From contig JBAXWY010000044.1 of NCBI GenBank assembly GCA_037128175.1, forward strand, positions 1 to 24,191: a DNA stretch of 24,191 nt, written 5' to 3'. Shown here piece by piece: positions 1 to 24,191 of the stretch. This DNA is from Methanothrix sp. (lineage in GTDB: Archaea; Halobacteriota; Methanosarcinia; Methanotrichales; Methanotrichaceae). Numbering within the stretch: the first letter of the stretch is position 1; each line of letters starts with the position of its first letter. Both the position numbers and the translations under genes were made by a program. The notes beneath the pieces are model-generated. The model did no database searches and was not told the DNA's origin. It was given only the letters and a program-made list of their open reading frames with translations.

Positions 1-2
1 CA

Positions 3-184
3 ATCGATCCGGCCAGACGGGAGACCGCGCTAGGCGCTCCGGGCCGAGTTCGAGGTCGATTGGGCAACCTGCTGCCCTTGAGGGAGCGGACCCTGGAAGA
101 CGGACGAGCTGATCGACTGTGGCCGGGCTGTACGCTCTTACGGAAGATGAGATCGGGATTGTGGAAGGAAGCAACCGCAAGTAA
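3..184 (+). pseudogene. Frameshifted C-terminal remnant of a type IIG (Eco57I/TaqI-like) restriction-modification protein
   Basis: Peptide blocks in changing frames: IDPARRE (frame 3), ALRAEFE (frame 1), LLPLRER (frame 3), KTDELID (frame 1), LYALTEDEIGIVEGSNRK* (frame 2, TAA at 182-184). The ending matches the TD.LID..VY.LY.LT.EEI.IVEG terminus I recall for type IIG enzymes. Runs off the left edge. Confidence 0.65.
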
Positions 185-189
185 ATCAT

Positions 190-471
190 TTATTTCTTTT
201 TATAGACCTTATCATGATGGCATAGATCTATAAAAGTCACTTTTTTCTCTATGTCGTTGATTCTAAAGGTCAAAACAAATGATTTCTCAATATGAACTCT
301 TCTTCGTCCCTTTAAATCGTATTTTAATGGCTTATAATGATGCGGATTCTTTGCTATGTCTTCCATCTTCTTGAAAGCAGCTTCGTAGAGTTTTTTGTCT
401 TTTTTATGGGCCTTTTCCAAAAGAGATATCAGCCCTTCTTCTAAACGGTAAACGTAAGATGACACATTCAA
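190..471 (-). CDS. Type II TA toxin, RelE/ParE/YafQ superfamily
   Basis: 93 aa, basic; NPHHYKPLKYDLKGRRRVHI..SFVLTFRI and C-terminal HHDKVY; start overlaps the upstream antitoxin stop (ATGA). Confidence 0.9.
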   Translation of the reverse strand: MNVSSYVYRLEEGLISLLEKAHKKDKKLYEAAFKKMEDIAKNPHHYKPLKYDLKGRRRVHIEKSFVLTFRINDIEKKVTFIDLCHHDKVYKKK

Positions 472-710
472 TTCTCCTCTTTTTCAATCCGTTTCCTTAA
501 AGAATCGATATCGGAGAATTCTTCAAATTTGCTATTTCCCTCCAGCTCGTCGAGATGGACCAAGTATTCTTCTCGAACTTCCAAGTCAGAATCACTATGC
601 ATATCGGCTAGAGCCTGAATTTGTCCTTCCATCTCCCCCACCCTATTCTTGAGAACCCTGAGGTCGTCCATTATCGAGCTGATTATGCTCATCTCTTCCG
701 CTTCGATCAT
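468..710 (-). CDS. Cognate acidic antitoxin (80 aa, MIEAEEMS...KRIEKEEN)
   Basis: Start trimmed from the 468..914 ORF to the ATG at 710, which follows purine-rich AAGAAGGGG and a TATA-like TTTAAATATAAA at about 738-749; acidic, ends in FSDIDSLRKRIE; coupled to the toxin. Confidence 0.8.
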   Translation of the reverse strand: MIEAEEMSIISSIMDDLRVLKNRVGEMEGQIQALADMHSDSDLEVREEYLVHLDELEGNSKFEEFSDIDSLRKRIEKEEN

Positions 711-799
711 ATCAATGCCCCTTCTTATTCTCGTAACATTTATATTTAAAACTTGCCGGTTCAAAGCGAAAAAGCCTTTGAATTCCACTAATGATGGTC

Positions 800-988
800 G
801 ATTCCGCAACCCCTGCGCCCGCTCGGGTCTGCCAGCAGCTCTACGCCGAAGGCAAGCACGCCGAGATCCTGGCCCAGGTAGAAGCCTGCCCAGAGACGAG
901 GCTGGTAATTTCATCGCAAGCCAGGAACGGTCGGATGTAGTGCACGATTAACCAGGCTTTCCTGGCGGAGAGGATGCTGGAGATGAAC
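800..988 (+). pseudogene. Second remnant of a type IIG R-M protein (segment that normally precedes the C-terminal helix)
   Basis: Blocks across frameshifts: CQQLYAEGKHAEILAQVEAC / LPRDEAGNFIASQERSDVVHD / AFLAERMLEMN; I recall SDVVHDLLAFLAE.M.EMN as a motif of euryarchaeal type IIG enzymes. Confidence 0.55.
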
Positions 989-997
989 CCAGCTAGA

Positions 998-1110
998 AGC
1001 AAATTTGAAAAGCAGCTAGCCAAGGAGAAAACACAAGCCGAGAAATCTCTGGCCAAGCTCAAGCGTCCTTGTTCGCATGTGAGGCAGATGCAAGAAAAGA
1101 GGAGAATTAG
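998..1110 (+). mobile_element. Probable IS1634-family transposase fragment
   Basis: KFEKQLAKEKTQAEKSLAKLKR followed after a frameshift by FACEADARKEE (from 1072); F.C..DA after a Lys/Glu-rich helix is typical of IS1634 transposases. Short, no termini visible. Confidence 0.45.
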
Positions 1111-1194
1111 ATGCACATAACTGATCTTACGCATGCCACAGGGAGGCCCCTCTCATGAGCAGCCTCCACCTGATCGGCTTCGCTGCCGCAATGA

Positions 1195-2799
1195 CTATGC
1201 CTTTCTCGCCCCAAAGACCTTTTTTAATAGGCCGCTTGCCTTTTTCTCCCCGGGTCTTTTTGTTTTAGCTCCCGCAGGAGACGCGGGGGGAGAGCCTGAT
1301 CTTTTTTCCGCGCCCCGAGAAGCACGCGCTCCCGCTGCAGCGGCTTTCTCTTTGATCACGATCTGGGTGCTCACGCCCCCGTGTCTGGATTTCCTGGGCC
1401 GGATATCGACGGTGATGGGCCTTTCGATCTCATTACTAACCAGCATGGCCACGCCCGCCGGCAGCCTCTTGATCTCTTCCTCCAGATCACCGGTCATTCC
1501 CTCCAGCCCTTTGGAGAGCGCCTTGAGGTCATTGGGATTGGTGACCCTCATAATGATCTGAGTGTTGCACTGAGAGATGACGTTCTTGTCCACACGTGCC
1601 GGTCTCTGGCTGATGATCATCAGCCCCAAGCCAAATTTTCGGCCTTCCGCTGCAATGGTGCGCACAATGCTGGTGGAAGCGGCGTTTCCTGTGCCCCGTT
1701 CCGGGATGTAGTTGTGGGCTTCCTCTACCACCACCATTCCCGGCGAGACCAGCCTGCGCTTTCTGGCCTCAAAGACATCTGTCAAAAGCCGAGATACGAT
1801 CATGGCCTGCAGTTCAGGGAGGATGCCGGTCATGTCGATAACTGCGGCCCTGCCCGGTCGCAAAAGCTCCTCTACCGGCGTCTGTGCTCCCGAGAAAAGC
1901 CCCAACTCCAGGAGCGACTCCAGTTGACCAACTAAATTCCACTTTACCTTGGAATTGCTGCGTACTACCTGTTCGATGACGTCCTCCAGGGTATAGGCAT
2001 CCGTCTCCGCCCGCAGGGCACTGATGGCCTCGTAGAGCAATCCCAGCTGGCCGCTGCTGCTGCTCTCGTGGGGAATCATCTTTGCCACCTCTCGGGCAGA
2101 CATGTTCATTCCGTTAAAGCGAAAAGGCCGGTCGGCTCTCGGGTTCATGGCCATATCTCCCGGTGTGTAGATGGTGGCATCATAACCGCGCGGCTTGACC
2201 TTATATTTGGAAAAGTCCCCCACTTTGTTGGGCTCCTTCATGGAGGCGTACTCGCCATGGGGATCGATGATGAGCAGAGCCACTTTTCTTTCCAGCAGCT
2301 CTTCCAAAATCACAGCAGCCGTATAGGATTTTCCTGAACCGGTCTTGGCGAGGACGCTGCAGTGCTTTTGTACCAGGGTATTGGCGTCCAGCTCCACCCG
2401 GATATCATAGCCCCGCAGCATGCCGATGTACATATCACCCTTGGCCAGGCCGAGAGTTGCCTTGATCAGTTTTTCGTCGGCTATGAAGACCGGATCTCCC
2501 GGCCGGGCAGGACTGGTGGGAAGATGCAGCTTGCCATTGCTTGTCACTCCGATAACCCTGGCCTCGGCTATCATCATCTCTCTAGAATCATAATTTCGGG
2601 CGGCATCATTGAGCTGGTTTACGCTGTAAGCGGAGTTGGACCGTTTGATGTCCTCCACCTGGGCCAGTGCCCATTCCCTCCCGTCGGCTTTGGCCTTGAT
2701 GTAAGTGCCTCTGCCTACCTCTTTGTTTATAATAAACTTAAATGCCAGTGGATTGGTCTCGCCAACAATTGTACCGACCGACCCCTTTGCTATTGACAT
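1195..2799 (-). CDS. HerA-like ATPase (HAS barrel + DUF87/FtsK-HerA ATPase)
   Basis: N-terminal VGTIVG HAS-barrel pattern, Walker A AKTGSGKS, IIDPHGEY, Walker B VVVEEAH, EGRKFGLG, SQRP; GGTGA RBS upstream of ATG 2799. Confidence 0.9.
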   Translation of the reverse strand: MSIAKGSVGTIVGETNPLAFKFIINKEVGRGTYIKAKADGREWALAQVEDIKRSNSAYSVNQLNDAARNYDSREMMIAEARVIGVTSNGKLHLPTSPARPGDPVFIADEKLIKATLGLAKGDMYIGMLRGYDIRVELDANTLVQKHCSVLAKTGSGKSYTAAVILEELLERKVALLIIDPHGEYASMKEPNKVGDFSKYKVKPRGYDATIYTPGDMAMNPRADRPFRFNGMNMSAREVAKMIPHESSSSGQLGLLYEAISALRAETDAYTLEDVIEQVVRSNSKVKWNLVGQLESLLELGLFSGAQTPVEELLRPGRAAVIDMTGILPELQAMIVSRLLTDVFEARKRRLVSPGMVVVEEAHNYIPERGTGNAASTSIVRTIAAEGRKFGLGLMIISQRPARVDKNVISQCNTQIIMRVTNPNDLKALSKGLEGMTGDLEEEIKRLPAGVAMLVSNEIERPITVDIRPRKSRHGGVSTQIVIKEKAAAAGARASRGAEKRSGSPPASPAGAKTKRPGEKKASGLLKKVFGARKA

Positions 2800-3158
2800 C
2801 AACGTCTATCACCGCTAAAGCGTGCCACAAGATCAGTTTTATTTTTCTTTAAATGAATACGAAGTATTGGTGCTTTTTTTCTGGCTATTATTTTGCATCG
2901 CCTTCTTGCTACATTCCCTTTTTTCAATACGTATCTTGAAGTATAAAAAGATTGGTCCAAATGCAAGATGGCCCATTGTAAAGGATATTAATTTAATATA
3001 ATCGTGCACTGAGCTATAAAGCCGCAACTCTTTGCCTTATTATGCTCAACAATTAATTATGCATATTTACTTTTTGTAGTAAAATTGGGGTGATTTGTCA
3101 GGCCTGAGCGAACATTTTAAAAAATAATATTAATTATACGATAGAACAACAGCTGATA

Positions 3159-3821
3159 TTAATATTTTGACGCCCTCATCATCGCCTGCCCGTAAACCAG
3201 TCCAACTAACAGCCCCACGATATGGGCCATATGGGCGATGTTGTCTGCCGAACCTAAGGTCAGGAAATCAATCAGGGCGAATAGCACAACGGCACCACGA
3301 ATGCTCACCGGTATCACGAAGAAGAGCAGTATGCGAATCTCAGGAGCAATCATTGCAAGACAGCCCATCACACCAAATAGAGCTCCGCTCGCTCCCACCA
3401 TGGAGCCGCTAGATATCATCATCTGGCCCAACGCCGCCACTATTCCTGAGAAAATGTAGATCTGCAGGAATTTATTCTCACCCACGCGCCTTTCCAGCTC
3501 CATGCCAAAGAAGAAGAGAAAGAGCATATTCCAGAAGAGGTGGTTGAAGTCGGCATGCACGAACATATGCGTTATGAGCGTCCAGGGCCTTTGCATTACA
3601 TAATCTGGATTTAAAGCCAGGTAGTTGTATACAAAGTTAGGAAAAATGATGCTGATGAAGAATACTACTATGCATGCTAATAATATAAGACCCGAATAGG
3701 TTATGGGCAGCCCGGAAGGTATGTGACTTCTCCAGCCATAGACTGGTTTTTGCGATTCACCCCATTCATCCCGGTATCTGTTGTCCTCCCTTCGAGCGGC
3801 CATGGCCTGAAATGGTTCCAA
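3159..3821 (-). CDS. Rhomboid family intramembrane serine protease
   Basis: PWTLITHMFVHA..HLFWNM, catalytic GASG, AHMAHIVG, multiple TM segments; TTG start with AAGGGAG RBS (ATG 3803 is an alternative). Confidence 0.92.
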   Translation of the reverse strand: MEPFQAMAARREDNRYRDEWGESQKPVYGWRSHIPSGLPITYSGLILLACIVVFFISIIFPNFVYNYLALNPDYVMQRPWTLITHMFVHADFNHLFWNMLFLFFFGMELERRVGENKFLQIYIFSGIVAALGQMMISSGSMVGASGALFGVMGCLAMIAPEIRILLFFVIPVSIRGAVVLFALIDFLTLGSADNIAHMAHIVGLLVGLVYGQAMMRASKY

Positions 3822-3848
3822 TTTAACTCCCTTACAATAATATTATAT

Positions 3849-4343
3849 TTATTCCGGTACATACTGGCCGTTACGAAGAACTATGACATAATCGGCGGAG
3901 TTACGTAGAGCCACTGAGAAGCCGGGCTCCGCTCCGAAGATGATGGTCTCCTTGCCGTGCTCCATAGCTTTCATGAGCACTGGTTTTAAATCGGCATCGC
4001 GGGTGACGAGTGCCAGGGTGTCGATGACGGGATTATAGATCATATCCACACCCTCTACGGCCATTCTCACATCTACGTCGCTGGTGCAGATCACCGGCTC
4101 AAAACCCTGATTTTCCACGGCTTCAACCAGCTTCTCCGAGGCGTACTGATTTAAGAAAACCTTACCCATCTTGATGTCGCCGTAATCCTTGAGGATGTCC
4201 CGGATCTCTTCCAGATCCGTCTGGAACTCCTTTCTGAGCATATTGGGCCCATCTACGAGCAGTCCGATCTTCTTTCTCCCCTTCTCCTTCTTGGAGCCCA
4301 GGTAACTCAAGATATGCTCGAACTGTATTGGCATCCTATTCAT
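3849..4343 (-). CDS. NYN-domain (LabA/DUF88, TIGR00288-like) protein
   Basis: LLVDGPN, DVDVRMAVE, LVTRDAD, LRNSADY motifs of PIN-like NYN nucleases. Confidence 0.88.
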   Translation of the reverse strand: MNRMPIQFEHILSYLGSKKEKGRKKIGLLVDGPNMLRKEFQTDLEEIRDILKDYGDIKMGKVFLNQYASEKLVEAVENQGFEPVICTSDVDVRMAVEGVDMIYNPVIDTLALVTRDADLKPVLMKAMEHGKETIIFGAEPGFSVALRNSADYVIVLRNGQYVPE

Positions 4344-4369
4344 GTTGACCCTTTCTTGGTATGTTTGGA

Positions 4370-5125
4370 TTAGATGTTATAAATTCGTTTGGTATTATCC
4401 GCAGTTATCCGGGCGATTTCTTGCGGCTCTATGCCTCTGATCCTGGCAATGAGCCGAACAGAGTCCGTAACAAACGCGGGTTCATTTCTGCCACTCCGGG
4501 GCGAAAGGAAGGGGCTGTCGGTCTCCACCAGCAGCCGGTCCAGTGATACATTTTTAGCCAGGATCTGGTGTTGTGCGGACCGGCAGAGATTGGTGGCCAG
4601 AGATATATAAAATCCCCTATCAATGGCATCTTTCATAGTCCCGATTGTGCCGCTGTAGCAGTGGAATACGACCTTGTCCAGGTGCTTTACCATTTCCAGA
4701 GCAGGCTGCTCGGCATCGCGGGAATGAATGACCAGAGGCAAATCGAGGGATTTGGCCAGCTCAATGACCCTGCTAAAGACCTTTGCCTGGCGCTCCCTGG
4801 TTGGAGCATCTTTGCAGTGATAGTAGTCCAGCCCCGCCTCACCGATGCCCACGGCCTGGCCAGCATTGTTTTCGATCTGCTTAAAAAGCATATCGAGTTC
4901 CGGCTCTTTTATGCTCTGCAAAGTATTGGGGGAAAGCCCCAGGGTGGCGGATATGAAATCATACTTCTTGGCCAGTTCCAGGGACTTGGCGTTGGTGGAA
5001 TAGTCCACACCCGAGTTGATCATGTGGACCACGCCGGATTTTCGGGCACTGTCCAGTACTGCTTCGCGATCTTTGTTGAACTGCTTGAAATCCAGGTGGC
5101 AATGCGAATCGATTACCCCTTGCAA
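4370..5125 (-). CDS. tatD: TatD family hydrolase/DNase
   Basis: IDSHCHLD, GIGEAGLDY, VIHSR, VFHCYSG, LVETDSPFL, GRNEP. Confidence 0.95.
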   Translation of the reverse strand: MQGVIDSHCHLDFKQFNKDREAVLDSARKSGVVHMINSGVDYSTNAKSLELAKKYDFISATLGLSPNTLQSIKEPELDMLFKQIENNAGQAVGIGEAGLDYYHCKDAPTRERQAKVFSRVIELAKSLDLPLVIHSRDAEQPALEMVKHLDKVVFHCYSGTIGTMKDAIDRGFYISLATNLCRSAQHQILAKNVSLDRLLVETDSPFLSPRSGRNEPAFVTDSVRLIARIRGIEPQEIARITADNTKRIYNI

Positions 5126-5328
5126 AGGAACATTTATCGATGAGATTCCTCCAGAATCATATTTTTAGTCTCGATGGTATTATCTTTTTTGGTGTAGCTC
5201 ATCTTCAGGCGCCTTCGCAAAGTGCTAGAAATCGTCCTGGCGTCGGACGCAGCCATTCGTCCAAGGGATTCTATCGCGAAGAGATATCCCGCATAAGGAA
5301 TATAAGTTTGGAGACCCTGTACTATGTT

Positions 5329-5676
5329 ATGAGCAAAATGGAGATTATCCATAGTCTTATCGAGGATATTCCGGTTCTCTTCGTATCCGGCAAGATAGAT
5401 GCAGTGACTTCCAAGGACCTTGAAACTGCTTTAATTGGACTGATCGATCAAAACAAAAAATTTTTAGTTATTGATATGGAAAAGGTAGAGTTTCTCAGCA
5501 GCTCTGGTCTAAGAGTGCTCATGGCATCCCTGAATAAGCTCAAAAACAAAGACGGCGATCTGTTGCTGGCGGCCTTGCAGCCTTTTGTAAAGGATGTCTT
5601 CTTCATGACAGGAGCCAATCGATTTTTTCCCATTCATGCTAGCCGGGCTGAGGCAATCAAGAGCCTTAAAGCGTAG
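5329..5676 (+). CDS. STAS-domain anti-sigma-factor-antagonist-like protein (RsbV/SpoIIAA type)
   Basis: SGKIDAVT, VIDMEKVEFLSSSGLRVL with the phospho-acceptor Ser; start trimmed to ATG 5329 (or 5338), with TATA-like AATATAAG at about 5299-5306. Confidence 0.9.
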   Translation: MSKMEIIHSLIEDIPVLFVSGKIDAVTSKDLETALIGLIDQNKKFLVIDMEKVEFLSSSGLRVLMASLNKLKNKDGDLLLAALQPFVKDVFFMTGANRFFPIHASRAEAIKSLKA

Positions 5677-5690
5677 AGCTGATAATCCCC

Positions 5691-7097
5691 ATGTTAGGTA
5701 CACTCATCAGCAATTCCCTGGTACTGCTCCAGGCAGTAAGCGTTATCGTAGTTGCGGCCCTTTTGATCTCACGCAGCCGATATTTCGCAGAGGTTATGGA
5801 TGGGCGAGCAACATGGAAAAATCAGTTGATTCTCGTTCTCTTCTTCGGGATGGTCTCAATTTACGGCTCAGTTATCGGAATCAATGTATTTGGCGCCATC
5901 ATCAACGTTCGCGATCTGGGCCCTCTTGTAGGAGGTCTCGCTTGCGGGCCTGTGGTGGGGCTGGGCGCTGGACTTATCGGCGCGGCTTTTCGCTTTTCGG
6001 AAGGGGGCTTCACAGCTCTAGCCTGCAGTATAGTGGTAACTCTGGCAGGCCTTTTGGGCGGCATCGTCTACCTTCGCAAGTCCAGGTTTCCAGGTGTTGT
6101 CTTCTCCGTCATATTTGCCGTTCTCTTCGAGCTCTTGCATATGGCGCTAACGCTGGCCATCTCCCGGCCCTTTGATCTTGCCAGGGATGTGGTAGCACAG
6201 GCAATTGGACCCATGGTCCTGGCCAACGGAGCCGGCATGCTCATATTCGCTTTTATCATAGCCAATGTCATCACACACAGAGAGACAAAGAGGGAACGGG
6301 ACAGCTACCAGCTAGAGCTGCAGATAAAGCAGGCGGAAATGGTGGTCGCCGCTGATATCCAGAAGAGTTTTCTTCCCAAGAATATTCCTTCACTGGAAGG
6401 ATTTGATATCGCGGCAACTACCATTCCCGCCAGGGAGGTGGGTGGGGACTTTTACGACTTCACCGAGCAGGACGGCAATCTGCAGTTTGTGATCGCAGAC
6501 GTGTCCGGAAAAGGTGTTCCGGCTGCATTGTTCATGGCCCTCTCCCGAATCATTGTGCGAGCGTGCGCTGCTCCTCAGAGGAGGGCGTCCGAGCGGCTCA
6601 GATGTGCCAACAAAATGATCGTGGATGATTCCGGTTCTGCAACTTCGGGCATGTTCGTTACTCTGTTTTTTGCCACGCTGAACCGGAAGGATAGAAGCCT
6701 GGTTTACGCCAATGCCGGCCATAATCCTCCTCTGCTCTTCCGGGCCGCTTCGAGCAGCATAATGGCGATGGATGTGACAGGCGTGGCTCTGGGAATGATG
6801 GCTGATATGGAATACGAGCAACGGCAGATATCCCTTGAATCCGACGATATCTTGCTCTTGTACACTGATGGCATTGTGGAGGCCATGAACGGCAAGGAGG
6901 AATTCTTCGGCGAGAAAAGGCTCAGATCTTCTCTGGCCTCAGCCACAGAGCTCTCTGCCCAGGGGACACTTGATAGCATTTTGCGTGATCTGAGGCAGTT
7001 TACTGTTGGTGCGGAGCAGTCGGACGACATAACCGCCATAGTGTTCAAGGTGGGGGACGATCCGGCGGCAGAAACCAATAAAACTATATTTGAGTAA
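5691..7097 (+). CDS. Membrane sensor phosphatase: 5TM LytS/YhcK-type domain + SpoIIE/RsbU PP2C domain
   Basis: N-terminal TM region with NVRDLGP..GGL..GP..GLGAGLIG..FR; C-terminal IQKSFLP, VGGDFYD, IADVSGKGVPAALFM, NAGH, LYTDG, DDIT. Confidence 0.92.
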   Translation: MLGTLISNSLVLLQAVSVIVVAALLISRSRYFAEVMDGRATWKNQLILVLFFGMVSIYGSVIGINVFGAIINVRDLGPLVGGLACGPVVGLGAGLIGAAFRFSEGGFTALACSIVVTLAGLLGGIVYLRKSRFPGVVFSVIFAVLFELLHMALTLAISRPFDLARDVVAQAIGPMVLANGAGMLIFAFIIANVITHRETKRERDSYQLELQIKQAEMVVAADIQKSFLPKNIPSLEGFDIAATTIPAREVGGDFYDFTEQDGNLQFVIADVSGKGVPAALFMALSRIIVRACAAPQRRASERLRCANKMIVDDSGSATSGMFVTLFFATLNRKDRSLVYANAGHNPPLLFRAASSSIMAMDVTGVALGMMADMEYEQRQISLESDDILLLYTDGIVEAMNGKEEFFGEKRLRSSLASATELSAQGTLDSILRDLRQFTVGAEQSDDITAIVFKVGDDPAAETNKTIFE

Positions 7098-7122
7098 GGA
7101 AATTCCTGAATGAGAATCCAAA

Positions 7123-8832
7123 ATGCCCAGAAAACCCACCAACCTGATCTACGGAGTTGACGATGAGCCACCTCTTGCGACTACGCTACTCTTGGGGTTT
7201 CAGCACATTTTCATCTTATCCATTGCCTTCATCTTTCCGGTGGTGATAGTAACTGAAATCGGTGCCTCCCCTGAGGATGCGCAAAACCTCATCTGCATGG
7301 CCATGCTGGCCACAGGTTTCTCCACGGCTTTGCAGGCTTTGAAAAAAGGGCCGGTCGGTTCCGGCTACCTCTGCCCTCTGTTGAACGGCCCGGCCTTTGT
7401 GCCGGCATCGCTAATAGCTGGCAAGGCAGGGGGTCTCGCTCTCATCTTCGGAATGACGGTCGTTGCCGGCATCTTCGAGGCGCTGTTCTCACAGGTGGTA
7501 GGCAGGATGCGCAAGTTCTTCCCGCCGGAGGTGACAGGAACAGTGGTGCTCATGGTGGGGGTGGAGGTGATACCCATCGCCGTTCCCAAGTTCTTTGGGG
7601 TGGACAGTACACATCCTGGGTTTGCAGCACTGCCTTTTCTGGTGGCATTGATCACTCTGGCTGTCACGGCTGGATTCAATGTCTGGGGGAAGGGCAAGAT
7701 GCGGCTCTACTCTCTCTTAATCGGCATGGTGGCGGGCTATGCGCTCTCCTTTGCCACAGGCATATTGACCTTAGACAAGGCCAGGCTGATAATCGACTCT
7801 GCCTTTTTCCGGCTTCCCGAGATGGGCAAATTCGGAATGTCGTTTAGCACAGTCATGCTCGTGCCCTTTGTTGTGGCAGCCTTCTCCTCGGCGCTCAAGA
7901 CCATGGGCGATCTCACCACCTGCCAGAAGATCAACGACGCCGATTGGAAGAGAATCGAGATGCGGTCCATAAGCCGCGGCATGCTGGCCTGCGCGGCAGG
8001 AAACATAACCTCCGGGCTCTTGGGGGCCCTGGGTCAGTCGGTATCTTCGAGCAATATCGGCCTGTCCATCGCGACAGGGGCTACGAGCCGGCGCATCGGA
8101 TATGCGGCAGGAGGCATTCTCATGCTGCTGGCCTTCTTTCCCAAATTGGCCGCCATCTTCGTGATCATGCCCACGCCGGTAATGGGCGCGTCTCTGATTT
8201 TTACGGTTTGCTTCATGATCATGGCTGGAATACAGATCATCATGTCCCGCATGATCGATGCAAGAAAGACCTTCGTGGTGGGGCTCTCCATCATCTTCGG
8301 GCTATCTTTTGATAGCGTACCCGGACTATATGCTAGCGTTGATCCGGTGCTGCGACCTCTGCTGTCGTCGTCTCTGGCACTGGCCACCATCTGCGCCGTG
8401 GTGCTCAATGTCTTCTTCCGCATGGGCATCAGCCAGAAGATGGAGTTTGAGATCGACCCCAGCGTGGATACTTCCGAGAAGATATTTCAGGTCATGGAAA
8501 AACAGGGCGGAACCTGGGGTGCACGACGAGAGGTCATATTCAATGCCATCGCGGCTATAAACGAGCTGCTGGACGCGGCGCCTTTCCTCGATCTGTTGGG
8601 AAAGAAGATCGCCCTGAGCGTTCAGTTCGATGAGTTCAACCTGGATGTTCGAGCCGTCTATGGGGGTAAGCCCTTTGATATTCCTACCACCATGCCCGGC
8701 ATCGACACCATGCATGATGCAGATGCGAGCGCGCTGGCTCTCGCAGCGTTCACCATGAGCAGGTACGTAGATAAGATGAGCTTCTCGACCAAAGACGGCA
8801 AGACCGAGCTGCACATGCACTTTGAGCATTAG
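7123..8832 (+). CDS. NCS2/NAT (xanthine/uracil-type) permease with a C-terminal degenerate RsbW/HATPase-like domain
   Basis: TM1 GFQH, FFPPEVTG, NAT-signature-like SNIGLSIATG, FFPK..A..P..VMG; an extra soluble tail of about 135 aa. Confidence 0.88.
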   Translation: MPRKPTNLIYGVDDEPPLATTLLLGFQHIFILSIAFIFPVVIVTEIGASPEDAQNLICMAMLATGFSTALQALKKGPVGSGYLCPLLNGPAFVPASLIAGKAGGLALIFGMTVVAGIFEALFSQVVGRMRKFFPPEVTGTVVLMVGVEVIPIAVPKFFGVDSTHPGFAALPFLVALITLAVTAGFNVWGKGKMRLYSLLIGMVAGYALSFATGILTLDKARLIIDSAFFRLPEMGKFGMSFSTVMLVPFVVAAFSSALKTMGDLTTCQKINDADWKRIEMRSISRGMLACAAGNITSGLLGALGQSVSSSNIGLSIATGATSRRIGYAAGGILMLLAFFPKLAAIFVIMPTPVMGASLIFTVCFMIMAGIQIIMSRMIDARKTFVVGLSIIFGLSFDSVPGLYASVDPVLRPLLSSSLALATICAVVLNVFFRMGISQKMEFEIDPSVDTSEKIFQVMEKQGGTWGARREVIFNAIAAINELLDAAPFLDLLGKKIALSVQFDEFNLDVRAVYGGKPFDIPTTMPGIDTMHDADASALALAAFTMSRYVDKMSFSTKDGKTELHMHFEH

Positions 8833-8878
8833 GTGGAAAAATACATGGCCGGATAAAAACGTAAGAAGGCTTGAAAGT

Positions 8879-10460
8879 TCAAACCTTCTTCTGTTCATCT
8901 GCGGGATTCAAGAGCATCAACCGATTGATAGCACTGACCAGGGCCTCCACGGATGCCATGACTATATCCTCGCGGGCCGATTTGGCGCTGACCCTGCGCC
9001 CCCGGTCGTCCTCTACTCCAATCACCACTTCTGCCAGGGCATCAGCCCCGCCGCTTATGGCTTCAATTCTAAAGTCGCAGATGCGAATGGATGTGTCGCA
9101 CTCCAGGAGACCCTGCACGGCGTTAACAGCAGCGTCTACCGGCCCTACGCCGATATGGGCGAGAACTCTTTCTTTGCCCCGCACCAGGGCCCTTACCGTT
9201 GCCGTGGGCGTGATGATGTTGCCGGTCATGACCGAAACCTCCCGGAGCACTACGGCCTGGCTTCCTTTGGCCACCTCTCCGATCACCACGTCGGCAATGG
9301 TCTGAAGATCGATATTAGCGATCTGCTTTCCTTTGTCGCCCAGCTCCTTGACCCTTTCCAGTATCTCCTGGAGCTGCTCCTCAGTGGGCTGGTAGCCTGC
9401 CTCCTCCAGCACTTTGGCCACGGCATGCCGTCCCGTGTGCTTGCCAAGGACTATGCGCCTCTTGTGGCCTACCATCTCCGGGGTCATGATGCCGGGCTCA
9501 AAGGTCTTGCTGTTCTCAATAATTCCGTGGCTGTGAATGCCGCTCTCATGGGAGAAGGCGTTCTCGCCCACGATTGGCGCGGTTATGGGTATCTTAACTT
9601 CGGTGAGCCGCTCTACCATGCGGGCCGTCTCCACCAGGTATTCCGTCTTTATGCTGGTGCGAGCCCCATAAATGGCGTGCAGACTCATGACCGTCTCGGC
9701 CAGGTTGGCGTTGCCGGCCCTCTCGCCCAGACCATTTACGCAGACCTGCACCTCTCGGGCTCCCGCCTCCACTGCCGCCAGGCTGTTGGCTACGGCCAGG
9801 CCGAAGTCATTGTGGCAGTGCACATCGACCACCATATTGACATCATCGCAGATATCCTTGACAAAACGGTAGAAGGCAGAAGGAGCCGCTACTCCCACCG
9901 TGTCAGGGATGTTGATGATATCGCAGTGCACCTCCTGCACTGCCCGGAAGATGCGATGCAAAAACTGCGGCGAGGTGCGGGTGGCATCCATGGCAGAGAA
10001 GAGACATGTTCTGCCGTTGTCCTTGACAAACTGCACCGTCTCCATAGCTCCGGCCACAATCTCGTCGTGGCTCTTCTTAATAGTATGAGCTATCTGGATG
10101 TCGGAGGTGGGAACGAAGACGTGCACCATGCCCACATCGGCATCAAGACAGGCCTGAACATCCTTTTTCACAATGCGGGAGAGGCCGCAGACCTGAGCCC
10201 GGAGGCCCGCCCTGGCTATTTGCCGGACACTGTCAAACTCGCCCTTGGAGGATACGGGAAATCCAGCCTCGATAACATTCACACCGAGTTTATCAAGCTG
10301 CCTGGCGATCTTGAGCTTTTCGTCCTGGGTGAGAGATACGCCCGGAGTCTGCTCGCCATCCCTGAGAGTGGTGTCAAAAATGCAAACTTTTTCATCAACG
10401 AGTGAGCGAACGTCGTAGAAGACGATTCCCCACAGAGCTTTCGTGTGTCGTGTTTGTCAT
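8879..10460 (-). CDS. leuA: 2-isopropylmalate synthase (LeuA; citramalate synthase paralog not excluded), start site non-canonical
   Basis: Frame stays open upstream of the tracked GTG (10282) through [14 protein letters not shown] to an in-frame TGA at 10459-10457; [21 protein letters not shown] and a C-terminal allosteric domain (GPVDA, DIVMAS). The 5-prime coordinate given is the out-of-frame ATG near the TATA box; true start uncertain. Confidence 0.85.
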
Positions 10461-10483
10461 AAGATCAAGCATAGCATGCATAG

Positions 10484-10491
10484 CTATAAAA
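10484..10491 (-). promoter_or_regulatory. TATA box for the leuA transcript
   Basis: TTTTATAG preceded by purine-rich GGCAAAAG (BRE-like), 24 nt upstream of ATG 10460. Confidence 0.6.
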
Positions 10492-10546
10492 CTTTTGCCG
10501 CCCAAGGGGTAGAGATATTTACCCCTTCGTTAAAGAAAGGCCCTCT

Positions 10547-11221
10547 ATGAAACTTGCAATCACTATTATCGCGGTGCTGGCGGCGATATATGTTCTGCCG
10601 GCAATGGGAGAATCGGCACAGTTCTGGTCCGATCAGGCAAATGAGTACTTCATCTCGGGCGACTTTGAAAAATCGGCTGCAAGCTATGACAAGGCCCTGG
10701 AGCAGGAGCCGAACAACACCGTCCTGTGGAATAATAAGGGAAAAGCTCTGGCCAACTTGGGCAGAATTGGGGACGCAATATCCTGTTTCGATAAATCGCT
10801 TGCTATAGACACCTCTAATCCAGAGTCTCTGAATCTGAAAGCAATTGCGTTTTCCCAGGGATTAAATAAATATGGCGAGGCCATCGCCATCTTCGACCAG
10901 ATCCTGCAGGCAAATCCCTCTTATTTTGATGCCTGGATAGGAAAGGGCATGGCTCTGGCTAATGAAGGCAGCCTTTCCGGCTCCCTGGAATGCTTTGAAA
11001 AAGCCACTCAAATCAAGCCTCAAGATCCCACCGCCTGGAATAACGAGGGTGTAGTCCTCCGGCAAATGGAAAGATATCAGGATGCTTTGACCTGCTTCAA
11101 CAAAGCACTCACCATCGACTCTGCCAATGATGCTGCCCTACAGAATCGAGAGTTAACCCTGCAAGACATGGATCAGCAACCTCAGGCCGCTCCGAGCATG
11201 AGCACGCAAGATATGCTGTGA
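10547..11221 (+). CDS. Secreted tetratricopeptide-repeat protein
   Basis: Signal-peptide-like N-terminus; about 5 TPRs (WNNKGKAL, AWIGKGMAL, AWNNEGVVL). Confidence 0.9.
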   Translation: MKLAITIIAVLAAIYVLPAMGESAQFWSDQANEYFISGDFEKSAASYDKALEQEPNNTVLWNNKGKALANLGRIGDAISCFDKSLAIDTSNPESLNLKAIAFSQGLNKYGEAIAIFDQILQANPSYFDAWIGKGMALANEGSLSGSLECFEKATQIKPQDPTAWNNEGVVLRQMERYQDALTCFNKALTIDSANDAALQNRELTLQDMDQQPQAAPSMSTQDML

Positions 11222-11231
11222 TCCGGCAAAA

Positions 11232-11245
11232 TTTATTTTTTTTTT
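11232..11245 (+). terminator. Archaeal oligo-T terminator
   Basis: T10 run at 11236-11245 just after the TPR gene stop. Confidence 0.55.
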
Positions 11246-11313
11246 AATTTCGTGAATTAGAGCAATAGCTTGAAATAAATGTTCGACAATCATCGATTTG
11301 AGGTGATGGATAA

Positions 11314-11817
11314 GTGTTCAAGCTGATCTATCTGGTGATCGCGGCAACGGTCCTGATTTTCGGGGTGCAAGGGATGCCTCTGGGCTTTGCCGAGGCCATG
11401 AACAACGCCGGCCAAAAAGATATCCTCACCGTCAAAAATTATGATACCGGCGCGTCATTGACCGAATCTTACACTGACATCGAGCACCTGGAGAGAAATA
11501 CACAGGTCAATACCGGAGCTTATGGGACGCAGTCTTTTGCATCTGATGACAATGGGGCAGGTGCCGGCAGCCGCAACTTCAGCCCAGCAAGCAACCCTGC
11601 TGGCGGTCTTGAGGCCAGCATCAACTCTAATGTCATAGGCAAGGCCTACATCGCCTGGCAATCCTTCGACCCGATCAGCTCTGGCAAAGGCCGTCATCAG
11701 CTCTTAGGCCGCAGCGTGGAGGAGCTGACCGGAGTATTCTCCATTGAGAAGTTCATACAGCTTTGGTCCGGCAGCCGTCCTGGGGAGATAAGCGTGGACT
11801 GGCTGCCCTGCTCTTGA
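11314..11817 (+). CDS. Hypothetical secreted protein
   Basis: GAGGTGA RBS 7 nt before the GTG; hydrophobic signal-peptide-like N-terminus; fills the space between flanking genes. Confidence 0.7.
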   Translation: MFKLIYLVIAATVLIFGVQGMPLGFAEAMNNAGQKDILTVKNYDTGASLTESYTDIEHLERNTQVNTGAYGTQSFASDDNGAGAGSRNFSPASNPAGGLEASINSNVIGKAYIAWQSFDPISSGKGRHQLLGRSVEELTGVFSIEKFIQLWSGSRPGEISVDWLPCS

Positions 11818-11834
11818 GAGAAATCTTTCATTGA

Positions 11835-13808
11835 CTATAATTTTACTGAACTCAGGATTATCTCCACAACCAGGTCATTGTAATCACGATCCTTCAGAGC
11901 ATGGAGATCCTCCCAGCGAAGTTGGCATTTGCTGGAGCCTAAAGGCAGTTTTATGACATGAGATCTCCCATCCCCATTAAGACTGCTGTCCGTGTAATAT
12001 ATATTTCCGTCCTGAGCCTGCAGAGCAAAGACCAGCCTCGTTTTAGCAGGAAAGTCTCCCACATCAAAGCTCTTGCCCACATTCTCCGAAATGGAATCAA
12101 AGATCAGTTTGCTCAGTGGCCCAAAGAGCCCGAAACGATTGTGGTAAGGCGTATTCTTGCTGACCAGCCTGGCCACGACATGGCTGTCCACTGCCAAAAC
12201 AACATCTTCCTTAATGGTGGGCATCACCTCGATCTCCACTACGAGATCTTTGTAGATCTTCTTCTTAAGGCCTAAAGACGTCTCCCAGCGTAGTTCCCAT
12301 TTGTTATAGCCAATGGGAAGCTTGCGCACGTGGCTCAAGAAGTCCGGGTTTTTCACCTGGTCGGTGTAATAGGTGTAACCGTCATCGGTCTCTAGTGCAA
12401 AGGAGATATTTGCGCCGGCAGGGAAGGCCCCCAAATCAATTCCTTTTCCTAAAGGTGTCTCTTCGCGAAGGATCAACCTGTCAACGGGGGAGCTCTGACG
12501 GAATTCTTCCAGTGTGGAGGCAAGTATAATCCTCGGCGTAACAAAGACCCTGCCGTCCTTAGGCATAACAATATCCTCCGTAATGGGACTGATGATCTCC
12601 GTCTCCATTACTACGTCGTCGTAATCCTTTTCCCCTAAACCGTAGCGATCCTCCCAGGAGAACTCCCACTTATAGATCCCGGTCTTGACCTTCTTGACAT
12701 GGTCGCAAGCATCGCTATTCAGGAATTGATCGGTGTAATAGACGTGCCCGTCTGAGGTTTTGAGAGCAAAAATGAGACGGGAGCCGGATGGATATACTCC
12801 CAGATCATAGAGTTTGCCTTTCTCCGAGTCGGAAGCCCGGAAGATCAGCCTTCTCTCGGGAGAATGCAGCCAAATCTCATTCTCCAGGGTGGTGTTCTTC
12901 CCCTTGAAGCGAACGATGACCCGGCCCTGTTTGGGCATGATCAGATCGTCATCCGAGGTAAATTGCACTGCATAAAAAGCGAATATACTGCCGATACCAC
13001 ACTCGCCATAGCCGATCTTAAACCACCCATTCTCACCCCAGTCCACTCCCCAGCTATTCTTGCATATCCAGTATCCTTGGGCATCATTGTAGCCTACGAT
13101 GCAGATGGCATGATCGGCCATATAGCCGCCATAGGCTTCTTTATAAATCCCACCATAATAGTAATAAAAATCCTCATAGACATTCATGCCGGTCATGAGA
13201 GGCCCGCGCGTGACAAGCCACTCCTTGGCCTGTGATGCGCTGAGCAGAGTCTTCCAGCTATCAATTTTGATTATTCTGTTCTCTCTATCCGGGCAGCTTC
13301 TTAATTGATCGCTGTCGTATGGAAAACAGGCCTCATCGGGAATGCCGCTTTGCTGGGCATATACCAGGGCACTGTTGTAGTACCAGCCCCGATTGCAGCA
13401 GTTGCCGCAACCCCGGAAAAATAGATCTGCCTCAGAAAGATCGGGATTGAGATTTGGATTTCGGCGGAAGATCTCTAAATTGGACTCAATGAGGGCGACG
13501 GTAGCAAAGGCAACGCATGAGCCGCACTGCTTTTGGTCTCTTATGGGTGTAGTCCAGTTCTTGCCGGAGACTTGCCTCCAATCCCACTCACCGGGATAGA
13601 TGTAGACTGGCATAGGCTCAAATGTTCGAGCATTCTCCCGGGACAGGAGTTCCTGAATACTCGTTTTCTCATCTTCAGGAACAACGAGACCAAGATACAA
13701 CAGTTTTTCCGGCTTTGCGAGCCGGCTAAGAGATGTCTCTCCAGCCAGCCAGGAGAGGCTCTTTTCGTTGATCATGCTACGTATTTTATTAATTTCGTCT
13801 ATTGCCAC
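11835..13808 (-). CDS. Papain-like C1A cysteine peptidase with three tandem C-terminal DUF4114-like repeats
   Basis: WDWR, RDQKQCGSCVAF (catalytic Cys), DHAICIVGY (His), KNSWG..WGENGW (Asn); three repeats of about 124 aa ending WED....D.DY.D.V. Confidence 0.9.
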   Translation of the reverse strand: MAIDEINKIRSMINEKSLSWLAGETSLSRLAKPEKLLYLGLVVPEDEKTSIQELLSRENARTFEPMPVYIYPGEWDWRQVSGKNWTTPIRDQKQCGSCVAFATVALIESNLEIFRRNPNLNPDLSEADLFFRGCGNCCNRGWYYNSALVYAQQSGIPDEACFPYDSDQLRSCPDRENRIIKIDSWKTLLSASQAKEWLVTRGPLMTGMNVYEDFYYYYGGIYKEAYGGYMADHAICIVGYNDAQGYWICKNSWGVDWGENGWFKIGYGECGIGSIFAFYAVQFTSDDDLIMPKQGRVIVRFKGKNTTLENEIWLHSPERRLIFRASDSEKGKLYDLGVYPSGSRLIFALKTSDGHVYYTDQFLNSDACDHVKKVKTGIYKWEFSWEDRYGLGEKDYDDVVMETEIISPITEDIVMPKDGRVFVTPRIILASTLEEFRQSSPVDRLILREETPLGKGIDLGAFPAGANISFALETDDGYTYYTDQVKNPDFLSHVRKLPIGYNKWELRWETSLGLKKKIYKDLVVEIEVMPTIKEDVVLAVDSHVVARLVSKNTPYHNRFGLFGPLSKLIFDSISENVGKSFDVGDFPAKTRLVFALQAQDGNIYYTDSSLNGDGRSHVIKLPLGSSKCQLRWEDLHALKDRDYNDLVVEIILSSVKL

Positions 13809-13939
13809 GGCTTGAAAACCCCCAATACATCCTTACCGAATAGCAATATAAACTTTGTTATTTTTTATATACTATCATCAAAAAGAAAGTTATTAATAGC
13901 TCGCCGACGAACCATTGGTTTACCAGGGGGATTTTAGCT

Positions 13940-14416
13940 TTGGAGGTTCTGATTAAGAGATCTGCGCGACGCAAGAAGACCATCCAGGCCAGGATGGTGG
14001 GAGGAAAGATGGAGGTTTTGGCACCGGCCTCTATCTCAGATGCTGCTCTGCAGGGTCACATCGAAAAACTGCGCTCTAAACTGGAGAAGCGGGTCTATCC
14101 CAAGGATGACGTCCATCTGCATGAAAGAGCCTGCCTTCTAAACAGCAGATACTTTCAAGGGGTTTTGATCTGGAACAGCATCCAGTACTCCGGAAATCAG
14201 GAGCGCAGGCGCGGGTCGTGCAACTGTACCGCCCGGACCATTCGCATCAGCAGCAAGCTGGCCAATCTTCCCCAATGGGTTGAGGATTATGTGATTGTGC
14301 ACGAGCTTGCCCACCTTCTTGAACCTAATCACGGCAAGAGGTTCAAGGCACTGGTGCGCAGATACCCCCTGGCGGAAAGAGCCATTGGATTTCTCATCGC
14401 CACCGAGATGGCATAA
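13940..14416 (+). CDS. M48/YgjP (DUF45) metal-dependent hydrolase
   Basis: RSARRKKTI, RRGSC, DYVIVHELAHL.EPNH..RF..LV.RYP. Confidence 0.9.
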   Translation: MEVLIKRSARRKKTIQARMVGGKMEVLAPASISDAALQGHIEKLRSKLEKRVYPKDDVHLHERACLLNSRYFQGVLIWNSIQYSGNQERRRGSCNCTARTIRISSKLANLPQWVEDYVIVHELAHLLEPNHGKRFKALVRRYPLAERAIGFLIATEMA

Positions 14417-14513
14417 TTCTTTCTTGTTGCAGCCATTACTTTGGCCTTAATTTTCGCCATTTATTTATATCCGGAAGACCCTGACGTTAGATGCTGCAAT
14501 TGGAGGTTAGAAG

Positions 14514-16550
14514 ATGAAAAACTTTCTTATTATTATCATTTTTGCGATCCTGCTGGCGTCTTTGGGTGGCGCGGATACGAAGGTAGGAGAGCAGAATAGA
14601 AATAACAGCTCCCTTATTTCCAGGGATCTCTTATTCGGCAATCCGGATAGAATCACCACCAGAATCTGCCCGGACGGCTCGAAGCTGGCCTTTCTGGCCC
14701 CTAAAGAGGGAGTGCTCAATGTTTGGGTGGGACAGGCAGATTCGCCGGAGACGGCAAAGCCTGTGACCAATGACACCTCTCGGGGCATCAGAAGCTATAC
14801 CTGGACTCACACCAACCAGCATATCCTCTACCTGCAGGATCGAAATGGAGACGAGAACTGGCGCATTTACAGCGTCAATCTTAGCAGCGGCAAGATCCTG
14901 GATCTCACGCCTTTTGAAGGGGTTCGGGCCGAAATCCGGGCTCTCAGTCCCAAGCACCCCTATGAAGCCATAATAGGCCTCAATAAGCGTGATCCTGAGT
15001 ATCATGACCTCTACCGGCTCAATATCGAGACAGGCAACATGACACTTATCCTGGAGAATAAAGAGTTCTCCGGATTTGAGATCGATGACGACTTCAAGGT
15101 GAGGCTGGCCAGCAATATGACGGCAGACGGCGGAAGCGAAGTATTCATGCCTGCAGAAAACGGCAGTTGGGAGACATTCCTGAAGATCGAGATGGAAGAC
15201 ACTCTCACCACCGGCTTTGCCGGATTCAATAAGAGCAATGATCTTATTTATTTGATAGATAGCCGAGGCAGAAATACGGCTGCTCTTTATGCCCTCAATC
15301 TGCATACGAAAGAAAGCACTTTTCTGGCCGAGGACCCCAAATCGGATCTCAACGGCATGATGATTCATCCTACGGAGAAGAATGTGCAGGCGGTGGCATT
15401 CTACTACGACCGGATACAGTGGAAGATCCTGGATCCGGCTATTGTGCAGGACATCGATCTGTTGCGCAGCGTGGAGGAAGGAGACATGACGGTAATAAGC
15501 CGCAGCCTGAACGACAAGGTATGGATAGTCGTTTTCACCAGGGATAACGGGCCGGCGCGCTACTACCTTTACAACCATGAGGAAAAGAGGGCCTCTTTCC
15601 TCTTCACGGACAGAGAAAAGCTGGCGGGGCTGCCGCTAGCCAGGATGATTCCGGCTGTCATAAAAACGCGTGACGGCCTGGACCTGGTATGCTATTACAC
15701 CCTGCCTCTGCCAAGCGATGAGAATGGTGACGGACTGCCGGATAAGCCGCTACCAATGGTACTGTACGTGCATGGCGGTCCCTGGGGCCGCGACTACTGG
15801 GGGCTTGATTCCATGCATCAGTGGCTGGCCAACCGGGGCTACGCCGTCCTGAGCGTTAACTTCCGGGGCTCTACGGGTCTTGGCAAGAATTTCATCAATG
15901 CCGGAAATCTGGAGTGGGGCAAGAAGATGCATGATGACCTCATCGATGCTGTGAACTGGTCCGTGCAGCAAAAAATCGCCGATCCAGAAAAGATCGCTAT
16001 CATGGGAGGGAGCTACGGCGGCTATGCTGCTCTGGCCGGCTTAACCTTCACTCCTGGCATTTTTGCCTGCGCTGTGGACATCGTGGGCCCCTCCAACCTG
16101 ATAACGCTCCTGGAGACCATTCCGCCCTACTGGAAGCCGGAGATAGAGCAGTTCACCAAGAGGGTGGGCGACTTCCGGACGGAGGCGGGCAGAAAGCTGC
16201 TACAAGAACGCTCACCCCTCAATTACGTGGAGCTAATTGAGCGGCCCCTGCTCATCGGCCAGGGAGCCAACGATCCTCGCGTCAAGCAGAATGAGTCAGA
16301 CCAGATCGTCAAAGCCATGCAGGCCAAAGGGCTTCCGGTGACCTATGTGCTTTATCCAGACGAGGGTCATGGATTTGCCCGTCCCGAGAACAGGCTTTCC
16401 TTCTACGCCATAGCCGAGGCATTTTTGGCCGAGCACCTGGGCGGCAGCTTCCAGCCCATCGGTCAGGATTTTGCAGGGTCCAACCTGACTGTGCCCGCCG
16501 GAGCAGGAGAGGTTCCTGGCCTGGCGGAAGCACTGGGGGAAGGGTCCTAA
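14514..16550 (+). CDS. S9 family peptidase (dipeptidyl/acylaminoacyl peptidase), probably secreted
   Basis: Signal peptide, beta-propeller region, VHGGPW, GGSYGG nucleophile, NDPRV (Asp), DEGHGF (His); GGAGG RBS. Confidence 0.95.
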
Positions 16551-16576
16551 GAATTTTCTCTTTTTCTACTTGCGAT

Positions 16577-16882
16577 TCATCCTTTTTCGGCCAGAGCCTG
16601 GAAGTATCCGCTCATGATGCATACCGCATCCTCCGGCCCGAGCTGCTCGAACTGCTCGCAGGGCGATCCCCGGTAGCAGGGCAGGTGGTGAATAGTGCAA
16701 ACGGCCAGATCGCCATCGTGGCCAGCCCGGGGGGCAAGATGGGGGCATCTCTCTCCAGCGGGCTTGAGGATCATGGCTTCTTGATCTTCGGGATCGATGC
16801 TGCCGTCTGCCAGAATGCTGGCGGGGTTGACGACAAAGATATCCAGATGAAGGCAGCATTGGCCGCAGCGCAGGCAGATCAT
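16577..16882 (-). CDS. YkgJ-like CxxCxxCC cysteine-cluster protein
   Basis: CLRCGQCC, RCPHL, CTIH, further Cys residues. Confidence 0.8.
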   Translation of the reverse strand: MICLRCGQCCLHLDIFVVNPASILADGSIDPEDQEAMILKPAGERCPHLAPRAGHDGDLAVCTIHHLPCYRGSPCEQFEQLGPEDAVCIMSGYFQALAEKG

Positions 16883-16905
16883 GGTCGCAATGCCGGATGG
16901 GCGTC

Positions 16906-16916
16906 TTTATTAATTA
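16906..16916. promoter_or_regulatory. Shared AT-rich TATA region between divergent genes
   Basis: TTTATTAATTA is the only AT-rich patch in the 54-nt gap and lies 21-24 nt from both ATGs (16882 minus, 16937 plus). Confidence 0.55.
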
Positions 16917-16936
16917 CAATTGCGATTGGAAACACC

Positions 16937-17500
16937 ATGAGAATTCTAGTGCCCATGGCAGAGGGCTTCGAGGAGATCGAAGCGATTTGCGTTATCGACA
17001 TTTTGCGGCGAGCCGATGTGGAAGTTGTGACGGCGGGATTGAAAGAAGGACTGGTGGAAGGCTCTCACAAAATCAAGGTGATGCCGGACACCACCCTGGA
17101 AAAAATCGACTACCGGGACTTCGACGGGCTGGTCCTGCCCGGAGGCGCACCGGGTTTTATTAATCTGGGAAATGATGAACGCATCCTAAACATGGCACGG
17201 GAGATGGATCGAGCTGGAAAAATTGTCGCGGCGATATGCGCGGCTCCCTCGGTTCTCATCAAGGCCGGTGTCCTGCAGGGCCGCAAGGCCACGGTCAGCC
17301 CTTCGGGCAAGGCTCAGGTGGAGGACTGCGCATACTTTAGTGAGGAGCGAGTGGTAGTGGACGGCAACCTCATCACCAGCCGCTCGCCGGGAACGGCACT
17401 GGAGTTTGCCTTGAAACTGGTGGAGGTGCTGGTGGGAAAGGAGAAAATGCAGGAGATCAAGGCGCAGACGATGGCCGTCTGCCTTATAGGAAAATTTTAA
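16937..17500 (+). CDS. DJ-1/PfpI (ThiJ/YajL-like) family protein
   Basis: MRILVPMAEGFEEIEA, LVLPGG.PG, AAICAAP (Cys nucleophile), ITSRSPGTA; start trimmed to ATG 16937. Confidence 0.93.
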   Translation: MRILVPMAEGFEEIEAICVIDILRRADVEVVTAGLKEGLVEGSHKIKVMPDTTLEKIDYRDFDGLVLPGGAPGFINLGNDERILNMAREMDRAGKIVAAICAAPSVLIKAGVLQGRKATVSPSGKAQVEDCAYFSEERVVVDGNLITSRSPGTALEFALKLVEVLVGKEKMQEIKAQTMAVCLIGKF

Positions 17501-17526
17501 ACGGAGAGCAAAATGAAGGCCATATA

Positions 17527-18120
17527 ATGAGAATCTCGGTAATCCTTGCCCACCCCCGTCCGGGAAGCTTCAATCATGCCATCGCCAAGGCATCAGTGCA
17601 AACGCTTATGCAAAACGGCCATCAAGTCGCTTTTCATGACCTCTACTTGGAATCCTTTGATCCCATCCTTCGCTCTGCAGAGATTGCTAAAGATGCGCCG
17701 CTTGACGACATGATCCGGGTTCACTGCCAGGAAACAGCAATGGCAGACGGGATAATAATAATTCATCCCAATTGGTGGGGCATGCCTCCTGCCATCCTCA
17801 AAGGCTGGGTGGACAGGGTCATGCGGCCAGGTATTGCCTATGAGTTCCTGGAAGGCGACAGCGGCGAGGGAACGCCTCGCGGACGGCTTTTGGCCAGGCG
17901 GGCAATCGTCTTCAACACCTCCAATACCCTTCCCGAGAGGGAGCAAAATGCTTTTGGCGATCCTCTGCAGACGATTTGGAAGAACTGCATCTTCGGGTTA
18001 TGTGGCGACGCAGACTTTCACCGCAAGACCTATAACGTGGTAGTGACCAGTACTTATGAACAGCGAGCAGCCTGGTTGGATGATGTCCGGGCGATAGTTG
18101 ACGAAAATTTTCCAGGATGA
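17527..18120 (+). CDS. Flavodoxin-fold NAD(P)H dehydrogenase (quinone), KefF/MdaB-like
   Basis: ILAHP..GSFN, HDLY...FDP, HPNWWGMPPAILKGWVDRV. Confidence 0.92.
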   Translation: MRISVILAHPRPGSFNHAIAKASVQTLMQNGHQVAFHDLYLESFDPILRSAEIAKDAPLDDMIRVHCQETAMADGIIIIHPNWWGMPPAILKGWVDRVMRPGIAYEFLEGDSGEGTPRGRLLARRAIVFNTSNTLPEREQNAFGDPLQTIWKNCIFGLCGDADFHRKTYNVVVTSTYEQRAAWLDDVRAIVDENFPG

Positions 18121-18240
18121 AACATTTGACTTTGGCCTGCAGTCCAGTCTTGTTCCGTAACCGTCATTTTCGTCTTGTCCCCCACGGCTTTGAAGTAGAA
18201 CTACCTGCAAGAAAATAGATATACTAGAAGGAGATTGGCA

Positions 18241-18315
18241 ATGAAGGCATCAAGTGGCATATACCAGGCGGCTCGGACGGCCCTAGATATCGAAACCCTG
18301 GTCCGCGGCAGATGA
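18241..18315 (+). CDS. Putative small protein, 24 aa (MKASSGIYQAARTALDIETLVRGR)
   Basis: GAAGGAG RBS at 18227-18233; first of three closely packed small ORFs. Confidence 0.3.
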   Translation: MKASSGIYQAARTALDIETLVRGR

Positions 18316-18319
18316 TGAT

Positions 18320-18406
18320 ATGGCTGACAAAAACCGAAGCCCAGGCAAAAGCAAAAAAGCGATGACAAAAAAGGCAAAGCTAAAAAAGAAGGAAGTGAAA
18401 TCATGA
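18320..18406 (+). CDS. Putative small Lys-rich protein, 28 aa (MADKNRSPGKSKKAMTKKAKLKKKEVKS)
   Basis: Starts 4 nt after the previous stop; its stop overlaps the next start (ATGA). Confidence 0.4.
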   Translation: MADKNRSPGKSKKAMTKKAKLKKKEVKS

Positions 18407-18540
18407 GTGAAGCTAGAGACAGGAAAATGAAACGCGAGCGCAGATTCGAAATGCAAAAGGCCGAAAAAGTCTTGCGAGCGTGCAGGAGCAGGAGAGGCTA
18501 TGAGCTCTTTCAAGAGCCAGAGAAAAAAAAGCCAAAATAG
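18403..18540 (+). CDS. Putative small basic protein, 45 aa (MSEARDRKMKRERRFEMQKAEKVLRACRSRRGYELFQEPEKKKPK)
   Basis: AAGGAAGTGA RBS-like sequence, ATGA coupling, followed by a T-run terminator. Confidence 0.45.
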   Translation: MSEARDRKMKRERRFEMQKAEKVLRACRSRRGYELFQEPEKKKPK

Positions 18541-18579
18541 GAGCGAGAGGGGCGATTTGGGCGGCTCTTCTTTTTTTTT
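18541..18579 (+). terminator. GC-rich stretch plus T9 terminator
   Basis: GAGC...GCTC followed by TTCTTTTTTTTT immediately after the small ORFs. Confidence 0.5.
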
Positions 18580-18742
18580 GCTGATTACTTTCGCCTCGCA
18601 TTTGTCAATTTTTAATGGCATTAGTCTTTCAGGCTCCGAAGTTCGTTAGGGACAGCCAGTGCAAGCTCAAACTGCGAGTTAGCGTTCCAAATGTCTCTGG
18701 CCGGCCTTCCGGCGCTCGCAGGCCCGCCTGGTCTGAGTAGAC

Positions 18743-18802
18743 CAAACATCAAGGAAATATAATCGTCGATGAGATATAGACATTTTCTTCGCATGGTTTA
18801 GA
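18743..18802 (-). repeat. Orphan duplicate of the hicB promoter and start codon
   Basis: 54/60 nt identical to 20787-20846 by manual alignment. Confidence 0.85.
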
Positions 18803-18844
18803 CCACAGCTCGTGTCTGCCGTCCGGTGGCTAGCGTCGCCGCTT

Positions 18845-19160
18845 GCCAGGCGGGCCCGCATGTGCACGCGCTCGCACTCGGGCGCGGGAGGCCGGTCGGG
18901 CCTGGAGTCAGGGAGAGCCGGGCCAGAGGGAACAGCTTTTCGGGCGCTGGATTTTGGTAATCGCGGCATTTCGTTATTACTATCAGCGGATAATTATAAC
19001 CAGACAACTAACGATTTCACCACAAAGGCACGAAGGCACAAAGAACGCGCAAAGAGATTCGAGACCGTTCTCCTGGCTTAGCGATCCTTGCGGGGCTGTG
19101 GGTAGCAGCGCCCGTTTGCCGCTCGACTGTGGCTGCCCGGCAAGCAGGGCTGCGTTCGTG
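18845..19160. repeat. Mosaic GC-rich repeat block 1 (modules D-K-B-H-partial A)
   Basis: Core K GGAGGCCGGTCGGGCCTG at 18887-18904; 18845-18904 is identical to 24067-24126; B, H and A modules align with the other blocks. Confidence 0.9.
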
Positions 19161-19190
19161 ACTCGCATCACGATATCTCAATTATGCACG

Positions 19191-19601
19191 CTAAATCAAT
19201 TGCACATTAAATGAAGAATTAGCTTTATTGTACAGTTTCTTATCCAAAGTCAATAGAGGGACTTGCTCTTTTTCTGCCAGGGCTAAAAAGAGGGAATCAT
19301 AAAAGGACGCTGTAGTAACAATCGAAATATCATACGCCTTCGCCATCATATCCTGCGCTCTGACGACATCGCACGCTTCGGAGATAAAGGTCTGACATTT
19401 CTGCAGAGCATTGAGAGTTTGATCCCGGTCCTTCCCGAATAGAGTCACCTGTTTCCAGGCGACGTTTCCAACCTCAATCACTGCCAGGTCCAGAGTGATC
19501 AAATCCGGTTTGGTGACTGCGTCCAGGGCTCTTTGAGAGGCATTCTCCTTGAAAAACATAGCTGCCAGGATATTTGAATCCAAAGCTACCTTATCAAGCA
19601 T
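19191..19601 (-). CDS. vapC: VapC PIN-domain toxin
   Basis: VALDSN, IEVGNVAWK, SFYDSLFLALA, LLTLDKKL acidic PIN residues; overlaps the antitoxin end. Confidence 0.92.
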   Translation of the reverse strand: MLDKVALDSNILAAMFFKENASQRALDAVTKPDLITLDLAVIEVGNVAWKQVTLFGKDRDQTLNALQKCQTFISEACDVVRAQDMMAKAYDISIVTTASFYDSLFLALAEKEQVPLLTLDKKLYNKANSSFNVQLI

Positions 19602-19818
19602 CTCGATCCTCCCGTATCATCTGTGCAGCACCGATTGCATTGGGCTTTTGATGCTTCCACAGTTCCTGAGCCTCGGCCAGGAGCCTTTCTTTTTTCTTTT
19701 CCCGAACCATTCTCTCCACGGTTTGCTTGATCTCTCCCTGCCAATTGACATCAGACATCTCATCCATCATCCTGCGTACACGGTCTTCAATGCGAACGCT
19801 ATAAACAGAAGTTGACAT
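19594..19818 (-). CDS. vapB: VapB-type antitoxin (ribbon-helix-helix-like)
   Basis: MSTSVYSVRI beta-ribbon, VNWQGEIK, AAQMIREDRDA ending; TATA TTATATAC about 23 nt upstream favours ATG 19818. Confidence 0.85.
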   Translation of the reverse strand: MSTSVYSVRIEDRVRRMMDEMSDVNWQGEIKQTVERMVREKKKERLLAEAQELWKHQKPNAIGAAQMIREDRDA

Positions 19819-19924
19819 ACAATGATGTTTATCCAAAAAGTATATAAGATTTTTCTGCAGCTCCCCCCCCTCTGCCCATCACCAGCACATCTTCGCCTCG
19901 GGCAGCGCTCGTTCCAGCCGCCCT

Positions 19925-20362
19925 TGGGCCGGGCCCGCACGCTCGCGCTCGGGGGTCGGGAGGCCGGGCGGGCCTGAAGGCCAGGAAGAGCCGGGCCGGA
20001 GTAGACAGCTTTTCGGGGGGCTGGATTTTGGTAACGGCGGCATTTCGTTATTACTATTAGCCGATAATTATAACCGAGCTACTACGGGCCACCACAAGAG
20101 GCACAGAGCGCACAGAGGACGCACAGAGACTTTTTAAAAGGATTTCTCGGCAGCCTCCAGCATCTTCATCCTTGCGGGGATGTGGGCAACAGCGCCCGGT
20201 TGCCGCTCGACTGTGGCTGCCCGGCAAGCAGGGCTGCGCTCGTGGCAGCTGCCCGTGGGCCGGGCCGTCCGGGCTTGCGGCGATGTTGTCAGGGAGGGCA
20301 GGAGGCCGGTCGGGCCTGAGGGCCAGGTGGAACTGGACTCCTGCCAAAGTGACTTCTCCGGG
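19925..20362. repeat. Mosaic GC-rich repeat block 2 (partial D-K-B-H-A-K-degenerate B)
   Basis: K at 19959-19976 (1 mismatch) and 20301-20318 (exact); CACAGAG tandem at about 20089-20130. Confidence 0.9.
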
Positions 20363-20546
20363 TAGAACCTTCTTAATGAGGTCAACGCTAACGTCTTCGC
20401 CATGGTGTGGATTGGGAATGAGCAAGAATATTCCATCCTTGCGCATGTACGGATGCTTCTTGCCGGAAAATGGTCCATCCCATCCCAGATTGTTGAGACG
20501 CCCGAGTCAGCTCGTGCCATGAAACTGGTACGAATTTAGTCTGCAA
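20363..20546 (-). pseudogene. hicA: HicA toxin, frameshifted and 3-prime truncated
   Basis: TTG 20546 gives QTKFVPVSWHELTR; removing one base at the C3 run 20501-20503 continues RLNNLGWDGPFSGKKHPYMRKDGIFLLIPNPHHGEDVSVDLIKKVL, which then runs into the repeat with no native stop. Confidence 0.85.
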
Positions 20547-20793
20547 AGGCCATCGGCTCCTTCGAGACTTGTATCATATGACCTTCGAGAGACGGGACCG
20601 GGTAGCCCCACGCCAGATGCGCTGCTATCCAGTCTTCAAGGGCATCTATGAGGTTCTTTCGACATTCATCAAGAGTTTTTCCTGTTGCCCACAGTCCTTG
20701 AAGCTCAAGGACCTCGCCGTAAAATGGCTCTGCGTCATCGATGATCTCGTAAGTCGCCTTATCCATTGCAGCCTGAATATATTCAGCAAACAT
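20536..20793 (-). CDS. hicB: HicB family antitoxin
   Basis: MFAEYIQAAM..A.YE, FYGEV.EL.GLWATGKTLDECR.NL.DALEDW; start trimmed to ATG 20793. Confidence 0.9.
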   Translation of the reverse strand: MFAEYIQAAMDKATYEIIDDAEPFYGEVLELQGLWATGKTLDECRKNLIDALEDWIAAHLAWGYPVPSLEGHMIQVSKEPMAFAD

Positions 20794-20850
20794 CAGAGAA
20801 ATATAATCGTCGATGGGATATAGACTTTTTTTTCGCATGGTGTAGATCGT

Positions 20851-20919
20851 TGCCAGTGGGCCGGGCCGTCCGGGCTTGCTGCGATGTTGTCAGGGCGGAC
20901 TGGAGGCCGGTCGGGCCTG
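20851..20919. repeat. Mosaic repeat block 3 (partial A-K)
   Basis: TGCCAGTGGGCCGGGCCGTCCGGGCTTGCTGCGATGTTGTCAGGGCGG matches about 22935-22982; exact K at 20902-20919. Confidence 0.9.
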
Positions 20920-20943
20920 GCATCTGGTGGAGATGATGGCGAA

Positions 20944-21228
20944 TTAGTAGACTTCGTTGTGCGTGCCAACAGCTTCAAGCAGGATGATCTCTTCTTGAGT
21001 CTTGGGATCTCGCACGAACTCAAATACGATGCGATATTCGAAATCGACCGTAAAAGCCCAAGAACCTGCCAAGTCCCCTTTCAATTTGTGAGTATGAAGA
21101 GAGAAGTGTTGTGGATCAGTAGCGAGCAGTTTTAGTGCATGTTCAATTCTTTCTTGCAGATCAGGCCTGCGTCGTATTAAGTGCTTGAATGATCTTTTGA
21201 AGCCAGGGCTCCAGACAAGAGTATTCAA
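20944..21228 (-). CDS. RelE/YafQ-family mRNA interferase toxin
   Basis: WSPGFKRSFK, LHTHKLKGDLAGSW, YRIVF, VGTHNEVY; TTG start overlaps the antitoxin TGA. Confidence 0.9.
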   Translation of the reverse strand: MNTLVWSPGFKRSFKHLIRRRPDLQERIEHALKLLATDPQHFSLHTHKLKGDLAGSWAFTVDFEYRIVFEFVRDPKTQEEIILLEAVGTHNEVY

Positions 21229-21449
21229 TCTAACAGATCCTTCATCAGGTCTTCAAATGTGCCCCGTTTAACCTCGCCTCTTTTAAACGCACCTCTCGCA
21301 TCCTGGACTTCAGCTACCAGCTCGGCCCGGCGCTTCTCTATGATGCGTTTGTTGATCAGCTCGACCAGCATGGACTGATCTTCCAGAGGCATGGACTCCA
21401 CAGCTTCGATTAGATCCTGAAAACTCAATGAATGCACTGCACCGCTCAT
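21225..21449 (-). CDS. Cognate antitoxin (74 aa)
   Basis: Small helical protein directly upstream of and overlapping the toxin; ends GTFEDLMKDLLD. Confidence 0.82.
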   Translation of the reverse strand: MSGAVHSLSFQDLIEAVESMPLEDQSMLVELINKRIIEKRRAELVAEVQDARGAFKRGEVKRGTFEDLMKDLLD

Positions 21450-21536
21450 TAAAATGCACCTTTTTGGGATTCCAGATTGCTGTTTAAGGAATTTAACCTT
21501 TGGGTCTTGCTGTCCAATTCATCATCCATTGATAGC

Positions 21537-21641
21537 TTTGCCCGGCTTCCGGCTGCACTCGTGGCCGCCGTCGTTGGGGCCGGGCCATCCGGGGTTGCTG
21601 CGTGGTCGTCAGGGCGGGCAGGAGGCCGGTCGGGCCTGAGG
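21537..21641. repeat. Mosaic repeat block 4 (partial A-K)
   Basis: TTGCCCGGCTTCCGGCTG shared with about 22903-22920; exact K at 21621-21638, 5 nt from the HEPN stop codon. Confidence 0.9.
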
Positions 21642-21643
21642 GT

Positions 21644-21973
21644 TTATATTAATATTTTCGCCAGTTTTAATTTTATCTCTGGAAGCTCATTTTTAAGGGC
21701 ATCATTCACGATCTCCCAGTCCACTCCAAAGTAATGGTGAACCAGCTTGTTTCTCATGCCGATCATCTGTCTCCATGGAATCTCTGGGTGCGCCTTTCTC
21801 AAATCATCCGAGATATTCCTGGATGCCTCTCCAATAATCTCCAAGGATTTAACACAGGCTCTGCGTAGAACTTCATCTGCCATCAACGTCTCTATGCCAA
21901 CGACAGCACAATACGTTGCAATGAAATCCATCTCTTCAAGGATGTGTCCCAGTAGCTCTCCATCCTTATTCAG
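21644..21973 (-). CDS. hepT: HepT/DUF86 HEPN ribonuclease toxin
   Basis: LEIIGEA, PEIPW, RNKLVHHY (RX4HXY); frame open upstream of ATG 21931 to a CTG at 21973 (would give 109 aa). Confidence 0.88.
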   Translation of the reverse strand: MNKDGELLGHILEEMDFIATYCAVVGIETLMADEVLRRACVKSLEIIGEASRNISDDLRKAHPEIPWRQMIGMRNKLVHHYFGVDWEIVNDALKNELPEIKLKLAKILI

Positions 21974-22247
21974 ACCAGATCACATCCTTCTCCACGTAAG
22001 GCCGGATGCGCGGGTGAAGTCCTTTTACGGTGACCAGATCCACCTCTCTTTCCAAGAGATCTTCCAGGTAGAATGAAAGGTTCATAAAGTTTTTAAATGT
22101 GGGCTTCTCAAATTCTACCAGTATATCAACATCGCTGGAATCCTTCTGCTCACCACGGGCGAAGGATCCGAAAATACCAATTCGCCTGACGCTAAAAAGG
22201 GTCTTGATATCATTGGCGTGGCTCTTGATAAGGTCGATGATCTCCAT
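21966..22247 (-). CDS. mntA: MntA minimal nucleotidyltransferase antitoxin
   Basis: GSFARGEQKDSSDVD is an exact GSX10DXD; LEDLLEREVDLVT. Confidence 0.92.
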   Translation of the reverse strand: MEIIDLIKSHANDIKTLFSVRRIGIFGSFARGEQKDSSDVDILVEFEKPTFKNFMNLSFYLEDLLEREVDLVTVKGLHPRIRPYVEKDVIWSE

Positions 22248-22375
22248 ATTCTATCCGGCATTTTATAGGCTTTACAACTCTAAAAACATTGCTATTTGCA
22301 GGACAAAAATTGCAGGTCGATCTCAACGCAGTTGTAAACGAGAGATAAGCAACTCTTCGTGAGCTTTCCGTCCGC

Positions 22376-23135
22376 GGGCCCAGCCTGGGCCGCGCTGTCG
22401 TCCTGGCGGGCTGGCTTGCCTGACAAGCGCTTGCGCCCGGGGCGGGAGGCCCGGTCGGGCCGAGATCACGGGTTCACGCGAAGGCGCTATAGGCGCGAAG
22501 TTCCGATGAGAAAGGATAATTTTTTCGCCAGAGCTCTCGGGCCGCGTCGGTGGAGCCGTTTCTCGGCAAAGGCCATCCGGGGACAATGGCGCCGTTAGCC
22601 AGGCGGGCCTGCATGTGCCTGCGCTCGCGCTCAGGGGCAGGGGGCCGGTCGGGCCTGAAGGCCAGGGAGAGCCGGGCCGGAGTAGACAGCTTTTCGGGTG
22701 GCTGGATTTTGGTAACGGCGGCATTTCGTTATTACTATTAGCCGATAATTATAACCATACAACTAACGATTTCACCACAGAGACACAGAGCGCACAGAGG
22801 ACGCACAGAGACTTTTAAAAACAATTCCAGGCAGTCTCCAGCATCGTTATCCTTGCGGTGCTGTGTGCAGCAGCGTCCGTCAGCCGTTCGACCGTGGCTG
22901 CCTTGCCCGGCTTCCGGCTGTGCTCGTGGCATGCTGCCAGTGGGCCGGGCCGTCCGGGCTTGCTGCGATGTTGTCAGGGCGGGCTGGCTTGCCTGACAAG
23001 CGATCGTGCTGGTAGGCGGGAGGCCTGTCGGGCCTGGTGGCCAGGAAGAGTTGGCGTTCGGCTGAGACAGCATCTCCGGAGAGGATGGATGGAGAAGATA
23101 GCAGTAGCTGTTATTATTCGCAGATAATTATGACT
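22376..23135. repeat. Mosaic repeat block 5 (longest; about 2.5 diverged monomers)
   Basis: K variants at 22445-22462, 22640-22657 and 23019-23036; C module 22462-22595; B 22658-22756; four CACAGAG at about 22776-22810; degenerate B 23037-23135. Confidence 0.9.
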
Positions 23136-23143
23136 TAATACTT

Positions 23144-23445
23144 TTATTTTTTCTCAATACGCACATACTTCTTATGCGCCTGTTCGATAGTTCCGAGCCA
23201 TAGAATTCTTACAATCTTTTCGTCTTGGGAAACACGATAAAAAGCAGTATATGATCGGGAAATATGCAATCTATAGAGATCATCATGCTTTGAAGATCGA
23301 AGCAACTCTTTGTCGCCGCCTTTTCCGGGAAATGGGTCGCTTTCGAGAATCCGGAGCTTGGTTTTGGCTATCTCATTGCTTTTTTGGGAAGCTTATCCAG
23401 AAACTCCTGTGCATCTTCATCTATCAGCACACAAAAGTTTACCAT
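23144..23445 (-). pseudogene. RelE/ParE-family toxin with a 1-nt frameshift (absent from the ORF track)
   Basis: ATG 23445 gives MVNFCVLIDEDAQEFLDKLPKK; adding one A to the A6 run (plus-strand T 23380-23385) continues SNEIAKTKLRILESDPFPGKGGDKELL...LYRLHISRSYTAFYRV...TIEQAHKKYVRIEKK*, 100 aa in total. Confidence 0.85.
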
Positions 23446-23726
23446 TTCATCGCCACAAACTTGCCCCTTTTCTCAATGCGGTCCATATCCTCAAATAACC
23501 GCCGCTTTTTTTCTCTCTCAATCATCTCCGCCAAGAGGTGATCGTAAGTCTCTCCTGCACTCTTAAGACCTGACAGCTCTTCCCAGACGGCTCTTGATAC
23601 GGGAATGCGGCTGGTAGCGGGCATCTTCTCGGTCACATGCATGTTTTTTGGCAGTATTTCTTGGGCAGTGCTATCTCCATGCTCCGGAACCGGCCTGACT
23701 TCAACCTCGCCACTGATTTTGGCCAT
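23439..23726 (-). CDS. Antitoxin (archaeal RelB/ribbon-helix-helix-like)
   Basis: TSRIPVSRAVWEELSGLKSAGETYDHLLAEMIE; overlaps the toxin start; TATA-like AAATATAT about 25 nt above ATG 23726 (ATG 23624 is an alternative). Confidence 0.8.
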   Translation of the reverse strand: MAKISGEVEVRPVPEHGDSTAQEILPKNMHVTEKMPATSRIPVSRAVWEELSGLKSAGETYDHLLAEMIEREKKRRLFEDMDRIEKRGKFVAMKW

Positions 23727-23800
23727 AGTAGCTCTGTAAGGATTGTAAGTAGATATATTTTGTGTTTCTATTGGGCCACGGCATTTCATTCATGGAAAGA

Positions 23801-24191
23801 CAGCAGCGCCCGGCTGCCGCTCGACTGTGGTCGCTGCCTTGCCCGATGTCCCGGCTGCGCTCGTGCCTGCCCATGTGGGCCCAGCCTAGGCGGCGATGTC
23901 GTCAGGGAGGGCAGGAGTGCCGGTCGGGCTGAGATCACGGGTTCACGCGAAGGCGCTATAGGCGCGAAGTTCCGATGAGAGAAGGACAATTTTTCGCCAG
24001 AACCCTCGGGCCGCATCGGTGGAGTCGTTTCTTGGCAAAGGCCATCCAGAGACAATGGCGCCGTCCGCCAGGCGGGCCCGCATGTGCACGCGCTCGCACT
24101 CGGGCGCGGGAGGCCGGTCGGGCCTGAGGGCCAGGAAGAGCCGGGCCGGAGTAGACAGCTTTTCGGGTGGCTGGATTTTGGTAACGGCGGC
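23801..24191. repeat. Mosaic repeat block 6 (A-K-C-D-K-B), runs off the window edge
   Basis: 23914-24191 is colinear with about 22445-22722; K at 23914-23931 (variant) and 24109-24126 (exact). Confidence 0.9.

Follow-up and report, generated by a model that had tools for sequence, protein, structure and literature searches.

The leuA locus and its reading frames

We analysed a 24,191-nucleotide stretch of DNA (the window), whose genus is Methanothrix according to the names of the closest database proteins. A leuA gene lies on its minus strand. The features considered here are as follows, in the direction of transcription:

10485 to 10500, minus strand: promoter recognized in the sequence, with a BRE-like CGGCAAAAG and the TATA box TTTTATA (TTTATA at 10490-10485)
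10395 to 10460, minus strand: upstream open reading frame (uORF) of 21 codons plus TGA, in the -1 frame relative to leuA; its ATG 10460 is the proposed true initiation site of LeuA
10457 to 10459, minus strand: in-frame TGA in the sequence, the upstream limit of the leuA frame
10424 to 10431, minus strand: G-rich element GGGGAATC, ending 2 nt 5' of the shift codon; a weak counterpart of elements that in other lineages are complementary to the 16S rRNA 3' tail
10415 to 10421, minus strand: proposed +1 shift site CTT_CTA_C in the sequence, a conserved site
8879 to 10417, minus strand: leuA coding sequence (2-isopropylmalate synthase), read in +1 from TAC (Tyr) onwards and closed by the stop at 8881-8879
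10388 to 10395, minus strand: ATG with an A5 run in the third frame, raised in an earlier sequence-only reading as an indel alternative and judged here to be non-functional
10349 to 10375, minus strand: DTTLRDGEQ catalytic-site motif in the sequence, 5' of GTG 10282, the earliest canonical start in frame

The product matches NCBIfam NF002085 with 699.6 bits against a cut-off of 517. Its close homologues contain Pfam PF00682 and PF08502. The match to the LeuA/CimA synthase models is full-length and takes in the DTTLRDGEQ region and the C-terminal LeuA_dimer domain. LeuA and CimA are distinguished throughout by source and database names rather than by assays, and NCBIfam scores both as isopropylmalate synthase. 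The window genome is 99.8% complete and contains no second leuA of the window type.

The leuA frame is open for 27 codons from TGA 10459-10457 to GAC 10375, and none of these is ATG, GTG or TTG; the first in-frame GTG, at 10282, lies 3' of DTTLRDGEQ. The sequence-only reading had correctly stated that no such start precedes the motif. Its further claim that CTG 10435 is the sole start-like codon did not stand, as ACG (10445-10443), ATC (10427-10425) and ATT (10381-10379) are also in frame. Its coordinates were all reproduced (TGA 10459-10457, ATG 10460, CTT CTA 10421-10416, GTG 10282). The uORF contains CTT CTA at 10421-10416 and terminates at TGA 10397-10395, which is followed by a second TGA; leuA lies in its +1 frame. 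The ATG at 10395 and its A5 run (10392-10388) belong to the third frame. The window shows two overlapping reading frames, of which the downstream one is in +1 and has no usable start of its own, a layout conserved in most of the leuA loci compared below. Reading CTTC as a single step yields a 37-residue translation across the joint. Public annotations place the start of LeuA at CTG, ATC, ATA or ATT, at positions that differ between taxa; database entries begin with MWGIVFY.. (CTG), MVFYSV.. (ATC), MNKRKTIFDTT (ATA) or MFDTT (ATT).

Authenticity of the sequence

A DNA contig from another sample (run X5) showed 0 differences over 10200-10491. An RNA-library contig (X8) showed 0 differences and 0 gaps over 10200-10447. 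These comparisons were made at the level of contigs, in which rare variants are dropped and minority forms can hide. The layout is not an assembly error, and the check for an indel at the A5 run suggested by the sequence-only reading found none in either contig. The RNA-library contigs end at 10447, 10434 and 10394, and none covers the promoter. These ends are a weak hint that the transcript starts near the uORF ATG, as contigs cannot show ends.

Conservation of the cassette

The strict pattern ATCGNYTTYTAC-N20-80-TTTGAYACNAC has a single match in each of 237 genomes out of 392 in the class, far more than expected by chance; the reversed control pattern has 0 matches. Among the leuA loci of the class found by protein search, 55 of 58 have an ATG-initiated ORF in the -1 frame with NTT and a Leu codon (exceptions: L024, L104, L111). 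The same layout is present at 34 of 49 leuA loci from other classes of the phylum. The alignment proposed in the sequence-only reading thus revealed a conserved out-of-frame ATG and NTT-Leu site upstream of leuA, in Methanothrix, throughout the class, and in Methanocella-, Methanoregula- and Halobacteria-type genomes.

Substitutions indicate which frame is read downstream of the site. Over the 13 codons from the Tyr to DTT, variability is highest at the third position of the leuA frame in four of five groups. Values for the three codon positions are 0.90/1.76/2.90 in the genus, 4.4/3.6/7.5 in the rest of the family, 2.0/1.6/3.4 in family f8 and 4.8/4.0/6.1 in families f6, f7 and f2; the exception is family f3 (4.5/3.9/4.1), where the third position is not the highest. 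Arg codons in this stretch interchange among AGG, CGG, AGA, CGC and CGT in other families. Judged from these substitutions, the stretch between Tyr and DTT evolves as coding sequence in the leuA frame. Upstream of the shift site, the per-position variability gave no clear frame signal; that stretch is short and highly conserved. Changes in the GGR ATY sequence 5' of the site are silent in the leuA frame (GGG/GGA, ATC/ATT) while altering the uORF residue (D/N, R/C). This could mean that these codons are read in the leuA frame. Alternatively, a change from GAUC to GAUU preserves anti-SD pairing through a G-U wobble.

Some lineages have canonical starts. Orthologues with such starts begin two to four residues before the aligned aromatic residue, as in MSMNYRNEELRD of L104 and MTYYPDVLRG of L160, and the extension encoded by the uORF is therefore dispensable. 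Canonical in-frame starts 3' of the site comprise an ATG nine codons before DTT in 10 of 11 g6 loci, a GTG four codons before DTT in family f7, and an ATG eight to nine codons before DTT in families f12, f13 and f22. The shift may not be the sole route of expression in lineages with canonical starts.

Proposed shift site, sensor codon and tRNAs

In all leuA cassettes, the P-site codon is CTT, TTT or GTT and is followed by C or T, so that re-pairing one base downstream is possible (CTT_C in the window). Genes for tRNA-Leu(GAG), tRNA-Leu(UAG) and tRNA-Phe(GAA) are present. The 0-frame codon following NTT was CTA in 29, TTA in 38, CTT in 20, CTG in one and TTG in one of 89 unique leuA-type cores. 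Five of the six Leu codons thus occur at the sensor position, and the core is always an NTT-Leu inside the frame overlap. The generic core locator itself accepted only cores with Leu at this position, and two of its calls, both in canonical-start families (L140, L143), were false; reading of the cassettes by eye revealed no non-Leu case. Invariance of Leu is also partly forced. Re-pairing of a G34 tRNA favours a pyrimidine as the skipped base, the base after it is T, and six of the eight codons possible under these conditions encode Leu.

Further observations concern the sensor codon and its surroundings. The +1 codon varies among TAC/TAT, TGC, TTC/TTT, TTA and TGG (Tyr, Cys, Phe, Leu, Trp). 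In cores where it is TTY, the skipped base was C in 20 of 20, giving CTT (Leu) and never TTT (Phe). Leu is likewise retained where the protein residue changes, with CTG next to a +1 Cys codon in L066 and TTG next to a +1 Trp codon in L159. CTA is the rarest Leu codon of the window genome (6.9 per 1000; 7% of Leu), and in 16 of 25 sampled loci the sensor codon is the least or second least used codon for Leu. In some lineages, however, it is a common one (TTA, 23% in L031; CTT, 15-20% in family f12).

In many genomes, the shift would have to take place within the five to seven codons between the leuA-frame stop and the uORF stop. Examples of such overlaps are AGG GAT TGC CTT CTA[stop] and AGG GAT CGC TTT TTA CGG CGA[stop]. 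The script that delimits the overlap fails where the leuA frame is open far upstream, and these loci (L072, L079, L107, L131, L138, L155, L163, L172, L175) were classified by reading the sequences.

Promoter, upstream element and RNA structure

The TTTATA at 10490-10485 is 24 nt 5' of ATG 10460, and GGCAAAAGTTTTATAG is conserved among relatives in the family. In 32 of 34 family loci, 22-25 nt separate the end of the TATA box from the ATG of the uORF, a spacing that suggests a leaderless or near-leaderless mRNA.

The G-rich element of the window, GGGGAATC, is a weak counterpart of the GAGGGATC or AGGTGGTC of other lineages, which is complementary to the 16S 3' tail. Pairing was calculated with the 16S 3' end of five relatives (..GGAUCACCUCCU), as the 16S gene of the window genome is not assembled. 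The duplex energy is -6.7 kcal/mol in the window and has a median of -10.7 kcal/mol over 95 unique cores, against a genome background with a mean of -4.3 and a 5th percentile of -9.1 kcal/mol; 57% of the 95 cores fall below this percentile. Family f11 has AGGTGGTC at the identical 2-nt spacing. The complement is absent in family f9 (-1.8 and -0.2).

No stimulatory RNA structure was detected in 101 nt of the window (z = +0.40), and RNAalifold predicted 0 pairs on 23 sequences of family f3. A hand-defined hairpin, ATCGNT/TTTTAC/RNCGAT, has support in f3 only. A leader-peptide transcription attenuator of the leuL type was considered and rejected; CTT CTA are the only such codons present, and terminator or antiterminator hairpins were not found in these same two analyses.

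The cimA paralogue and RF03001

A paralogue of leuA is named citramalate synthase (isoleucine pathway) by JGI and in part by NCBI. A homologous cassette is present at 54 of 71 cimA loci from 13 families, and its sensor codon is ATT or ATC (Ile) in all 54 cassettes. With Ile at this position, re-pairing (UUU to UUA) incurs a wobble mismatch. In some cimA genes, a canonical start follows the ATG of the uORF at a distance of 4 nt (ATGAATG in the genus of the window; ATGAGTG in families f9, f19, f21, f30 and f31).

The sequence-only reading had pointed to a leuA-associated RNA motif from Halobacteria. The corresponding Rfam family, RF03001 (leuA-Halobacteria), has no match in the window: the best score was 12.8 bits against a threshold of 47.9, on the wrong (+) strand, with E = 4.7. 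A scan of the window region with permissive Rfam thresholds returned nothing meaningful, and nine cassette loci, five of them haloarchaeal, gave no Rfam match at E <= 0.1. Four of five genomic instances of RF03001 examined nevertheless lie within an ATG-initiated uORF in the -1 frame of a leuA-family gene. At its 3' end the motif reads GAA ATT CTC/CTA, with the uORF stop two to three codons further on, and the gene is a cimA-type paralogue (G398:C2:474702). RF03001 shares with the window cassette its position upstream of a leuA-family gene within such a uORF; it differs in having a GC-rich hairpin 5' of the site and GAA or ATT in the P site. The motif appears to be a haloarchaeal cassette on the cimA-type gene. 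It is not mentioned in the main text of PMC5737381.

Proposed mechanism and alternatives

We propose, with a probability of about 70%, that expression of leuA depends on a programmed +1 ribosomal frameshift, which at the same time senses leucine. Frameshifting itself is what we strongly infer from the comparison of sequences. What was observed is the sequence itself, its conservation, the frame-specific substitutions, the codon identities and the lack of indels; the occurrence of the shift, its efficiency and its leucine response are inferred. Transcription would start about 24 nt after the TATA box, placing the 5' end of the mRNA at or beside ATG 10460. Ribosomes would initiate there and read 13 codons, until CUU occupies the P site and CUA the A site. 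When Leu-tRNA is plentiful, CUA would be decoded and termination would follow six codons on, so that only a 21-residue peptide is made. When charged tRNA-Leu is scarce, the A site would stay empty; the peptidyl-tRNA-Leu would slip from CUU to UUC and UAC (Tyr) would be read next. The slipped ribosome would proceed in the leuA frame and produce 2-isopropylmalate synthase with a short, non-conserved N-terminal extension. In most lineages, the purine-rich anti-SD element that ends 2 nt 5' of the shift codon probably makes slippage more efficient; it is weak in the window's genus. The cimA paralogue would be controlled likewise, through an Ile sensor codon. The leucine-sensing shift suggested in the sequence-only reading is supported by the conserved cassette and, independently, by the Ile codon of the citramalate-synthase paralogue, and it is still a suggestion.

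We also lean, somewhat less firmly, towards a wider reading in which LeuA and CimA are controlled by a phylum-wide family of amino-acid-sensing recoding switches. It would span Methanosarcinia, Methanocellia, Methanomicrobia-type genomes and Halobacteria, with a leaderless ORF of 6-25 codons and a +1 slip at NTT when the next codon, Leu in leuA and Ile in cimA, is starved of charged tRNA. LeuA and CimA would be translated only by slipped ribosomes, and the device would be older than the leuA/cimA duplication.

Two alternatives accept the sequence as it stands and interpret it differently. LeuA might start at a non-canonical codon of its own frame (CTG 10435, ATC 10427 or ATT 10381), with the uORF encoding a separate leader peptide or small protein. 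Such starts are used in database entries (CTG, ATC, ATA, ATT), the substitutions seen in the conserved GGR ATY leave the leuA-frame residues unaltered, and family f5 (L111) lacks the uORF and has GAGGAG 6 nt before an in-frame ATC that directly precedes the conserved Tyr. We nevertheless consider this unlikely. The supposed start varies in codon and position among lineages and is often excluded by an in-frame TGA directly before GGG. Initiation at CTG, also raised in the sequence-only reading, fails as a general explanation because this TGA, which precedes GGG ATC in many relatives (L021-23, L028-30, L062, L064-67), sits 3' of the equivalent CTG. There is no ATY at this place in f47-type loci (L106, G V V F Y) or in family f9 (R T A F F); CTT and TTT have the proper SD spacing, yet are not near-cognate. 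The candidate starts would be hidden beneath any ribosome stalled at the sensor codon of the uORF, and a 5'-terminal AUG 24 nt past the TATA box is the expected leaderless start. Moreover, the Leu of leuA and the Ile of cimA after NTT would go unexplained, unless the uORF ribosome makes the enzyme. The other alternative is that the +1 shift is real but constitutive, as the correction of an ancient indel that sets low expression and senses no leucine. All of the structural evidence is equally compatible with it, Leu in the A site is partly forced by re-pairing, and in some lineages the sensor codon is a common one. It is rendered quite improbable by the retention of Ile in 54 of 54 cimA cassettes despite poorer re-pairing, by CTT rather than TTT in all 20 cores with a TTY +1 codon, and by Leu being kept while the protein residue changes (CTG/Cys in L066, TTG/Trp in L159). 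In addition, the enzymes concerned catalyse the first committed steps of the very pathways that lead to these amino acids.

The remaining alternatives question the template. If an A were missing from the A5 run after ATG 10395, ATG AAA AA(A) GTT TGC ATT TTT GAC would give a typical LeuA start; another assembly indel or a pseudogene would have a similar effect, and the assembly of one relative (G012, L263) does have a 1-nt insertion inside DTTLRDGEQ. The A5 idea, put forward in the sequence-only reading, fails because the ATG and A-run are unconserved, with AAC GAA in L018/L019, GGT GAA in L016/L017 and AAAGAG in L013/L014 while the frame is kept, and because the independent DNA and RNA-library contigs contain no indel. 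With the same frame layout in more than 230 genomes, and no other window-type leuA in a nearly complete genome, artefact or decay is scarcely credible. Transcriptional slippage or RNA editing could instead remove one base, allowing a normal ribosome to read through, and the f3 site does lie within a T5 run (CGCTTTTTAC). This too is very improbable: no base occurs more than twice in a row at the window site CGTCTTCTAC, the T-run varies in length from 2 to 6 across lineages while NTT and Leu are constant, and the X8 RNA-library contig equals the DNA across the site, with the proviso that contigs can hide minority forms.

Comparison with known systems

A close parallel to the proposed leuA shift is bacterial prfB (release factor 2), a programmed +1 frameshift at CUU_UGA_C with an upstream Shine-Dalgarno-like stimulator. 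Features that leuA would share with prfB are the shortness of the 0-frame ORF, the re-pairing of CUU (or UUU) in the P site one base further on, slow decoding of an A-site codon that reports the end product of the gene, an rRNA-complementary element a few nucleotides upstream and autoregulatory logic. Where prfB has a stop, leuA has a sense codon as the proposed slow codon (Leu; Ile in cimA), which would sense aminoacyl-tRNA instead of release factor. The host is archaeal, the mRNA is probably leaderless and the 0-frame ORF has only 6-25 codons. The SD-like spacing is 2 nt if GAUC pairs, and the element is weak in the window's genus. General features of prfB-type frameshifting are reviewed in PMC5009743.

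The same review covers Ty1 (CUU_AGG_C) and the 'hungry codon' +1 frameshifting of Gallant. Ty1 differs from leuA in using a constitutively rare tRNA-Arg to fix the ratio of products. Shifting at hungry codons has been investigated as a starvation error, and its natural role is called unclear in PMC5009743; in leuA and cimA it would instead be conserved and serve to regulate biosynthetic genes of the cell. Antizyme (OAZ) is a polyamine-sensing +1 frameshift (PMC8211752), in which, as proposed for leuA, the end product of a pathway governs a +1 shift needed for the regulator or enzyme. The antizyme shift is stimulated by high product and has a stop in the A site, whereas the leuA shift would respond to low product.

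The sensing logic also resembles leader-peptide attenuation. In the enterobacterial leu operon, leuL contains rare CUA Leu codons. As in leuL, the leader ORF would report Leu-tRNA charging through its translation rate at rare Leu codons and thereby set leuA expression; leaders of the ilv type likewise use Ile codons, as does cimA. Unlike leuL, leuA has no terminator or antiterminator among the structures found, has one or two sensor codons, and would use a frame change by the same ribosome as its readout. To our knowledge, no leader-peptide attenuators are known in Archaea. A 2021 review (PMC8211752) gives the fucA1 alpha-L-fucosidase gene of Saccharolobus solfataricus as the only demonstrated cellular frameshift in Archaea. 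It is likewise an archaeal cellular gene in two frames that is expressed by recoding; it differs from leuA in its -1 shift on A_AAA_AAT, its two long ORFs, its restriction to one species and its lack of known sensor logic. Our literature search found no description of a frameshift or uORF for leuA or cimA in Archaea, and PMC13759103 (GapMind 2026) has matching terms in unrelated contexts.

Significance

If the proposed mechanism is correct, a single A-site sense codon senses the supply of aminoacyl-tRNA and switches on a biosynthetic enzyme by a change of frame. A known mechanism would thereby acquire a new regulatory principle, and Archaea would have a counterpart to the leu/ilv attenuation of bacteria. 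Among archaeal cellular genes, this would be the first conserved case of programmed +1 frameshifting, and shifting at hungry codons would for the first time be seen to serve end-product control in nature. The orphan Rfam motif leuA-Halobacteria would gain a function. The idea is directly testable in the genetically tractable Methanosarcina and Haloferax, for which the Leu/Ile swap between the paralogues is a ready-made experiment.

There are also consequences for annotation. The sensor codon may distinguish LeuA from CimA where homology fails. In hundreds of genomes, the annotated LeuA and CimA either begin at an arbitrarily chosen CTG, ATC, ATA or ATT or are truncated; the canonical ORF of the window, starting at GTG 10282, lacks the catalytic motif.

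The 5' end of leuA

Re-reading of the sequence reproduced all coordinates of the sequence-only reading. leuA encodes 2-isopropylmalate synthase in full length (699.6 bits to NF002085; cut-off 517). The leuA frame contains no ATG, GTG or TTG among the 27 sense codons between an in-frame TGA and the catalytic-site motif DTTLRDGEQ (GAC at 10375, minus strand). The first canonical start in this frame, GTG 10282, lies downstream of the motif. An ATG at 10460, located 24 nt past TTTATA (10490-10485), opens a 21-codon upstream ORF (uORF) that is ended by two stops. As the uORF frame is one base ahead of leuA, leuA lies in its +1 frame.

10459-10457, minus strand: TGA stop in the leuA frame
10421-10416, minus strand: CTT CTA, in the proposed shift site

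We consider it probable (about 0.8) that LeuA is made in this organism by a programmed +1 frameshift. That the shift also senses the tRNA of the pathway's end product, as the sequence-only reading proposed for leucine, is likewise likely, if slightly less so; it is supported by the conservation of the site and by an Ile version in a citramalate synthase paralogue.

The surroundings of leuA include a 569-aa permease-like ORF (7123-8832, plus strand), a divergently transcribed TPR-like protein of 224 aa whose N-terminus is signal-like (10547-11221, plus strand) and a 657-aa ORF whose papain-like Cys-protease signature precedes three similar repeats (11835-13808, minus strand).

Conservation of the leuA cassette

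The cassette consists of a uORF ATG in the -1 frame relative to leuA, the proposed P-site shift codon NTT and a candidate Leu sensor codon. In a protein search of 30 relatives with the 5' ends read, the layout of the window was present in 27 of 28 loci, own locus counted; only L024 departs from it, with TTG and GTG in frame. The cassette is also found in all 20 loci from the family's 15 other genera and in 8/10 loci from further genera of the class, where L104, one of the two exceptions, has an ordinary ATG start (MSMNYRNEELRD..). Of 392 genomes in the class, 237 matched a strict nucleotide pattern once each and none matched the reversed control; the misses of the strict pattern are mostly variants (TAT for TAC, TTC GAT for TTT GAY). 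The nearest database proteins carry the label Methanothrix.

Beyond the class, 49 leuA 5' ends were read from 121 genomes drawn evenly across the phylum. The cassette is present in 34 of these (17 families), including genomes with proteins matching Methanocella paludicola and Methanoregula entries; other carriers are Halobacteria, identified through the Rfam control. The remaining 15, which make up six entire families and one genus of a seventh, lack it and have an ordinary ATG 6-19 codons before DTTLRDGEQ. The device is therefore old and widespread without being universal, and a long N-terminus is unnecessary for LeuA. An out-of-frame ATG with an NTT-Leu site is conserved in the class and beyond; the sequence-only reading had suggested looking for a conserved out-of-frame ATG and CTT-C site.

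One of the 27 loci, that of G012, has an unrelated 1-nt insertion inside the DTTLRDGEQ codons, downstream of the cassette (L263, G012:C3:289780-290120; ..ACC ACT CTT CAG GGA TGG..), which accounts for the odd database protein P0021 and probably reflects either an indel of the assembly or decay of the copy.

Shift site and sensor codon

In many genomes, a leuA-frame stop stands immediately 5' of GGG ATY and the uORF stop 0-3 codons past the Leu codon, leaving only 5-7 codons for the frame change (AGG GAT TGC CTT CTA-stop; AGG GAT CGT TTT TTA-stop; AGG GAT CGC TTT TTA CGG CGA-stop). NTT followed by C or T is the only putative shift-prone spot common to all leuA cassettes; there, a G34 tRNA (Leu-GAG, Phe-GAA, Val-GAC) on NTT could re-pair one base further. 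Downstream, the sequence evolves as a leuA-frame protein: third leuA-frame positions vary most in four of five groups, and the Arg of a Glu-Ser-(Ile/Leu)-Arg conserved in several families is spelled AGG, CGG, AGA, CGC or CGT. Reading CTTC as one step gives a continuous 37-residue stretch from the uORF into LeuA. The uORF-encoded extension comprises 4 to ~25 residues across loci and is dispensable, since ordinary-start orthologues begin 2-4 residues ahead of the aligned aromatic residue.

In all leuA cassettes read, the 0-frame codon after NTT encodes Leu. It is TTA in 38 of 89 unique cores, CTA in 29, CTT in 20, and CTG and TTG in one each; the counting script required a Leu codon, and inspection of the cassette sequences showed no other codon at this place. 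The +1 codon supplies a residue of LeuA and is variable: Tyr, Phe, Cys (L066), Trp (L159) or Leu (L166). In the own genome, no Leu codon is rarer than CTA (6.9 per 1000), the flanking codons CGT and CGA also belong to the five rarest, and genes for tRNA-Leu(GAG) and tRNA-Leu(UAG) were found. In rough local codon samples, the sensor was the rarest or second-rarest Leu codon in 16/25 loci.

The citramalate synthase-like paralogue

The strongest support for the proposed sensing comes from a cimA-type paralogue in the own genome.

G000:C11:63084-64607 (contig 11), plus strand: cimA-type paralogue (L002/L185), 45% identical, 5' end ATGAATGCGTGGGATCGATTTATTTGGTAA

In methanogens, isoleucine synthesis starts with citramalate synthase. 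The paralogue is named D- or (R)-citramalate synthase by JGI and part of NCBI, and the database matches of the window's LeuA are named isopropylmalate synthase only. The paralogue's uORF, in the -1 frame, encodes MNAWDRF-I-W-stop, and ATT (Ile) stands at the place of leuA's Leu; in the window's genus, a gene-frame ATG is also present 4 nt past the uORF ATG. Across the phylum, 54 of 71 cimA-type loci (13 families) carry the cassette (for example MSDCF-I-W*, MRDCF-I-*, MNRRDRF-I-*, MTRRDRF-I-CQ*, MRDRF-I-G*), and the sensor is ATT or ATC in all 54, although the UUU to UUA slip costs a wobble mismatch. Of the 17 without it, 13 start with an ordinary ATG or GTG and four (L225, L255, L256, L260) are without a clear start. 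The gene frame is without a canonical start in genus g22, families f3, f6, f8 and f16, and genus g85 of f12; other lineages have one 4 nt past the uORF ATG (ATGAATG, ATGAGTG), so that a second route to cimA exists in part of the phylum. A third, homocitrate-synthase-like paralogue in the own genome has an ordinary ATG and no cassette.

In nine f3 cimA loci (L204, L207, L210, L211, L215-L219), the uORF starts three codons before ATT ATT with ATG, GTG or CTG (CTG in L216 and L217), overlapping the gene-frame TGA (xTGAGGGAT), and no stop is nearby. In G497 (C1:1599073-1600567), leuA (L166) and a cimA-type gene (L231) are divergent, ~300 bp apart, with one cassette each.

The sequence-only reading had suggested comparison with the leuA-Halobacteria RNA motif (RF03001), but this motif appears to belong to cimA-type genes: it has no match in the window, nor in the cassette loci of five Halobacteria, and occurs elsewhere once in each of those genomes (64-73 bits; L180-L184 in G459, G437, G398, G408 and G494). 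It sits 85-125 nt upstream of a DTTLRDGEQ that belongs to another leuA-family gene, and for the cimA-type paralogue this gene is the best match; no DTTLRDGEQ was found within 500 nt of L184. In 4/5 instances the motif is enclosed by an ATG uORF that runs in the -1 frame relative to its gene (M..DR(G/V)SR..hairpin..AG(R/C)-E-I-L-(R/G)..stop). Its 3' end is GAA ATT CTC/CTA, which, aligned with other cimA cassettes, places ATT (Ile) at the sensor position with a Leu codon directly next, so that either codon may be the sensor there. The main text of the paper introducing these motifs does not mention RF03001 (PMC5737381).

Alternative explanations and prior knowledge

The main rival, in which LeuA starts at a non-canonical codon of its own frame and the uORF regulates separately, is unlikely. 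Several codons could serve: beside the CTG that the sequence-only reading took as the sole near-cognate, ACG, ATC and ATT are present, and public annotations start at CTG, ATC, ATA or ATT, at positions differing by taxon. L111 (G037, family f5) has neither uORF nor canonical leuA start; its in-frame AUC, directly before the conserved Tyr and downstream of GUGAGGAGAUAGUA, may be a true SD-led non-AUG start. A constitutive +1 shift without sensing is slightly less likely still. Leu is partly forced at the sensor position, because pyrimidine plus T gives Leu in 6/8 codons; CTT (Leu), never TTT (Phe), is used in 20/20 cores offering that choice. Leu and Ile codons that match the pathways are expected of an aminoacyl-tRNA sensor, but neither of an unrelated uORF nor of a mere quirk in decoding.

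An error, a pseudogene and slippage during transcription are jointly very improbable. A DNA contig from another sample (run X5) equals the window over 10200-10491 with 0 differences, and an RNA-library contig (run X8) equals it over 10200-10447 with 0 differences and 0 gaps, spanning both CTT CTA and the A5 run; both are assembled contigs, in which minority forms could be hidden. Neither has an indel at 10390-10394, where a missing A had been considered. The own genome (99.8% complete) holds two leuA-family paralogues, 45% and 42% identical, and no second gene of the window's leuA type.

The type of mechanism proposed, a programmed +1 shift, is already known from prfB, Ty1 and antizyme. Our literature search found no paper describing either a uORF or a frameshift for archaeal leuA or cimA. 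According to a 2021 review, fucA1 is the single programmed -1 frameshift reported in Archaea; the review also refers to viral examples and to a suspected case in magnesium chelatase (PMC8211752). In the searched text (300,000 characters) of a 2016 frameshifting review, leuA and isopropylmalate are absent and the natural role of hungry-codon frameshifting is called unclear (PMC5009743). New here would be the use of a +1 shift to link an amino-acid pathway with the charging level of its own tRNA, the paired Leu and Ile versions, and the presence of such a device in Archaea.

Putative stimulatory element, promoter and RNA structure

The 16S rRNA 3' end is ..GGAUCACCUCCU in five relatives. An element 5' of the shift site (GAGGGAUC in most lineages, AGGUGGUC in f11) pairs with it and stops 2 nt before the P codon, resembling the Shine-Dalgarno stimulator of bacterial prfB. 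For the 16 nt upstream, the median duplex energy is -10.7 kcal/mol (95 unique cores); random 16-mers of the own genome average -4.3 kcal/mol, their 5th percentile being -9.1 kcal/mol. The element is weak in the window (GGGGAAUC, -6.7 kcal/mol) and absent in f9, and would therefore be accessory.

Within the family, the promoter sequence GGCAAAAGTTTTATAG is conserved. TATA and ATG are 22-25 nt apart in 32/34 family loci, and 28-31 nt apart in most loci of f3 and f8. The transcript probably starts at or just before the uORF AUG; RNA-library contigs end at 10447 or below, none over the promoter, a weak hint of a start near the AUG.

No conserved RNA structure was found at leuA cassettes, save an f3-specific hairpin around the site, for which f1 and f8 showed no counterpart and which RNAalifold does not recover. 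In f3 (L020-L031, L082-L106), ATCGNT and RNCGAT flank the loop TTTTAC, which would contain the shift site, with a mean of 4.67/6 pairs versus 1.1-2.95 in shifted registers; variants are CGA..TCG and CGC..GCG.

Follow-up and report, generated by a model that had tools for sequence, protein, structure and literature searches.

Toxin–antitoxin cassettes alternate with lineage-specific mosaic repeats at a chromosomal hotspot of Methanothrix

How do several unrelated toxin–antitoxin (TA) modules come to stand in a row on an archaeal chromosome, each divided from the next by copies of one repeat, and does a dedicated system move them? The locus that raises this question lies in a Methanothrix MAG (G000), on a contig of 24,191 nucleotides whose entire length is the window analysed here. 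A first-pass annotation had described five TA modules separated by a repeat, and had suggested a gene-capture platform or a repeat acting as a TA landing pad. The observation itself was confirmed. Searching the window with up to 3 mismatches, we found 8 matches to the 18-nt core of the repeat, GGAGGCCGGTCGGGCCTG, between 18887 and 24109 and all on the plus strand, against 0.06 expected by chance; 8 matches were reached in 0 of 100 shuffles. Ten copies had been announced. Five are exact (18887, 20301, 20902, 21621 and 24109) and three carry one mismatch (19959, 22640 and 23019); the variants at 22445 and 23914 are visible in the sequence but were missed by the mismatch search because each contains an inserted base.

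The five modules, all on the minus strand as annotated, comprise VapBC, HicB next to a broken HicA, one RelE/StbE pair, MntA-HepT and a RelE-like pair that is degenerate. They match Pfam or NCBIfam families, weakly for the last pair. The array is organized as follows (R1 to R6, repeat copies; D numbers, direct-repeat families).

18616–18802, minus strand: hicBA remnant, hicB 5′ end and promoter region joined to the cassette 3′ flank by an internal deletion
18803–19165, plus strand: R1, C-type module ending in core 18887–18904, then C-tail, AT, CAC-like and F
19191–19836, minus strand: vapBC cassette
19191–19601, minus strand: vapC (PIN), Pfam PIN 41.8 bits
19594–19836, minus strand: vapB, NCBIfam VapB 76.4 bits (cut-off 60)
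19837–20330, plus strand: R2, vapB promoter-side module with core 19959, then one 'empty' core-to-core unit (C-tail, AT, CAC, F, B) ending in core 20301
20331–20838, minus strand: hicBA cassette
about 20331–20546, minus strand: hicA pseudogene, frameshifted, 3′ end absent
20536–20838, minus strand: hicB (UPF0150), Pfam UPF0150 100.6 bits
20839–20943, plus strand: R3, short-form B module ending in core 20902–20919 (D2), the minimal inter-cassette spacer
20944–21534, minus strand: relE-type cassette, promoter region to about 21534
20944–21228, minus strand: RelE/StbE-family toxin, NCBIfam RelE_StbE 35.5 bits (cut-off 27.9), Pfam YafQ/ParE matches
21225–21449, minus strand: antitoxin of the relE-type cassette, 74 aa, unclassified
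21535–21643, plus strand: R4, F-tail and short B module ending in core 21621–21638
21644–22367, minus strand: mntA-hepT cassette, promoter region to about 22367
21644–21931, minus strand: hepT, Pfam HepT-like 92 bits
21966–22247, minus strand: mntA, Pfam NTP_transf_2 60 bits
22368–23143, plus strand: R5, long B with core variant 22445, X, C with core 22640, then C-tail, AT, CAC, F, long B with core 23019 and tail (D1, D6)
23144–23789, minus strand: degenerate RelE-like pair
23144–23392, minus strand: RelE-like toxin, weak match, no start codon before in-frame stops
23439–23789, minus strand: DUF7557-like antitoxin, weak DUF7557 match
23790–24191, plus strand: R6, F, B (core variant 23914), X, C (core 24109), C-tail and start of AT

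The count of five cassettes overlooked a sixth, the internally deleted hicBA at 18616–18802. The 60 nt at 18743–18802 are 90% identical to the start of hicB at 20787–20846 (D12), the intact cassette of G043 has the same 3′-flank motif as the remnant, and positions 18616–18900 are 98.6% identical to the syntenic place in G012. The hicA gene had been called truncated; its 3′ end is indeed absent, but the gene is frameshifted as well. The intact HicA of G043 has 75 aa and its DNA is 97% identical to the window copy, in which alignment reveals a broken frame and a deletion of about 110 nt. The last pair, annotated as RelBE-type, stands as a weakly matching RelE-like pair but is degenerate, its toxin having lost the start; the homologous pair of G016 has an intact toxin N-terminus. 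The distances given from toxin stop to core (5 nt for hepT, 24 nt for relE) are correct, and the cassettes are AT-richer than the repeats, as had been remarked (GC fraction 0.45–0.50, against repeat bins of up to 0.59–0.62). A TATA-like box, read from the sequence only, lies upstream of vapB, and every cassette appears to have its own promoter.

A same-orientation repeat in every gap was borne out by the direct-repeat families D1–D14. The repeat is a mosaic of modules: B (76–77 nt or about 103–112 nt) and C, a C-tail, an AT-rich module with a TATA-like box (AT), a CACAGAG module (CAC) and F. B, long-B and C modules all terminate at their 3′ side in the core, which is the best-conserved block in all module types, with much less conserved flanks; it contains an inverted pair, AGGCC-N5-GGCCT, whose arms are only 5 bp long. 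Repeat copies are strictly intergenic and G-rich on one strand. 'Empty' core-to-core units of about 345–400 nt coexist with units whose centre is a TA cassette instead, and the phase of such a 'unit' is arbitrary since the modules are tandemly mosaic. Direct-repeat analysis of the window detected no terminal inverted repeats or target-site duplications bounding GC modules or units, and the repeat displays no conserved hairpin, significant stem-loop or covariation. R6, which is 90% identical to 22440–22722 (D1), meets the contig end; as the window is the whole contig, the array runs off it, in agreement with the annotated continuation past 24191.

The locus is a chromosomal hotspot where TA cassettes alternate with lineage-specific mosaic repeats. 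A flavodoxin-like gene borders the array on one side. The array of G012 is syntenic with the window on both flanks, and this synteny places the far boundary in G000:C11 at about 69029, beside genes reading as ilvB, ilvN and ilvC (names from translations). At the syntenic site, G000 has at least five cassettes and G012 a set that differs in part, whereas G042 has only about 790 bp of repeat; the repeats are located at the synteny break between G000 and G042. B modules with the core were found in 32 of the 58 other genomes of the genus, and in none of 46 genomes from 15 sister genera.

Cassettes of the window recur at about 83–98% identity, in other orders, in at least 12 related genomes, and are co-oriented with the repeats in every mapped array. 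The vapBC cassette is 93–98% identical in G012, G059, G057, G043, G061 and G006, the relE block 83–96% identical in nine other mapped loci, with ends conserved in most, and mntA-hepT 80–98% identical in 11 other mapped loci. To the left of relE stands hicBA in G000, mntA-hepT in G041 and vapBC in G043:C25; G016 has the 'last' pair there, and G043:C39 and G059 have a hicB paralogue. The switch of neighbour falls in the repeat, mostly at or adjoining the core, and homology between genomes breaks at repeats. Cassette order thus varies with its joints in the repeats, as the annotation had anticipated and as we found across many species of the genus; the repeats therefore mark reshuffling joints.

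Could these orders be chimeric joins caused by the repeats during assembly or binning? All compared genomes are MAG-type assemblies, the window contig ends inside a repeat, and run contigs break at repeats and have ambiguous joints because they come from repeats and other strains. The repeat is also present on two short contigs whose bins are bacterial or belong to another archaeon, which points to mis-binning. However, differing orders occur in genomes of 1, 6, 10 and 30 contigs (G057, G012, G061 and G059, respectively), and the G012 array retains synteny on both flanks. In runs X1 and X3, which stem from different studies, independent contigs of 1612 nt (relE-R4-mntA-hepT) are identical and reproduce 20869–22480 with zero differences. 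The shortest spacers (76–110 nt) are moreover shorter than a typical read length. We consider an artefact of this kind highly improbable.

Each cassette family has its own fixed toxin-side junction to the core, the entry points lying 0, +4, +16, +75 and +115 nt after it. The core is 5 nt from the mntA-hepT cassette in all six instances having a core, and 57–63 nt from relE in 6 of 10. On the promoter side, the distance to the next core is variable (69 to 365 nt), and the module between the promoter and that core does not travel with the cassette. The same variant of the vapBC promoter-side module is followed by C-tail in G000 and by relE in G043:C25, with the switch exactly after the core. On neither side of the cassettes did B-module variants co-segregate with the family (0.66 vs 0.66). 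Recombinant-looking pairs switched close to the core in 105 of 122 and 82 of 105 cases, within a range constrained by the test, and within-genome homogenisation of B modules was not found in a small sample (p 0.26).

From these comparisons, it may well be that cassettes are reshuffled by homology-driven recombination between co-oriented mosaic repeats, an explanation that we hold with middling confidence. Each cassette family would have inserted a single time into a repeat unit, at a point of its own, and would later have been moved, lost, duplicated or exchanged via the flanking co-oriented repeats. Two direct repeats could loop out the DNA between them, deleting or excising it; a cassette could re-enter, or gene conversion take place, at any further copy of the repeat; and Methanothrix lineages could exchange DNA. 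The general homologous or short-homology recombination machinery of the cell would suffice, with no dedicated integrase. If this is true, recombination between flanking repeats would make them portable homology for TA cassettes, at once landing pad and shuffling joint. Homology is favoured over a site-specific enzyme because of the lack of co-segregation, the variable promoter-side distances, the family-specific entry points, the absence of a conserved hairpin and of a recombinase near arrays, and the position of the repeats at the G000/G042 synteny break. Against it, the homology available to exchange is short and diverged (76–110 nt at about 66–90% identity) and switches cluster at the core, a pattern that a site-specific crossover would equally give. 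The conservation of the core above its flanks is unexplained by homology-driven exchange. The lack of B-module homogenisation in the small sample, the 48 of 61 TA modules of this genome that have no GC-module repeat within 1 kb, and the homologous cassettes with a core-less repeat or none also count against it.

In a rival reading, a dedicated and undescribed site-specific system would be at work: a recombinase whose gene lies elsewhere in the genome would cross over at the core, at the toxin-side end of every cassette, and would cut cassettes out and put them back from core to core, CALIN-like, without a linked integrase. Such a system would agree with the conservation and 3′ position of the core, the neighbour switches at or adjoining it and the strictly uniform orientation. 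Cassette sizes (0.5–0.7 kb) and spacers of 76–110 nt are presumably close to those of integron cassettes with attC. Cassettes are also often more similar between species than the flanking chromosomal genes (91–93% vs 73% in G060, 92–95% vs 83% in G016), which hints at lateral exchange. However, no attC motif or hairpin, R″/R′ motif pair, covariation or dif-like site is present, as the annotation had already noted for attC and dif. No recombinase adjoins the arrays examined, with no tyrosine recombinase near arrays in 6 genomes. Among the 58 genomes of the genus, neither Y1 transposases (27/32 repeat-positive vs 19/26 repeat-negative genomes) nor IS110 (19/32 vs 17/26, and none in G000) co-occurred with the repeat. 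Cassette-specific sequence starts 0 to 115 nt past the core, according to the family, the promoter-side module stays behind, and G067 carries an array of the same kind in which the core is absent. We regard such a system as unlikely. The proposal of a dedicated capture platform is not upheld by these data, nor by the predominance of TA modules that have no repeat nearby and the cassettes with a core-less repeat or none; a landing pad combined with shuffling through the repeats is a better fit than an integron-like machine.

It is also conceivable, if rather unlikely, that the association is incidental, selfish MITE/REP-like repeats piling up where insertions are tolerated, such as gap-rich TA islands, and order differences reflecting ordinary island turnover in which repeats are not causal. 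The CAC module indeed belongs to a MITE-like palindromic element with about 87 copies over 38 contigs, often at contig ends. Repeat fragments occur on 36 contigs, most TA modules lack the repeat, and TnpB or IS110 genes are found near some arrays. Homologues of the cassettes exist with a core-less relative of the repeat in G067 and without any repeat in G017:C2; repeats are therefore not needed for cassettes to exist. Core-bearing GC modules, in contrast, are few and form 13 clusters, 7 of which lie within 700 bp of a TA-family match, whereas random placement gave 0.62 on average and never more than 4 (2000 trials). For 11 of the 61 TA modules, likewise, the nearest GC-module repeat is at most 300 bp away, compared with 1.6% of random segments. 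As the annotation implied, the repeat clusters beside TA genes instead of being scattered at random, both here and in relatives. GC modules are not bounded by terminal inverted repeats, and independent turnover would not yield both homology breaks exactly at repeats and co-orientation in every mapped array.

Homology-driven reshuffling invites comparison with known systems. Integron arrays and CALINs (e.g. the Vibrio superintegron with its near-identical VCR/attC sites) similarly have co-oriented 76–110 nt repeats between small cassettes, many TA cassettes with apparent promoters of their own, and a lineage-specific repeat with cassette order and content variable between relatives. TA genes make up 10.5% of the functionally annotated cassettes of archaeal integrons according to a paper from whose main text Methanothrix is absent (PMC9668308). 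Unlike integrons, the Methanothrix arrays lack R″/R′ core motifs, an imperfect-palindrome hairpin, covariation and a nearby IntI or other tyrosine recombinase; junction position depends on the family and the repeat does not move with the cassette. An integron was rejected on these grounds.

BIMEs (REP clusters of enterobacteria) and NIMEs (dRS3/RS arrays of Neisseria) flank exchangeable cassettes, the 'minimal mobile elements'. The Methanothrix repeats resemble them as variable mosaics of short conserved units, strictly intergenic and lineage-specific, which sit at recombination joints or synteny breaks and could provide portable homology for cassette exchange. They differ by their archaeal host, longer units, G-richness on one strand and lack of a significant stem-loop. 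As opposed to the alternating REPs of BIMEs, array copies all point one way, and no RAYT-like Y1 transposase tracks them. To our knowledge, BIMEs have not been described as tightly linked to TA cassettes. The pdif modules of Acinetobacter plasmids are gene modules, including TA pairs, bounded by 28-bp XerC/D sites in inverted orientation. Like our arrays, they consist of small modules that include TA pairs, have a short repeated site at their boundaries and turn up in varied contexts, whereas the Methanothrix cores all have the same orientation, 5-bp inverted arms and a chromosomal location. MITEs and mobile insertion cassettes are non-autonomous elements with conserved ends and sometimes passenger genes. 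The 'empty' units beside TA-filled ones and the module shared with the palindromic element recall them, but the Methanothrix units have no terminal inverted repeats or target-site duplications, no matching transposase was found, and their phase is arbitrary.

A census of 117 ORFs inside 11 other repeat clusters (4 of this genome, 7 of relatives) gave PIN (9), UPF0150 (6), DUF4258 (5), HicA (5) and MqsA (4) as the commonest Pfam families, followed by UPF0175, DUF3368, ParE and PhdYeFM (3 each). An IS605 TnpB gene lies beside the G012 array, and IS110 genes occur in G015:C56, within about 250 bp of the closest mapped repeat, and in G060:C24, about 2 kb past the last one mapped. Mobile DNA thus gathers in these islands.

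The G000 assembly comprises 2.96 Mb in 98 contigs, one of which (C44, 24,191 bp) is the entire window. The 18-nt core of the repeat, GGAGGCCGGTCGGGCCTG, was matched eight times at up to three mismatches between 18887 and 24109, always on the plus strand; 0.06 matches were expected by chance and eight were reached in 0 of 100 shuffles. Two more copies (22445 and 23914), which carry one extra base, were read from the sequence and complete the ten copies counted in the first-pass annotation. Repeat finding and self-comparison located pieces of one mosaic repeat family in every gap among the minus-strand genes, and module names (B, C, X, F, AT and CAC) were assigned from alignments. Family scans of these genes, together with the repeat search, bear out the earlier description of five minus-strand toxin-antitoxin (TA) modules with repeat in every gap, and a sixth cassette remnant was recognized by repeat comparison and alignment.

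Cassettes of the array in the window
minus strand, pair 1 (vapBC): PIN with VapB
minus strand, pair 2 (hicBA): UPF0150/HicB with a HicA remnant
minus strand, pair 3 (relE pair): RelE_StbE-family toxin with an upstream 74-aa ORF
minus strand, pair 4 (mntA-hepT): NTP_transf_2/MntA with HepT
minus strand, pair 5 ("last"): weak RelE-like remnant with a DUF7557-like ORF
18616-18802: remnant of a sixth cassette, hicBA with an internal deletion

The pairs are predicted from their sequences to be adjacent small antitoxin and toxin genes of known type II or type VII TA families. Two of the five toxins, hicA and the last RelE-like gene, are broken. The 3' truncation of hicA had already been noticed and holds, and its frame is also disrupted, a feature missing from the earlier account; an intact 75-aa HicA is present in a relative, and the alignment shows a deletion of about 110 nt in the window copy. 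The last toxin has in-frame stops at positions where a relative has the N-terminus. A small ORF starting MPPLPKSS, in the AT and C-tail modules, was rejected as coding, its frame differing among copies, and no Rfam family matched the window at gathering thresholds. In the 18.6 kb that precede the array, the ten largest ORFs are ordinary chromosomal genes, among them a SpoIIE-type phosphatase, a permease, peptidases and a flavodoxin-like protein, as well as a minus-strand row (1195-5125) of a HerA-like ATPase (DUF87 and HAS barrel), a rhomboid protease, an NYN-domain protein and a TatD DNase. An extra ParE-family toxin match (202-402, minus strand, 28.4 bits) lies at the contig start, 18 kb from the array, with no repeat adjoining.

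The association between repeat and TA genes extends beyond the window. Seven TA Pfam families mapped over the whole G000 genome gave 79 matches, merged into 61 modules. Eleven of the 61 lie within 300 bp of a GC-module repeat (the GC-rich modules with the core), compared with 1.6% of random 500-bp segments, and 48 have no such repeat within 1 kb. Seen from the side of the repeat, seven of 13 clusters are located at most 700 bp from a TA match; random placement, repeated 2000 times, put 0.62 clusters there on average and never more than 4. One of the six other clusters is the opposite end of this same array, on contig C11, and another adjoins a paralogue of the DUF7557-like antitoxin. The enrichment of the repeat beside TA genes is real, and the tie between the two proposed in the first-pass annotation stands. 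We also scanned 117 ORFs lying between repeats in 11 further clusters (four in G000, seven in relatives), a mechanical list that includes some spurious frames. The commonest families were PIN (9), UPF0150 (6), DUF4258 (5), HicA (5) and MqsA (4), followed by UPF0175, DUF3368, ParE and PhdYeFM (3 each); non-TA genes were few (IS21 IstB, a beta-lactamase-fold protein and an acylphosphatase).

The repeat is specific to this lineage. In an exact-match scan of one genome per species, the core occurred in multiple copies only in records labelled Methanothrix, Methanotrichaceae or "Methanosarcinales archaeon". Single matches in GC-rich bacteria (Actinomycetota and others) were dismissed as chance, the four that were checked having nothing else in common with G000. 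A 621-nt repeat block matched 18 of 18 sampled genomes of the genus and, weakly, one of 12 outside it; this query included the AT and CAC modules, which are widespread. Narrower in distribution, the core-bearing B module was present in 32 of the 58 other Methanothrix genomes and absent from all 46 genomes that represented 15 further genera of the family. Within G000, repeat fragments are found on 36 contigs and the core, at up to two mismatches, in 30 copies on 10 contigs, mostly clustered (eight on C44, seven on C14, four on C17 and three on C51). Several or all of the Methanothrix repeat modules are also carried by three short contigs binned to Syntrophomonadaceae, Candidatus Methanofastidiosum and Syntrophorhabdaceae (loci L034, L054 and L079), which are probably mis-binned. 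L034 and L054 have identical match tables at a constant 36-nt offset and probably hold one and the same sequence.

We compared the array with its counterparts in related genomes. Both G042 (93%) and G012 (94%) retain the flank as far as 18615-18623. The G012 array occupies the syntenic place and shares with G000 the hicB remnant (98.6%) and vapBC (91.6% in one alignment, 98% over the cassette), then carries other cassettes (HicBA, MqsA-DUF4258 and others). Its far flank matches C11 of G000 (65345-68132) at 97%, so that the G000 array spans the end of C44 and the end of C11; the C11 flank holds ilvB, ilvN, ilvC and a 177-aa ORF before the terminal repeat, the names being taken from translations. 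In G012 an IS605 OrfB/TnpB gene of 324 aa, absent from G000, stands between the conserved flank and the first cassette (L011, contig C3, 10434-11408). In G042 the flank is followed by only about 790 bp of repeat, and beyond it by sequence that in G000 adjoins a different, oppositely oriented repeat copy on C11 (39264-39439), at a distance of 30 kb. A simple inversion was rejected, synteny breaking again 2 kb further on; by alignment, the repeat sits at a synteny break between the two genomes.

The unique parts of the window array were then searched against 58 genomes of the genus. Cassettes recur as separate blocks, at identities of 85-97% for hicBA, 83-96% for the relE pair, 80-98% for mntA-hepT and 93-98% for vapBC. 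The first-pass annotation had proposed a comparison of cassette order between strains, and orders do differ across the genus, for example in G041, G059 and G016. Cassettes and repeats lie on one strand in every mapped array.

Cassette order in arrays of Methanothrix genomes
G000: vapBC, hicBA, relE, mntA-hepT, last
G041: hicBA, mntA-hepT, relE
G043, contig C39: relE, hicBA
G043, contig C25: cut mntA joined directly to vapBC, then relE
G059: relE, vapBC, mntA-hepT
G057: vapBC, mntA-hepT, relE further on
G016: last, relE
G001: hicBA, mntA-hepT

Misassembly is an unlikely source of this variation because differing orders occur in genomes of 1, 6, 10 and 30 contigs and because positions 20869-22480 of the window are reproduced exactly by independent contigs of two studies. 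Some sequencing runs contain 83-92% of the sequence words of the array. Contigs from such runs contain joints that link repeat copies (for example 19046 to 22773 and 20136 to 24101) and may stem from other copies or strains. Cassettes are often more similar to those of G000 than flanking chromosomal genes are, as in G060 (91-93% versus 73%), G016 (92-95% versus 83%) and G059 (93-96% versus 85%), a comparison with one flank rather than genome-wide that suggests lateral exchange of cassettes within the genus. In an RNA run (X15), contigs at 90-99% identity cover three of the cassettes (hicBA, the relE pair and mntA-hepT), which hints weakly at best at their expression in a relative.

The joints between cassettes and repeats were read from alignments of each cassette family with its flanks. 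On the toxin side, the start of cassette-specific sequence is fixed within each family, the first family-specific base falling 0, +4, +16, about +75 or about +115 nt, depending on the family, into what is otherwise C-tail/AT sequence. The core is 5 nt away in all six mntA-hepT instances that have one, 35-37 nt away in three of seven vapBC instances, and 57-63 nt away in six of ten relE instances, with a variant at 104-112 nt; in the window, a deletion has brought it to 1 nt from relE. On the promoter side, 69 to 365 nt separate the cassette from the next core, and the join to the F and B modules varies by family. The core is kept while the sequence past it changes among genomes. For instance, one promoter-side module of vapBC continues into C-tail in G000 and into a relE tail on contig C25 of G043, the switch falling directly after ...GGGCCTG. 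Among 288 unique core sites, 122 pairs have the right flank in common but not the left, with 105 of the 122 switch points within -26 to +3, and 105 pairs show the reverse, with 82 of the 105 within +15 to +36. The way pairs were selected allowed switch points only between about -30 and +45 nt, and within the shared core their exact position is masked, so this clustering near the core cannot distinguish site-specific from homology-driven crossover. B modules are conserved in primary sequence, most strongly in the core, and measure 76-77 nt (25 of 72) or about 101-114 nt (41 of 72). On neither side do their variants go with particular cassette families (mean identity 0.66 for the same family, 0.66 or 0.65 for different ones). 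Concerted evolution of B modules within genomes found no support: modules from one genome were more alike by 0.034 (permutation p 0.26), in an underpowered test on 27 modules aligned without gaps. Gene-free core-to-core units of about 345-400 nt also occur.

The simplest account of these observations is homology-driven exchange via co-oriented repeats, to which we give about an even chance. A lineage-specific mosaic repeat would occupy TA islands, and each cassette family would have entered a repeat unit once, at its own point. Co-oriented repeats on either side could then act as portable homology, through which general homologous or short-homology recombination would delete, duplicate and reinsert cassettes and exchange them between arrays and species. 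Uniform orientation, family-specific joints on the toxin side and free assortment of repeat variants would follow from such a process, as would empty units, cassette decay and the synteny break. Left unexplained by this account is the conservation of the symmetric core (AGGCC-N5-GGCCT), which is much stronger than that of the rest of the repeat.

That feature leaves room for a dedicated exchange system, in which a putative recombinase with its gene elsewhere would cut and rejoin DNA at the 18-nt site found 3' of each TA cassette. Arrays of this kind would resemble integrons in capturing and reordering small cassettes, TA pairs and others, and in passing them from species to species, yet would have neither attC hairpins nor IntI. 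A protein binding or cutting the symmetric core is conceivable, but several results make such a system improbable. No integrase is linked to the arrays: the six PF00589 matches of G000 all lie off the core-cluster contigs (C44, C11, C14, C19, C51 and C17), none was found within 20 kb of mapped arrays in G057, G012, G043, G059 or G061, and there is no recombinase among the ten largest ORFs upstream of the array, in agreement with the first-pass statement that the window contains none. The same annotation had seen no attC site, and none came to light. RYYYAAC (R'') and GTTRRRY (R') pairs 40-130 nt apart were absent from both strands of the whole window, and the four single RYYYAAC matches in the array lie in cassettes, three in coding sequence (21228, 21266 and 21847) and one in the promoter region of the relE pair (21491). 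Four spacers folded as DNA, each on both strands, had z-scores of -2.4 to +1.25, one of eight being below -1. For the B modules (29 short, 43 long), consensus folding yielded covariation terms of about zero, with an energy of 0 for the minus strand of the long form.

The core is also dispensable for cassette arrays. In G067, where no B/core match was found, homologues of mntA, hicBA and the relE-pair antitoxin lie within 3.2 kb and are separated by two related units of about 350 nt (L161, contig C21, about 2200-2560 and 3370-3730). These units consist of AT and CAC modules and a B-like body, without core and without C-tail, and look like a sister or ancestral form of the repeat. In G017 a hicBA homologue stands alone among housekeeping genes (contig C2). 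Since the G067 array is core-less and the G017 hicBA is solitary, the link between TA cassettes and the repeat superfamily is older and wider than the core, and cassettes can do without it. The earlier reading stands in part: shuffling, and the repeat as a landing pad, are retained, whereas nothing demonstrates a dedicated gene-capture platform, no recombinase lying by the arrays examined and the attC searches being negative. A third possibility, that selfish repeats have incidentally accumulated in a permissive island, seems to us about as unlikely as a dedicated system.

As in integrons and CALINs, small cassettes lie between co-oriented sites and vary in order and content among relatives, but attC boxes, a conserved hairpin and an adjacent tyrosine recombinase are lacking. 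An adjacent integrase is a feature of complete integrons only, CALINs being without it. Moreover, attC sites are kept in structure rather than in sequence, whereas the B module is kept in primary sequence. In orientation, the array departs from pdif/Xer modules, whose sites alternate: all eight cores in the window are on the plus strand, and repeats are on one strand per mapped array. Like REP/BIME elements, the repeat is intergenic, a modular mosaic, present in many copies and lineage-specific. Unlike them, its core has only a 5-bp inverted pair with no significant fold, and the RAYT (Y1) transposases associated with REP/BIME neither adjoin it in G000 nor track it among genomes. As for MITEs, the GC modules have no flanking inverted repeat and no empty site came to light, while copies of the CACAGAG sub-module throughout the genome form a palindromic element. 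We file the arrays as mosaic intergenic repeats acting as recombination joints, integron-like in layout but not integrons by the searches for attC and recombinase. The accessible parts of the literature on Methanothrix/Methanosaeta mobile elements, repeats and pangenome and on archaeal TA cassette shuffling contain no description of this repeat or its arrays. Nor does the accessible text of the archaeal integron paper (PMC9668308), whose supplements may list Methanothrix attC matches.

One clade of the genus thus keeps TA cassette arrays that are joined by its own mosaic repeat and reshuffled, with cassettes probably exchanged between species. Few acetate-using methanogens matter more in wetlands, lakes and digesters than Methanothrix species, whose mobile DNA is, to our knowledge, little described. 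Should ordinary recombination make the joints, the arrays would clearly exemplify in an archaeon how repeats supply portable homology for the turnover of accessory genes, much as in bacterial BIME/NIME systems; should a dedicated enzyme recognize the core, they would represent a gene-cassette platform of a new kind, distinct from integrons. Because the repeats break assemblies and cause mis-binning, the TA and defence content of Methanothrix MAGs is probably undercounted.

Other mobile DNA was examined around the repeats. No inverted repeat flanks the GC modules, the region having only two inverted pairs, neither of which bounds a unit. The hypothesis that the repeats are IS200/IS605 ends was rejected: none of the 15 TnpB and five TnpA matches in G000 adjoins a repeat, the nearest being 1.3 kb away and most more than 10 kb. 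Y1 genes never adjoin repeats in G000, and neither Y1 transposases (27 of 32 repeat-positive versus 19 of 26 repeat-negative genomes) nor IS110 transposases (19 of 32 versus 17 of 26, none in G000) co-occur phylogenetically with the repeat. Genes for IS110-family (DEDD) transposases were observed about 250 bp from the nearest mapped repeat in G015 (C56:16241-16672) and about 2 kb past the last mapped repeat in G060 (C24:6356-6784). Some members of this family target repeats such as REP and attC.

The CACAGAG module is present in about 87 copies on 38 contigs of G000. Most form a palindromic MITE-like element, in which GGTTATAACC stands between inverted CTCTGTG/CACAGAG arms and the last bases of a conserved tail read ...GCGAGGAACC; examples are C1:5226, C2:122, C18:20508, C41:9310 and C8:77533. 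Since its copies are nearly identical and lie at many contig ends, this element has probably been active recently and breaks the assembly. Two stretches of the window are related to it:

22766-22812: module related to the MITE-like element
20084-20130: module related to the MITE-like element

Finally, a 493-bp stretch between the flavodoxin-like gene and the array (18131-18623) is duplicated in G059 about 3 kb apart, together with the tail of the flavodoxin-like gene (L142, contig C7, 2331-2821 and 5307-5797), and occurs at other places in G001 and G043. To judge from these positions, it behaves as a further movable block.
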